Source: an uncultured delta proteobacterium (GTDB taxonomy: Bacteria > Desulfobacterota > RBG-13-43-22). From it: 64,000 nucleotides of DNA. A program made the position numbers and the translations under genes. Position 1 is the stretch's first letter, and each line of letters opens with the position of its first letter. This document shows positions 1 through 64,000 of this stretch, piece by piece. The notes beneath the pieces were generated by a model that saw only the letters and a program-made list of their open reading frames with translations, was not told the origin of the DNA and did not search any database. The stretch is from positions 32,001-96,000 of the forward strand of contig CAWBOS010000011.1 in the NCBI GenBank assembly GCA_963790475.1, given 5' to 3'.

Positions 1-434
1 CCGCTCAAGCCCATGACCTGGGGTTTAAATTCCCTGGTCTTTTCGACAAATACCGAAACCGGCACATCGATACCGAGATCCAGGACCTCATACCCATTCA
101 CATCCAGCATAAAGGTCACGATGTCTTTCCCGATATCGTGGATGTCCCCGGCCACGGTTCCGATGAGGACCTTGCCTTTTTTTACACCGATCTGTCTTGC
201 TTCGAGAAAGGGTTTGACGATATCCGAGATGCCTTTTAAAATTTCTCCGGCCATGATGAGGTCGGGGATAAAGTACTCGCCTGTTTCAAAGCGTTTTCCG
301 ACCACCTCCATGGCCGAACTGGCATCATCCAGAATATCCAGGGGGTTGGTTCCTCCCTTAATCAATTCATGGACCAGAGCGAGGGTTTCTTCTTCTTTCA
401 GATCAGCCATCAGATTAACCAAATTTTGATTCAT
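1..434 (-). CDS. Corrinoid (cobalamin-binding) protein of a methyltransferase system; runs off the window edge
   Basis: Manual minus-strand translation from ATG at 434 (AAGGAG upstream): MNQNLVNLMADLKEEE...VGKRFETGEYFIPDLIMAGE...GTVAGDIHDIGKDIV, with the DxHxxG B12-binding motif. Not in the ORF track because it is truncated. Confidence 0.9.
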   Translation of the reverse strand, partial: MNQNLVNLMADLKEEETLALVHELIKGGTNPLDILDDASSAMEVVGKRFETGEYFIPDLIMAGEILKGISDIVKPFLEARQIGVKKGKVLIGTVAGDIHDIGKDIVTFMLDVNGYEVLDLGIDVPVSVFVEKTREFKPQVMGLS

Positions 435-783
435 GAAATCCTCCTTGATAATAAGAAGTTCTGCAAAATCCATTTGGATAGCTCATTGGAGAAAAGGCCT
501 TCAACGGGAAACGGGGGGAAAGGGTCACCAGGATGATTATTAAAAAATAGAAAGACGAACCCGTTTGTGATCTTCAAACAGAGGATGAATAAAAATAAAA
601 TGGATGGATCGAAGGGGAGGGTTAGGCCATTGAGAAGGACAAAGTTTCTTTTTCCGTCTGTGCCTGAAAATCTTCTCATCGGATTTCAAACGAGAGATCC
701 CTTAGGATGTTATCAGTCGATCTAGAGCGGAAGACAATGGAAAAGATTTTGAATGTTGTTCACCGGAAGTTAATAGGTGACCG

Positions 784-859
<76 letters not shown>

Positions 860-1084
860 ACAAATGGAGACTTAATCGTTTCTGAAAAATTTGTCAAGAA
901 AAAAAACCCGGCACCGGGGAGGTAATGATTGTCTAAACATTACAAAATTTTGAATAATGGGATCCCGCAGCTAATAAGCCAGCCGTCTCATCTGATATCA
1001 ATGGATTTGAACCTACGGTCAGGCAATCCCGCCAAGGGGGGGACTGACCTATTTCGAGAAATAGCTGCTTTTTCCGGAAACACT

Positions 1085-1390
1085 CTAAGCCTTTTTTTCC
1101 GGATTCAGGCCTGAGGGGAATGAAATATCCAGAGAAAGCCCTTGACTCAGGTCAATCTCCGATTCTTTGGAAACACCCGGGGTTGGGGCCTTTATGGTCG
1201 CCTCCTTTTCAGACCCCCTTCCTTTTTGGGTTATACTCGACATCCGTTCCATGATTTCCTGCAAGGAAATCGGGTTTGGCCGTATCTCCGGAAGGTTCAG
1301 CCGTTGCCTTTCCCCGGTCAGATCGGTCCTGCATTTTACGCATTGATCCAGGTAGTCAAAACTGATATAGCCACAATTGGGACAGCGCAT
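1085..1390 (-). CDS. Small zinc-ribbon protein
   Basis: MRCPNCG...CVKC N-terminus; GGAGG upstream. Confidence 0.75.
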   Translation of the reverse strand: MRCPNCGYISFDYLDQCVKCRTDLTGERQRLNLPEIRPNPISLQEIMERMSSITQKGRGSEKEATIKAPTPGVSKESEIDLSQGLSLDISFPSGLNPEKKA

Positions 1391-1496
1391 AATTTCCTCC
1401 GTTTATTAAAGTTAAGATTCATTATACCTTTTTTTGTTTATTTATTTTTCACAATTTTTTAAACGTTCTTGAATTTCCGGGAGCAAGGAGCGCTAA

Positions 1497-1605
1497 GCTT
1501 GAGGACCATTTCATTTAAGGAGCGTTCGTCTCCGACAAACTTAAGGCCAAAAGCAGTTGCCTCTTCCCTCGAATCCCGCCTTTGGCGGTATGCTCCTTAA
1601 GCGAA
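1497..1605 (-). repeat. Structured dispersed repeat, copy A (homologous to 25784-25894)
   Basis: Reverse complement aligns to 25784-25894 over about 110 nt (TTCGCTTAAGGAGC...GTCGGAGACGAACGCTCC...CCTCAAGC). Confidence 0.8.
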
Positions 1606-1673
1606 CCGGCCAACATCGGGATTCTATAATTTGAATTCTGACTCCCCTGCTCCAATATTTCAAATAGGTTTGA

Positions 1674-2423
1674 CTAGGTTTTTGTTAATCCCAGGTCGCC
1701 CCATAAGAACTGTATCAGGCAGAGCAGCGCCAGGGCAGCGGTTTCTGATCGTAAGATTCTAGGCCCCAAAGAAATAGAGACAAACCCTTTATCCCGCGCC
1801 TGTCGGACTTCGTCTTTATGAAAACCCCCTTCAGGTCCAATTAAAGCCAAAAAAGTCCCTGAAGAGGTTGATTGCCGTTCAATGTCCTTCAAGGTCCGCG
1901 AAGATTCTTCTTCATAGGGCAGAATCTTGAGGGCCTGATGACTTTCTCCAAGAAGCCCGGCAAAAGGAACAGCGGGAAAAAGCTCAGGCAGAACATTTCG
2001 TTCACATTGTTTGGCGGCCTCCACCAGAATCCTTTGCCAACGCCTCATTCGGGATTCCATCTCCGTTTTTTCAAAATTTCGCCGGCTATGAAGGGAATAA
2101 TAAGGACGAAAGGCAACGGCTCCTAATTCCGTCCCTTTTTGTAGAATCCATTCAAAAGGCTGGGGACGGATCAATGGTAATCCCAGGGTTAACTGAATGG
2201 GGGATTCCCTCATGATCGTCTTCCGGTCTAAAATTTCAAAATAGACCTGGTCTCCAATGATAGAGGCGATCCGGGCCTGGTATTCCTGATTGGAATTATC
2301 AAAGAGGAGGACCTGGTCTCCGATCTTCATCCGCAGAACCCGTAAAAGATGTTTGGCTTCGTCCCCCCCAAGGTAAGGATCGGGTCCAAGAAGTTGTTCG
2401 GACGGAATAAAAAATCGACGCAT
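1674..2423 (-). CDS. rsmE: 16S rRNA m3U1498 methyltransferase
   Basis: HLLRVLR, EAAKQC, IGPEGG and LGPRILRSETA motifs. Confidence 0.95.
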   Translation of the reverse strand: MRRFFIPSEQLLGPDPYLGGDEAKHLLRVLRMKIGDQVLLFDNSNQEYQARIASIIGDQVYFEILDRKTIMRESPIQLTLGLPLIRPQPFEWILQKGTELGAVAFRPYYSLHSRRNFEKTEMESRMRRWQRILVEAAKQCERNVLPELFPAVPFAGLLGESHQALKILPYEEESSRTLKDIERQSTSSGTFLALIGPEGGFHKDEVRQARDKGFVSISLGPRILRSETAALALLCLIQFLWGDLGLTKT

Positions 2424-2464
2424 CGGATTCTTTTTAACACTTTTGTAGTTTGAAAAGTGAGTTT

Positions 2465-2633
2465 TTCACCGCAAAGCGCACAGAAAATCTTTTTGTTCAA
2501 TCCCGTTAGAGGCGGGATTGAACAAACCAACTCTGGCTCACGGCCAAACAGTTTTCCGGAGGATAGCGAAGTTTTGTGTTTGCCGGCCTCTCACCGGCAA
2601 ACACAAATTTTCTTCTTTGCGCCCTTTGCGTCT
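2465..2633. repeat. Palindromic REP/MITE-like repeat interrupted by IS110; its last arm resumes at 4234-4243
   Basis: TTCACCGCAAAG... two internal hairpins ...CTTTGCGTCT | CCGCGGTGAA; homologous, in inverted orientation, to 57672-57849. Confidence 0.8.
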
Positions 2634-2696
2634 GGTTTATTGTTGTCAAGAGTTTTTTAAATATTATTAAACAAACTGGTAACTATCTTAGAGTGA

Positions 2697-2848
2697 CACC
2701 TTGCCCAACTCTGGTAATTTGAGAGTCTCAACAGAGCTCTAACCTTGCTTTATTGGGGTTAAGGTGCAAGCGGAGAGTTATTTAAGCTCTGCGAGAAGGT
2801 CGACTTAGTCGCCTTAGATGCCGCAAACGATAATCTCTCCGCTTACAC
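2697..2848 (-). ncRNA. Predicted bridge RNA (target-binding and donor-binding loops) in the IS110 3' non-coding end
   Basis: Two stem-loops with internal loops. Loop segments CGCAGAG and GCAUCU match the target; AGCAAG and ACCAG match the donor junction. Confidence 0.7.
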
Positions 2849-2859
2849 GCTAAGAAGGT

Positions 2860-4119
2860 CTAAGCAGCCAGTTTTAACGTTGCTCCTTTTGAATAATTTT
2901 CCATATATTCGTTATGATCACGCACCAAGGCAAAAATAACACCGAGAAGCTTCCGGGCAATGGCTACCAGGGCCTTGATCTTGGGCATTCCTTGATCCAG
3001 ATGCCTTTGATAGGCCGTATGCATCACTCCCCCTTTTCGAACCGTATTGATAGCGGCAAAAAAGAGGATTTTCCTAAGAAGCGACCGGCCTCTTTTGGAT
3101 ATATGACGATTCCCTTGGTGCCTTCCAGAACTGATTTCAAAGAGGTTCAGTCCGGCCAACTTCAGGACTTCAGCCAGCGTATGAAATTTACGAAAATCCC
3201 CGACTTCTCCAATCAGTCCGGCGGTGGTAACCTCTCCTATCCCTTTCAAGGACAGAATCGAATGACTATAGGGGATCTCGGGAAGAAGGGCCGCCATCTC
3301 CTGTTCCGCCTTCTCAATAAACTGGTCAGAAGATTCAATCTCAGAAAGAAGTTCTCGTATCTCAAAAAGAATCGCCTTGCGGCCTTCTTGAAGACCTACG
3401 GAATGGCCAGCGGCCGCATAAAGGGCCGGGGCTCGCTCTTTATCCAGCTTCCCTCGGCTAACCCGTCTCAGCGTGGCCCTCAAGGTCCCAAGACCACATT
3501 GGATAATATCTTCCGGGCACGGATAATGCCGCAACAGATATTGGGCACTGCGGGTTTTAATATTCTTCATCACTTGCAGAAACTCGGGGAAGACAATAAA
3601 GACCAAATCCTGAATCTGGTTCAAAAGGCCCGTTCGTCTTCGTATGGCTCTCTCCCTGGCATGGGTCAGTCGGCGAAGTTCAGCTGCCGCGCCTTCGGGA
3701 ATGACCACGGTAAGGGCATGACCCAGCTCAATAATATCCGCAATGACTTTGGGATCTTTCCTATCCGTCTTATTGGGCGAGTTACCCTGGACTTCCTTCA
3801 ACTTCTTCGTATGCATAGGATTAACCTGAACCAGTGTCACCGGCCGTTTCATCAGAAAATGTTGCAAGGGTTCTCCATAAGACCCGGTGGATTCAAAACC
3901 AACCACGATTTCTTCCAAGTGATTGGCCTCTTTGGCCTCAACCATCCGATTCCAAAATTTCGTAAATCCTTGATCATTATTGAAAAACTCAAAAGGTTTG
4001 ATTTCCGTCCGGTCTGGACAGCGGCCATATCCCATATTGGTCGTTTTGCCTATGTCCACGGTACCGATAAGGGTTTTTTCATTGACCTTCTTAAGTTTTT
4101 TTGTTTCAATCTTATTCAT
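2860..4119 (-). CDS. IS110-family DEDD recombinase/transposase
   Basis: TVDIGK, FESTG and KTDRKD (DEDD tetrad); C-terminal LKGIG...EISSG...ISKRG...LARKL-type motifs. Confidence 0.95.
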   Translation of the reverse strand: MNKIETKKLKKVNEKTLIGTVDIGKTTNMGYGRCPDRTEIKPFEFFNNDQGFTKFWNRMVEAKEANHLEEIVVGFESTGSYGEPLQHFLMKRPVTLVQVNPMHTKKLKEVQGNSPNKTDRKDPKVIADIIELGHALTVVIPEGAAAELRRLTHARERAIRRRTGLLNQIQDLVFIVFPEFLQVMKNIKTRSAQYLLRHYPCPEDIIQCGLGTLRATLRRVSRGKLDKERAPALYAAAGHSVGLQEGRKAILFEIRELLSEIESSDQFIEKAEQEMAALLPEIPYSHSILSLKGIGEVTTAGLIGEVGDFRKFHTLAEVLKLAGLNLFEISSGRHQGNRHISKRGRSLLRKILFFAAINTVRKGGVMHTAYQRHLDQGMPKIKALVAIARKLLGVIFALVRDHNEYMENYSKGATLKLAA

Positions 4120-4266
4120 GGCTATACTCCTTTCCTTGGTTTGGGTTTAACCAACTTGCAAATTGGACCTCAAATCAAGAAAGAGTATAGCCTTTTTTGT
4201 ACGGCTTAACTACTTTCTAAAATATAGCAAGCTCCGCGGTGAAACGTTTATACTGATACGATTCTT

Positions 4267-5181
4267 TTAATTATCCAGTTGTCTGAAGACAACACAGGCC
4301 CATTCTTCTTCAAGGACCAGAAGTTGAAGAGGTATCTTTTCCCGGGCATAAGCCCTGATCAAGGTCCTGGCCTGTGCGCCAAGAATCCCGGAGGTCACCA
4401 AAATCCCCTTGGGGGATAACAGCTTCTTGAAAATTCCGGCCAGAGGGATCAGGTCATTCAAAGTCAGGTTGGCCAGTATCAAGGAAAAGAGGCCGCTGAT
4501 AGTTTCCGGGGTAGCCAATTCCACCTGAATCCGGTTTTCCATTTTATTTATTTTTACATGGTCCCTGGCGGCTTCCACGGCCAGGGGATCATTATCAATA
4601 GCCAGCACCGACCGGGCCTGGAAACAAGCGGCTGCCAAGGCCAGGATCCCACTTCCCGTTCCCACATCCAGGACCCTGGAAAAAAGAAAGTCGGGCAGGT
4701 TTGGGTCTCCAGCCAAGGATTCCATGGCCTTCAAACAAAGGCGGGTGCTGGTATGCCCGCCCGTTCCGAAGGCCTGGCCCGGATCCAGTCTCAAAACAGT
4801 CTCACCTGGTTGGGGTTCATAGGCTTCCCAGGTAGGGCAGACAATGATTTTGGGGCTTACCCGCAGGGGTTTAAAAAAATGCTTCCAGTTTTCTTGCCAG
4901 TTCTCTTCAAATATCTGGCAAAGATCCCAGGCCGGGGGAGGAAAATCAGGGAAATAATAATATAGCGAGGCGATTCGAGTTTTTAGTTTAACCAGTTTGT
5001 TTCGGAAAGACTCATCCTTAGGCAAATAGGCCTTGAGCCGGGACGGTCCCTGACCTTCTTCCGGTCCCTCCTCGGTAAAAGAGCCCTGACCGGTTTCCTC
5101 AAATATGATTGAACTGCAGGTCTCGCACAACTGCGGAGAAACCGTTAGACAAATCTCGATCCAGGAAAGGGGGGTTGCCAT
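4267..5181 (-). CDS. prmA: Ribosomal protein L11 methyltransferase
   Basis: WQENWK..F.P, LDPGQAFGTGGHTST, LDVGTGSGIL; normally adjacent to rsmE. Confidence 0.95.
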   Translation of the reverse strand: MATPLSWIEICLTVSPQLCETCSSIIFEETGQGSFTEEGPEEGQGPSRLKAYLPKDESFRNKLVKLKTRIASLYYYFPDFPPPAWDLCQIFEENWQENWKHFFKPLRVSPKIIVCPTWEAYEPQPGETVLRLDPGQAFGTGGHTSTRLCLKAMESLAGDPNLPDFLFSRVLDVGTGSGILALAAACFQARSVLAIDNDPLAVEAARDHVKINKMENRIQVELATPETISGLFSLILANLTLNDLIPLAGIFKKLLSPKGILVTSGILGAQARTLIRAYAREKIPLQLLVLEEEWACVVFRQLDN

Positions 5182-5305
5182 TACCTTCGATCCATTTGAC
5201 AGAATAGATAATACGCTGTATTCTAATAAAATAAATTATTAAAATCAATTAGATTTCCATTTCAATCGATAAACCCCGAAGCGGCAGTTAATGGAGAGGG
5301 CCAAC

Positions 5306-6058
5306 ATGCATCAGGACCGTTTAACAGAACTTTTAAATCAAGTCAAAAATGGAAAGGTGTCGGTGGATCAGGCCGTGAAAAAAATGAAGCATCTTCCTTT
5401 TGAAGATATCGATTTTGCCCGGATCGACCACCATCGTTCTTTGCGGAAAGGCTTCCCGGAAGTCATTTTCGGGGAAGGGAAAACGGACCGTCAGATCATA
5501 GAAATCATGGCCCGGATGAAAAAAAACAAAGACAATATCTTGGTTACCCGGCTGGATGCCCAGAAGGCGGCCAAAGTCCGCAGGCGATTCCCCGAGGCCG
5601 ACTATCATCCCCTTTCCAGGGTCCTGACCTGTCTTTCCAAACCGATTAAGACACAGGAAAGCCGCGGGCTGGTCCTGGTTATTTCAGCCGGTACCTCCGA
5701 TATGCCGGTGGCCGAGGAGGCCTTACTCACCGCCCAAATCATGGGCAATCCCGTGGAGTATTTGTATGACGTGGGGATTGCCGGATTGCACCGCCTGATG
5801 GCCAAACAAGAAAAGATCCTTTCGGCTTCGGTCTTGATCGTCGTGGCCGGGATGGAAGGGGCCCTGCCCAGTGTGGTCGGGGGGCTGGTGGACCGGCCGG
5901 TGATTGCCGTTCCCACCAGTATCGGCTACGGGGCCAGCTTTAACGGTCTGGCCGCCCTGCTGGGGATGCTCAATTCCTGCGCCTCGGGCGTGGCCGTGGT
6001 GAATATCGACAATGGGTTCGGGGCCGGCTACCTGGCCACTTTGATCAACAGGGCCTGA
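5306..6058 (+). CDS. larB: Nickel-pincer cofactor biosynthesis protein LarB (PurE-like)
   Basis: ARIDHHR..RKGFPEVIFGEGK, AGTSD, DVGIAGLHRL, AGMEGALPS, VNIDNGFGA. Confidence 0.93.
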   Translation: MHQDRLTELLNQVKNGKVSVDQAVKKMKHLPFEDIDFARIDHHRSLRKGFPEVIFGEGKTDRQIIEIMARMKKNKDNILVTRLDAQKAAKVRRRFPEADYHPLSRVLTCLSKPIKTQESRGLVLVISAGTSDMPVAEEALLTAQIMGNPVEYLYDVGIAGLHRLMAKQEKILSASVLIVVAGMEGALPSVVGGLVDRPVIAVPTSIGYGASFNGLAALLGMLNSCASGVAVVNIDNGFGAGYLATLINRA

Positions 6059-6216
6059 GAGAGACACTAGAATTCATAGCCATTGGATTGAATAGAATCT
6101 ACTTTTTAGAAAGTGTAATTTTAAGCCGGGTGGGTAGTTTTTGAAGGGGAGAAAATGCGTAAAACCAGTTGACTTTATGTTGATAACTTCGGGACAGGAG
6201 CGAATAAAAATATATA

Positions 6217-6244
6217 TTGACATTCTGTTTTGAAAAGATAAGAT
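6217..6244 (+). promoter_or_regulatory. Candidate sigma70 promoter for the PLA2/barrel/C39 locus
   Basis: TTGACA-16 bp-TAAGAT in the AT-rich region upstream of 6456. Confidence 0.4.
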
Positions 6245-6455
6245 TTATTCAGAAGATATTAATCGTGCGGTAAAAAAGCTTCAAAAGTCATCTCCGATCC
6301 CTGTTTTCCTTTTGATTCATTAAGCGGGATATCCCGTTTTGCAAAACGAAACTGGAAACTATATCAAGTCCAAAACCAACCATCTGCCAGGCAAAGGACA
6401 AAAAATTATTAACCAGAGAACAAAACCCCATTAAACGAAAGAAAGGAGACCGGAA

Positions 6456-7130
6456 ATGAAAAGGAAAATAATTTTTATTGTATTGGGTGTGATGTTGTTG
6501 CTGATCCCAGGGGCCTTATGGGCAGTCAATCAGCCCGGCGTGTCGCAAGACACCCCTGCCATCCTGGTATCCTTGGGCCAGGCAAACGCAATCCCCCTGG
6601 ATGATGCGGCGGCCGCCGCGGTGCGTGGCCAAGCAGGAACTGATTATGAATTGGTCAAGGTAATTGGGCTCAATATGCTTGACTTTGGCTCCGGCCAATA
6701 CGGCAAAGATGTTAAATGGACATGGAATCCCTTGGGTTATCGCTACGGATATTGGGGTGGACCAGGATGGAGTGGCTCGGGTACTGAATATGCAGACGCG
6801 ATGGACAATTTTTTCAGGACTCACGATTTGGTTTATGCGGACCCTACTAAGAGTACTGCGGATAAATTCGCTGCTGATAACGGGTTGCTTAACGCACTTC
6901 AATCCCTCCTCCCAACAACAAAAGTACCTTATTGGGGGTATATCTACATTTCATCTCCTACAGGATTGCCAGACTCATCCTCCGTCGTCAACGTATCAGG
7001 CCTCAGCTTGATAGGAGGCAAATTTTTCTTCGGTTGGAAACCCATGCCGTATACGGAGTATTCCCGCCGAGAGGCCGTGACTGGAATGCAACTCTTGATT
7101 GCCGGTAAGTCGATTCTTAGAATAAATTAA
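6456..7130 (+). CDS. Secreted cysteine-free phospholipase A2-like protein with a double-glycine-like propeptide motif
   Basis: Sec signal peptide (about residues 1-23); LDDAAAAAVRG at 48-58; YGYWGGPG loop; DAMDNFFRTHDLVY (HD..Y); downstream AADNGL Asp. Confidence 0.65.
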   Translation: MKRKIIFIVLGVMLLLIPGALWAVNQPGVSQDTPAILVSLGQANAIPLDDAAAAAVRGQAGTDYELVKVIGLNMLDFGSGQYGKDVKWTWNPLGYRYGYWGGPGWSGSGTEYADAMDNFFRTHDLVYADPTKSTADKFAADNGLLNALQSLLPTTKVPYWGYIYISSPTGLPDSSSVVNVSGLSLIGGKFFFGWKPMPYTEYSRREAVTGMQLLIAGKSILRIN

Positions 7131-7151
7131 AATTTATCCAATCAGCTTTCT

Positions 7152-7198
7152 CTGAATCCCACGGATTTGATTTTTTTAAGAACCTGCGGGATTCAGGG
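7152..7198 (+). terminator. Stem-loop after the PLA2-like gene
   Basis: CTGAATCCCACGG...CTGCGGGATTCAG inverted repeat just after the stop codon. Confidence 0.45.
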
Positions 7199-7273
7199 AA
7201 ACAAAATTAAGGCACCAGGATCTACCTAACCCGGACAAGCCGGAACCATATTTGAAATATTGTAACATTTGGT

Positions 7274-7385
7274 GGATTCGTAAAAAGTCACCGAAAGCCT
7301 ATTTTCGTCATTCCCTTGAAAAAGGGAATCCAGTGTTTTTAATAAGTTGAGAATAGCCTGGATTCCCGCCTCCGCGGGAATGACG
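7274..7385. repeat. REP-like repeat, GTCATTCCC...GGGAATGAC family (also 31575-31705 and 60331-60465)
   Basis: CGTCATTCCC-ttgaaaaa-GGGAATCCAG ... CTGGATTCCC-gcctccgc-GGGAATGACG nested palindrome. Confidence 0.8.
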
Positions 7386-7452
7386 ACGAAATATTCTATC
7401 CAATTTGAGTAGAATTCTATTCCTAAGTTACTAATAACCAGTCAGGCCCGGT

Positions 7453-8850
7453 ATGCGATTCTCTTATCATCGAGGACTTGTTTTTCTTCTAATTCTAATC
7501 TTCTTTTGTTTGGGAACCGGGCTGCGCCAAGCCGGCGCCGACCAGGTGTTCTTAACCAATGGCGACCGCATCAGTGGCAGTTTAATCACCTTCTCACCAA
7601 CAGGGGTCCAAATTTCCTCCCCTCATTCCGGCACCCTCCGCATCGAACGCCAATACATTCAAAAGTTAGCCACGGATGGTAGAGTGGTTGTGGAATTAGT
7701 TTCTGGAGAACGGATTATCGGCAGGATAGTCCCGGGGAAAGGGGTAACGGTGGTTGTTCAATCCGATGTCCTCGGCGACCGGGCCCTGGCCCTTGATTCG
7801 GTAAAAATTATTCATCCCATTTTACCTGATGAACTCCCCCTGGTGAAAGCCGTGCCGGACCCATCGCAAAATACCTCCAAAACCGGAGCGGAAAGATCGG
7901 GCCGTCCTAAGGAAACAAACCTTTTATCGGCTCAGTTACAGGATGTTCGTGGCAAGGGATCAGAGTCTTCGAACGAAGCGGGTAAACCTGCTGCAAAATC
8001 ACCTGAGGAGATCGGTCAGACCAGAACAATCGGTCAAAAGCCGGAAGATGAGGAGGATATCAGGAAAATTTTCCTTCGACAAAACTCCGTTTTGCTACGG
8101 CCGCGCCAGGCGGAATTCGAGGCCGGTCTGAGTTACCTGGGCAATCAATCGGTTTCCTCCGTTGCAAATTTCAAGTTCCGCCAGTTTCAACTACCCCTGA
8201 CCCTCAGGATCGGCCTTCTGAATCAAGTCGAAGGTTTTCTGTCCTTGCCTATTGCCTATGCCCAACAGGAGCTGTCCTTCTCTGACAGCAGTACCAAAAG
8301 CGATAAATTTGGGGTCGGGGATGCCACGGGGGGACTGAATTTTGATATATACCGGGAAAGTGCCAGTTGGCCGGAGATCATTACCACCCTCCGCATAATA
8401 GCTCCGACAGGAGATCAACCACAGGAGGGAGGACTGTCGCTGGGCTCCGGTCACTGGGCCGGCACGGTGGGACTGCAATTCATCAAAACCACGGACCCGA
8501 TTGTCCTTTTCTGGGGATTCCAATACACGCATCAATTCGCGTCGCGGCACTTTTATATCGACGGATCTCATAACGTCCAGCCGGGAGAAACAATCGGCTA
8601 TAACTTTGGTTTCGGATTCGCCGTGAATGAAAATGTATCATTAAGCTCCCAGGTATCCGGAAGCTATCAATGGGAGACTCAATCCGATGGAACGACCGTA
8701 TCCGGTTCTTCCACTGAGCCGGTTTCTTTACGGGCGGCCTTGACTTATCGAATTTCAAAGAAAAGTTATATCGAGCCGTCTGTAACCTTCGGTTTTAATA
8801 ACGATACGCCGAATTTTGTTATTGGCCTTTCCGCCACACGCCGTTTTTAA
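7453..8850 (+). CDS. Outer-membrane beta-barrel transporter (FapF/SphA-like) with an N-terminal periplasmic domain
   Basis: Signal peptide; N-terminal LTNGDRISG/LVSGERIIG domain; linker; plug-like helix EEDIRKIFLRQ; amphipathic strands with GVGD and APTG..LGSG.W motifs; C-terminal Phe. Confidence 0.8.
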   Translation: MRFSYHRGLVFLLILIFFCLGTGLRQAGADQVFLTNGDRISGSLITFSPTGVQISSPHSGTLRIERQYIQKLATDGRVVVELVSGERIIGRIVPGKGVTVVVQSDVLGDRALALDSVKIIHPILPDELPLVKAVPDPSQNTSKTGAERSGRPKETNLLSAQLQDVRGKGSESSNEAGKPAAKSPEEIGQTRTIGQKPEDEEDIRKIFLRQNSVLLRPRQAEFEAGLSYLGNQSVSSVANFKFRQFQLPLTLRIGLLNQVEGFLSLPIAYAQQELSFSDSSTKSDKFGVGDATGGLNFDIYRESASWPEIITTLRIIAPTGDQPQEGGLSLGSGHWAGTVGLQFIKTTDPIVLFWGFQYTHQFASRHFYIDGSHNVQPGETIGYNFGFGFAVNENVSLSSQVSGSYQWETQSDGTTVSGSSTEPVSLRAALTYRISKKSYIEPSVTFGFNNDTPNFVIGLSATRRF

Positions 8851-8865
8851 GATCTGAGCATTGTT

Positions 8866-9549
8866 ATGAAGAAGCTGATTGCTATTTGCGGATTGTTTCT
8901 TGTCGGTATGATGCTTTATGGCTGTGCCACGCTAACGCCCCTTACTAATGTTTCTGTTATGCCCTTACAGGCAGGTGGAATCAGGACCGACCATTCCTTA
9001 CTTTCCTGGAAAGAGTTGCGCGATCGAAATGTGGTCATCCAGAGATTTGATTACTCTTGCGGTTCAGGGGCCTTAGCAACCCTTCTGCGATATTACTTCG
9101 GAGATAAGGTGAGCGAGGAAGAGCTTCTTCTGAGCATTCTCGGCCGGATGACCGAAGAGGAGGTCAAAGATCGGGAGAAAAACGGACTTTCCCTGCTCGA
9201 CCTTAAACGTTGTGCTGAGCAAAGGGGTTACCAGGCTGTCGGTGTGAGGTTGAATTATGCAAGCTTGCCCAAGTTGAAAGGGCCGGTGCTCATCCATTTG
9301 GAGCGTGAGGACTATAAGCATTTCGCCGTGCTAAAAGGAGCCCGGGGGGACCGCATTTACCTGGCGGACCCTAGTCGCGGCAATATCCGAATGTCAGTGG
9401 ATCGTTTCGCAAAAGAATGGTCCGGCATAGCCTTGGTTTTGGGTAAGAGCGGCTTCGGTCTTCCGCAAAAATATCCTCTGGCTATAGATGACCAGGAACC
9501 TGTTCAGAACGAATTACTTGACGCCAGAAGATCTCTTTATACCAGGTAA
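8866..9549 (+). CDS. Stand-alone C39-family cysteine peptidase (FapD-like), probable lipoprotein
   Basis: LYGC lipobox-like; SWKELRDRNVVIQRFDYSCG (Q59, C65), HFAVLKG, LADPS. Confidence 0.9.
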   Translation: MKKLIAICGLFLVGMMLYGCATLTPLTNVSVMPLQAGGIRTDHSLLSWKELRDRNVVIQRFDYSCGSGALATLLRYYFGDKVSEEELLLSILGRMTEEEVKDREKNGLSLLDLKRCAEQRGYQAVGVRLNYASLPKLKGPVLIHLEREDYKHFAVLKGARGDRIYLADPSRGNIRMSVDRFAKEWSGIALVLGKSGFGLPQKYPLAIDDQEPVQNELLDARRSLYTR

Positions 9550-9757
9550 AACAAAAAGAATTATTTTAATAAGGCTCGAACACACCCAAATTTTTCTCCT
9601 TGACCACATTCGTTCGCCATCTTATAATCATTTTATTCCAAAGCCTTTTTAGGCCATTTCATTAAGTCTACACCCGGCTGGTTTCCGCGCTGATCCTACC
9701 AAGAAAACGAAGCTATCCCGAGGTAAAAGTAGTTGATTTCTTAAGAAGGAGAAAAAC

Positions 9758-10537
9758 ATGAATCGTTTAGGCCGGTCTTTTATTTTTTCTGTACTTTTTC
9801 TGGGAATGATTTTATGGGGTAATTCAGCCCTTCCTTCATCTACTAAGGCCCAATGTCCCCAGAAGGAAAAAATTAACCGGGGAATCCAAAAGACTTTTCC
9901 AAAATTACAGTATGGGATCATCAGGATAGATCCCAGTAAGGTCAAAGGTCTCTGTCAGATTCAACTGAAAATAGGGGGTAAGCTTGAGCTCCTCTATGCC
10001 GATTCACAGGGGGATTTTTTGTTCACCGGAAACCTTCATGAAGCGAAAACCGGCACAAATCTGACCCAGGAAACGGTTCAGTTGCTGAACCGGCTGACTC
10101 CGGAGGAGCTACGTCAAATAGAATCTTTGACGGCCTTCACTATTGGTCAGGGGAAAAAAGTAGTCTATCTGATCACGGATCCCCAGTGTCCCTTTTGCAA
10201 ACAAGCTGAATCTCTGGTTAAGAAACTAATCCCCAAGGAGGATCTCTCGGTCCATTTTATTTTCTTCCCCTTGGACTCCCACAAGGGGGCCAAGGAACAA
10301 TGCATTTCAGTCCTCTGTGACAACAAGGGTATTGAAGGTTTTGACAGCGGTTACCGATCAGACAACCAGTGTCCGGAGGGGACCAAAAAAGTAAATAATA
10401 CCATCGCCTTCTTACAGAAAAAAGGAATCAACGCCACTCCCACCTTTATTTTTATGGATGGAGTTTACCAATCCGGGGTTCCGACCGAGGAGGTATTGCG
10501 GAATCGGTTGGGGCTGTCAAAATCTATTTCGAAATAA
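9758..10537 (+). CDS. DsbC-family thiol:disulfide isomerase
   Basis: Signal peptide, dimerisation domain, TDPQCPFC and GINATPT. Confidence 0.88.
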   Translation: MNRLGRSFIFSVLFLGMILWGNSALPSSTKAQCPQKEKINRGIQKTFPKLQYGIIRIDPSKVKGLCQIQLKIGGKLELLYADSQGDFLFTGNLHEAKTGTNLTQETVQLLNRLTPEELRQIESLTAFTIGQGKKVVYLITDPQCPFCKQAESLVKKLIPKEDLSVHFIFFPLDSHKGAKEQCISVLCDNKGIEGFDSGYRSDNQCPEGTKKVNNTIAFLQKKGINATPTFIFMDGVYQSGVPTEEVLRNRLGLSKSISK

Positions 10538-10687
10538 TCTTTCGGACCCGGAGATAAAACCTCGAGTTGCTGAGAAAGTATCAAATGTTACATCAAAGCT
10601 GGTCTTCATGTCTGCTGATAATGATCACAGTCCAGGGGGGGCTAGGCTACCCGTCTGCAATCTAAAATATTTCATAGGGGAGAAAAA

Positions 10688-11743
10688 ATGAGCATTCTGA
10701 ACAAAATTATTGAATCCATCCAATCCATAAACTGGTCCTTAGAACCGGCTGTACGAGCCCATCTGGATCAACTGACCAAACCGCCCAAAAGCCTGGGCCT
10801 GCTGGAAGACCTGGCGGCCCAATATTGCCTGATCACCAGCACTCCAAAGCCCACTCTGGGCAGAAAAAAGATTTTTACTTTTGCCGGGGACCACGGGGTG
10901 GCTGAAGAAGGCGTATCGGCTTATCCAAAAGAAGTGACCCCTCAGATGGTCAGAAATATGCTGGCCGGTGGAGCGGCGGTGAATGTCCTGGCCGGGCATG
11001 CCGGGGCGGAGGTGTGTGTGATCGATATCGGGGTGGCCGATCCCCTGGCTGATGCCCCGGGTCTCATCCGTCGGAAAATAAAATCCGGGACCAATAACAT
11101 CGCCTTAGGTCCGGCGATGAGCCTTGAAGAAGCCACCCGAGCGATAGAAATCGGAATCGAACTGGCCCGCTCGGCTGCGGATGAGGGGGTGACCTTAATC
11201 GGCAGCGGAGAGATGGGCATTGCCAATACCACCCCTTCTTCAGCCTTGTTTGCGACCTTGCTCCCTTGCCCGGTGGAAGATATCACCGGCCGCGGGACCG
11301 GTATTGATGACGCCGGGTTGATAAAGAAAATCGAAGTCATCAAACGATCTTTGAAAGTCAACCAGGACAGACTGACCGATCCGCTTAACACCCTGGCGGC
11401 TCTTGGAGGATTGGAGATAGCCGGGATCTGTGGCCTTTGTCTGGGTGCGGCTGCGGCTCGTGTCCCGGTAGTTGTGGACGGGTTTATTTCTTCAGCCGGG
11501 GCCTTGGCGGCTTGCAGGCTATGTCCCCCGGTTAAGGATTATCTCTTTTTCAGCCATCTGTCCGAAGAGGCCGGTCACGCAACTTTTCTGCGAATTTTCA
11601 AAGTGAAACCCATTCTGGATCTAAAGATGCGCCTCGGAGAGGGGACCGGTGCGGCTCTGGCCATGACCATTATTGAGGCGGCTGTAAAGATTTACAACGA
11701 GATGGCCACCTTCGCCTCAGCCGGGGTGAGTGAGAAGGCGTGA
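10688..11743 (+). CDS. cobT: Nicotinate-nucleotide--dimethylbenzimidazole phosphoribosyltransferase
   Basis: [36 protein letters not shown]. Confidence 0.96.
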
Positions 11744-11807
11744 GGCGGGAAAGATCAAAAAAACCTGTAGTGAATGCCTCAACCCTTCTCGCCACTTGCC
11801 TGCCTTT

Positions 11808-12568
11808 TTAAAACCGGAGAGACAACCCGATATAAGGACCTCCCAACTTTACTTTGGCGTAGTCCGGGTCGTTACGGGCTTCGATATCCAAGAGCCGGTA
11901 TCCCCCGCTGATACTGAAATTCTTAAAGGGGATAAACTTGACACCGGCATCGACCTCCCATATCGTTCCATATTGTCCTGCCGGAAGCCCGGATACTTCG
12001 GCAAAGAAATTCAAGAAAGGAGTTGGATTGATGTCCAGGGCCACTCCCAGAGTAGGCAGCCAAGCCGTAAAATTCCATTTGTTATCTATTCCAAGGTTCG
12101 GTGCGGCCAAGGAAACATCTCCCCAGACCCCATTGATCTCCAGCAGGGTCCCGAATTTAAACATTCCCCCTTCCAGGTTGACGAACTGGTAGGCCCATCC
12201 GAAACGTAAATATTGGAGATCCAGGTTGCCGATCACCCGGGTGTTGACCGCATAAATATCACCCCCGAAATCCACGGTCCTTTTTAAATTGGAGTCGGTA
12301 TTATAACTGATGGGGGTGTAATTTAAGGTAACCGATGGGTCGGGCTAATAAAGAAATTAAACCGGCCGGAGAAGAAATTCTTATCCCCTATATCCAAATC
12401 CGATTTCAGGTCGATATCCGTACCCTGGCCCCCCCGGGTCAACTTGCTCTCGGCCGAGAGATTAGTTATCCAGTACCGGCCTTCAAATTCGACAACCGGA
12501 TCCTGAGCCGAGACCGTACCCACGGCTAAAAGAAAAAGAACCAATCCCAAAACCAGATTTTTAAGCAT
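11808..12568 (-). pseudogene. Outer-membrane beta-barrel protein, frameshifted near 12330
   Basis: Signal-peptide ORF 12323-12568 joins 11808-12275 if one base is restored (THRxTLNYTPISYNTDSNLKRTVDFGG); C-terminal ...GPYIGLSLRF. Confidence 0.75.
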
Positions 12569-12796
12569 AACTATTCCCTCCTAATCGGCAAATTAGAGAT
12601 AGATGACCTCATCCTCTTTTTTCCACTGGGGGAACACCATACATAAAAAGGTTAAATCAGGATAATCGGTATTTTGGACGTATTGTTTAGAATTGGGAGG
12701 GATATATATGAAAGTAAATTCCATTCTTTAGATCCTGGATAAAAATCAAGAGTCCCCTTTTCCCTCCTATGGGGTTCTCAAAAAGTTCTTATACCC

Positions 12797-14203
12797 GAGC
12801 CTCTTGCAAAAGTCTATTTTTAGGGAATAGACAAGCATAAAGAGTGAGCCTCAGCGGTGGTTCTGTGTTAAGATGATGTTTAGAAAGAACACAAAAAAAC
12901 ACAGGAGACACCGATGAAGCTCTGGAAAAAAGTATCATGGTTAAGGGGTAGATTGCAACAAGGTTTATTTTCCGATTTAGAAGAATGTTGGGAACAGCCT
13001 TTGACTGAAAAAGAGGAACGGCTGGTGACGATATTGGAACTGGTTGAGGTTGAAAGATATGTTCCCCGGAGTTCTTTAAATCAGTGGATGGGGAGGAAGA
13101 TCCTTGAGCGCCAAGCGATAGCGCGGGCTTTTGTGGCCAAGACGGTCTATAACCATTCCTTCACCAGATCAACCATTGAACATTTGAAAACGACGTCTAA
13201 TGTAAGACGCATCTGCGGGTTCGAAAAGGTATCCGACATTCCCTCTGAGGCCACTTTTTCCAGGGCCTTTGCGGAGTTTGCCGAAGGGGGGCTTGGCGAA
13301 AAAGTTCACGAAGCCCTGGTGGAACGTTGTTTAAAGCCGGAACTGGTTGGTCATATATCCCGAGACGCAACGGCCATAGAAGGTCGGGAAAAGCCGACTA
13401 AGAAGCCTGTAAAAGAAAAGCCTGCGCCGAAGAAGAGAGGACGTCCAGTCAAGGGAGAACTCCGTGATTCCAAGGAAGACAAACGCTTGACCAGGCAACG
13501 AGAGCAATCAGTTGAAGAGGCCTTAAAAGAATTGCCGGTTTACTGCGACGTAGGGACCAAGAAGAACTCCAAAGGGTACAAAGAGACCTGGGTCGGGTAT
13601 AAACTCCATGCCGATGTTAATGATTGCGGATTGCCGGTGAGTGTCGTCTTGACCGCAGCATCGCTTCATGACAGCCAGGTCGCTATACCGTTAATGAAGA
13701 TGACTAGTTCCAAGGTGGATTATCTTTATGATTTGATGGATGCCGCTTATGACGCTGGATCTATCTATGCAATCAGCAGAGCTCTGGGACATGTGCCCAT
13801 TATCGACAAGAACTTCCGCGGTAAGGATGTGATCCCTATGGCTCCCCACGAGGCCAGAAGATTTAATGGAAGGACAGCATCAGAACGGTTCAATAGCCGG
13901 TTAAAAGAAGAGTTCGGTGCCAAGAATGTCATGGTCCGAGGAGCCTTGAAAGTCAATCTCCATCTCATGTTTGGCGTCCTGGCGCTCTTTGCGGATCAGT
14001 TGATAAAGTTGGCTTCCTGAGTAAATTTTCAAAGAACGGGGTGAAAAGTTCAGGTCAGGAGGAGAACTATGCCTGAAAATTGTTACCAAAGTCTCAAATC
14101 TGACTATCGTCGTTAAGAAAGACCCAAAATTTCTAAATCGACTGGGATAACCGCCTGCTGATATATTTCATCATGCAGTTTTTATAAGTTTTGCAAAAGG
14201 CTC
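12797..14203 (+). mobile_element. IS5/IS1182-like insertion sequence
   Basis: Terminal inverted repeats GAGCCTCTTGCAAAAGT / AGTTTTGCAAAAGGCTC; 4-bp duplication ACCC at 12793-12796 and 14204-14207. Confidence 0.9.
12914..14020 (+). CDS. DDE transposase
   Basis: PSEATFSR, SRDATAI, GYKLH, MDAAYD, ERFNSRLK. Confidence 0.93.
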   Translation: MKLWKKVSWLRGRLQQGLFSDLEECWEQPLTEKEERLVTILELVEVERYVPRSSLNQWMGRKILERQAIARAFVAKTVYNHSFTRSTIEHLKTTSNVRRICGFEKVSDIPSEATFSRAFAEFAEGGLGEKVHEALVERCLKPELVGHISRDATAIEGREKPTKKPVKEKPAPKKRGRPVKGELRDSKEDKRLTRQREQSVEEALKELPVYCDVGTKKNSKGYKETWVGYKLHADVNDCGLPVSVVLTAASLHDSQVAIPLMKMTSSKVDYLYDLMDAAYDAGSIYAISRALGHVPIIDKNFRGKDVIPMAPHEARRFNGRTASERFNSRLKEEFGAKNVMVRGALKVNLHLMFGVLALFADQLIKLAS

Positions 14204-14597
14204 ACCCTTATTCAATTATTCTAATTTTGCAAGAAAAAATATTCAGGAAATAAAACCCTGTTGAATTATTAATGAGATCCGTCATCATTTGATGGGTTTA
14301 AAAAAAATCCCCTCCAATCCTCGGATGAAGACCTTCCAGTAAGATCCCTGGAAAGAGTTTGTGAGTCATGCGAATAAAAGGTTTGTGAAGTAAAAAACTT
14401 GGTTTCCTTTTTTAAGATTTACAACTTGTAAAAAATATTGGCATATTCTATTTTGCCATCAAAGGGTAAAGAAATAAGTTTCGGTAAATAGATTCGGGGG
14501 TGAAAAGGTCTGGTTTTTACAATAAATCAGAAGGTTAAGTAGTACCCCTAAAAAAGTATTTTTATGTGTACCCTTCTTCCCAACCTCCCCCTATTGC

Positions 14598-14614
14598 TTG
14601 GTATAAAGTTTGCA
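14598..14614 (+). promoter_or_regulatory. Candidate sigma54 (-24/-12) promoter upstream of acs
   Basis: TTGGTATAAAGTTTGCA has GG-N10-GC spacing. Confidence 0.55.
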
Positions 14615-14879
14615 AATTATATTTATAATTTTTATCAATTTTTTTAATATTAAGCCCCTGGCAAAAGGCTTTTGATATCTTTTATAGTTTTTACACCATC
14701 GGAATACTATTGATAAATTGATAGGTTGGCGCTCCAGAGAACCAATACCATTTAAGGGGGGAGGGATGACCAAGGACTGAAAGCTGAAAAAGGATTTTAT
14801 CCTTTAATGTTATAAGAAAATTATTAAAAATTTAGTCATAAAGAATCGTTATCACACTTTCAAATATAAACTTAGGAGG

Positions 14880-16880
<2,001 letters not shown>

Positions 16881-17092
16881 GGAAAGATAGACTATTTTCA
16901 CCCATTTTTTTTAGATTGATTGATGCCACAGAGACAGCGAGGTCATGAAGGGAACAAGTTATCTGCTGGGGTCGCTTTTTTCACAGCTAACACAACCGGG
17001 TCCCCCTTCCCGGTGACCTCCTGATCTCTGTGGGGAATGAAGTCTCAGCCTTTCATCGGGACCATTTCATCCACTTAAAAGGACAAAAAACC

Positions 17093-18385
17093 ATGGCAAC
17101 ACATGTTGATAAAGAACCGGGAAGGGCTTGGGTTGTTGCCTTTGCCGGAGTAGCAATCAATCTTTGTTTAGGTATGCTCTATGCGTGGAGCGTCTGGAAA
17201 AAGGCTCTGGTTAATAAACCCAAGGCGGATGCCGGGGAATTGATGACCGGAATAAATGCGGGCTGGGCTTATCTGACCGATACACAAGGAACGGTGGCCT
17301 ATTTTCTCTGCGGCATCATGTTTGCCGTTTTTATGATACCAGGAGGCAAACTCCAGGATCGTTTTGGTCCGAAAATAGGGGCAACTTTGGGGGGCCTTTC
17401 CCTGGCAGCAGGCTGCATTTTATCCGGGCTAATGAAAAGTTACCTGGGATTGATTCTTGGCTTTGGAATACTTGGGGGTATCGGTATGGGTCTTGGTTAT
17501 GCCGCACCCACACCGGCCGCCCTCAAATGGTTCGGGCCGCACCGAAGGGGTCTGATTGCCGGTATAGTGGTTGGTGGTTTCGGAGGGGCAGCCCTTTATG
17601 TAGCCCCTTTAGGACAATATTTTATTGAAAAATACGGCATCTCCGGCAGCTTTATCGGCCTGGGAATTATCTTTGCGATTGTAGTGGTGATTGCCAGCCA
17701 GCTGTTATCCAATCCGCCTGCCGGTTATGTCCCTGTAGGACCACCCCCCGGTAAAGCCAGTTCTCAACCCGTTACTACCGCGGCAGCCGATTATGCTCCG
17801 ACCGAGATGTTGTCTAAATGGCAATATTATGCCCTGCTTTTGATGTTCATCGGGAGCGCCCAGTCCGGTCTCCTGGTCATTGCCAATGCCGCCCCCCTCC
17901 TGGCCAAGACCGCCGGGAAACTCGAGTTTTTTGCCAGAAACGCCTGGATCATCGCCGCCTATGGCGGTTTGATCAATGCCTTCGGCCGGGTCGGTTCCGG
18001 GCTCTATTCGGATAAGATCGGCAGGGGAAACGCCTATACCGTCAATTTACTGGTTTCGGCGGTATTTTTACTGGCCACCCCCTTTATCATCCAGGCCGAG
18101 AGTATCCCTCTTTTGTTTTTAGCGACCGGCGTCGCCTATTGGCAGTACGGAGGGGGGCTTTCGATCATGCCCGCTTTTACGGCCGACTACTTCGGTTCCA
18201 AAAACTTAGGGGTCAACTACGGGCTGGTATTCCTCGGCTGGGGTTTAGGTTTTTTAATGCCTTTGATTGCCGGTTATATCAAAGATAGTACCGGTTCTTA
18301 TTCCCTGTCATTTTATATCTCGGCAGTGATATTAGTCGTAGCAGTCGTCCTCTGCCGGTTTTTAAAGAAGCCGGGGGAAAAATAA
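17093..18385 (+). CDS. MFS transporter, oxalate:formate antiporter (OFA) family
   Basis: G.LYAWSV, G.LQDRFGP, KWF...RGL; about 12 hydrophobic segments. Confidence 0.88.
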   Translation: MATHVDKEPGRAWVVAFAGVAINLCLGMLYAWSVWKKALVNKPKADAGELMTGINAGWAYLTDTQGTVAYFLCGIMFAVFMIPGGKLQDRFGPKIGATLGGLSLAAGCILSGLMKSYLGLILGFGILGGIGMGLGYAAPTPAALKWFGPHRRGLIAGIVVGGFGGAALYVAPLGQYFIEKYGISGSFIGLGIIFAIVVVIASQLLSNPPAGYVPVGPPPGKASSQPVTTAAADYAPTEMLSKWQYYALLLMFIGSAQSGLLVIANAAPLLAKTAGKLEFFARNAWIIAAYGGLINAFGRVGSGLYSDKIGRGNAYTVNLLVSAVFLLATPFIIQAESIPLLFLATGVAYWQYGGGLSIMPAFTADYFGSKNLGVNYGLVFLGWGLGFLMPLIAGYIKDSTGSYSLSFYISAVILVVAVVLCRFLKKPGEK

Positions 18386-18415
18386 GAACAGGTTCAAGGA
18401 GTTGAAAGAAAGTTT

Positions 18416-18484
18416 TCAGTTCGGAGTTTAGAGTTCGGATCAAAGCGTTTCTAATTATAACTCAATACTCCGAACTCCGAACTT
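18416..18484. repeat. Palindromic heptamer-type repeat (GTTCGGA/TCCGAAC) between convergent genes; related copy at 39723-39808
   Basis: AGTTCGGAGTT...ACTCCGAACTCCGAACT. Confidence 0.6.
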
Positions 18485-18485
18485 G

Positions 18486-19620
18486 TTATATTCCATGTAA
18501 GGGGAAAATCATATCCTGAATATAGGTCACCACTTTTCGAGCCTCCTCAAAGGCCTTCTCTTTGATCTCTCCCTCGCTTAAGTAGGGGTAGTCATACAGG
18601 CTGCCTACTTCCATCTCGGGCCCGAACATCATTCCGCCAACCAGACCGGCGAATTCATCCATGGGCACGACCTCATTTAGAATAGCCCAGGCCAGGGTCC
18701 AGCACCGGGCCGTACGATAGAGATCGTAGCCGCCGCCTCCCAGGCCGATTACCTTGGGACAAAGTTCCCGGATAGTCCTCACTGTTTGCTGATAACCGTT
18801 GTTGGTCAATTTTAAATGGGTGAGGGGATCGGAAATCAAAGTGTCAGCCCCGAGTTCGGCTACAATGATATCCGGGTTAAAAGATCTGACCAAGGGTGGA
18901 ACTACGGCATCGAAGGCAAAGCCATATACTTCATCATCGGTCCCGGGCTCCAGAGGTACATTAATGGTAAAGCCTTCTCCTTCCCCTTTTCCGGTCTCCG
19001 TTTCCCATCCGGACCAGGGATAAAGGGTTTTCCCGGTCTCATGCAGAGAAATAAACAGTACCCTTGGGTCTTCATAGAAGGCCTCCTGGACGCCATTTCC
19101 GTGATGGGCATCGCAATCGATATAAGCGACTTTTAGATCCGGCATTTTATTAAGGGCAGCGATTATGGAAATACTGATGTCATTCAGATAACAGAACCCT
19201 TCTACATGGTCCGGCATGGCATGATGAAACCCTCCAAGAGGGTTAAAAGCCGCATCGGCCCGACCGCTTAGGATATGCTCTATGGCCTGGTGGGTTCCCC
19301 CGGCTGCCCGCAACACCCAATCATAAATCCCCGGCAGTATCGGGTTATCTTTTGTCCCCAGACCGAATTCCAACATCTCCAGTTCGAACTCTCCCCGACT
19401 GGCCTTCTCGATGGCTTGAATCAAGGCGGGTGTATGAAAAAGGGTGAGCAGGTTTGGATCCAAGGGCTCGGGGATCGAGGATGGTCATCCAGGGACGATT
19501 CATGACCCCATAACGGGTGCAAAGGTCATAGGTCTTGATAGCCCTTTCCGGCTTATAAGGGTGATCATATCCGAAATCAAATTGGGCCATTTCTCCTGAA
19601 TATACAAAAATCGTCTTCAT
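18486..19620 (-). CDS. AcuC/HDAC-family deacetylase with an apparent +1 frameshift near 19470
   Basis: HPYKPER N-terminus (19620 onward) joins GGFHHA, GFCYLND, DAHHGNG and GGGGY after removing one C from a CCCC run. Confidence 0.85.
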
Positions 19621-19663
19621 CCTTACCTCGTCAACCGGTCTAATAGAAGTTTCTCTTCGAAAT

Positions 19664-20029
19664 TCAGCCGAGCACATCCGCTATCAGGGCCAGGAGCCTT
19701 TGAGGAGATATCGGCTTGGATAAAAAGAGGTTAGCCCCTACCTCCATCCCACGTTTTTGATCCTCTTCCTGGTTTTTAGCCGATAAGAAAATGATAGGCG
19801 TCCCTTTGCTGGCTGGTTTTTCCCTGATTTTCTTGCACAGTTCAAAGCCATCCATTTCAGGCATGACAATATCGAGAATCATCAGATCAAATATTTCCTG
19901 GTCGAGTTTTTTAAGGGCTTCGGAACCTCTGGAAAAGGTATGGACTTCATAATTTTGAGCCTTGAGGAGTTCTCTCAGGGCCATGAGGACCAATTCATCA
20001 TCATCAACAATAAGGATACGTTTCGCCAT
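19664..20029 (-). CDS. Single-domain response regulator
   Basis: ILIVDDD, LDIVMPEMDG, SKP. Confidence 0.93.
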   Translation of the reverse strand: MAKRILIVDDDELVLMALRELLKAQNYEVHTFSRGSEALKKLDQEIFDLMILDIVMPEMDGFELCKKIREKPASKGTPIIFLSAKNQEEDQKRGMEVGANLFLSKPISPQRLLALIADVLG

Positions 20030-20064
20030 TTTCTGACTCCTTGTTTATGTAAAAATAGACGGGC

Positions 20065-22456
20065 CTATTTTCCCCGGGTTACGGGAAGGATTATCTTAAC
20101 CTCGGTTCCTACCCCGACCCGGCTCTTGATTTCCAGACGACCCCCGTGGGCCTCCACAATGCCGAAACAAAGAGAAAGGCCCAATCCGGTGCCTTTGCCC
20201 ACCGGTTTGGTGCTGAAGAAGGGCTCCAGGACTTTGCTGAGAATCTCTTCGGGAATACCTTCTCCGGTATCCTTCACCGAAACAATCACCGAAGGGGGGT
20301 TGCCCTCATCAAGATAGGAGCCGATGGTCAACTCTTTCGGCCCGGTCACCGGATCCATGGCATCTCTGGCGTTGGATATCAGGTTGAGGAAGACCTGTTC
20401 AAGCTGATTGGTATCTCCGTTGATCTTCGGCAGGTTTTCGGATAATTTTCTGGTGATGGTTATATTATGATTGAGGAGTTGCTGACCGGTGAGCAGTAAG
20501 GCATTTTCTATTGGCTGGTTTGATATCGATTTCCTGGAAATCGGATTCGGTCTGCCGGGAAAACTCTCGGAGGTGATTGACGATCTTTTCGATGCGGTCA
20601 TTGCATTTCCCGATGAGTTCCAAACGTTCCTGGTTGGGACAGTCCTCATGAAGGTTGTTCTGGATGACATGGAAGATCGTCTGAGAGGCCATCAGGGGAT
20701 TATTCAGTTCATGAGCCACCCCGGCCACCAGTTCACCCAGGGCCCTCATTTTGGAAGCCTCTACCAGATAAAACTGGGTTTCTTTGAGCTTGGCCTCCAG
20801 GCGTTTTTGCTCGGTGATGTTTTTGAATATTCCGGAAGTGCCGATCACCTTGTCTTCTTCATCCCGGAGCAGAGAGGCCGAAGTCAATATGGTCAGGATT
20901 TCTCCGGTCTTCCTTTTGACTTCCATTTCATAGTGTTCAATCCGTCCCTTGGCCCTGATGAGGTTCATGATATCCCGGGCCTCCTGAATGCCCCGGACAT
21001 AAATCATCGAAATATGGTTGCCCAAAAGTTCCGATTTCTGGTACCCCAGCATCTCGGCAATCGCCCGATTCAGGTAAGTGATTTTGCCCTTGAGATCGGT
21101 GGTGACAATGCCGTCCACCGAACTCTCCATAATGTTTTCCAGAAATTCCTTGGTTTCCCGCAGTTCTTTTTCCAGGGTCTTTCGTATAGCGTAATGTTCC
21201 GGACGATTTCAACAAAACCCTTAATCTCCCCCCCAGGGATCGGCAATGGCCGTCAGAGAAGAGGAGGCCGGAAATCGTTCACCGTTTTTCCGAACCCGGT
21301 CCATCTCCTGATTGGTTAATCCTTCGGTCCTGATCCGATGTAACAAGGCTTTTCCAATCCCTTTTTCGGAGATGGAGGGCGGGAAGGTAACCGCGATATT
21401 CTGGGTGCGGATAACTTCCTCCTTTCTCCAGTCAAGGAGTTTTTCCGCCCCCTTATTGAATTCGGTGATGGTTCCGTCTACGTCCATGGCGATAATGCCA
21501 TATTGGGTGGTGCTCTCCAGGATACTGGTCAAAAAATGAGAGAGGGAACGGTATCTTTCCCGGGATTCCATCAGGTCTCTGGTCCGGAGTTCTACCAGAT
21601 TTTCCAGATTCGAAGTATAGTTTTGAATCTTTTCCGCCATCAAATTGAAAGATTCTCCCAGGGTCCCGATCTCGTCTTGGCCTTTGATTATTACCCTGTG
21701 GGAAAGGTCACCCGACGACATCCCGGTGGTAACGCGGGTAAGATCCAGAATCGGCCCGGTCAGGAAATTGGAAAGGAGGACGGTCAGAACAAAGGCGATG
21801 GCCAGGCTGACAAAAATCACAATAAAGATGAACCGTTCAGTTTCATAAAGGGAATGATAAATTTCTTCTTCATAGGCCCCGGCGGAAATGATCCAGTCCC
21901 AGGGTTTAAAATAGATAAATTTGGCAAGTTTCTGCCTGGGCTTGGTCTCTCCTAACTCAGGATTCATCCAGGGATAGCGGATTGTTCCTACTTTGCCGTC
22001 TCCCAGGACCAGGGCCTCTTTAATCATGGCCCGTATGTATTTGAAACCGGCTGAATCCGTTGAATCCAGGATATTCTCCCCTTCTTTGGCCGGATGGACC
22101 CGCAGGATGCCGCGGCTGTCAATGATAAAAGCGTAGCCGGTATCTCCCACTTTATTCTGTCTGATCTCTTCGTTTAAGGTGTTGAAGCTTCTACCCGTTG
22201 GCGGGTTGACCGTTCCCTTGGGCATCATTTCCTGCTGTGTTTTACACAAGGCATAGATGTTCCTGACCAGGTGTTCCAAGTCTTCTTCGGAGGCTTTTTT
22301 CAAGGCGTCATTGAATCGGGCCAGACTGAATGAGACGACGATCAGAAGGGGCAACAAAACCAGGAAGAGGGTCACGCTGATTAGTTTTTTCCGGATCTTC
22401 CAATCATGAAAAGGAATGGCAATTTTCGCGGGTTTTTTGGGTGGATAGTTTTCCAT
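20065..22456 (-). CDS. Cache-HAMP-PAS-PAS sensor histidine kinase split by three small indels
   Basis: ORFs 21221-22456, 20465-21130 and 20065-20670 carry consecutive Cache/HAMP/PAS, PAS/HisKA (AHELNNP) and HATPase (NLISNA, DTGEG, GTGLGL) parts. Confidence 0.85.
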
Positions 22457-22725
22457 CGGGCCGATCTCTGCTTGAGACGCCTCTGCTTAAAGAGGGTCAT
22501 CTGTCGAAATGATTTCTTTGGTGAATAAAACAAATTATATAACAGACCCGGGAGAGGGAGCAAGGAGAAAAACGATCCCGCTGCCACTATCCCCCGGGTG
22601 CAAATTTTTTGATTCAATGAGGGAAACAAAAAAGTGGCATATTCATTACTTTTTTGTTAGAAGAGAAAACAGGCCAACGGGTGGTGGAGAACGGACCACC
22701 GAAAACGGCTCATAGGGATCGATTG

Positions 22726-24438
22726 ATGCAGGATATCCGACAAACTAAAGGAGGCTACTCCAGGCTTTACCTTGATTTTATCTCCTTGATTTTTGTGACT
22801 TCTTTAATTCCCCATCTTTTGATCGGCTGGGGAATCTACTATTATTTTTCCGATTTTTCCAGGACACGGCTGAAGGCTACTTTTCAAGGTCAGGTCGAGG
22901 ATCACCGAAAAATTATTGAGATGTTTTTAAAAGAAAGGACCTCTGATCTCGATATGGTGGTCCAGACCCAATCCTTAGAACAGTTAGGTCGGCAGGAAAA
23001 TCTGGCCCGGGTCTTTGCTGCTCTAAACCGAGGCGGGCAATTTTTCATTGATTTAGGTGTAATTAATGAAAAGGGTAATCATCTGTCTTATGCCGGCCCC
23101 TATCAACTCATGAATAAAGATTACTCGCAGACCTTATGGTTTCAGGAGGTGATGAAAAAGGGAGTTTTCATCAGTGATATGTTTTTGGGTTTTCGTAATT
23201 CACCCCATTTCATCATCGCTATTTTAAGACATGAAGGGGGGCATCGCTGGATACTCAGGGCCAGTATCGATACCAATTATTTTCGTTCCCTGGTGGAAAA
23301 TGTCCGAATCGGCAAAACCGGGGAGTCTTATCTTTTGAATCAAGCGGGTACCTTTCAAACCAGCCCCCGTCTTACGGGCAGGATTATGGAAAAATCCCAC
23401 CTGCCTGTCGGGGAATTTCAGAAAGACAGCGGCGTAGAGATTGTAGAAGGAGATGAGGAAAGTCCTGACCGGCCCTTACCCCGTCAAATCATTGCTTACA
23501 CCTGGCTTAAGGAACCCCGTTGGCTGCTGGTGATCAAGCAGGACTACTCAGAAGCTTTCAAGGAGGTCAACCGGGTCAACTGGTCCACTTTGATTTTTAT
23601 TCATCTGAGCAGTTTGGGTATCATCATCCTTACCATCACCGTCACTTATTTTATAATCAGAATGATCCGAAGGCGTGATGAAAAAAACCGGCAGCTCAAC
23701 GATCAATTGATGCAGGCCAGTAAACTGGCCTCTATGGGAGAAATTTCAGCCAGTGTGGCCCATGAATTAAATAATCCTCTGGGGGGCATTTTGATCTACG
23801 CCAACTTGCTGCTGGAGGAAACACCGGAGGAAGATCCCAAGCGGAAAGACCTTAAAGAGATTATCGATCAGACATTACGCTGCAAGGAGATCGTTAAAGA
23901 CTTATTGGAATTCAGCCGCAAGTCCACCCACCAGCGGGTCCCTTGCAGCCTCAATCAATCGATCCGGCAAGCCGTTGACTTCCTGAGTAAGCAGGCCCTT
24001 TTTCAAACCCCCCTTTTTTTAGGTCCCATTGTTCAACCCAATATTCAGGTTGTCCAGGAGATCGATCCTGACCTGCCTTTAATCTCCGCCGATCACAACC
24101 GACTGAATCAGGTCCTGGTCAATCTGATCATCAATGCCGTGGATGCCATGGAAGGCAAAGGGACTCTGACCCTGCGAACCTATCAAGATCTGGCAGGAAA
24201 ACAGGTGGTCTTGGAGGTTTCCGATACCGGGATGGGCATCCCTCCGGAAAATATTCCGAAAATTTTTGAACCCTTTTTCACCACCAAAGAGGTGGGGAAA
24301 GGAACAGGGTTGGGATTGAGCACTGTTTACGGCATCGTCCAGGAGCATGGGGGAACTATCGATGTCCAAAGTGAGGTAGGAAAGGGGACGACCTTCATTT
24401 TGCATTTTCCTGTGGCAGATTCTCAATCCCAGAATTAA
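22726..24438 (+). CDS. dCache sensor histidine kinase (NtrB-like)
   Basis: Two TM segments, AHELNNPL, NLIINA, DTGMG, GTGLGLS. Confidence 0.92.
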   Translation: MQDIRQTKGGYSRLYLDFISLIFVTSLIPHLLIGWGIYYYFSDFSRTRLKATFQGQVEDHRKIIEMFLKERTSDLDMVVQTQSLEQLGRQENLARVFAALNRGGQFFIDLGVINEKGNHLSYAGPYQLMNKDYSQTLWFQEVMKKGVFISDMFLGFRNSPHFIIAILRHEGGHRWILRASIDTNYFRSLVENVRIGKTGESYLLNQAGTFQTSPRLTGRIMEKSHLPVGEFQKDSGVEIVEGDEESPDRPLPRQIIAYTWLKEPRWLLVIKQDYSEAFKEVNRVNWSTLIFIHLSSLGIIILTITVTYFIIRMIRRRDEKNRQLNDQLMQASKLASMGEISASVAHELNNPLGGILIYANLLLEETPEEDPKRKDLKEIIDQTLRCKEIVKDLLEFSRKSTHQRVPCSLNQSIRQAVDFLSKQALFQTPLFLGPIVQPNIQVVQEIDPDLPLISADHNRLNQVLVNLIINAVDAMEGKGTLTLRTYQDLAGKQVVLEVSDTGMGIPPENIPKIFEPFFTTKEVGKGTGLGLSTVYGIVQEHGGTIDVQSEVGKGTTFILHFPVADSQSQN

Positions 24439-24525
24439 TTCCCTTGACACCAAAAAGGGGGGTCTCTATATTTCTCAGGTCGAGAAGTGTTAAAATATTT
24501 TCCCCCTAACTCTAAGGAGGTTCTC

Positions 24526-25719
24526 ATGTTTCAGAAAGTTTTCATCCCTTATAAAGGTTATTGGTCTTCCCCTTTTTCCCGTTGGCAAATGTCCTTCCAA
24601 AATATTAACGCCGTTGAATTGGGAGCCCAAACAGCCCGGAAATTTTTAGAATTAAGGGGGCTTTCCCCGGATATTTTTGACGGCTGTGTTTTAGGCATGA
24701 CCATCGGACAACCCGCCTGGTTTTATGCCAATCCCTGGTTCTGCGGTCTATTGGGGAATGACCGGATCAGCGGACCGACCATCAGCCAGGCCTGCGCCAC
24801 GAGCGCCGCGGCCATTTATACCGCAGGACTTTGGGTGGAGTCGGGGAATTATGAGAATGTCCTGGTGGCCACCATGGATCGTTGTTCTAACGGCCCGCAT
24901 ACGATCTGGCCCAATCCTAACGGGCCCGGGGGGGAAGTGATCAGCGAGAACTGGAATATGGACAATTTTAACCGCGATCCCTATGCCGGGGAAGCCATGA
25001 TCAGAACCTCGGAAAATGTGGCGGCCATGTACGGAGGGATCACCAAAGAAGAATCGGATGCCATGGCCGTGCGGCGATATGAACAATATCTGATGGCCTT
25101 AGCCAACGACCGGGAATTTCAAAAAGGGTATATGATTCCGGTCGAAACCCGTATTTCCAAAAAGAAAACCCTGGTTATCGAAGGCGATGAAGGGATCACC
25201 CCCTGTACCCCGGAAGGTCTGGCCCCGCTCAAACCGGTCCTGCCCGGGGGATGTATCTCCTTTGGAGCCCAAACTCATCCGGCCGATGGAAACGCCGGTA
25301 TTATTGTGACCACCCAAGAGAAGGCCAGAGAACTGAGTTCCAATAAAGATATCACCATTCAGCTGATCAGTTATGGTTATGCCCGGGCCAAAAAAGCCCA
25401 CATGGCCGCTGCGGTATCACCGGCGGCCGAAATGGCCTTAGAAAAGGCCGGGATCGGGGTCAAGGATCTGAAAGCCGTTAAATCCCATAATCCCTTCACC
25501 GTCAATGACATCGTCATGGGCAAACTGATGAAAATCCCTGAAGCGATATTCAATAATTACGGGAGCTCTCTGGTCTTTGGCCATCCCCAGGGACCGACCG
25601 GGGCCAGATGCACTGTGGAACTGATCGAAGAGCTGGTCAAAATTGGCGGAGGGTATGGCTTGTTTGCCGGGTGTGCAGCCGGAGATACGGGAGCGGCTTT
25701 GGTAATTAAGGTGGATTAA
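24526..25719 (+). CDS. Thiolase-family protein
   Basis: QACATS, HPADG, HNPF, GHPQGPTG, CAAGD. Confidence 0.9.
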   Translation: MFQKVFIPYKGYWSSPFSRWQMSFQNINAVELGAQTARKFLELRGLSPDIFDGCVLGMTIGQPAWFYANPWFCGLLGNDRISGPTISQACATSAAAIYTAGLWVESGNYENVLVATMDRCSNGPHTIWPNPNGPGGEVISENWNMDNFNRDPYAGEAMIRTSENVAAMYGGITKEESDAMAVRRYEQYLMALANDREFQKGYMIPVETRISKKKTLVIEGDEGITPCTPEGLAPLKPVLPGGCISFGAQTHPADGNAGIIVTTQEKARELSSNKDITIQLISYGYARAKKAHMAAAVSPAAEMALEKAGIGVKDLKAVKSHNPFTVNDIVMGKLMKIPEAIFNNYGSSLVFGHPQGPTGARCTVELIEELVKIGGGYGLFAGCAAGDTGAALVIKVD

Positions 25720-25783
25720 TTCTGCCAAGTCTATTTGAAGTTTTGAAATCCTGGAGCCAGAATTGAAAAGGCCTAAGGATCGC

Positions 25784-25894
25784 TTCGCTTAAGGAGCATC
25801 CAGCCTAAGGCGGGATTTGAGGAATGAGGCAATCACCAACGCCGCCTTAGGTTCGTCGGAGACGAACGCTCCTCAAGTGAAACGGCCCTCAAGC
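25784..25894 (+). repeat. Structured dispersed repeat, copy B (homologous to 1497-1605)
   Basis: See copy A; terminal stem plus three internal hairpins. Confidence 0.8.
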
Positions 25895-25968
25895 GGTTTT
25901 TTTAAAACAACTCTTCTTCCCCCCTATCGCGAAAATGAATATCTCGCATTAACTTCGAGGCAAACAAA

Positions 25969-28032
25969 ATGCTGAATATCCAATCGCCAAATGGAATCAG
26001 TTTCCCTCTCGGAGCGACCGTCTGCCCGGAGGGTGTCAATTTCAGCGTCTATTCCAAAAATGCGGTCGGGGTGGAATTGCTGCTTTTTGAACGGGCCGAT
26101 GCCCCCCGGCCATCCCGGGTAATCCCCCTGGATCCGGCGAAAAACCGGACCTATTTTTACTGGCACGTCTTTGTACCCGGCCTGCACGCCGGCCAGATCT
26201 ACGGCTACCGGGTATCCGGACCCTTTGAGCCGGAGAAGGGGATGCGCTTCGACCCCTTGAAAATCCTGCTGGACCCTTACGGAAAAGCCCTGGTAACGCC
26301 GGATCATTACAACCGGCTGACGGCCGGTCTTCCCGGGGAGAACACAGCCACGGCCATGAAAAGCGTGGTGACGGATTTGGGCCGTTACGATTGGGAGGGG
26401 GATGCCCCTTTAATGCACCCTTTCTCCAATACCATTATTTATGAACTGCACGTCCGCGGTTTCACCCGTCATCCCAGCTCGGGTGCCGCAGAGGATAAGC
26501 GGGGCACTTTTGCCGGTTTGACGGAGAAGATCCCTTATCTGCAGGATTTGGGAATCACCGCTGTGGAACTCCTTCCGATATTTCAATTTGATGAACAGGA
26601 TGCTCCCCCCGGCTTAAGGAACTATTGGGGTTACAGCCCGATAAGCTTCTTCGTTCCTCACGCCGGTTATTGCGCCTGCCGTGACCCCCTCGGCGGGCTG
26701 GATGAATTCCGGGATATGGTCAAGGTCCTGCATCGGGCCGGGATCGAGGTGATCCTGGATGTGGTCTTCAACCACACCGCGGAGGGGGATGAAAACGGTC
26801 CGACCCTGTGCTATCGGGGTTTTGAAAACAAGGCCTATTACCTGCTGGAAGCCGACAGCGGCCGATACGCCAACTATTCAGGATGCGGCAACACCCTCAA
26901 TCCGAGCAACTCCATTGTCCGCCGAATGATCATCGACAGCCTGCATTACTGGGTCAGTGTAATGCATGTGGACGGCTTCCGCTTTGATCTGGCTTCTATT
27001 CTCTCCCGGGACGAAACCGGTAAACCCCAGGCCAATCCTCCGGTACTCTGGGAGATTGAGTCTGATCCGCACTTGGCCGGCACCAAGCTGATCGCCGAGG
27101 CCTGGGACGCAGCCGGGCTTTACCAGGTGGGCAGCTTTGTTGGTGAAAGCTGGGTGGAATGGAACGGGAGATTCCGAGATGATGTGCGTAGATTTATGCG
27201 AGGTGACCGGGACACCGTCACCAATGTAGCCCCTCGCCTGCTGGCCAGTCCGGATATTTACGGCTATCAGGAAAAAGAATCGGCCCATAGTGTTAATTTC
27301 ATTACCTGCCACGACGGCTTCACCCTCAATGACCTGGTCTCCTATAACTTTAAACACAACGAGGCCAACGGCGAGGAGAATCGGGACGGGATGGACGACA
27401 ACCTGAGCTGGAACTGCGGGATGGAAGGTCCCACAGACAACCCGGACATCGCCGGACTTCGCAACCGACAGGTGAAGAATTTCCTGGCCATCACCCTCTT
27501 GTCGCTGGGGGCGCCTATGCTCCTCATGGGCGATGAGGTTCGGAGGACCCAGCAGGGCAACAACAACGCCTACTGCCAGGACGAAATCAGTTGGTTGGAT
27601 TGGCGACTGCAGGAAAAGCATGAGGACATCCACCGTTTCGTGAAGGCCCTGATCGCGGCCCGCCAGTATAGAGACAACTCGATCCAATCGCGGGAAATCA
27701 CGCTGAATCAGCTCCTGAGGGAGGCTCGCCTTCAATGGCATGGGGTCAAACTCAACCAGCCCGATTGGGGCCCTGATTCCCGAAGCATCGCTCTGACCGC
27801 CTGGTACCTTAACGGAAGGTTACTGATCCACATGATGCTGAATGCCTTCTGGGAACCGTTGGCTTTTGAATTGCCCCCCCCTCAAAACACCTGGCGGCGA
27901 TGGATTGACACAGCGCTGGACTCCCCTGACGACATCAGCAGTTGGGACCAGGCCCCGGCCGTTTCCGGATCGACTTATCTGGTACAGTCACGGTCGATTG
28001 TGGTGCTTATGGAGCAAATAGAACAAAGTTGA
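25969..28032 (+). CDS. glgX: Glycogen debranching enzyme (isoamylase, GH13)
   Basis: NYWGY, DVVFNHTAEG, DGFRFDLA, IAEAWD, CHDGFTL. Confidence 0.95.
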   Translation: MLNIQSPNGISFPLGATVCPEGVNFSVYSKNAVGVELLLFERADAPRPSRVIPLDPAKNRTYFYWHVFVPGLHAGQIYGYRVSGPFEPEKGMRFDPLKILLDPYGKALVTPDHYNRLTAGLPGENTATAMKSVVTDLGRYDWEGDAPLMHPFSNTIIYELHVRGFTRHPSSGAAEDKRGTFAGLTEKIPYLQDLGITAVELLPIFQFDEQDAPPGLRNYWGYSPISFFVPHAGYCACRDPLGGLDEFRDMVKVLHRAGIEVILDVVFNHTAEGDENGPTLCYRGFENKAYYLLEADSGRYANYSGCGNTLNPSNSIVRRMIIDSLHYWVSVMHVDGFRFDLASILSRDETGKPQANPPVLWEIESDPHLAGTKLIAEAWDAAGLYQVGSFVGESWVEWNGRFRDDVRRFMRGDRDTVTNVAPRLLASPDIYGYQEKESAHSVNFITCHDGFTLNDLVSYNFKHNEANGEENRDGMDDNLSWNCGMEGPTDNPDIAGLRNRQVKNFLAITLLSLGAPMLLMGDEVRRTQQGNNNAYCQDEISWLDWRLQEKHEDIHRFVKALIAARQYRDNSIQSREITLNQLLREARLQWHGVKLNQPDWGPDSRSIALTAWYLNGRLLIHMMLNAFWEPLAFELPPPQNTWRRWIDTALDSPDDISSWDQAPAVSGSTYLVQSRSIVVLMEQIEQS

Positions 28033-28129
28033 GATTACAGGTCTTTCCCCGGCCTCCTCGATCCCGCCCAACTTAAAAGCTGAGAGATTTAATTCTGATC
28101 GGGAAGGATATTGACGCTCATGCAAATTA

Positions 28130-29242
28130 GGAAAAACAACCCTGGCCAAGATGGTTTTTAAGAAGTTGGCCTATGTAAGTCTGGAAGAACCCAACGAAAG
28201 GGAATTTGCCATTCAGGACCCGAAAGGTTTTCTCCGCAGGTATAACAAGGGGGTTATCTTAGATGAGGTCCAGAAGGTCCCGGCCTTACTTTCTTACCTG
28301 CAAGGATTGGTGGATCAGGATGATTCTCCGGGGAGATATATCCTGACCGGATCTCAGCGGTTTCAGCTTATGAATAAAGTCAGCCAAACCCTAGCCGGCC
28401 GGACAGCCATCGTTAACCTGCTCCCCTTCAGTCTCGGCGAACTCCTTGGAACCCCCAGGCCCGATCCCTGGAAGATGGCCGCCCTGCCCAAAAAGAGGCA
28501 AAAACCTCCTTTTAGTCTTGAAAAGATCCTGCATCAGGGGTTGTATCCCCGAATCCATGACAAGGGACTGGACCCCCAGGATTGGCTTTCGGCCTATTAT
28601 CGGACCTACATTGAGAGAGATGTCCGGGAAGTAACCAATATCGGCAATCTGGAAACCTTTCAGAGATTTGTCAGGTTATGTGCCGGAAGAAGTGGGCAGT
28701 TGCTTAATCTCTCCTCTTTGGCCGCTGATTGCGGGATTTCTCATACTACCGCCCGGCAATGGATCTCCGTTCTGGAAACAGGTTTTATCATCCATCTCCT
28801 CTCGCCTCATTATGCCAATTTCTCTAAAAGGATAATCAAGAGTCCTAAATTGTATTTTCTGGATACCGGTCTTTTATGCTACCTCCTCAGGATCAGAGAT
28901 CCGGAAGATATCGTTTCCCATCCCCTTAAAGGGGCCATCTTTGAAACCTTTGTCCTCTCTGAGCCATACAAGGCCTTTACCCACAGAGGCGAGACATCTC
29001 CCCTCTACTTTTGGCGGGATCACACGGGGCATGAAGTCGATTTCATTATCGACACCGGGAAAAATCTGATCCCTATAGAAGTTAAATCCGGTGAGACCAT
29101 AGGATCTTCTTTTTTTGACGGGCTGAGATTTTTTACCGCTCTTGGCCCCCCGGTCCTGTCTTCCGGTGTGCTGGTTTACGGCGGAGAAGCTCAATACCAA
29201 AGAGAAAAGTTTATCGTTCGACCCTGGTATCAATGTCCTTAG
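28130..29242 (+). pseudogene. AAA ATPase with a DUF4143-type C-terminal domain, apparently 5'-truncated
   Basis: ILDEVQ, LTGS, KLYFLDTGL, EVDF..PIEVKS. GKTTL lies upstream of the ORF's ATG and is preceded in frame by a stop, so the GPRQ part of the P-loop is missing. Confidence 0.7.
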
Positions 29243-29324
29243 ATTGAATTGATTCTTTCCTTAGTGGTTGGGCACAAAGGCATACTTTGATCCTTTCGGG
29301 GGTGGAAGTTCTGGTAAAGCCATT

Positions 29325-29419
29325 GCCTAACCAAAAAAATGCAGCGGATGCCCGGACACGCTCGGTGGTATTGTCCTCAAGTCGGCGGGGCCGGGCACCG
29401 CTGATTTTTGGCGTTCGAC
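29325..29419 (+). other. Integron attC site
   Basis: R'' GCCTAAC, L'' ATGCAGCGG, central palindrome, L' CCGCTGAT, R' GTTCGAC. Confidence 0.8.
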
Positions 29420-29481
29420 CAAAGAAAACAAAAGTTGCGCATGGTCTTTGAGTGGGGTATCATAATCATAGAGGGTAATTT

Positions 29482-29682
29482 ATGAGAATCGAAATCGAGA
29501 GAGAAGAAGATGGTCGCTGGATTGCGGAAATCCCAGAGCTTCCCGGCGTCATGGTTTACGGGGATACCCGCAAGCAAGCCATTTCAAAAGCGGAGGCGTT
29601 GGCCTTGCGAGTCATGGCTGACCGACTGGAGCACGAGGAAGAAATTCCAGAGCTTAAGGAAGTGTTCGCCGTCTCAGCATGA
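29482..29682 (+). CDS. hicB: HicB-like antitoxin (short form)
   Basis: EEDGRWIAEIPELPGVMVYGDT; overlaps the downstream toxin (ATGA). Confidence 0.88.
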   Translation: MRIEIEREEDGRWIAEIPELPGVMVYGDTRKQAISKAEALALRVMADRLEHEEEIPELKEVFAVSA

Positions 29683-29894
29683 GCCGATGGCCGTCAACAA
29701 AAGCCCAACAAGTCCTCACCGCCTTGCTTCGCATTGGTTGGACAGTCAAGCGGCGGCACGGCACTTCACATCGTGTTCTCGCCCGTTCCGGTTGGCCTGA
29801 GTACGTATTCGCATTCCATGACCGCGAAGAAATAGGCCCGAAGATGTTGGCACGGGTTGCCAAGCATACAGGCCTTACCCCTGAAGACTTATGA
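29679..29894 (+). CDS. hicA: HicA-family toxin
   Basis: L.RIGW..KR.HGTSH...FHD.EEIGPKMLARV. Confidence 0.88.
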   Translation: MSRWPSTKAQQVLTALLRIGWTVKRRHGTSHRVLARSGWPEYVFAFHDREEIGPKMLARVAKHTGLTPEDL

Positions 29895-29899
29895 GAATC

Positions 29900-29963
29900 G
29901 CCGAACTAATCAATGCAACGGATCAGCCCAAAATAGGTTTCCCGCTGATTTCTAGTATTGCTT
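29900..29963 (+). other. Degenerate attC site closing the hicBA cassette
   Basis: GCCGAAC...ATGCAACGG...CCGCTGAT, with the R' position reading ATTGCTT instead of GTTRRRY. Confidence 0.6.
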
Positions 29964-29973
29964 GTCATACTAC

Positions 29974-30581
29974 ATGAAGACATTTAGTCAGCGGAAGGGC
30001 TTCAACCCTGTTTCGGAAACGATTCAATCAGTAAAGCCCTTTGATTCCACTATTTCAAGAAACCCATTGATTCAAGGCCAGACCGAGGAGGCAGGATTCT
30101 TGAAGCAATACGGGACTACTTCTTCCAGTGCAGATGGTTCGAGGTATATGACTTCTTGGAGTTCGTTGTAGCTCACTACAGCCGGACAAAACCAAGGCTG
30201 GCGGTATTGTTCGTAAACGATAAAACCTTATTCAACTTTATCATCCCGGATTTACTTAGGGTCCAAATCCGTAGCCTCGACGCCATCTTTAAACCCCACC
30301 TTCAATGCGTTCTTGCATCTGAAAATTTTTCCGATTAGTTTCTGGCAAAAGCACAATCCGAATTCGAAACGGTGGGCTACGGAAACACCAATAGCAAACG
30401 TATACTCGGATGTTTGAATGATTTGCTTTCCATTACAAATACAATATTCTCAGCGAGGGGGGTGTTCAAAGCCCTGCTGTCCCCGCAATCATCCAAAAAA
30501 TGAACAGAATACCAATGGGAGCAATTGAGTGCGTTTTCCCGATTGAGGCGTTACGGGCTGTCCATGACAGTGCTACATAAC
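29974..30581 (+). pseudogene. Fragments of two decayed cassette ORFs
   Basis: MKTFSQRKGFNP...IQ and YDFLEFV resemble an AbiJ N-terminal domain. LFVNDKTLFNF...TNSKRILG is broken by stops and frameshifts. The region ends at an ACATAAC R''-like heptamer. Confidence 0.5.
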
Positions 30582-30642
30582 AATTCAGACAAAAAGACGC
30601 AAGAAGCTAAGGTTTTTGCGTCCCTTGGATTCAAACTTCCTT

Positions 30643-30915
30643 TTAGAGTAAAACTACGGTCTGATCATTGGGAATTTCGAATCGGCAGCGGCAGCGCGGA
30701 TTGGGGCAGGTCAGGAAATCATCCACCCGCACCAGGTAGTCTCGGGCCTTGGCAAACTTGGCCCGGTCTAGTTCACCGGCGCCGGGGGGCAGTTTCTTCT
30801 TCTTGGAGCGTCGCAACCACCGGACCGAGAATTCGTTTTGTTGGCGGCACTTCGGACAGGTGTGGGTGAATTTTTTAGTCTCCGGGGTTTCGTCGTAAAA
30901 GTTTCTCTCGTCCAT
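30643..30915 (-). CDS. Small basic zinc-binding hypothetical protein
   Basis: CPKC and CPNPRC pairs, 90 aa. Confidence 0.75.
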   Translation of the reverse strand: MDERNFYDETPETKKFTHTCPKCRQQNEFSVRWLRRSKKKKLPPGAGELDRAKFAKARDYLVRVDDFLTCPNPRCRCRFEIPNDQTVVLL

Positions 30916-31343
30916 GGTTCCCGATTATCGTTTATCGGCAAGGATGTTTCAAGGATAATTTGTAACATAGGAAAAAGAGGGCGTCGTCAAATTGACAAAT
31001 TATCCCATCTTGAGTGTACCCATTAAAAAACCCTCTGGCAACTCGGAAAGGTCTACGCTGTTGTAGTAAAAATAGAACACATCACGTAGTCCTGAAGATC
31101 TGACTCTAACCTGGCTTGACTTCCCGAATTTTTCCGGAGGTCTAAGCCAATTCCACTCTAAGTTTTTTCCCTAAGGCCGATGCCGCCCGTTCCAGTGTAG
31201 ATAAAGTAACAGATTGGAGTGTTGCCAATCGTTGCCGGGCTATAGTCAAATCGCCTGGCGATATTCTCTGTGATGTACCAAAAATGGTACGAAAGTCAAT
31301 AAAAAAATTCCTTTTTTATTAAGAGGATTTGATAATAGATTGC

Positions 31344-31520
31344 TTTCACCGCAGAGGCCCAGAGGAAGCACTGAAGAATATTTTTTGCTTTCCGTTGAGA
31401 GGATGGAAAGCAAAAAGAGCTTTTTTCATTTGCCTGTTTCTTGCCGGCAAATGAAAATTTTATCTCAGCGTTCGCGTCTCGAACGAGTCTCTCTTTTATC
31501 GGGAAGAGTAGGCGGTGAAA
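31344..31520. repeat. Uninterrupted relative of the IS110-targeted repeat family
   Basis: TTTCACCGCAGAG...two hairpins...GCGTCT...GGCGGTGAAA. Confidence 0.7.
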
Positions 31521-31574
31521 AAATGTTTCTGTGATATAACCTATTTTATGATGTCGTTATTAAGATCGACAGAA

Positions 31575-31705
31575 GATGAGTTCTCAAAAAGTCGTCTCCC
31601 CGGCGAAAGCCGGGGTCCAGGAGATTAAAACTACTTAAAATCACTGGATTTCGGCTTTCGCCGGAATGACTAATGCGGGTTTCGGTGACTTTTTGCGAGT
31701 TCATC
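31575..31705. repeat. REP-like repeat (GATGAGTT..CAAAAAGT ends)
   Basis: Terminal inverted repeats enclosing CCCCGGCGAAAGCCGGGG and a CTGGAT..GGAATGAC palindrome. Confidence 0.8.
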
Positions 31706-31894
31706 ACAGAAGAGAAATAACTTAAGTCAGAGAAATCTCTATTTTGGTTCGATTAACAAAGAAAAGGAATTCGCCGATGATTTTGAAGGCTGATGTCTAT
31801 GGAGGCCGGTCTTTCTTACCCAACCTTATCCATTGACATTACGGGGGACAGGAGATATTTTTTATCCATTACAACTATAAAAAAGGAAATTGAA

Positions 31895-32974
31895 ATGGAA
31901 CATGCCAAGCCCAGCGAGGTTTATCAAAAATTACGCGAAAAATTGGACCAATATTCCTGCGGCTTTCCGCTTACCGAATCGGGGGTGGAGTTCAAGATCC
32001 TGGAAAGGATTTTCACCGAAGAGGAAGCGGAGATGTTCCTTGGTTTGAATTTACAACTTGAGACAGCGGAAGAAATAGCCCGACGATTAGGAACCAAAAT
32101 TGATGTTGTGGGTCCTTTGCTGCAACAGATGAAGGAAAAGGGGAATGTTTTTTCCTGGCACAGGGGCGATACAGTCAAATTTGGGGCGGTTCCTTTTGTG
32201 TTGGGGCTCTATGAATTCCAGCTTAATAAAATGGACAAGGAATTCGCCGGACTGTGCGAGAAGTATTTTAAAGAGGTCTTTCTAAAAAGTATCGCTTCAG
32301 TCGACCCCCTGATGCGCGCCATCCCCATCAACCGTTCTCTGGAAGTCTCTCATCCTATTGCCACTTACGAAGATTCCCGGCGGGTTATCGAGAACAAGAA
32401 AATTATATCCCTGGCCAGATGTATCTGCCGGGTTCAGCAAGGACTAATTGACCAGGGTTGCGGCAAACCGGTTGAGGTCTGTCTGTCCTTCGGGGCATCG
32501 GCCCAGCATTATATTGATCAGGGGTTGGGACGCCAAATAACGGTAGAGGAGGCCCTAAAGGTCCTGGATGTGGCCGAAGAGGCCGGACTGGTGATTCAAA
32601 ATTCCAACTCTCAGAATCCAGGAGGGATGTGCTGTTGCTGCGGCGATTGTTGCGCCCTGCTTCGTGCCTTAAATCAGATGCCCCGTCCGGCGAAAGCGGT
32701 GGCCTCCAAATATTTCGCCGTCGCGGACACCGACCTTTGCACCGGATGTGAAATCTGTCTTGAGCGTTGTCAAATGGGGGCGATTTCCTTAACGGATGAA
32801 AGTCTGGCCAAGATCAACTTGGATCGGTGCATCGGCTGCGGCCTTTGTGTGACTCAATGTCCGGCCGGGGCTCTTGAGCTTGGAATCAAACCGGAATCCC
32901 AATGGATCGAGCCTCCGGAAAACGCTATGGCGGCCCTGACGATGCTGGCTCAGAAACGCGGGAAAGCGGCCTGA
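31895..32974 (+). CDS. 4Fe-4S dicluster domain protein
   Basis: CTGCEICLERC, CIGCGLCVTQCP, CCCCGDCC, CICR. Confidence 0.88.
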   Translation: MEHAKPSEVYQKLREKLDQYSCGFPLTESGVEFKILERIFTEEEAEMFLGLNLQLETAEEIARRLGTKIDVVGPLLQQMKEKGNVFSWHRGDTVKFGAVPFVLGLYEFQLNKMDKEFAGLCEKYFKEVFLKSIASVDPLMRAIPINRSLEVSHPIATYEDSRRVIENKKIISLARCICRVQQGLIDQGCGKPVEVCLSFGASAQHYIDQGLGRQITVEEALKVLDVAEEAGLVIQNSNSQNPGGMCCCCGDCCALLRALNQMPRPAKAVASKYFAVADTDLCTGCEICLERCQMGAISLTDESLAKINLDRCIGCGLCVTQCPAGALELGIKPESQWIEPPENAMAALTMLAQKRGKAA

Positions 32975-33000
32975 AGGCAGAGGAACGCAAGGATAAGGAA

Positions 33001-34002
33001 ATGGAATATCGTCCATTCGGCCAGACGGGTCTGAAAGTATCAGAACTGGTCTTCGGCGGTGGCGCCGTCGGGGGCCTCCTAATTAATCAGGATGAAACTA
33101 CCAGGCGGGTGGCTATCCGGCGGGCCATGGAAGCCGGAATCAATTGGATCGATACCGCCCCCTCTTATGGAATGGGCAAGTCTGAAGAAGCCTTGGGGTG
33201 GCTTCTTAAAGAGATCGACGATACCCCCTACCTCTCCACCAAGGTTACCATTGATACCCGAGACCTGAGTGATATCCCCGGGCAAGTTGAAAGGAGCCTA
33301 ACGGCCAGCCTGGAGCGCCTCAAACGCGATTCGGTTACCTTGCTTCAACTGCACAACCGGATCGGTTCTGTGACCAAGGGGTATACGATCGCCGCCTCCG
33401 ATATTTTACGGAATTACGGTGTCCTTGATGGTCTCCAAAGGATGAAGGAACAGGGGCTTACCCAATATTTCGGGATCACGGCCTTGGGTGAGACGCCGAG
33501 CATAATCCAAGTGATTGAGAGCGGTAGGATTGCTTCCGCTCAGGTCTATTATAATCTCCTCAACCCCAGTGCCGGCTTCCGCCTGCCCCGCGTCTGGGAG
33601 GCCTTTGATTTCTCCGGTATCCTCGATGCCTGTGAGAAGTTTGGTGTGGCCGCCATGGGGATACGGGTTTTTTCCGCGGGGGTCATCGCCACCGATGATA
33701 GAACCGGCCGCGAAAGGCCTCTTACCGAGGGAGACACGGTTGAAAGTGAAACAATGAAAGCCAGGGCGGTTTTTGAAGAAATCGGAACCGAGTATGGGAC
33801 CAGGGCCCAAACGGCCATACGCTTCGTCCTGGGCCAGAAGAAGCTCTCTTGTGTCATTTTCGGTCTGGCCCAACTGGACCATCTGCAAGAGGTGATCGCG
33901 GCCCAGATCAAAGGGCCCCTGCCCCAAAAGGGCATTGACCGTTTGATGGCGGTCTATGAAAAAGGGGGAGTCCGACGGCCTTCAGGAAAGGGATCGGATT
34001 AA
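33001..34002 (+). CDS. Aldo/keto reductase
   Basis: G.TGLKVS, DTAPSYG.G.SE, STK, LQLH. Confidence 0.9.
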   Translation: MEYRPFGQTGLKVSELVFGGGAVGGLLINQDETTRRVAIRRAMEAGINWIDTAPSYGMGKSEEALGWLLKEIDDTPYLSTKVTIDTRDLSDIPGQVERSLTASLERLKRDSVTLLQLHNRIGSVTKGYTIAASDILRNYGVLDGLQRMKEQGLTQYFGITALGETPSIIQVIESGRIASAQVYYNLLNPSAGFRLPRVWEAFDFSGILDACEKFGVAAMGIRVFSAGVIATDDRTGRERPLTEGDTVESETMKARAVFEEIGTEYGTRAQTAIRFVLGQKKLSCVIFGLAQLDHLQEVIAAQIKGPLPQKGIDRLMAVYEKGGVRRPSGKGSD

Positions 34003-34150
34003 TTTCCCCAAGCCCGCTCCCGAGTCGTGAGATAATTTTCAAGATCACCGGTTCTTTCGGTAGGGTAATACACGCGTTCGGGCAATGGGTTTGCCCCGCC
34101 GTTAATTTACGAAACAGACTCGATCCGGCGCTCACAAGGAAGGAAATGAT

Positions 34151-35728
34151 ATGAACATCCCGCTCACCCCGATACGATTCCTGGAAAGAACTCTGAAACT
34201 TCATGGGGGAAAAACCGGCGTCGTCTGCGGAGACAGCCGTTTCACGTACGCCGCATTTGGGGAACGGGTCCATCGGCTTGCCAACGGTCTGCGCGGTCTC
34301 GGCGTGCAAAAGGGAGACCGGATTTCATACCTGGGATACAACTGTCACCGGCTCCTGGAGGCCTTTTTCGGCATTCCGCAGATCGGCGCCATTCTCATGC
34401 CGCTCAATATCCGGCTGGCCCCTGACGACTTTGACTATATCATCAATGAATCCGAGCCCAGGATTCTGTTCCTGGACCGGGACTTCATCCCTCAGATCGA
34501 ATCGATACGAGGGCATATCCCTTCCGTGAAAAGATTCATTCTCCTGGGTGAGGGCGGCGACACTTGCAACTGGATCAGCGGCACGTACGACGAGATGCTG
34601 GAAGGGTCCTCCCCGAAACCGCCTTATTCTCCCGGGGCCTATCCCTTTGAAGAGGACGACACGGCGGAGATCTTCTATACCAGCGGGACCACTGGCCGGC
34701 CCAAGGGAGTCATGCTGACTCATCGCAACCTATACCTGCATGCCCTGTCACTCCTGGCCTCCTCCCCCATGGATGAGACCGACATCCAGATACATTTGAT
34801 CCCGCTTTTTCATGTCAACGGCTGGGGCACACCCCATTACCTGACGGCCAGGGGCGGGACCCATGTCATGCTCCAGAAATTCGACCCTTCCGAGACCTTG
34901 AAGATCATCCAAAGGGAGAGGGTGACGCGGTTCTACATCATCCCCACCATGGCCAACGCCATCCTGGGGGTGCCCGATCTTGAGAAATATGACCTATCCA
35001 GCATGAGAAGGATCCTTATCGGCGGTGCGCCGCCCCCCACCGGCATGATTGACCGGGTTGAGGAGGTCTTCGGCGCGCTCACTTCCACCGCCTTCGGCAT
35101 GACCGAGACCTGCCCTTTGATCGCTTGGCCCGAACTGAGTCCGTACCTGGATGAGGAGACACGAACCTTCCGTGCCAAGCGCACCTGGGGGTTTCCCATG
35201 GTGGGCGTGGAGTACCGGATCGTGGGCCCCAATGGAAACGACCTCCCCTGGGACGGCGTGTCAGTGGGCGAACTCCTGGTGCGCGGCGACATGGTCATGA
35301 AAGGGTATTACAAGAGCCCCAAGGAAACGGCTGAAACCCTTAAGGATGGCTGGTATCACAGCGGAGACCTGTGCGCCATGGGAGCTGATGGGTCTCTCTA
35401 TATAAAGGACCGGCAGAAAGACATTATCATCAGCGGGGGGGAAAATATCTCGTCCCTGGAAGTGGAGGCGGTTCTCTATTCCCACCCGGACATTCTGGAG
35501 TGCGCGGTTATCGCCAAACCGGACGAAAAGTGGGGGGAAATCCCTCTGGCCTTGGTGGTGCCCAAACCGGGATCCAAAATTTCGCCCGAGGAAGTGATCG
35601 AGTTCGCCAGAAAGAACCTGGCCCATTTCAAGGCCCCAAGAGAAGTGCGCCTGATCAGCGAGTTTCCCAGAGGGGGCACCGGAAAAATCCTCAAATCGGT
35701 GCTGCGAAAGAACCTGCAAACCGATTGA
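34151..35728 (+). CDS. Acyl-CoA synthetase (AMP-forming)
   Basis: YTSGTTGRPKG, FGMTET, GWYHSGD, SGGENISS.EVE, GKILK. Confidence 0.92.
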   Translation: MNIPLTPIRFLERTLKLHGGKTGVVCGDSRFTYAAFGERVHRLANGLRGLGVQKGDRISYLGYNCHRLLEAFFGIPQIGAILMPLNIRLAPDDFDYIINESEPRILFLDRDFIPQIESIRGHIPSVKRFILLGEGGDTCNWISGTYDEMLEGSSPKPPYSPGAYPFEEDDTAEIFYTSGTTGRPKGVMLTHRNLYLHALSLLASSPMDETDIQIHLIPLFHVNGWGTPHYLTARGGTHVMLQKFDPSETLKIIQRERVTRFYIIPTMANAILGVPDLEKYDLSSMRRILIGGAPPPTGMIDRVEEVFGALTSTAFGMTETCPLIAWPELSPYLDEETRTFRAKRTWGFPMVGVEYRIVGPNGNDLPWDGVSVGELLVRGDMVMKGYYKSPKETAETLKDGWYHSGDLCAMGADGSLYIKDRQKDIIISGGENISSLEVEAVLYSHPDILECAVIAKPDEKWGEIPLALVVPKPGSKISPEEVIEFARKNLAHFKAPREVRLISEFPRGGTGKILKSVLRKNLQTD

Positions 35729-35810
35729 CAACCTTTGAAATAAATTTTGTTATATAATAATTCAAACATTTTTGATTTGAATTCTCAAAAGGTTTGAAGC
35801 TGGATAAAAA

Positions 35811-36107
35811 ATGAGAACCAGGCCTTTGTTCAAGTGTGTTATTGGATTATATGGGCTGCCGCGCGAAATAGCAGGTGCGCCTGAGGTGGAGATAGAACTA
35901 GCGGATGGGGCGTGCCTGAGGGAGGTTGTTGCAACGCTTCGGCGTGAAATTCCTAAACTGGTCGGGCGGGTTATTCGTATCGAACAAGATAAGCTCACAA
36001 GTTATTACGCCTTTAATATCAATGGGCGCCTTTATAATGATGACAAGGAAATTCGAATCCGAAAAGGCGATAAAGTATCGCTGCTGGCCATCGTTTCCGG
36101 GGGATGA
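35811..36107 (+). CDS. MoaD/ThiS-family sulfur carrier
   Basis: Beta-grasp size with C-terminal VSGG. Confidence 0.8.
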   Translation: MRTRPLFKCVIGLYGLPREIAGAPEVEIELADGACLREVVATLRREIPKLVGRVIRIEQDKLTSYYAFNINGRLYNDDKEIRIRKGDKVSLLAIVSGG

Positions 36108-36266
36108 TTCCCATGGGTTTATGGGGACGCGTTATAATTGGATATGCCGTGCCTATTACCTCATGACCAACAGGGTTGGAGGTTATCACCATGATAAAAG
36201 ATCTGTTATTTTTTGATTAATTGTTTTAACATCAATGAAAATTTTTTAAGAAGAAAGGTCAGTTCA

Positions 36267-36563
36267 ATGCCGCCAGCCTGGTTCTCCGGTCTCCCAAAAA
36301 AATTAAAGGGGTTTCTTAAATTCATTCGGGAATTCCTTTACGGGTTGCTGATCCACGAAATGGACTTAGAAATGAAGAAGGAAAGAGGGCATTTGGACAA
36401 CCTTTTCATGGCAATCGTCTTTGGAGATCTGATAGGCATACCCCTCTTGCCGCCTTATTATTCGATGAGGCTTCTGCCCTATCTGGTTCCTTCCATAGAA
36501 ACATGGAAGCGAAGAATTCTCCGGGAAAAGGATCTGACGGATTTTGTGGCCGGGGACCTTTAG
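36267..36563 (+). CDS. Small CstA/ArsA-associated protein, paralog 2
   Basis: LF....GDL.GIP.LPPYYS.RLLPY.VP.I.TWKRR.LREKD, shared with 39810-40085. Confidence 0.8.
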   Translation: MPPAWFSGLPKKLKGFLKFIREFLYGLLIHEMDLEMKKERGHLDNLFMAIVFGDLIGIPLLPPYYSMRLLPYLVPSIETWKRRILREKDLTDFVAGDL

Positions 36564-36735
36564 GAGCAGGGAACCGATACTACTCCGGCAATTCGAAATC
36601 AAGATAGGCATCGATGATTGCAGAATCCTGCTTCCCCTTCGAGGATTCACCTTCCTTAACATCCCTGGTATTATTGAACACAATTAAAAAAGGGAAGACT
36701 CGCCAAGAGTGAGAGCAACCTAAGAGGCCCTGTTT

Positions 36736-37113
36736 TTATACCCGTGCTCTTTGTATATGTGCGTCGAGAATGTCGTAGAGCTTCTCCCGATCCCAACCGG
36801 CTAGGACATCCTCCCTGTTGACAATAAAGGCAGGATATTTACGGAAACGGTACCTGAGGGATTTGTAAATCCCCATAAGGGATTTGGCGTCGATAATTAT
36901 GATTCTGACGCGGTGCTTATAAAGGCGGGTAATTTCATGAATCCAATCAGAAAGCTGATGGAGTTCTTCTCGGAACTCTTTCGGATATTCAGCGAGGGCT
37001 TCATTATTCACCTTGCTTTCGAATCCGCTCTCGGTAAATATAGGTCTACATCGGTTACAGTAACTGAATACGGTGAGTAAATTTGTTACAACTTCTATAG
37101 AAATCGGCTTCAT
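36736..37113 (-). CDS. Hypothetical protein, CxxC, possibly thioredoxin-like
   Basis: Probable start MKPISIEVV at 37113; CNRC; YPAFIVN. Confidence 0.65.
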   Translation of the reverse strand: MKPISIEVVTNLLTVFSYCNRCRPIFTESGFESKVNNEALAEYPKEFREELHQLSDWIHEITRLYKHRVRIIIIDAKSLMGIYKSLRYRFRKYPAFIVNREDVLAGWDREKLYDILDAHIQRARV

Positions 37114-37709
37114 AACAATTCTAATATAATACCTGCATTCTTTTCTTTCAACCCCTATGCGCTTACAACCGCTGCACCACTGTCGCGCCCCCGTGAACTG
37201 CACCGCTATCTGAGACAGTAAGCTGTGCGATTTACAAATAAATCTAAAAAGTTGACTCATAAATTGTAATTCCAAGGACGTCCCGTTTCCTTCACCGCTG
37301 GTTCGGCGATGGGGATCGAAGAAATCGTACTCGGCTTTGAGCAAACCGGTCCTTGTCTTGATCTCCTCCCCCAACTCCAGTTGGGTATCGTTTTCCAGGG
37401 TGTATGCCGGCCAGGTGCGGGCTTTCGATAAAAGGGGGCGTTTGACCTGTCTTTTTAGGTCAAACCCCTGAATTCTCTGTTGGAGAGCACGGGGATGAAA
37501 GGGCTACCTACTCTATGAGGACTTGGTAAAATATGAAGCACGGGCATAAAAAAAACCACCTCCAGATATAAAGAAAAAAATCTTAGGCAGTTAGATTGAT
37601 TTTTAATGTCCCGTGCAGAAGCACGAGGTTATTTATTTTAATGGAACGAGAATCATAAAAGCAACAAGATAGGATAATAAATCGGGTAACGGCCCAACAA
37701 AAGAAAATC

Positions 37710-38690
37710 CTATACAAACATATGGTCGATCATCCGGTTCAACATAGGTGTTCCTCTAACCTCGGTTTCAAAGAGGGGTATGGTGGCCCTCACCTTGCCT
37801 CCAAAGATTTTCCAGATTTCTTCCATGTGCCCTTCCTGCATTTCAACCCGGTTACGCACGAATTCCGCTGAATCTATTCCCACCTGGTCTTTCTGGATGA
37901 TGCCGTTGACCAACACACCCCCTACAGGTATTCCGAATTCATAAAACCAATTGATGAAACGGGTGATAACCGCGATCGGAAGGGCCTCGGGCAGGGTGGC
38001 AAAAAAGAAGGCGGTCAGGCTTTCGTCGGTAAGGAGACTCTGGGCCTTAGCCATTCGGTCTTTAAAGCTTAAGAGATACTCCATCAGGGGGTCCTTCTCT
38101 TTTTTCTTGGAAAAGGAGAGGGCTTCTCTCAACGTTTTTGCCTCATCTCTGCTTTTCAGCATCTTCTCAACCCAGAGGGAATAGACCTTGGACATCCCTA
38201 ATAGACGCCTGGCGTTGGCCGTGGGGGCGGTGTCGAAAACATAAAATTCATATTCGTCTTTGAACATAAGGTCGGTCATGTTTTCAAACATGGCCGATTC
38301 TTCAAAGGCCGGGTTCATCGTGGCCGATTCCACAAAATCATCCGCCTTTGTGGAAAGATCTGCAAATCTCAAAAACCAATTGATCTTTTCACGGATCTCT
38401 TTCTTGGACCGCTCAATAGTATCGCGTGTGTCTATTTCAAAGGCATAACAGAATTTTTCATCACACACGGTGACCGCTTTTCCGAAGACGTCCTGTTCAA
38501 AGAGATTGGAGAGACTGTGAACGGGGTTGGTGGAGGTAAGCAGTGTTTTTCTTCCTTGTTTGGCTGACCAAAGGGCCGCAGCCCCGGCCATAACCGTTTT
38601 CCCCACCCCCCCTTTCCCGCCAAAAAAGATATATTTGAGATTAGGATGGTTTTTCATATATTGAGTCATGCTTAGGGTGATGTGATCCAT
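37710..38690 (-). CDS. ArsA/Get3-family ATPase (single domain), second copy
   Basis: GGKGGVGKT, STNPVHSL, DTAPTANA. Confidence 0.92.
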   Translation of the reverse strand: MDHITLSMTQYMKNHPNLKYIFFGGKGGVGKTVMAGAAALWSAKQGRKTLLTSTNPVHSLSNLFEQDVFGKAVTVCDEKFCYAFEIDTRDTIERSKKEIREKINWFLRFADLSTKADDFVESATMNPAFEESAMFENMTDLMFKDEYEFYVFDTAPTANARRLLGMSKVYSLWVEKMLKSRDEAKTLREALSFSKKKEKDPLMEYLLSFKDRMAKAQSLLTDESLTAFFFATLPEALPIAVITRFINWFYEFGIPVGGVLVNGIIQKDQVGIDSAEFVRNRVEMQEGHMEEIWKIFGGKVRATIPLFETEVRGTPMLNRMIDHMFV

Positions 38691-38725
38691 AGTGAAGCTC
38701 CTTGATGCTTCCTGTTGGAGATTTT

Positions 38726-39715
38726 TCAAAACATCCGTGCCGCCAGTTTTTCAATCATCTCCAGGCCCGTCACATCTCGTTCCATCTCGGGCACATAGGC
38801 CAGGATCTGATCTTTAAAGGTATCATTAATGACCTTCAAATATTTCTCCTGCATGACCAGACGATTTTTAAGGTACTCGGGAATCTGTTGACGGCTCAGC
38901 TCTTCCGGCAAAACCCGGTTGACGATATAACCGCTTAAAGGCACATCGAATTTAGCGAAAAGTCCGGCGGCCTTCAGGGTATCGTCAATCACCATTTCTT
39001 CGGCCGTTACCACGAAAAAAAAGGCGGTCTTTTCTTTATCGGTCAGTATACTGGAGGATTTGTTGATCCGATCCTTGATATAAAGCAGCTCATTTAAAAT
39101 GGCGTCTTCATCCAACTCTTTTTCGCGACGTATCACGGCTGCCGCCTGGTCATATTCCCGCATCTGCTGACGGAGATTGGTAATCTTATCGATCCATTCA
39201 TCATAGACGGAAGCCATGCTGAGATAATACAGGGCATGCCCCAAGGGCACAAGGTCATAAATGTAGTAGTCGTACCCGCCTTTGACCACGATATCGACAA
39301 CTTCATCGAAGATGGCGCTTTCTTCCATGGCCGGTTCGGCTGCGGCGGCCTGAATGTAACTTTCGATCTCTTCCGGGATCTGGTCCATTCCGTAGCGGTC
39401 GAGTATCTTCTGCCGGATTTCCTGCTGATACTCCTTGACCCGGCGGTCGGCATCGATCTCCTGGGCATAAAGATTGGGAATGATCTCCGTGGGACCTTTT
39501 CCAAAAATATCTTTTTTGAAGATATCGCTCAAGGATGCCTGCGGGTCAACGGAAAAAACCAGGACGCGCTTGCCTTGCTTGGCCAGATAATAGGCGGTTG
39601 CCGCCGAAAAAGTGGTCTTGCCGAGGCCGCCCTTCCCGCCGAACATGATGTAGCGTCTCTCCGGATATCGTTCAAATATTTTTGTTAGTGAAATGGTAAT
39701 CACCTCCCTATTCAT
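38726..39715 (-). CDS. ArsA/Get3-family ATPase (single domain), first copy
   Basis: GGKGGLGKTT, SVDPQASL, DLVPLGH. Confidence 0.92.
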   Translation of the reverse strand: MNREVITISLTKIFERYPERRYIMFGGKGGLGKTTFSAATAYYLAKQGKRVLVFSVDPQASLSDIFKKDIFGKGPTEIIPNLYAQEIDADRRVKEYQQEIRQKILDRYGMDQIPEEIESYIQAAAAEPAMEESAIFDEVVDIVVKGGYDYYIYDLVPLGHALYYLSMASVYDEWIDKITNLRQQMREYDQAAAVIRREKELDEDAILNELLYIKDRINKSSSILTDKEKTAFFFVVTAEEMVIDDTLKAAGLFAKFDVPLSGYIVNRVLPEELSRQQIPEYLKNRLVMQEKYLKVINDTFKDQILAYVPEMERDVTGLEMIEKLAARMF

Positions 39716-39809
39716 TTTTAGATTTCGGAGTTGGGAAGGGTGAGCTCGAAATACAGGTAATCATTCTTATTTTTTCTCTCAACCCCGAATTCCTCGCTCC
39801 GAACTTCGT

Positions 39810-40085
39810 TTAGGCCAAAGCGTCAGTAAAATCCTTTTCCCTCAGCATTCTCCTCTTCCAGGTGGAGATCTGGGGAACCACATAAGGCAGCAACCTAAGC
39901 GAGTAATAGGGGGGTAGGATAGGAACGCCGAGCATATCTCCCATGGTAATGAGGATAAAAAGGTGCTCCATGCTCGCTCGGGTCTTCATAGCAAACCGAG
40001 CTGAATCATGAGCGGCCACTCCATAAACAATTTCCTTAACCGCCTGTAGAAATCCCCCTTTTTTCTTTTTCTCCTCTTCGGTCAT
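39810..40085 (-). CDS. Small CstA/ArsA-associated protein, paralog 1
   Basis: HLFILITMGDMLGVPILPPYYSLRLLPY; lies between cstA and arsA. Confidence 0.82.
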   Translation of the reverse strand: MTEEEKKKKGGFLQAVKEIVYGVAAHDSARFAMKTRASMEHLFILITMGDMLGVPILPPYYSLRLLPYVVPQISTWKRRMLREKDFTDALA

Positions 40086-40197
40086 AAATACCCTTTCTTT
40101 AAATTTAATCACTTATCATTATAATCCCCCTACCCCTTTTACTATGGAGGGGTAGGGGTTCGCCTTACTCCTCGCAACTAACCTCTTTCAGAATAAA

Positions 40198-41883
40198 TTA
40201 CGCCTTTGCCGGCGCTCCTTCTGCCCGTATAACTTTATAACGGTTAAAGGCCTTCAGTCCTTCCACCGCCAGAATGACTGCGCAAATGACCAGGAAGATC
40301 GCAACCAAAATCATCAGACTGTTTCCATATATGGCCCCGCCTTTAACCTTTCCCAAATAAATTTGATTAAAAAGCCTCCAGGCAGTAACTAAGAGAGCAG
40401 CCGTGGTAGTGAAAAACATAAAAATCATCGGGTAAAAAGTCCATCCATATCGTTTCCCCTGAGACATCAACCAGGCTGTCATCAGCAACAAGGCCAGGGA
40501 GGCCATCAATTGGTTGGCTCCTCCAAAAAGGATCCAGAGGTATTGCCACCATCCGGTCAAGATCAGAAACAGGGTGAGAAGGCTGGCAATGACAGTCCCA
40601 ATATGGGCATTTTTGAAGACGGGGCTGATATCGCCCAACAATTCCGATGTGGCAACTCGCATAAACCGGATGACGAGTTGCAGGATGGTGACTGCCAGGA
40701 TGATTAACATCACGCCACCATAGGACTTTCCTATAGCAGCGGGCATTCCCAACGCACCCAGGAATTTGGAAACCCCTCCTGCGAAGACGCCGACTGCTCC
40801 CTTGCCCACGGCTGCCGAATATTCGGCCGAGGACGCAAAAATGGTCCCGGCAATGACCAGGGCGAATACACCAAGCATCATTTCTACAAACATTACGCCG
40901 CCCCCTACCGGACGGGCATCCATTTCGCTTTCCAGTTGGCGCGCCGTCCCTGAACTGGAAACGATACTGTGCCATCCGGAGACAGCCCCGCAACCAATGG
41001 TCACAAACATGATGGGCCAGAGAGGCCCGATTCCGATATTAAAAGAAGTGTAAGCCGGAAGTGTAAATTGAGGATGAAGAATAAATACTCCTATGATACC
41101 GAAGAACAACCCCAGGAAGACAATGTAAGAGGCAACGTAGTTGATTGGAAGGGCGAACCTCCAGATGGGTAAAACCGCCGCGAAGTAGCAGAAGACCAGC
41201 GCAGCAATCGCCCATACCACTCTGCTATTAGCAATACCGGCTCCAAGGATGCTGTCAGAGGGAGCAACTGATCCAAGGTATATCCCAAACAACATAATGA
41301 GCACGGTGACAACCGTGGTCAGAATAATATCCTTTTTCCAGCGAAAGATCATCTGCCCGGCAAGAATTCCACCAAAGGTGAGAAAGAGCCAGGCTATGGG
41401 AGAGCTTTTTTGCCCTATGGCGGCATCAACGACGATATTCCCAAAAGCACCAGCGACCAGAAGCAGAAAGAAATAGATAAAACAGAGAAGAATGATCCGA
41501 GCTTTCGGTGAAATCAATTTGTAACTTAATCCACCGAAGGAAGCCCCCTCATTTCGCATGGCCACCACTGCGCTGGAATAGTCATGGATCCAGCCGATTA
41601 ATAACGCACCAAGCAAGAGCCACAGCAAGGCAGGGAGCCATCCCCATTGGATAGCAATGATAGGCCCGATAACCGGAGCTGCGCCGGCAATGGATTTGAA
41701 TTGGTATCCGAAGAGGATGTTCTTACTGGTAGGCATGAACTCAACGCCGTCCATGTACATCTTGGCCGGGGTAGCTCTGTTGGGGTCGGACTTGATGATC
41801 TTGGTATCGATATACTTGGAATAAAAACGATAGCCGATAAACGCGACAATAAAACCCAAAACAAGGACAATAACTGAATTCAT
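40198..41883 (-). CDS. cstA: Carbon starvation protein A family transporter
   Basis: TPA....DGVEF.PT, F.SIAGAAP, CGAVSGWH, W.LFGGANQL. Confidence 0.92.
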   Translation of the reverse strand: MNSVIVLVLGFIVAFIGYRFYSKYIDTKIIKSDPNRATPAKMYMDGVEFMPTSKNILFGYQFKSIAGAAPVIGPIIAIQWGWLPALLWLLLGALLIGWIHDYSSAVVAMRNEGASFGGLSYKLISPKARIILLCFIYFFLLLVAGAFGNIVVDAAIGQKSSPIAWLFLTFGGILAGQMIFRWKKDIILTTVVTVLIMLFGIYLGSVAPSDSILGAGIANSRVVWAIAALVFCYFAAVLPIWRFALPINYVASYIVFLGLFFGIIGVFILHPQFTLPAYTSFNIGIGPLWPIMFVTIGCGAVSGWHSIVSSSGTARQLESEMDARPVGGGVMFVEMMLGVFALVIAGTIFASSAEYSAAVGKGAVGVFAGGVSKFLGALGMPAAIGKSYGGVMLIILAVTILQLVIRFMRVATSELLGDISPVFKNAHIGTVIASLLTLFLILTGWWQYLWILFGGANQLMASLALLLMTAWLMSQGKRYGWTFYPMIFMFFTTTAALLVTAWRLFNQIYLGKVKGGAIYGNSLMILVAIFLVICAVILAVEGLKAFNRYKVIRAEGAPAKA

Positions 41884-42399
41884 AATTACCTCCTCACTTT
41901 TAAAGGGTTAGAACGCTTATTTTGTGTATCGCTTAAATCCTCCTTGAAATTAATAAGTTATTTCTATAATTAGGAAAATGAAAAGTCAATAGAAATATCA
42001 AGCAAAGCTTGTTTCACTTCGAAGGAATAACGTAATTGGGGATTGTTGGCAAGTCCTTTATAGGAGGGGCAACTGTCCCTCAACCCAACTACTGCTCAGG
42101 TCAACCAGAACAACTTAAGGCTTGTCTTGAATTCTGACTTTTAATTTCCAAGGGCATCTAATCGGGCTGGCCTTGGCCTGCTTTTTTTCTTCTCTTTTAT
42201 ATCTCTATTTGTAAAGTTGTCTTTGGCCCAGCGTTCGCCTTTTTCCGGCCGGTCCGTTTGCTATTTGGCGTCCGCGGACAACGCAGACAAAAACAGACTG
42301 AAATATAGGTTTTCCCCCGGCGTTGGTCCGCCGGGGGAAAAGTCTAGTGGTCGTCTGTGTGGGTCCGTGGCAAAATGGGTTTTATTCGGCCCTTCAGGG

Positions 42400-43635
42400 T
42401 CAAACCGCCTCCACCACGGTGGCGATGCCGACTCCGCCGCCGCCGCAGATCATCTGGAGGCCGGCCCTCCCCTTGGTGCGCTTGAGGTGATGGGCCATTT
42501 CCCCGAAGTAGATGACTCCGGATGCCCCAATGGGATGACCCAGGGCAATGGCCCCACCTGTCGGATTCACCCGGGGATCGAAACGGTCGTAGCCCAGATC
42601 ATCGGCAAACTGGAGCAAGGGGGAGGCGAAGGCTTCGTTGGGCTCGATGATGTCCATATCCGCGATGGTTTTGCCGGCCCGCTTGAGGGCTTTTCTCGCC
42701 GCCGGGATAGGCGCCAGGAGCATGGGCACCGGCTCCCCTCCGGCCACGGCACAGGCTGAAATCTTACAAAGAGGTTCAAGTCCCAGGGCCTCGGCCTTGT
42801 CGGCACTCATCAGCAGGACCGCAGCCGCCCCATCCACGATCTGCGAGGAATTGCCGGCACTGACCCGCCCTTTTTCCTTAAAAGGTGTGGGAAGGCCCAT
42901 AAGATCCTGGAGGTAGGCCTCAGGATCCTCCACCGCCTTGGCCCGAAGGACCTCGTCTTTTTCAACCTTTCGGGTCACTCCTTCATAGGTGAACTCGAAG
43001 GGAACAATATGTTCCGCAAACCAGCCCTTCCTCTGGGCCTCGATGGCCTTCTGCATACTCCACCTGCCAAAACGCTCCAGGTCCTCCCGGGTGTGCTTCT
43101 GGTCCTCGGAGATCATTTCGGCGCAAAGCCCCTGGGGCACGGACAGGCCGCCCTCCGCCAGGCGTTCCGACAACCGAACGGGATATTTGGCATCGATGGC
43201 CACCTGAATATCCGACATCATGCCGTAGTGGGACATGATCTCCACGCCCCCGCAGACAAAGATGTCTCCCTCCCCGGCCATGATTTCATGGGCAGCGATA
43301 TTGATGGCCTTGAGTCCGGCATTGCAATACTGGTTCACTGTGCAACCTGCCGCCTCGTTGGGGATACCGGCCAGGAGAGAGGCCACGCGCGCAATATTGG
43401 CCCCTTGTTCCCCGATCTGGCTCAGACAACCAATGATCACGTTTTCGATTTCCGATTCGTCGAATTTGGGGCTTCGGGAGTGAACCCTGTCCAACAATCC
43501 CCGGAGAATCCTGGCCAGGAAATCCTGAGCCGATGCCTGGCAAAGCTGGCCGCCTTTTTCCATTCCCTTGCGCCCCGATTTGCCGATAGCCGACCGTACC
43601 GCATCCACGACAACCACTTCTTTCAAACTTTTCAT
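42400..43635 (-). CDS. Acetyl-CoA C-acyltransferase (thiolase)
   Basis: NQYCNAG, NEAFA, GHPIGASG, CGGGG; RBS before MKSLKEVV. Confidence 0.92.
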   Translation of the reverse strand: MKSLKEVVVVDAVRSAIGKSGRKGMEKGGQLCQASAQDFLARILRGLLDRVHSRSPKFDESEIENVIIGCLSQIGEQGANIARVASLLAGIPNEAAGCTVNQYCNAGLKAINIAAHEIMAGEGDIFVCGGVEIMSHYGMMSDIQVAIDAKYPVRLSERLAEGGLSVPQGLCAEMISEDQKHTREDLERFGRWSMQKAIEAQRKGWFAEHIVPFEFTYEGVTRKVEKDEVLRAKAVEDPEAYLQDLMGLPTPFKEKGRVSAGNSSQIVDGAAAVLLMSADKAEALGLEPLCKISACAVAGGEPVPMLLAPIPAARKALKRAGKTIADMDIIEPNEAFASPLLQFADDLGYDRFDPRVNPTGGAIALGHPIGASGVIYFGEMAHHLKRTKGRAGLQMICGGGGVGIATVVEAV

Positions 43636-44019
43636 GTTTACCTCTCCTTCTTTTAAGGTTCTCTCCGCTGCCCTGCCGAGGCAAACCCACAAGGACATTC
43701 GGTATTCTTCTCGGCAAAGGCTTCTGTCAGGCCACACCATTAAATTTAAATAATCAAGAATATATTCTCAATTGTGGGGATTATAGAATAGAGAGAAAAT
43801 AAGAGTCAATGAATATTAAATCCGACTCCCAACGACGATATATTCCGAAAAATCCAAGCCAAAATGCCGTCCTGCGATCCGTCCTTTTGACACGGCCTTC
43901 TTTATTCATTGACAAAAACTATTTAAACTTGAAATAGTTAAACAGGTCGTAGTATACTTCTATAGTTGTAACTGAAAAAATAATCCTCTGTAAATTGGAA
44001 AAAGTGAGGGAGGTAAAGC

Positions 44020-45054
44020 ATGAAAGCAGCGATTTTAGAGAAAGGCATATTAGAAATAAGAGAGGTCCCCAAGCCCAGCCCAAAAAACGAAGAAGCCCTG
44101 GTCCGAATGATCACTGCCGGGGTTTGTCACTCGGATTTACATTTGGTCAGGGGGGATTGGCCACGGTTCGCCGTACCTTTTGCTATTCCCCTCGGTCATG
44201 AAGGAATCGGGATAGTCGAGGAATTGGGACCCGGGGCGGAAAAATTCGTCCAAAAAGGAGACCGGGTAATATTGGGCCTGGGCGGCGCCGGAGGAGGGTA
44301 TTGGTGCGGGGCCTGTGAGTATTGCCTCAGTGGGAGGCCGAGGCTTTGTAAAGAGACCAAGGGCATTATGGGGACTTATGCCGAGTACATTTCACTATGG
44401 GCAAAATCATTGGTGAAACTCCCGGATGAGGTGAGCAACCAGGAAGTGCCCCTGGCCTGCGGCGGATTAACCGCTTACAGCGCCGTTAAAAAACTTCTCA
44501 AGTATGAAATCCTTCCGGGAAAGCCGATAGCCATTGTCGGGGCCGGGGGTGGACTTGGCCACTATGCGGTACAAGTTGCCAAGGCTTTTGGATATAAAGT
44601 TATCGGGGTGGATGTTGGCCGGGAAAAACTGGATTTCATAAAAAGTTTGGGGGCCGATTATGCCCTGGATGCCGGGGAAGCCGCCCAATTCGTCAAAGAA
44701 AAATTCAAAGGGGTCTATGCCAGCATTGTCTTTTCTTCCAAGTTAGCCGGTTTTGAACTCGGATTAAAATTGATGAAACGTGGCGGGGTCTTTATTAGTG
44801 TAGGAATGCCGGCCGCCAGCGAAGGCTCCCTGTCTTTATCCCCGCTGGATCTGTTGGCCCGGGATCCCCTGATCATGTCCTCCGCTGTGGGTAACGTTGA
44901 GGAAATGAGGGAATTGGTTCAATTGGCGGCAGAGGGTAAAGTCAAAACGCACATCAGCCGGGAGGCTTGCCTCACAGAACTACCTCAGGTATTCGAGGAA
45001 TTGGAAAAAGGGGCCTATCCCGGCCGGGCGTTGATTAATGATATGACCCAATAA
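44020..45054 (+). CDS. Zinc-dependent alcohol dehydrogenase
   Basis: GVCHSD, GHEG, CGACEYC...C, GAGGGLG. Confidence 0.93.
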   Translation: MKAAILEKGILEIREVPKPSPKNEEALVRMITAGVCHSDLHLVRGDWPRFAVPFAIPLGHEGIGIVEELGPGAEKFVQKGDRVILGLGGAGGGYWCGACEYCLSGRPRLCKETKGIMGTYAEYISLWAKSLVKLPDEVSNQEVPLACGGLTAYSAVKKLLKYEILPGKPIAIVGAGGGLGHYAVQVAKAFGYKVIGVDVGREKLDFIKSLGADYALDAGEAAQFVKEKFKGVYASIVFSSKLAGFELGLKLMKRGGVFISVGMPAASEGSLSLSPLDLLARDPLIMSSAVGNVEEMRELVQLAAEGKVKTHISREACLTELPQVFEELEKGAYPGRALINDMTQ

Positions 45055-45079
45055 CGCTCGAGGGCGTAAGAGGACATAT

Positions 45080-45616
45080 ATGACACCCAAACAATTTTAC
45101 GACTGGCAAACCTCCGGCGGGACCGATGATGTCATGCGTCTAGTGGATTGCCTGGAAAGGGCGGATATTGTCTGGTGTGCCATCGGCGGAATCGCCGTTA
45201 ATCATTGGGCCGAAGAGCCGATGGTCACCCAGGATGTGGATCTGGTGATTGCCGTCGAATCCGTGGAACGGGCTGTCTGCCTTTTGGAAGAAAGCGGCTT
45301 CAAGGCGGAACGCTTTCCCTGGTCCGTTAATCTGAGGGGTCGATCCAGGTTAACCATTCAAATAAGCACCGGGGAGTTCTACCGGGATTTCCCTGGCCGA
45401 TCAGTCCCGGCGGATGTTCATGGGATATTAATGCGGGTGGCCTCACTCGAAGATACATTGCATGGGAAAATGAAAGCCTGGGAAGATACGGAACGAAGGC
45501 AGAGCAAGAAAATCAAAGACCTGGGCGATATCGCCCGGCTGGTGGAAAGCCACCCCCATTTATGGCCGATGCTTAATAAAGAACTTAAAACTCTGATTCA
45601 ACGGCCTTCCATTTAA
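45080..45616 (+). CDS. Nucleotidyltransferase-fold protein
   Basis: IGGIAV...TQDVD and C-terminal K..D..D. Confidence 0.75.
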   Translation: MTPKQFYDWQTSGGTDDVMRLVDCLERADIVWCAIGGIAVNHWAEEPMVTQDVDLVIAVESVERAVCLLEESGFKAERFPWSVNLRGRSRLTIQISTGEFYRDFPGRSVPADVHGILMRVASLEDTLHGKMKAWEDTERRQSKKIKDLGDIARLVESHPHLWPMLNKELKTLIQRPSI

Positions 45617-45716
45617 CCAAATATCGGCTTCTCAACCTATTACTGAGGACTTTTCCTTTGCTGTATCCGTTGAGGTCTTTCCCGATATTTTACCCTTTAG
45701 AGGCCTTATCAATTCC

Positions 45717-48212
45717 ATGACAGACCCCCCAGACAATCCTCAGCTCCAGTTGGCCTTCGAATATGTGCAGTACACCGGCCGGAACCTATTTCTAACCGGG
45801 AAAGCCGGGACCGGCAAAACGACTTTTTTGCACACCTTGAAAACGCAGTCGCCCAAGCGGATGGTTGTCGTGGCGCCTACGGGGGTGGCGGCCATCAATG
45901 CCGGCGGGGTCACCATTCACTCCTTCTTCCAGTTACCCTTCGGTCCCCTGGTACCGGATATGGAATCCGGCGGCGACAAACCAGGAGGCCATTACCGCTT
46001 CAGCCGGCAAAAAATAGATATTATCCGCAGTCTTGACCTGCTGGTCATCGACGAGATCAGCATGGTGCGCGCCGACCTGCTGGACGGCATTGACGCGGTC
46101 CTGCGCCGCTTCCGCGGAGGCAGCCGGCCTTTTGGCGGTGTGCAATTGCTGATGATCGGCGATTTGCAGCAACTGGCCCCGGTGGTCAAAGACGACGAAT
46201 GGGAAATCCTGCGCAGCCATTATCAGACGGTGTTCTTTTTCAGCAGCCAGGCCTTGGCCCGGACCCGGTTCGTAAGTATCGAGCTGCAACATATCTACCG
46301 GCAAAGCGATGCCCGGTTCATCGATCTGCTGGCCAAGGTCCGCGAAAACCGGATGAATGAGTCCGACCTGATCGCCCTTAATAAACGCTGCCATCCGGTC
46401 TTGGCCGAAGAAGCGCCTGAAGGCACCATTACCCTGACCACCCACAATTTTCAGGCCCGGAAAATCAACGAAGCCCGGCTGGCCGCCTTGCCCGGCAAAG
46501 AGAAACGGTTCGAGGCCCGGGTGGAAGGTGAATTTCCCCCCTACGCCTTTCCGACGGATTCTGAATTAGTGCTCAAGCCCGGGGCCCAGGTGATGTTCGT
46601 CAAGAACGACAGCTCTCCTGAAAAGTTGTTTTTCAACGGCAAGATCGGCCGGCTTAAACGGATCTCCGAAAACGGGCTGGTGGTCGAGTGCCCCGGTGAT
46701 CCCAAACCAATCCTGGTTGAACCCGCCGAATGGAAAAACATCAAATACACACTGAACGAAGAGACCAAGGCGATTGAAGAAACCGAGTCCGGGAAATTCA
46801 TTCAGTTTCCCCTCAAACTGGCCTGGGCGATCACGATTCATAAGAGCCAGGGACTTACCTTTGATAAAGTCATCATCGATGCCCGGACCGCTTTTGCTGA
46901 CGGCCAGGTTTATGTGGCCCTGAGCCGTTGCCGGACCCTCGAGGGACTGGTGCTCAGCACCCCTATCGAAAACCGCAGCATCAAAAGCAGCGCCGTCGTC
47001 GGGGAATTCACCCGCATCCTCGAACAAAATGCCCCGGATCAAGACCAACTCCAGGAAGCCAAACGGGATTATCAGATAATGCTTCTCGATGAGCTGTTCG
47101 ATTTTTCAAACCTGTTGCGTTGTCTGTTCTCCTGCCTGAAAATCACCAGCGAGTACAAAAGCATATTGGCAGGGGTCACTCCTGCCTTTTTCGGGGGAAT
47201 TATTGATGCTGCCAAGGCGGAAATAACCGGAGTGGCCGACAAGTTCACCCTTCAGCGCGGGCAGATCGTCAAAGAGACTGGTGATCTGGAAACCAGTCCG
47301 TTGCTCCAGGAACGGGTGGGCAAGGCCGCCGAATATTTTTTCGGGAAAATCGAATCACTGGTGGCCCAACCCCTGCAAGCCGTTTCGTTTGAAACCGACA
47401 ACCGCGAAGCCCGCCAGGACCTGCAAAAGGTCCTGGAGGCCGTGCTCAAGGAAGCGGCGGGGAATTTGTACTGCCTCAATGCCTGCCGATCAGGCATCGT
47501 CTTTGCTGATTTTCTCAAAGTGCGCGCACAATCCTTATTCCAGGAACCGGCTACCAAACCGGTTCCTCGGAAAGAAGACCAGGGGGCGATATCCGACACC
47601 TTCAGCCACCCGGAGCTTTTTGACAGACTTAAACAATGGCGCGCGGCCAAAGCTAAGAAAGCCGGGCGGCCTGCATTTTGGGTGCTTCACAACACGGCCC
47701 TGGCTGAGATTTCCGAAAGGCTGCCGGCTTCAAGTGAAGAACTCTGCGTAATCAAGGGGTTGAAAGGCAAGAAAGGTAAAGCCCTGGGATCTGAAATCCT
47801 GGAGCTGGTCGGCGAATACCGATTGGAACACAACTTGCCTAAGTCTCAAGCGGTGCAGGAAATCGAGAGCGGCCGGCCGGCAAGAGAAAAATCCAAAAAG
47901 CCAAAAACCAAAGAAGAATCCCTGAGACTCTTTCTTGAAGGACGGAGTACAACCGAAGTGGCAGCGCTGCGGGGTCTGACCTTGACGACGGTCGAAGGTC
48001 ATCTGGCTCATTTTGTCGGTACCGGGAAACTGAGTCTGGACCGGCTCATGGAACCGGAAAAAGCGGCCCGTATCGCCGCCTATTTCCAGGGCAATCCCTA
48101 CCAGGGCCTGACTCCGGCCAAAGAAATCCTGGGGAAAGACGTATCCTACGGCGACCTTCGGTTCGTTTTGAAAGATCTCGAGCGCCAGAGTAAACTCAAA
48201 ACCGGCTTTTAG
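45717..48212 (+). CDS. Pif1-like helicase with HRDC and C-terminal HTH domains
   Basis: GKAGTGKT, DEISM, GDLQQL, TIHKSQG, YVALSR; HRDC-like LFDRLKQWR; STTEVAALRGL...HL. Confidence 0.9.
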   Translation: MTDPPDNPQLQLAFEYVQYTGRNLFLTGKAGTGKTTFLHTLKTQSPKRMVVVAPTGVAAINAGGVTIHSFFQLPFGPLVPDMESGGDKPGGHYRFSRQKIDIIRSLDLLVIDEISMVRADLLDGIDAVLRRFRGGSRPFGGVQLLMIGDLQQLAPVVKDDEWEILRSHYQTVFFFSSQALARTRFVSIELQHIYRQSDARFIDLLAKVRENRMNESDLIALNKRCHPVLAEEAPEGTITLTTHNFQARKINEARLAALPGKEKRFEARVEGEFPPYAFPTDSELVLKPGAQVMFVKNDSSPEKLFFNGKIGRLKRISENGLVVECPGDPKPILVEPAEWKNIKYTLNEETKAIEETESGKFIQFPLKLAWAITIHKSQGLTFDKVIIDARTAFADGQVYVALSRCRTLEGLVLSTPIENRSIKSSAVVGEFTRILEQNAPDQDQLQEAKRDYQIMLLDELFDFSNLLRCLFSCLKITSEYKSILAGVTPAFFGGIIDAAKAEITGVADKFTLQRGQIVKETGDLETSPLLQERVGKAAEYFFGKIESLVAQPLQAVSFETDNREARQDLQKVLEAVLKEAAGNLYCLNACRSGIVFADFLKVRAQSLFQEPATKPVPRKEDQGAISDTFSHPELFDRLKQWRAAKAKKAGRPAFWVLHNTALAEISERLPASSEELCVIKGLKGKKGKALGSEILELVGEYRLEHNLPKSQAVQEIESGRPAREKSKKPKTKEESLRLFLEGRSTTEVAALRGLTLTTVEGHLAHFVGTGKLSLDRLMEPEKAARIAAYFQGNPYQGLTPAKEILGKDVSYGDLRFVLKDLERQSKLKTGF

Positions 48213-48222
48213 TGCTTTAAAT

Positions 48223-48939
48223 ATGGAAAGGTTTATCCCTCCCGACATGAATACAATCTCGGCCATAAAAGTAATCAGCACCGATCTATTCCGTACGCTG
48301 GTCAAGGTGGACGAAAATCGAGGTTTTATCTGGCGGACCTTGATGGGAGAAAACTATAACGATAAACTCGCGCAGAAGTATTGGGAAAGGGCCACCGAGA
48401 TTCTATTCAATAATCTGGATGCCGCGGCGGCCCAGTTAGACCCCTTCAAAAACATCCGGGACATTTTTATCGAAAGCTATACCCTGCTTTTTGAAGAAAT
48501 AAACTTCCAGTATGACCCCCGCTTAGCGGCGGAGACCTTGTTTCAAGGTCATAAACTGGATCATCTCTTTGAAGACACCCGTCCTTTTTTGCAGGCTGCC
48601 GGATCCCGATTTCCAATTTGTCTGTCCACGGATTGCGACAGCGATATGCTGAATGGCATTGAGAATATTTATGGGTTCGACAAGATATTTGTCTCCGAAC
48701 AGATGAAAACCTATAAGGAGCATCCACTATTTTTCACCCAGGTACTGCAACATTACCGGTTAAAGCCCAAGAATATTCTACACATCGGAGATTCCAAATC
48801 CGACATCCTCACCCCTAAAAAATTGGGCCTCCAAACCTGCTGGGTAAACCGTTCCGGAGAAGAATGGAAGCACGAAATCAAGCCGGATTTCGAAGTAAAA
48901 TCCTTGCTGGACATTTTGGAAATTCTGGGTATCAAATAG
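48223..48939 (+). CDS. HAD-family hydrolase
   Basis: DLFRTL, K and HIGDSKSD motifs. Confidence 0.82.
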   Translation: MERFIPPDMNTISAIKVISTDLFRTLVKVDENRGFIWRTLMGENYNDKLAQKYWERATEILFNNLDAAAAQLDPFKNIRDIFIESYTLLFEEINFQYDPRLAAETLFQGHKLDHLFEDTRPFLQAAGSRFPICLSTDCDSDMLNGIENIYGFDKIFVSEQMKTYKEHPLFFTQVLQHYRLKPKNILHIGDSKSDILTPKKLGLQTCWVNRSGEEWKHEIKPDFEVKSLLDILEILGIK

Positions 48940-49030
48940 TTTCCGATCTCCCACCTCGGATTATTGGAACTACGAGATGAAAGGTTATTTTTTCCGGAAT
49001 CACTAACTCTTTCCATAGGAGCATCAAGCC

Positions 49031-50374
49031 ATGTCGAAACCCAGAGATGTTGAAGAAGAGGGGCCGGCCGGAAAAAATCATAGCGGCAAACGGGCGATAA
49101 TCATTATGTCCTTCGCCCAATTCTTTGATTTTACCGAACCGCAGATCTTGAATACCATGTATGTTTCCATCCAATCGGCACTCAATCTGGCCGACAGCGC
49201 ACTGGGTTATTTAACCGCCGTCAAACGGGGTGTCGAAACGGTTAGCGTTTTTATCTGGGGTATGCTCTCCGATCGTTTTCGGCGCCGGGAGATACTGGCC
49301 GCCTCGACCCTGCTGGCTGCCGTCGGAGCGATACTGACGGGCTTTTCACAGAAGTTCGCCTTTTTTTTCGTGGTAACCATGATCGCCAATGTGGGCGCCT
49401 GTGCGATGGAAGGGCAGACCAACTCCGTCTTGTCCGATTTATATCCGGTCAAGGAACGGGGCAAGGCCTTCGGTTTTTTACGCGGTCTGGCCTATTCAGG
49501 ACTTATATTTGCTTTAGTGGCTTTCAGTCTTCTTTCCGATCATGCGCCGTCAATGGGGTGGCGTATGGCCTATTGGGGTTTTGGTGTTTTGGGAATAGGG
49601 GCCAGTCTGGCCATTTGGAAGTGGCTTGAAGAACCGATACGAGGGCAGACTGAGGCAGCCCTTGAAGGTGTCTCCTTGGATATCATAGAAGAAAGGGAAT
49701 CCCGTGCTTTTAGTATTCGGGAGGCGATGAACCAATTCCGCGTGCCGACGATCATGGTGGATATCGTCAACCTGATTCTACTGGGTTTTCCGAAAATCAT
49801 GCTGGTCAATTTTTCGGTCACCTTCTTTGTCAAGGTTAGAAACATCCGGGAAGGATTGGCCATATTGATCACTCTGTTGGGATTGATCGGTTTTATTGTC
49901 GGAAGCATAACCGGCGGTCTGCTCGGCGATCGAATGGGGCGGCGTATGGGCGAAAAAATGCGTCTGGTGACCGGCCATTGTGTGCTGGCTATCCTGGTCG
50001 TTATGACTTTTCTGGTCTTCGGCGTCCCTTTCCATTCCCTGACCCTGTATATGATCGTGGCCTTCTTCACGGCCTTCTGCGTTGAATTTATGTACAGTAT
50101 CACCCGTGTGGTGGTTTCGGCGGCCCTGTTACCGGAAGTTCGAACGGTTGGTTTCTCGATCGGCCGAATGGCTGACTCCTGCGGTTCAATAATAGCCAGC
50201 CTGATTTACGCCTTTGTCGTGGCGGATTATGGGATTGGAGATTCGGTACTTTGGCTGAGCGTCGGCGGCGCCCTACTGGCATTTTTTCAATACTTTGGGT
50301 ATTATTTTACTTTTTCCCGGGATGCTGATCGGATGCAAAAACAACTGGCTGTGCGTATCCAAGGGCGGCCATAG
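49031..50374 (+). CDS. MFS transporter
   Basis: GMLSDRFRRR, SDLYPVKERG; about 12 TM segments. Confidence 0.9.
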   Translation: MSKPRDVEEEGPAGKNHSGKRAIIIMSFAQFFDFTEPQILNTMYVSIQSALNLADSALGYLTAVKRGVETVSVFIWGMLSDRFRRREILAASTLLAAVGAILTGFSQKFAFFFVVTMIANVGACAMEGQTNSVLSDLYPVKERGKAFGFLRGLAYSGLIFALVAFSLLSDHAPSMGWRMAYWGFGVLGIGASLAIWKWLEEPIRGQTEAALEGVSLDIIEERESRAFSIREAMNQFRVPTIMVDIVNLILLGFPKIMLVNFSVTFFVKVRNIREGLAILITLLGLIGFIVGSITGGLLGDRMGRRMGEKMRLVTGHCVLAILVVMTFLVFGVPFHSLTLYMIVAFFTAFCVEFMYSITRVVVSAALLPEVRTVGFSIGRMADSCGSIIASLIYAFVVADYGIGDSVLWLSVGGALLAFFQYFGYYFTFSRDADRMQKQLAVRIQGRP

Positions 50375-50732
50375 CCGGTGGATCTATTGGGAAATAAAGA
50401 GTAACCCCCCCAACAAAAAGAAGCAGAAGGCATGATGGTTTGGGGCCTACTTGATCATCAGGGCCAGACCGCTGAGTAGCAAAGCCAGGTAGGTCAAAAC
50501 CTGGGAAAACCGGGCTTTAACGTGAATGAGACTGGCCGCGATGATATCGATTACCAGCCCCGGCAGCCCCCAAGCGGTCACGGTCAGTATTTCCGCGTTA
50601 ACCAGGGCGTTCAACCGCCTAATATCAAGGCCAGTCGTCTTGCTTAAATTTAATATGCCCCCGATTGCATAGGGATATGGATTTTTTGGGTAGAGGAGGA
50701 AAAAGAAAGTACGGGGTGGGGAAGGTAACTTT

Positions 50733-51434
50733 TTATCCCACCAGTATCAATCCGGCAACCCAGGACAAAGGGTCGGCGGTCGCTTCGGCTTTATTGATCT
50801 TGATATTCGCCGGCCACTCGCAGACCATCATCAGTTCGGAAACATTGATGCCGAAACCGGACATGGAAGGTCGGGCCTGCTCCGGATTGCGGCATTCCCC
50901 TTCTTCCGATAATACCTGGCAGGCCCCATATTCATAACAAAAAATTTGTTTACAGGATCCCCCGGCAAAGGCCCTTGAATTTGAAAAACCCATTTTGACG
51001 GCCTCCTGTTCGATGCCGGCAACTATTTCATGGAGCAACCGCATTATTCCTCTGCGTTCCTCAGAGAAAAGGGCTGCCGAAGGAACAACCAATCTTACGA
51101 TAACGGCGTATTCAAGGTTTTTCTGTAATTGGCGAAATTCTGCCGGTCCGCCCACGTGGGGTGGGCAGCTCGGAGACAATCCGAAATTTTCGCATTTGGG
51201 TTCCCTGCAAAGATTGGCCAGACTATCTTCCACGGAAATGTCCTTGGAAGATATAAGTCGGGCATCGCTGGCCCCAAATGCTTTGGCCGAGCGAACCAGC
51301 TCTTCTAAATTCGGATCCACTTCATCTTTTTTTAGAATGTGTTTGCGAGCCAGGGCTGGTAAGTTTATTGGATTTTTTTCCATAATAGCCTTTAAAAAAA
51401 AGGGACACTTCCCTGTTAGATCGACCTTTTTCAA
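50733..51434 (-). CDS. DUF2284-like cysteine-rich metal-binding protein
   Basis: C..PKC.NFG.SPSCPP, GGSC..C..C...C....ARPSM. Confidence 0.8.
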   Translation of the reverse strand: MKKVDLTGKCPFFLKAIMEKNPINLPALARKHILKKDEVDPNLEELVRSAKAFGASDARLISSKDISVEDSLANLCREPKCENFGLSPSCPPHVGGPAEFRQLQKNLEYAVIVRLVVPSAALFSEERRGIMRLLHEIVAGIEQEAVKMGFSNSRAFAGGSCKQIFCYEYGACQVLSEEGECRNPEQARPSMSGFGINVSELMMVCEWPANIKINKAEATADPLSWVAGLILVG

Positions 51435-51649
51435 GGCAAAAACAATTCGGGAAGTATCCCTGAATGAGTATCGCGATCAGGAGTGAGTCTGCCGGTTTAT
51501 CTCTTCAATATCACCACACCGCTGTTAGATCTGGACTCCCCTCCCGGGAAAAGAGGTCCTTGTCAATTTAGATAATCGGCCCTTCCCCAGGCCAGGACTT
51601 AATCGTCCTCAGCCTGCTGACCGATTTTTTACGGGTCCGTCAGTTGAAT

Positions 51650-52813
51650 CTATGCTCTTTTAAGGATCGTAAAGACAGCATTGGGACCGGCGCCGCTGCT
51701 ATGGCATAGGCCGATCCTGGCTCCTTCAACCTGCCTTGGCCCGGCTGCCTCACGCAATTGTGTGATAACCTCGGCGATCTGCCGGGCTCCCGTAGCTCCC
51801 AGGGGGTGTCCACATCCCACGAGGCCTCCGTCGGTGTTGGCCGGGAGCTTCCCACCGATGTCAAAGGTGCCTTCCTGCAACAGCCGCGGCGACTCGCCGG
51901 GTTTGCAAAAACCCATGTCTTCGATGTCTGTAAGAAACGCCGGTGCCATTGCCTCATAGACCTGAATAAGGTCCATATCCTCCGGCCCATAGCCGGAGAT
52001 TTCCCAGGCCTGTTTCACGCCTTCCTTGACCAGGTTAGTGGTCGCTTTGAACTTTACGCTCCCCTCCCCATAAATTCCGGTCGTATGCACGGAGGCCGCT
52101 ACCTCGACCTTTTTTGTCCGGGCAATGCCGGATTTGAGTTTGTCCCCGCTGCAGAGAATGATAGCCACCGCTCCGTCCACCATGGCTGCGGCATGCATCA
52201 GGCGTACCGGAGCGGCCACGACACGGGATTTGATGACATCCTCGACGGTTACCTCTCCACCCTGATACCACCGGGCATAGGGATTCAGATTGGCGTTTTT
52301 GCGCTCCAGTACCACCACCCGGGCTAAATCCTCCTCCGTGGCCCCATAGTTTTCCATGTACCGCACCACCCCTTGGGCATAGTTGGCCGGCTGCACGTTG
52401 AACCCCAGCGCTAATTCCCAGGGTTTGAACGCGGTGCTGGCCAGCAGGCCGCGGCCCATTTTTTCAAAACCCAACACCGCGACCACATCATAAATTTCGG
52501 TGGCCACCATCAGATAGGCCATCCGAAAGGCAGCAGAAGAACTCGAGCAGGCCTGCTCCATATTGATGATTGGGATCCCGGTAAGCCCCACCTCGGCGAT
52601 CACCTGATGGCCCTTACCGGTTCCGGCGTAGACGTTTCCGCAAAAAGCCGCCTGGACATCCTTCCATTCCATCTCCGATTCATCTAAGCAGTTTAAGAGG
52701 GCTTGGCTGGCAAAGTCATAATATTCCTGGTCTTCATAGCGCTGAAAGCGGACGCGGCCGAGCCCTCCGATATATACCTTCCTCATTGCTCTTAATTCGC
52801 TTATGGATTTCAT
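51650..52813 (-). CDS. SCP2/Ltp2-type thiolase-family protein
   Basis: QACSSS, YEAM, NTDGG..GHPLGATG; adjacent DUF35 gene. Confidence 0.88.
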   Translation of the reverse strand: MKSISELRAMRKVYIGGLGRVRFQRYEDQEYYDFASQALLNCLDESEMEWKDVQAAFCGNVYAGTGKGHQVIAEVGLTGIPIINMEQACSSSSAAFRMAYLMVATEIYDVVAVLGFEKMGRGLLASTAFKPWELALGFNVQPANYAQGVVRYMENYGATEEDLARVVVLERKNANLNPYARWYQGGEVTVEDVIKSRVVAAPVRLMHAAAMVDGAVAIILCSGDKLKSGIARTKKVEVAASVHTTGIYGEGSVKFKATTNLVKEGVKQAWEISGYGPEDMDLIQVYEAMAPAFLTDIEDMGFCKPGESPRLLQEGTFDIGGKLPANTDGGLVGCGHPLGATGARQIAEVITQLREAAGPRQVEGARIGLCHSSGAGPNAVFTILKRA

Positions 52814-52817
52814 TGGC

Positions 52818-53264
52818 TTAAACTCCTCTCTCCAATCCCTGGATCGGCCTGAATTTATGAGCCAGGACTTTGTTGCCCTCTTCATCGACCCCGAGTTCTT
52901 CAATTACCAGTTCCACGGGCATTCCGATATGCAGTTTATTGAAATCGCCTCCCGTAAACAGCGCCTGGACCCTGACGTTCGGGAGATTGATCCAGCCGTA
53001 AGCGTAGGGGACCTTGCCCAGGAAATATTTCGCGGGTTGCTGCATGATGACGCTGAAGCTGTGGATTTTACCTTTGCGGTCAAGTTTCAGGTCTTTCAGG
53101 CCCCGGTGACCGCAGCGAATGCAGACCCCCTTCTCCCTTTTGGGGAAGAACACCTCTCCGCAGGCGGTACACTCACTCCCGATCAATTGCGGCTTCTCAT
53201 CAGGAGAGGCTGGGGTGGTCCATAATCCCTCCCGGACCGGTATGGTCTTTCCGTCATTAGTCAT
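52818..53264 (-). CDS. DUF35 Zn-ribbon/OB-fold thiolase partner
   Basis: CTACG..FFP..CIRCG followed by an OB fold. Confidence 0.9.
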   Translation of the reverse strand: MTNDGKTIPVREGLWTTPASPDEKPQLIGSECTACGEVFFPKREKGVCIRCGHRGLKDLKLDRKGKIHSFSVIMQQPAKYFLGKVPYAYGWINLPNVRVQALFTGGDFNKLHIGMPVELVIEELGVDEEGNKVLAHKFRPIQGLERGV

Positions 53265-53308
53265 GGATAAACTCCTTTTTGAGATTATTTATCTATTTTC
53301 ATAGATTG

Positions 53309-53460
53309 AGGCTGAAGGGATTAGACTGTTAGGCTGAAGGTAAGACGTACAAAGGCTTTTAGACTGAAGGCTGAAGGTAAAACAAAAGAAATTCTTCTTG
53401 TTTTCTACCCCTTCCTTCAGTCTAACAACCTTCAGTCTTCAGCCTATCTACCTTCAGCCT
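53309..53460. repeat. Palindromic GGCTGAA/TTCAGCC heptamer-array repeat (also 54651-54787 and about 56440-56472)
   Basis: Several (A)GGCTGAAGG/GACTGAAGG units followed by their reverse complements. Confidence 0.75.
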
Positions 53461-53464
53461 GCTT

Positions 53465-54628
53465 TTAGTTAAACGCCCTCATCCCCAGGGTTTCCCGGCC
53501 CACGATCAATTGCTGGATCTGGGTGGTTCCATCGGGAATGGTATAACAACGGGCATCCCGGAAATAGCGCTCCACGGGATATTCCTCCGAAAGACCGTAG
53601 GCCCCGTGGATCTGAATGGCTTTGGAAGTTACCCGAACCGCGGCTTCGGTGCAGAAGGCCTTGGAAAGCGAGCATTCCTTATAGCAGCGTACTCCCTTGC
53701 CCAATAAAAAGAAAGCCCGATAAGCCAGCATTCTTCCGGCATCGATATCGGCCATCATATCGGCGATCATGGCCTGGATCAGTTGGAATTGTCCGATGGG
53801 CTTGCCGAACTGGGTCCGCTCTTTGGCATAGCGGATAGCCGCATCCAGGGCCGCCTGGGAGATACCCACCGCGGAAATCGAGGCATTGGCCCGGGCGAAG
53901 TTCAACGAATCCAAAGGTTCTCCCTGGCTGTTTTCTTTAGGCCGGAGCAGGTTTTCTTTAGGAACCCGGCAATCTTCAAAAATCATTTCGGCCGTGGGAA
54001 AGGATTTGACCCCCAGCTTATGGATCTCCCGGGATGTAAAGGGGGATTGAGACTTTTCAACTAATATCTGACCGGGTTTCTGTTTCCCGGTTGCCGGATC
54101 CACCACCTTCAGGGTCACAATGGCATAGTCGGCAATCGTGCCGTTGGAAATCCACATCTTGGTCCCGTTAATCACATAATGGTCTCCCTCAGGGACGGCC
54201 TTGGTCTCTATGGCTGCCGTGTCTGAGCCCACATTAGGTTCGGTGATGGCGCTGCAGATAATGGTATCTCCGTTCAGAAGACCGGGAAGGATTCTTTTTT
54301 TCAATTCCAGGTTTCCACAATTGGCGATCCGGCCCGTCGAGGCCGAAGTAATGCCGGTGACCCCCCCGAGCGAGGCATATCCACGCCGGAGCTCTTCAAA
54401 AAGGATGGGCCATTCCATGTGGGTCAGTCCCGGCCCGCCGTCTTCCTCGGAAACTAACGTGCCCACGTAGCCGAACTCCTTGAGGTCCTTGAGGAAGCGG
54501 TGAGCGTTTTCCTTACTCATGGGACCCTTGCGGTCCATTTCATCGGCGATGGGCATGATCTTTTCATTGATGTACCGCGTGACCGTATCCTGCAGCATCT
54601 TTTGTTCGTCGCTAAAATCAAAATTCAT
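53465..54628 (-). CDS. Acyl-CoA dehydrogenase
   Basis: AITEPNVGSD, GTKMWISNG, RTQFGKPI, IHGAYG, PDGTTQIQ. Confidence 0.93.
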   Translation of the reverse strand: MNFDFSDEQKMLQDTVTRYINEKIMPIADEMDRKGPMSKENAHRFLKDLKEFGYVGTLVSEEDGGPGLTHMEWPILFEELRRGYASLGGVTGITSASTGRIANCGNLELKKRILPGLLNGDTIICSAITEPNVGSDTAAIETKAVPEGDHYVINGTKMWISNGTIADYAIVTLKVVDPATGKQKPGQILVEKSQSPFTSREIHKLGVKSFPTAEMIFEDCRVPKENLLRPKENSQGEPLDSLNFARANASISAVGISQAALDAAIRYAKERTQFGKPIGQFQLIQAMIADMMADIDAGRMLAYRAFFLLGKGVRCYKECSLSKAFCTEAAVRVTSKAIQIHGAYGLSEEYPVERYFRDARCYTIPDGTTQIQQLIVGRETLGMRAFN

Positions 54629-54793
54629 GTTGGTCTCCTTTTAGGTTTTTAGGCTGAAGGCTCCTGCCCGTCGCAGGGGCCGAAGGTAAAACAAGAGAAC
54701 CCTCATTTTACGCCTCTTCCTTCAGTCTAACGGCCTTTGGTCTTCAGTCTTCCTCCCTTCAGCCTAACAGCCTTCGGTCTTCAGCCTTGTTTC

Positions 54794-56398
54794 TTAATTA
54801 ATCTTCCTCCCCTTTCCTTTCCAATAGGGCTCCTTGAGATCTTTTCTCATGATCTTGCCGTTCTGATTTTTGGGAAGTTCTTCAATAAAGTCCACCGAGG
54901 TGGGTTTCTTATATCCGGCCAGATGCTTTTTGGAGAACTCGATAATCTCCTCTTCGCTGGCAGTCATCCCTTTTTTCAAAGAGACGGCGGCCTTGACCGT
55001 TTCTCCCCATTTTTCGTGAGGGACACCGAATACGGCCGCTTCCAGCACGGCCGGATGCATATAAAGCACATCCTCCACTTCCTTCGGATAGACGTTGAAT
55101 CCCCCCGAAACAATCATGTCGTCCTTCCGGTCCACTAAAAAGACATATCCATCCTGATCCTGATAACCCATGTCCCGGGTATGGAGCCATCCGCCGCGAA
55201 AGGTCTCGGCCGTGGCCGCGGGGTTTTTCCAATATTCCCGCATCACCTGGTCGGACTGGGCCACAATCTCTCCAATTTCTCCCGGCGGCAGGAAATTTCC
55301 CCCCTCGCCCATGATCCGCACCTTGGCCACGGTCACTTCTCTACCCACTGAAGCAAGACGCTTAAGCTTCTTGTCGGAACCATCCATGAGGTGATCTTCC
55401 TTGGTGAGTAAGGTCAGGGGCATGCTTCCTTCGGTCAAGCCGTATCCCTGGATAAAGACATTTCCGAAGGCGGCGATAGCCTTTTTCAAGACCTCCGGGG
55501 CAATAGGGGAGGCTCCGTAACGAATGGTCTTGAGGCTGCTTAAATCATATTTTTTTAAGTCCGGATGGTTCAGAAGCATGATTATCGTAGTTGGCACGAG
55601 ATAGAGGGTGGTCACCCTTTCCTTTTCAATGATTTGAAGAAGTTGTTCAGGGTCGAAACCGGGAAGCACAACCACCATGGCCCCGCGGATAAAATGGGGC
55701 AGGATCATGGAACCGCTGGCATGGGTAATCGGTGAGGTGAGAGCCACGACGTCTCCTTCTTGAATATTCAAACCGTCGATGAGCACATTATACATGCTCA
55801 TCATGGCCCCTCGGTTATCCTGGACTACTCCCTTGGGCCGGCCGGTCGTACCGGAGGTATAGGAGAGGCGATGAATATCCCGGTCGTTCATTTCCACGGC
55901 CGGCTCTTCCGGGGAGGACTTTGAAATAAGTTCTTCGTAAGAAAGCATTCCGGCCGAAGGTGTGCTGGTGATGCCGATGGTCCATTTTACTGTTGAGGCC
56001 TCGGGCAATATGGGTTTGATGACCTCGAGATATTCTTCCCCTACCAACAGGGCCCGGGCCTCGGAATTGTCGAGTATATAGAGATGCTCCCGGCCTGAAT
56101 TCCTTGAGTTCATGGGCACACGGACCAGGCCGGCGCACATCAGCCCGCAAAATGATTCAACGCCCTGATGGGAATTGGTTTGAAGTGTGGCCACCCGGTC
56201 TCCTTTTTTCAGTCCCAGCCCCAGAAAGGCGTTGGCCAGGCGGAAGGAACGGTCAAGCAAGTCTTTAGCGGTAATTCTTTTTTCCGGTGTGACCAGGATC
56301 TCTCTATCCGGGAACATGATGGCTGTTTTTGTCAATACATCGCTGGGGTTCATGTCTTTCCTTTCTTGGTAAGTCGTCAGGTCTACCTGCGCTGGCAC
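54794..56398 (-). CDS. Acyl-CoA synthetase (AMP-forming)
   Basis: YTSGTTGRPKG, YGLTE, SGGFNVYP.EVE, GKIMRK. Confidence 0.92.
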   Translation of the reverse strand: MPAQVDLTTYQERKDMNPSDVLTKTAIMFPDREILVTPEKRITAKDLLDRSFRLANAFLGLGLKKGDRVATLQTNSHQGVESFCGLMCAGLVRVPMNSRNSGREHLYILDNSEARALLVGEEYLEVIKPILPEASTVKWTIGITSTPSAGMLSYEELISKSSPEEPAVEMNDRDIHRLSYTSGTTGRPKGVVQDNRGAMMSMYNVLIDGLNIQEGDVVALTSPITHASGSMILPHFIRGAMVVVLPGFDPEQLLQIIEKERVTTLYLVPTTIIMLLNHPDLKKYDLSSLKTIRYGASPIAPEVLKKAIAAFGNVFIQGYGLTEGSMPLTLLTKEDHLMDGSDKKLKRLASVGREVTVAKVRIMGEGGNFLPPGEIGEIVAQSDQVMREYWKNPAATAETFRGGWLHTRDMGYQDQDGYVFLVDRKDDMIVSGGFNVYPKEVEDVLYMHPAVLEAAVFGVPHEKWGETVKAAVSLKKGMTASEEEIIEFSKKHLAGYKKPTSVDFIEELPKNQNGKIMRKDLKEPYWKGKGRKIN

Positions 56399-56475
56399 AT
56401 TTTCTGTTATTGATTCCTTTTTTCTCGTTATGATTTTTATCTTCAGTCTAATAGCCTTCAGCCTTCAGTCCGCCT

Positions 56476-57615
56476 TCAAATCGCCCCTTCTTCCCTGAAT
56501 CTATCCACATCCTCCCGTCTGTATCCGGCCTTCAGCAGCACCTCCTCCGTGTGTTCCCCTAACTCCGGAGGGGGAGACTGCATCACGGCCGGCGTCTCCG
56601 ATAATTTTATGGGGAAGGCCACCTGTTTAATAGACCCGCCGGAAGGAATGGGAATCTCCTGAATCATTTTTCTAAAAATGACCTGGGGGTCTTCCAGGGC
56701 CTGTTCCGGTGTTTTGATGGGAGCCACGGGCACATCGGCCTCGATCAAAATTTTGATCCATTCGTCCCTGGTTTTTTGGGAAAACACCTCCTCAAGTTTC
56801 CCGACCAACTCTTTTCTCCGTTGATGCCTTTCCCGGCTCGGTATGCCTATATATTCGGGCAGGCCGCAAGCCTGGCACAAACGATCCCAGAACCAGTTTT
56901 CATGGGCGATGCCCAGGGTGAAAGGCTTTCCATCTCCGGCCTTGAATACCCCGTAACCGGCATCATAGGGTCGTTCGGATGAGCCGGTATTAAAAAACAG
57001 GCCAAAGCGTATGGACATCCAGGAAAGGAGGCCGTCAAACATGGACACGTCTATGTACTGACCTTGGCCGGTCTTTTCCCTGGCCATCAGGGCGGCCATG
57101 ATCCCGATGACGGCAAACATCCCCGAAGACAGGTCTCCGATGGCCACGCCGGGAGGCACATGGTTTCCATCTTTATCCCGGATGGAGTCGAGCATTCCGG
57201 CCATGGCCATATAATTCAGGTCATGGCCCGGCAGATCCCGGTAAGGTCCATCCTGACCGTAGCCGGAAATGGAACAGTAGATCAGGCGGGGATTGATCTC
57301 CTTCAAGGTTTCGTAATCCACCCCCAACCTTTTGACCACCCCGGGCCGGAAACCTTCGGTAAAGACATCGGCCTCCCGGACCAGGCGCTTAATGATCTCT
57401 GTGGCTGAAGGTTTCTTCAGGTCCAGGGTGATACTTTTCTTACTGCGATTGATCCCTTTGAAAAAACCGGGATTGGCCCGGGCCGGATCACCAATCCCCG
57501 GTTGTTCCACCTTGATGATCTCGGCACCCAGATCCCCCAGGAGCATGGAACAATAAGGCCCCGGGTATTGATGGGCGGAGTCTAATATCTTTATGCCTTC
57601 TAATGGTAAGGTCAT
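56476..57615 (-). CDS. CaiB/BaiF family III CoA-transferase
   Basis: PLEGIKILD, GPYC...LGDLGA, FRPG, GHDLNY. Confidence 0.93.
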   Translation of the reverse strand: MTLPLEGIKILDSAHQYPGPYCSMLLGDLGAEIIKVEQPGIGDPARANPGFFKGINRSKKSITLDLKKPSATEIIKRLVREADVFTEGFRPGVVKRLGVDYETLKEINPRLIYCSISGYGQDGPYRDLPGHDLNYMAMAGMLDSIRDKDGNHVPPGVAIGDLSSGMFAVIGIMAALMAREKTGQGQYIDVSMFDGLLSWMSIRFGLFFNTGSSERPYDAGYGVFKAGDGKPFTLGIAHENWFWDRLCQACGLPEYIGIPSRERHQRRKELVGKLEEVFSQKTRDEWIKILIEADVPVAPIKTPEQALEDPQVIFRKMIQEIPIPSGGSIKQVAFPIKLSETPAVMQSPPPELGEHTEEVLLKAGYRREDVDRFREEGAI

Positions 57616-57671
57616 TTTTAAAAATCCTTCGCAGCCTTGTGAAACTTTAGGTGATTGAAAAAGAGTCATTA

Positions 57672-57849
57672 TTCACCGCTGAGACGCAGAGAGCGCTGAG
57701 AAATAATTTTATCGATTGCCGGTGAGGGGCCGGCAATCGATAAGCTTCGCTACCCTCCGGGTATTTGTTGGCCAACGGCCTGAGCTGTAATGTACAATCC
57801 CGCCTCTCACGGAATTGTACATTAATAATCCTCTGCGCTCTCTGCGTCT
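57672..57849. repeat. Palindromic repeat interrupted by IS110 copy 2; arm resumes at 59450-59460
   Basis: TTCACCGCTGAGACGCAGAG...CTCTGCGTCT | CTGCGGTAAAA. Confidence 0.82.
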
Positions 57850-57912
57850 GGTTTATTGTTGTCAAGAGTTTTTTAAATATTATTAAACAAACTGGTAACT
57901 ATCTTAGAGTGA

Positions 57913-58064
57913 CACCTTGCCCAACTCTGGTAATTTGAGAGTCTCAACAGAGCTCTAACCTTGCTTTATTGGGGTTAAGGTGCAAGCGGAGAGTTATTTA
58001 AGCTCTGCGAGAAGGTCGACTTAGTCGCCTTAGATGCCGCAAACGATAATCTCTCCGCTTACAC
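57913..58064 (-). ncRNA. Predicted bridge RNA, copy 2
   Basis: Same sequence as 2697-2848. Confidence 0.7.
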
Positions 58065-58075
58065 GCTAAGAAGGT

Positions 58076-59335
58076 CTAAGCAGCCAGTTTTAACGTTGCT
58101 CCTTTTGAATAATTTTCCATATATTCGTTATGATCACGCACCAAGGCAAAAATAACACCGAGAAGCTTCCGGGCAATGGCTACCAGGGCCTTGATCTTGG
58201 GCATTCCTTGATCCAGATGCCTTTGATAGGCCGTATGCATCACTCCCCCTTTTCGAACCGTATTGATAGCGGCAAAAAAGAGGATTTTCCTAAGAAGCGA
58301 CCGGCCTCTTTTGGATATATGACGATTCCCTTGGTGCCTTCCAGAACTGATTTCAAAGAGGTTCAGTCCGGCCAACTTCAGGACTTCAGCCAGCGTATGA
58401 AATTTACGAAAATCCCCGACTTCTCCAATCAGTCCGGCGGTGGTAACCTCTCCTATCCCTTTCAAGGACAGAATCGAATGACTATAGGGGATCTCGGGAA
58501 GAAGGGCCGCCATCTCCTGTTCCGCCTTCTCAATAAACTGGTCAGAAGATTCAATCTCAGAAAGAAGTTCTCGTATCTCAAAAAGAATCGCCTTGCGGCC
58601 TTCTTGAAGACCTACGGAATGGCCAGCGGCCGCATAAAGGGCCGGGGCTCGCTCTTTATCCAGCTTCCCTCGGCTAACCCGTCTCAGCGTGGCCCTCAAG
58701 GTCCCAAGACCACATTGGATAATATCTTCCGGGCACGGATAATGCCGCAACAGATATTGGGCACTGCGGGTTTTAATATTCTTCATCACTTGCAGAAACT
58801 CGGGGAAGACAATAAAGACCAAATCCTGAATCTGGTTCAAAAGGCCCGTTCGTCTTCGTATGGCTCTCTCCCTGGCATGGGTCAGTCGGCGAAGTTCAGC
58901 TGCCGCGCCTTCGGGAATGACCACGGTAAGGGCATGACCCAGCTCAATAATATCCGCAATGACTTTGGGATCTTTCCTATCCGTCTTATTGGGCGAGTTA
59001 CCCTGGACTTCCTTCAACTTCTTCGTATGCATAGGATTAACCTGAACCAGTGTCACCGGCCGTTTCATCAGAAAATGTTGCAAGGGTTCTCCATAAGACC
59101 CGGTGGATTCAAAACCAACCACGATTTCTTCCAAGTGATTGGCCTCTTTGGCCTCAACCATCCGATTCCAAAATTTCGTAAATCCTTGATCATTATTGAA
59201 AAACTCAAAAGGTTTGATTTCCGTCCGGTCTGGACAGCGGCCATATCCCATATTGGTCGTTTTGCCTATGTCCACGGTACCGATAAGGGTTTTTTCATTG
59301 ACCTTCTTAAGTTTTTTTGTTTCAATCTTATTCAT
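58076..59335 (-). CDS. IS110-family DEDD recombinase/transposase
   Basis: Translation identical to 2860-4119. Confidence 0.95.
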   Translation of the reverse strand: MNKIETKKLKKVNEKTLIGTVDIGKTTNMGYGRCPDRTEIKPFEFFNNDQGFTKFWNRMVEAKEANHLEEIVVGFESTGSYGEPLQHFLMKRPVTLVQVNPMHTKKLKEVQGNSPNKTDRKDPKVIADIIELGHALTVVIPEGAAAELRRLTHARERAIRRRTGLLNQIQDLVFIVFPEFLQVMKNIKTRSAQYLLRHYPCPEDIIQCGLGTLRATLRRVSRGKLDKERAPALYAAAGHSVGLQEGRKAILFEIRELLSEIESSDQFIEKAEQEMAALLPEIPYSHSILSLKGIGEVTTAGLIGEVGDFRKFHTLAEVLKLAGLNLFEISSGRHQGNRHISKRGRSLLRKILFFAAINTVRKGGVMHTAYQRHLDQGMPKIKALVAIARKLLGVIFALVRDHNEYMENYSKGATLKLAA

Positions 59336-59501
59336 GGCTATACTCCTTTCCTTGGTTTGGGTTTAACCAACTTGCAAATTGGACCTCAAATCAAGAAAGA
59401 GTATAGCCTTTTTTGTACGGCTTAACTACTTTCTAAAATATAGCAAGCTCTGCGGTAAAAACATTTTTTCTAATAAATATTAATACGATTTTTCAAATTT
59501 C

Positions 59502-60278
59502 CTACTCTGTTTTAAATTGGGGTTTGCGTTTTTCGCGGAAGGCAAGAAGTCCTTCCATCCGGTTTTCTACGGCCGTGGGGGTGGACATCTCCTGAACGCT
59601 GATGGCCAGGTCCAGTTTCAGGGCCGTTTGGAGATCGACCTGCATCCCCTCATTGACGCACCTTTTGGCTATCTTCAGACCATGGGGGGGAAATTCCAGC
59701 ATGGTCTGGGCTAATTTCAGGGCCTCATCCAACAGGGAAGCCTCGGGAACGATTTTATTGATCAGACCGATCCGGTAGGCTTCTTCGGCGTCGATACGAC
59801 TGGCCGTATAGAGCATCTCTTTGGCTTTGGTGATACCCACTATTCGAGGCAGTCGTTGCATGCCTCCAGCACCCGGGACAGAACCGATCCGCAATTCCAC
59901 CAACCCGAATTTGGAGGATGGGGAAGCGACGCGCAAATCACAACACAGGGCCAATTCAAGTCCTCCCCCCAAGCAAAAACCGCTGATAGCGGCTATGAAC
60001 GGCCGATCGTCATCCTCAAACTTCTTAAACTGGTCCCGAGAGCTGGGCCGGGATTGCCCCGGAGGAAACTGTTCCTTGATATCGGCCCCGGCGCTGAAAC
60101 ACTTCTCTCCCCCGGTGATGATGATGACCCGGATGCTCCGGTCCTTTTCTATCTCTTCCCAGATGGCCTTCATCTCGGCCTGCATCCTGGTATTGATGCT
60201 GTTGAGATTTTCCGGCCGATTCATCGTCAGGACAGCTATGTCATTTTTCTTGTCAAAATTTATCGTCTCATTGGCCAT
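59502..60278 (-). CDS. Enoyl-CoA hydratase/isomerase
   Basis: FSAGADI, GGGLELAL, ELRIGSVPGAGG. Confidence 0.93.
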   Translation of the reverse strand: MANETINFDKKNDIAVLTMNRPENLNSINTRMQAEMKAIWEEIEKDRSIRVIIITGGEKCFSAGADIKEQFPPGQSRPSSRDQFKKFEDDDRPFIAAISGFCLGGGLELALCCDLRVASPSSKFGLVELRIGSVPGAGGMQRLPRIVGITKAKEMLYTASRIDAEEAYRIGLINKIVPEASLLDEALKLAQTMLEFPPHGLKIAKRCVNEGMQVDLQTALKLDLAISVQEMSTPTAVENRMEGLLAFREKRKPQFKTE

Positions 60279-60330
60279 TAGATAGTCCTCCTTGCTCTTA
60301 AGTCCTTATTGTGAGGAACAAGTAAAAAAT

Positions 60331-60465
60331 CGTCACCCCGGCGAAAGCCGGGGTCCAGGAGCATTTTAACAACTGTAAAATACTGGATTCCGGCCGGAGT
60401 CTATCCCGCACCTGATGCGGGACCGGAATGACGTGATTTGGGTTTTGGCGACTTCTTACGAATCC
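60331..60465. repeat. REP-like repeat (family of 7274 and 31575)
   Basis: CGTCACCCCGGCGAAAGCCGGGGTCCAG...CTGGATTCCGG...CCGGAATGACG. Confidence 0.8.
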
Positions 60466-60490
60466 CTTAATCGTCACACTTTCCTTTTCT

Positions 60491-61195
60491 TCAAGAAAGG
60501 TAGCTCTCTCTCAGTTCCGGATTGTCAAGCAATTCACTGCAGGGGCCTTGCATAACCACCTGCCCATTTTGCAGCACGACCCCTCGATTAGAAATCCGTA
60601 AAGCCATTTGGGCATCCTGTTCCACCAAGATAATAGCGGTGCCCGACTGGTTGATTTTTTTTGTAACCGTACCCACTTCCTTGCGTATAATAGGGCTCAA
60701 TCCCAGGGTAGGTTCATCCAGGACCAGTAATTTGGGACCGGCCATCAACCCGCGGCCGATGGCCAGCATTTGTTGCTCGCCTCCACTCAAGTTTCCCCCC
60801 AGTTGGTTTCTTCGTTCGCTGAGCACGGGAAAAATGTCGTAAACCTGTTCCAATGATTGTTCGATTTCTTTTTTCGACGGAGTCAGGTAGGCCCCGACTT
60901 TTAAATTTTCCAATACCGTCAGGGTCCCGAAAATTTCTCTCCCTTCCGGTACCTGGGCAATTCCCAACTTAACAATGGTATGAGGAGCAAGGCCGTTGAT
61001 TTTTTTCCCTTTGAACCAGATTTCTCCCCCCTCTGGCTCCACTAATCCACAAATAGTATTGGCCAAGGTCGTTTTCCCGGCCCCGTTTCCACCTAACAGG
61101 CAGACGATTTCTCCTTCCTCTATATCCAAAGAAACGCCTTGCAGGGCCTGGACCCCGCCGTAGTGCACCTTCAAATCTTTTATTTCAAGCAACAT
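60491..61195 (-). CDS. LivF-like ABC ATPase
   Basis: GGNGAGKT, LSGGEQQM, LDEP. Confidence 0.92.
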   Translation of the reverse strand: MLLEIKDLKVHYGGVQALQGVSLDIEEGEIVCLLGGNGAGKTTLANTICGLVEPEGGEIWFKGKKINGLAPHTIVKLGIAQVPEGREIFGTLTVLENLKVGAYLTPSKKEIEQSLEQVYDIFPVLSERRNQLGGNLSGGEQQMLAIGRGLMAGPKLLVLDEPTLGLSPIIRKEVGTVTKKINQSGTAIILVEQDAQMALRISNRGVVLQNGQVVMQGPCSELLDNPELRESYLS

Positions 61196-61214
61196 ATTTG
61201 CTCTCCACTTTTTC

Positions 61215-61982
61215 TCAACCTTCTTCCGTCCCCAGGTAGGCTTTGATCACTTCGGGATCTCGCTTTATGACTTCCGGCGATCCTTCGGCGATCTTTACGC
61301 CGTACTGGATCACAACGACGCGGTCACAGACCCCCATGACCATCTTCATATTGTGTTCCACCAGCACAATCGTCTTCTTCAATTCGGTTCTAAGGCGACG
61401 AATTTCTTCGGTCATGGCCAGGGCTTCCGGAGGGTTCATGCCGGCTACCGGCTCATCCAGCATTAAAATCTGGGCATCCGTGGCCAGGGCCATGGCTATA
61501 CCCAACATCTTCTGATATCCGTAGGGAATGTCCTTGGCGGCGATATCTTTCTTGTCTTCTAATTGTAATCTTTTCAGGGTGGACAGGCTTTTCTCCCGCA
61601 CCTCCTGTTCCCTGGCGCCATAGGACTTGGTATGCAACATGGTCTTCCAAAAGCCGGAATCTTTGTAGAGATGATGGGCCAGGATAAGGTTTCCAAGACA
61701 GGAAGTGGCCGGAAAAAGACCGGCTCCCTGGAAGGAACGAACGACCCCTTTTCGAGCGATAGCATCCGGTCTCATACCGACCAGGCTTTTTCCCCGGAAA
61801 ACGATATCCCCCTGGGTCGGTTTTATAAATCCGGAAATAATATTGAAGAGGGTCGTTTTCCCCGCCCCATTAGGCCCGATGATCCCCAAGATTTCCCCTT
61901 CCCGGACTTCGATGTCGACCAGGCTCAAGGCCCTTAATCCCTTAAAATCTCGGGATACCCTTTTGATTTCTAAAATAGCCAT
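61215..61982 (-). CDS. LivG-like ABC ATPase
   Basis: GPNGAGKT, LDEPVAG, VEH, VIKAYLG. Confidence 0.92.
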   Translation of the reverse strand: MAILEIKRVSRDFKGLRALSLVDIEVREGEILGIIGPNGAGKTTLFNIISGFIKPTQGDIVFRGKSLVGMRPDAIARKGVVRSFQGAGLFPATSCLGNLILAHHLYKDSGFWKTMLHTKSYGAREQEVREKSLSTLKRLQLEDKKDIAAKDIPYGYQKMLGIAMALATDAQILMLDEPVAGMNPPEALAMTEEIRRLRTELKKTIVLVEHNMKMVMGVCDRVVVIQYGVKIAEGSPEVIKRDPEVIKAYLGTEEG

Positions 61983-61993
61983 ACCCTTTCCCT

Positions 61994-62998
61994 TTAACCC
62001 GGAGGCCCCTGGACCGACAAGCTTTTCTCCTGCTTTTTAAAAAGGGTTTTCACCTTCGCCGGAAGGCTGAGGAGACCCTCGGGAAGGATGAAGGTAACCA
62101 GAATAATGACACCCCCGTAAAAAATGTAGACCCAGCGGGCATCGACGTTGAGCAACCAGGATTCGATCATGACCATCAAGAACCCCCCCAGCATCCCTCC
62201 CAGAGCCACTGATGCGGCTCCGCCTACGGTGGCCTGAATCTGAACAATGATGGATTGGAGAACGGAGTAACTTCCGGGATAGAGACAACCATAGTAGTGG
62301 GCGGTGAAGGCCCCGGCAACTCCGGCAAAAAAACAGGCGGTCACAAAATTGATCACTTTGTATTTTCGCGGATAGACCCCCAGGCTCTCGGCCAGGTCCT
62401 CATTTTGCGGAAGGGACTTAAAAATTCGGCCGAGAGCTGAACGATCCATACGCCACATAAATAGCCCGCTGACTAAGAGGATCAGCAGCAAGATGTAATA
62501 ATTGGAAAAAGGAGAATCGAACTGAATCCTGCCCCATCCGGGGAGAGTCAGAGGATTGAATTTGGGTATTTCCAGAATGCCTCCGTGGCCGCCGAAAAAT
62601 TCCAGACTTGAAAAAATTAAGCGGACCACTTCGGCAAAAGCAAAGGTGATGATGGATAACGATAGCCCCCGGATTTTAAGAACGACCATCCCCAGGGCCC
62701 AGGCTACCAATCCGGAGGCGACTCCTCCGCCCAGAAGCCCAATCCAGGGACTGATCCCGAGCTTCTGGCCCAAAAGAGCCGAGGTATAAGCCCCAATGGC
62801 CAAAAAGGCCACCTGCCCCAGGCTTAAACAACCGATCCGTAAGATCATCAGCCAGCCCATGGCCAGGATACTGGCTACCCCGCAACTGATAAACATACCA
62901 ATACGGGCCGGGTTGGGAAAAATAATCGGTAGGAGAATCAGTACCAGAATCAGGACGATCAGTCCCAACCCCTTTGGGTTTCTTTTAATGAAACTCAT
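61994..62998 (-). CDS. LivM-like ABC permease
   Basis: LSLGQVAF..IGAY, ITFAFAE, PEGL. Confidence 0.9.
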   Translation of the reverse strand: MSFIKRNPKGLGLIVLILVLILLPIIFPNPARIGMFISCGVASILAMGWLMILRIGCLSLGQVAFLAIGAYTSALLGQKLGISPWIGLLGGGVASGLVAWALGMVVLKIRGLSLSIITFAFAEVVRLIFSSLEFFGGHGGILEIPKFNPLTLPGWGRIQFDSPFSNYYILLLILLVSGLFMWRMDRSALGRIFKSLPQNEDLAESLGVYPRKYKVINFVTACFFAGVAGAFTAHYYGCLYPGSYSVLQSIIVQIQATVGGAASVALGGMLGGFLMVMIESWLLNVDARWVYIFYGGVIILVTFILPEGLLSLPAKVKTLFKKQEKSLSVQGPPG

Positions 62999-63851
62999 AT
63001 TCAACTCCAAATAGGCCCCGGGGCCTGAACAGAAAAACAGCAATGACCATGATAAACGAGGCCACTTCGGCGATGGGTCCTAAATAGGTCACTCCGATGG
63101 ATTCCATGAATCCGATCAGGAGACCGGCCAGAATGGACCCTTCGATACTTCCCATTCCCCCTACCGCTACAATGAGTAAAGCTTTGAAAACGAGGCTGCC
63201 TCCCATAAAAGGGTTGATATAAAAAAGAGGCGTAATAACCGCTCCGGCAAAGGCGGCCAGGAAAGAGGCTATACCCATGACCAGAAAGCGGATGGATCGA
63301 ATATTTATCCCCTGAAGACTGGCCACCTTGGGATTTTCGGCCAGAGCCCGGATGGCAATACCCTGTTTGGTTTTTTGAATCCATAGATACAGGCCTATAA
63401 CGACAATCCCGCATAAGACAACCACCATGATACGTTCCAGGGAAAGGGTGGCCCCCATCAGGGAAACGGTCCCTGTAAAATAGGAACCGATCGAAACGTC
63501 TTCCCCTTCAAAAATGAAAGCCAATATTCCTTCCAGGACCATACTCACTCCGAGTATCGCCCCCAAGGAGGCTACCTTGACCTTGTTGGTCAAGGGATAC
63601 AAGATGGCCCACTCGATTAAGATCCCCAATCCGCCTACACCCCCCATAGCCAGGAGTGTGGCCAGGAAATAATTAACGCCTGCCCATTTGGACAAGGCGT
63701 AGACGAGGTAAGCCCCACAAATATAGAGCGTTCCATGGGCAAAGTTCAGTACCCGCAAAATCCCGAAGATTAAACTGAGACCCAGAGCCAGTAAAATATA
63801 ATTAGCGGATAAAACAAGGCTGTTGAGAATGGCTTGCATCAATTCGGTCAT
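62985..63851 (-). CDS. LivH-like ABC permease
   Basis: LSLIFG...LNFAHG, GGMGS, RPRGLFG. Confidence 0.9.
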   Translation of the reverse strand: MTELMQAILNSLVLSANYILLALGLSLIFGILRVLNFAHGTLYICGAYLVYALSKWAGVNYFLATLLAMGGVGGLGILIEWAILYPLTNKVKVASLGAILGVSMVLEGILAFIFEGEDVSIGSYFTGTVSLMGATLSLERIMVVVLCGIVVIGLYLWIQKTKQGIAIRALAENPKVASLQGINIRSIRFLVMGIASFLAAFAGAVITPLFYINPFMGGSLVFKALLIVAVGGMGSIEGSILAGLLIGFMESIGVTYLGPIAEVASFIMVIAVFLFRPRGLFGVEYEFH

Positions 63852-64000
63852 GATGATTCATTCCTCTATTAAGGTCATTCGAGAGAGAAAGCGAAATCTA
63901 ACCATAGAATTAGGGTGAAAGAATCTAAGGGGTCACCTCCATAAAACTTTCTAAATATTTCACCTGCCCCTTCCCGACAATCTCACTGTACGGTACGGGA

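Follow-up and report, generated by a model that had tools for sequence, protein, structure and literature searches.

A candidate bridge RNA downstream of the recombinase gene in an IS110-family insertion sequence covaries with its insertion sites

Introduction

What is encoded by the structured segment directly behind an IS110-family recombinase gene in the genome of an uncultured delta proteobacterium, and can it be related to the sites at which the element inserts? The segment lies on the minus strand of the window, the whole 64,000-nucleotide stretch of DNA analyzed here, and a preliminary description had read it by eye as a bridge RNA. Bridge recombinases are in development as programmable tools for DNA insertion, deletion, and inversion. 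To our knowledge, mechanistic work has dealt almost entirely with IS621 and ISCro4, both of which are small Piv-like enzymes that use a 5' RNA. The comparisons reported below indicate that positions 2697 to 2848 very probably encode the bridge RNA, or seekRNA, of a 1600-bp IS110-family element and that this RNA would aim the element at a repeated host sequence.

Results

The open reading frame at 2860 to 4119 (minus strand) encodes an IS110-family DEDD/serine recombinase of 419 amino acids, as identified by Pfam and NCBIfam. The protein contains PF01548 (DEDD, RuvC-like, N-terminal; E = 2.5e-24) and PF02371 (C-terminal; E = 5.7e-20), and it scores 216 bits against NCBIfam NF033542, "IS110 family RNA-guided transposase," for which the cut-off is 140. 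VDIGK, FESTG, KTDRKD, and ISSG occur in the translation, and FESTG and KTDRKD align to the E and D..D motifs of IS621 in a distant match to the IS621 transposase structure 8wt6. Relatives in the PDB are distant only, namely, IS621 (E = 4.2e-8 over parts of the protein; 328 versus 419 amino acids) and ISCro4 (E = 1.3e-5). In a tblastn search against annotated plasmids, the full-length matches were unnamed Bacillota IS110-family genes with at most 35.6% identity and, among named elements, ISBth13 (27.5%) and ISRel25 (22.6%). The IS116 match spans 68% of the protein, and many enterobacterial genes match the C-terminal part only. The Klebsiella plasmid match H56 is a 318-amino-acid gene. It is reasonable to treat the recombinase as a candidate new programmable recombinase.

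A DNA search of the same genome returned 14 matches, 10 of them full-length copies with 99 to 100% identity, including two inside the window, and four of them flank-only matches of 29 to 34 nt. The first copy in the window (IS copy 1) occupies 2632 to 4233 on the minus strand; its boundaries are fixed by the ends that the 10 copies share, beyond which they diverge, and by empty sites and homologues. The element proper runs from 2634 to 4231, and its length is 1600 bp with one core counted. The crossover dinucleotide stands at both junctions (2632 to 2633 and 4232 to 4233) and reads AG on the gene strand and CT on the plus strand. In all 10 copies, AG is the sole sequence common to both junctions, and there is no target duplication beyond these crossover bases. 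IS copy 2, previously called site 2, lies at 57848 to 59447 on the minus strand and is an exact 1600-nt match to copy 1. Its bridge RNA is found at 57909 to 58069 (minus strand; covariance-model match G000:C11:89909-90069, 168.8 bits). The same model, R1, has exactly 10 matches in this genome, all with 168.8 bits and all inside the 10 IS copies, with no stray copies. The IS110 element has apparently been active recently, since the 10 RNA genes are identical and 1600 nt are identical between the two copies in the window.

The left end measures 112 nt before the ATG (4231 to 4120), with a hairpin over the ribosome-binding site as its only feature, while the right end measures 226 nt after the stop codon (2859 to 2634) and contains the RNA. 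Comparison of the first 60 nt with the reverse complement of the last 60 nt, run without a positive control, gave a best ungapped match of 5 nt, and no end-to-end pair was found among the 25 longest inverted repeats. The lack of subterminal inverted repeats that had been noted at first reading is thus borne out by this comparison. By eye, the IS ends show an imperfect terminal resemblance (8/11).

Insertion is site and orientation specific, with 9 of the 10 copies lying in the same orientation in one repeated host element. This natural target has the form CACCGCARAG-N-CGCARAG-NN-CGCAGAG plus a hairpin, and the insertion point follows the first CGCARAG. At copy 1, the left target flank (4234 to 4243, minus strand) ends in ..CACCGCGG and is part of the host repeat. 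The right flank (2560 to 2631, minus strand) reads ACGCAAAG-GG-CGCAAAG, followed by a hairpin with a 14-bp stem, which together make up the remainder of the repeat; the hairpin was detected as a terminator-like site on the plus strand. The base after the first CGCARAG, which becomes the first right-flank base (flank +1) upon insertion, is variable in the host repeat, being C in 23, G in 12, T in 6, and A in 4 of 45 empty sites. In all 10 insertions in this genome it is A, matching an A in the RNA at position 2710.

The RNA gene, of ~150 to 160 nt, was delimited to 2693 to 2853 on the minus strand by a conserved 3' block, a consensus structure, and the match of model R1 (C11:34693-34853). It begins a few bases past the recombinase stop codon, and 2697 to 2848 is its structured core, in which all motifs reported in the preliminary description were found at the reported positions. 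Read on the minus strand, stem 1 pairs GUGUAAGCGGAGAG (2848 to 2835) with CUCUCCGCUUGCAC (2777 to 2764), and stem 2 pairs CACCUU..CCCAA (2766 to 2753) with UUGGG.AAGGUG (2708 to 2697). Each stem encloses a loop capped by a hairpin with a bulged A, located at 2796 to 2815 for the target loop (loop 1) and at 2722 to 2740 for the donor loop (loop 2), both on the minus strand.

Folding of the single sequence reproduced the first stem-loop, with a minimum free energy of -59 kcal/mol (z = -3.94) that 1 of 200 shuffles equaled. An alignment was built from the RNA in the window and 24 of the 27 distinct RNAs from outside it, with L023 and L032 omitted as near-duplicates of L019 and L030 and L056 omitted for a partly deleted loop 1 hairpin. 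From these 25 sequences, RNAalifold recovered five helices, which correspond to stem 1, the capping hairpin of loop 1 (two short helices), stem 2, and the capping hairpin of loop 2. Both sides had changed in a compensatory manner at 26 of the 39 consensus pairs; shuffled alignments averaged 10.6 such pairs, and none of 500 reached the observed number. Helices 2 and 3 account for 8 pairs (5 compensatory) in the target-loop hairpin and helix 5 for 6 pairs (3 compensatory, 100% of cells paired) in the donor-loop hairpin. Of the 18 pairs that make up stem 2 with its hairpin (helices 4 and 5), 11 are compensatory, and this part is as well supported as stem 1. By an independent count over the 25 aligned RNAs, pairing is kept in 98.3% of 966 cells. 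When partners were slid by 1 to 3 columns as a control, 35 to 48% of cells paired and 4 to 9 pairs were compensatory. G-U pairs are frequent and are sensible only on the gene strand (7 GU at pair 12/94 and 9 UG at pair 107/164). A search of the whole window against Rfam at gathering thresholds matched no family except for one tRNA. An RT-6 match on the plus strand at 2600 to 2900 (E = 0.22) was too weak and was taken as noise.

A scan of one genome per prokaryotic species yielded 43 related loci from 162 pattern matches, with amino acid identities of 26 to 67%; all except the most distant, L057, fall between 46 and 67%. Most are in metagenome-assembled genomes labeled Nitrospirota, Deltaproteobacteria, or Desulfobacterales. 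The two-loop RNA is present in 49 of 53 loci (10 from this genome and 43 related), which carry 23 distinct guide combinations. The pattern did not find an RNA at the other four, i.e., L017 and L037, which end 46 and 26 nt past the stop codon, L056, with its partly deleted loop 1 hairpin, and L057, with 26% identity. In the 300 nt past the stop codon, a strongly conserved block is followed by a second one (..TTGACA..AATAAACCAG), after which the sequences diverge; upstream, all homologues start with AG|CTTGCTATATT. Model R1 matched in 8 of 61 genomes. Besides the source genome (G000), these are 5 of 13 further genomes from its genus, 1 of 7 from elsewhere in the family, and 1 of 40 from elsewhere in the phylum. 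A patchy distribution of this kind is usual for a mobile element. Applied to four plasmid relatives (L068 to L071; 27 to 36% amino acid identity), the model gave a best E value of 0.26, which places its reach at the close clade.

The 3' side of loop 1 (2784 to 2793, minus strand) reads CGCAGAG and then CUU. CGCAGAG (2793 to 2787) repeats the end of the left flank plus the AG core and would therefore pair with the bottom strand, and CUU corresponds to the CTT with which the IS left end begins in the window copy, in the manner of a handshake extension. The left flanks of the two copies agree with the preliminary description of this guide: it matches exactly at site 2 (..ACCGCAGAG) and has one mismatch at site 1 (..ACCGCGGAG). 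The 5' side of loop 1 (2816 to 2827, minus strand) reads UUUGCGGC-A-UCU. Apart from one mismatch, it is complementary to the right flank, G|ACGCAAA, as read on the gene-sense (top) strand. A left-side guide had been proposed at GCAUCU (2821 to 2816); that segment does overlap the guide, but the main covarying part is UUUGCGGC (2827 to 2820), which extends it.

Comparison of the guides with insertion sites among homologues had been suggested as a check, and both sides of loop 1 covary with the flanks. One locus, the first, was taken for each distinct guide pair and loci lacking an assembled flank were excluded, leaving 21 of the 23 for the left flank and 18 of the 23 for the right. On the 3' side, the six positions that precede AG agree with the flank at 98 of 126 bases over the 21 elements (at 108 of 126 if G-U is allowed), compared to a permutation mean of 42.9. 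On the 5' side, the longest substrings in common with the right flank sum to 109 over the 18 elements, compared to a permutation mean of 63.4. Neither value was reached in 20,000 permutations, a result that overstates independence because related elements share ancestry. Pairing rules for the two sides of the loops have been published for IS621 (PMC11208160). The covariation of the two loop sides with flanks on opposite strands points to a scheme in which the gene-sense strand, right of the core, would be bound by the 5' side of the loop. Left of the core, the 3' side would bind the opposite strand, and the two pairings would overlap at AG.

The 5' target guide is imperfect in all 10 copies, with a G of the guide opposite the A at flank +1. 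The A is kept in the insertions although this guide would pair better with C. Close to the core, most elements have C-A-U in place of the complementary C-U, and the register varies by one base from element to element; we infer that the extra A is unpaired.

The donor loop is arranged in the same way. Its 5' side, AGCAAG (2744 to 2749, minus strand), is complementary to CTTGCT, the sequence that opens the left end. Its 3' side (2709 to 2715, minus strand) reads ACCAG, in which the core follows the final bases of the right end, and then the A at 2710. AGCAAG and ACCAG match the IS ends as they would abut in a circle (..AAACC-AG-CTTGCT..), with the same geometry as in loop 1. AAGCAAG is constant in 24 of the 25 aligned RNAs and CTTGCTAT at all left ends, and ACCAG and AAACCAG are likewise unchanged. 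Because the loop segments and the IS ends are both invariant, the donor loop is supported by complementarity without covariation. As a whole, the layout proposed from the window sequence, with two loops, target and donor guides, and a dinucleotide core, is borne out by the comparison of homologues.

The base that follows ACCAG is variable. Among 18 distinct elements, it agrees with the first right-flank base in 16, compared to a permutation mean of 8.5, and 5 of 20,000 permutations gave a value as high. In the corresponding place of the target loop, the extension after the 3' guide starts with C in 24 of the 25 RNAs (L039 has T), like the left end, which starts with CTTGC in all homologues. 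In IS621, bases after the 3' guides act as handshake guides that pair with the noncognate DNA after strand exchange, as described by Hiraizumi et al. 2024 (PMC11208158). By analogy, base 2710 would occupy the position of an IS621 handshake guide. This reading would account for the presence of A at flank +1 in 10 of 10 insertions compared to 4 of 45 empty sites. That the A is instead part of the element is unlikely, as empty sites already have a base there and the related IS in L030 to L032 adjoins G or T at this position.

A shorter guide RNA has to be weighed against the two-loop arrangement. Only the first stem-loop (~83 nt, 2766 to 2848) might guide, with loop 2 having a role in structure or processing and the donor ends being read by the protein or through the flanking target. 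A seekRNA of 70 to 100 nt is described as sufficient for ISEc11, whose donor needs correct target flanks (PMC11187229), and the match of loop 2 to the IS ends does rest on invariant sequences. We nevertheless regard the shorter guide as improbable. Loop 2 places 6 and 5 nt that match the two IS ends in the geometry of loop 1, and stem 2 with its hairpin is supported as well as stem 1 (11 of 18 pairs compensatory). Furthermore, the agreement of the base after ACCAG with flank +1 (16 of 18) is hard to explain unless loop 2 takes part in the synapse.

Covariation with flanks alone cannot separate a guide made of RNA from one made of single-stranded DNA, and the same sequences could be imagined to act without RNA, as hairpins or subterminal protein-binding sites that pair with target DNA directly in the manner of IS200/IS605-type guides. 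This is a good deal less probable again. The recombinase family has been shown to use RNA (PMC11208160, PMC11187229), the G-U pairs are specific to the gene-sense strand, and each loop, down to the handshake positions, is laid out as in the IS621 RNA. A bridge RNA that reads both target and donor is the reading that we carry forward.

A promoter for such an RNA is predicted at the joined ends. TTGACA at 2644 to 2649 in the right end and TATATT at 4221 to 4226 in the left end (both minus strand) would be the -35 and -10 halves of a promoter that is formed only when the ends are joined. There, TTGACA is followed by 12 nt to the IS end, CTTGC, and TATATT, which gives a 17-nt spacer, and the hexamers and their spacing are conserved in homologues; a strong junction promoter is predicted. 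In the integrated copy, a consensus scan found no promoter-like site on the gene strand, so expression would depend on the predicted junction promoter or on read-through. ISEc11 and ISEc21 are described as having junction promoters and cotranscribing recombinase and RNA (PMC11187229). No T-run terminator was found on the strand of the RNA gene.

Two metatranscriptome contig sets (X1 and X2) contained 0.10 and 0.04 of the sampled words, respectively. Contigs of such sets give neither strand nor ends, and DNA carry-over is possible. Coverage comprised 2609 to 2837 and 4204 to 4244 in X1 and 2580 to 2630 and 3028 to 3204 in X2, the gaps and depths of which carry no meaning. One 479-nt soil metatranscriptome contig spans 2609 to 2837 with 3 differences and continues into an unlike flank, which shows a near-identical element elsewhere and not transcription. 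An X2 contig that joins 2630 to ..GCTCTGCGGTGAAA.. represents an empty repeat whose variable base is C.

A third alternative is a 3' untranslated structure of the ordinary kind (a terminator or mRNA stabilizer, for instance) that resembles the flanks by coincidence or through capture of target sequence. This would suit a position directly after the stop codon and the failure to find an independent promoter, yet we give it almost no credence, since the RNA strand lacks a T-run terminator, the guides vary together with the target across 21 and 18 distinct elements (0 of 20,000 permutations), and a captured target would not form two opposite-strand halves inside an internal loop.

Discussion

The mechanism proposed for this element is the known bridge/seekRNA mechanism in a variant layout, and we infer the function from the sequence and its homologues. 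By analogy with IS621 and ISEc11, the element would excise as a circle. The joining of its ends would create the TTGACA-17 nt-TATATT promoter, which would drive a recombinase mRNA that includes the RNA in its 3' portion, and the RNA would be processed out of this mRNA and bound by the recombinase. Loop 1 would then hold the target and loop 2 the circle junction, with strand exchange at the AG/CT dinucleotide and the extension of each 3' guide stabilizing the exchanged product.

Several features are shared with the IS1111 types as described for ISEc11, ISKpn4, ISPa11, and ISPst6. According to Durrant et al. (2024, PMC11208160), the right end is where IS1111-group elements carry the bridge RNA, and here too the RNA lies downstream of the recombinase in a long right end, as the preliminary description had stated. 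In IS1111-type seekRNAs, unlike in IS110 types, where the order is reversed, the segment complementary to the top strand is 5' of the one complementary to the bottom strand (Siddiquee et al. 2024, PMC11187229). The target guides here have the IS1111-type order. A core that reads CT on the strand opposite the gene had been called unusual. The polarity is present in the sequence, but it is the published order for IS1111-type seekRNAs (PMC11187229), and AG is the crossover dinucleotide of ISPpu9 in gene orientation (PMC12288879). A promoter from circularized ends, predicted here, and site- and orientation-specific insertion that duplicates crossover bases only are further likenesses to the IS1111 types.

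The IS1111 group is, however, defined by subterminal inverted repeats of 7 to 17 bp (PMC11208160, PMC11187229), which are absent here (best match, 5 nt). Recombinases of IS1111 types are given as 330 to 350 amino acids and those of the IS110-proper subgroup as 395 to 455 (PMC11187229); the protein here has 419 and lacks the proline of the conserved G(L)-P----SG, reading GLNLFEISSG at that position. Because it lacks the subterminal repeats and has a long recombinase, the element is not a typical IS1111 member. We file it in the IS110 family outside the IS1111 group, a placement based on recombinase length, the repeat test, and tblastn coverage. As in the IS110 group in the narrow sense, there are no terminal or long subterminal inverted repeats; the upstream bridge RNA in the left end, which is typical but not absolute for that group, is not found here. 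In the position and polarity of its RNA the element is IS1111-like, and in its ends and protein size it is IS110-like.

The likeness to IS621 lies in the presence of a target loop and a donor loop, in the way that each loop side would pair with a different strand with overlap at the dinucleotide core, in the handshake-type bases after the 3' guides, and in the DEDD plus serine recombinase. Unlike in IS621, the RNA is downstream of the gene and its polarity relative to the gene is reversed. ISPpu9 of Pseudomonas putida, of the IS110 group, resembles the element in other respects. In the available account (PMC12288879), its targets are repeats (repetitive extragenic palindromes), and recombination takes place at an AG that the IS and the target share. 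ISPpu9 has no terminal inverted repeats, and its 5' untranslated region is structured and limits translation. According to the same source, the bridge RNA of ISPpu9 lies upstream, its downstream Ssr9 RNA is dispensable and mobile on its own, and its circles make no hybrid promoter, whereas here the RNA is downstream, a junction promoter is predicted, and orphan RNA copies are absent (10 of 10 matches inside IS copies).

Siddiquee et al. list exceptions in which IS110-family elements have a downstream noncoding region (the "green group," PMC11187229). Compared by text description, these resemble the present element in joining IS110-type features (no or poor subterminal repeats and a longer recombinase) to a 3' noncoding region. 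It is quite possible, if somewhat short of probable, that the RNA belongs to a distinct lineage with IS110-type recombinases of ~420 amino acids, no subterminal repeats, a 3' RNA, and IS1111-type polarity. Support for this comes from a Cytobacillus plasmid relative with 32% identity, whose left end is short (~142 nt) and whose right end is long (~435 nt) as judged from three copies, and from ISBth13 (27.5% identity), which has at most 137 nt after the gene. In the folded Cytobacillus right end, a two-loop guide RNA was not readable by eye. If there is such a lineage, relocation of the RNA and reversal of its polarity would not be tied to subterminal repeats, and the 3' position and reversed polarity would have arisen more than once or would predate the IS1111 group. 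It would also supply at least 23 naturally reprogrammed guides from which the targeting code could be read, with its one-base handshake and with an A left unpaired in the part of the 5' guide that pairs with the core.

The known mechanism is unchanged by these results, to which the element adds a natural guide panel and genomic evidence for the handshake base. It offers a readable guide code, a defined natural target, and 23 natural guide variants, and the handshake effect would be visible in genomic data, with 10 of 10 insertions at the rarest site variant. The occurrence of a 3' RNA with reversed polarity in an element without the subterminal repeats that define IS1111 bears on the relation of the two groups.

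Target repeat and insertion sites

The IS110-family element is inserted in a repeated host element in which a single variable base separates CACCGCARAG from CGCARAG and two further bases separate the latter from CGCAGAG; a spacer rich in A/T and then a hairpin rich in G+C complete the layout. An empty copy of this repeat lies at positions 2457 to 2531 of the window, and repeat sequence also forms the flank of IS copy 1 at 2560 to 2631. The motif CACCGCARAG occurs 85 times across the element's own genome, in most cases within this layout, and 8 of these occurrences are filled by the IS. Similar repeats, CGCRRAG or CACGAAG, are targeted by several related insertion sequences of other genomes. 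In one of the two metatranscriptome contig sets compared with the element, an ice-metatranscriptome contig (X2, record 5) joins the right-flank repeat (window 2630) directly to ..GCTCTGCGGTGAAA.. and is the target repeat without an insertion, with C at the variable position, from another sample.

One of the 10 IS copies (L010; G000:C6:14557-16167) is located outside the repeated host element, at the site ..ATACACAG-AG | ACGCAAAGACGC.. (AG, crossover dinucleotide on the gene strand). Because this site partly matches the guides and retains A at flank +1, the first base of the right target flank, L010 looks like an off-target insertion. A tRNA gene at 787 to 859 of the window (minus strand; Rfam RF00005, 73 bits) is unrelated to the bridge RNA finding.

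Organization of the element ends

A relative with 32% identity (L072 to L075) is present in three full copies on Cytobacillus firmus plasmid NZ_CP085391.1. Its left end is short, its right end is ∼435 nt, and its flanks, TTATTG..AAAC on one side and GTTT..CAATAA on the other, resemble a palindrome split in two. No two-loop guide RNA was recognized by eye in the folded ∼435-nt right end. In some other related elements, additional sequence separates the bridge RNA from the conserved right end: a longer insert of ∼330 nt in L026 to L029 and ∼100 nt forming a long G+C-rich hairpin in L042 to L053. The RNA and the right end are therefore separable modules.

At the left end, a hairpin in the 5' untranslated region (window 4120 to 4132 and 4180 to 4192, minus strand; arms GGCTATACTC / GAGTATAGCC) covers the ribosome-binding site and adjoins the ATG, and both arms are kept in nearly all homologues. 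A structured 5' untranslated region that limits translation has been described for ISPpu9 (PMC12288879); like that structure, the left-end hairpin probably restricts translation, here of read-through transcripts.
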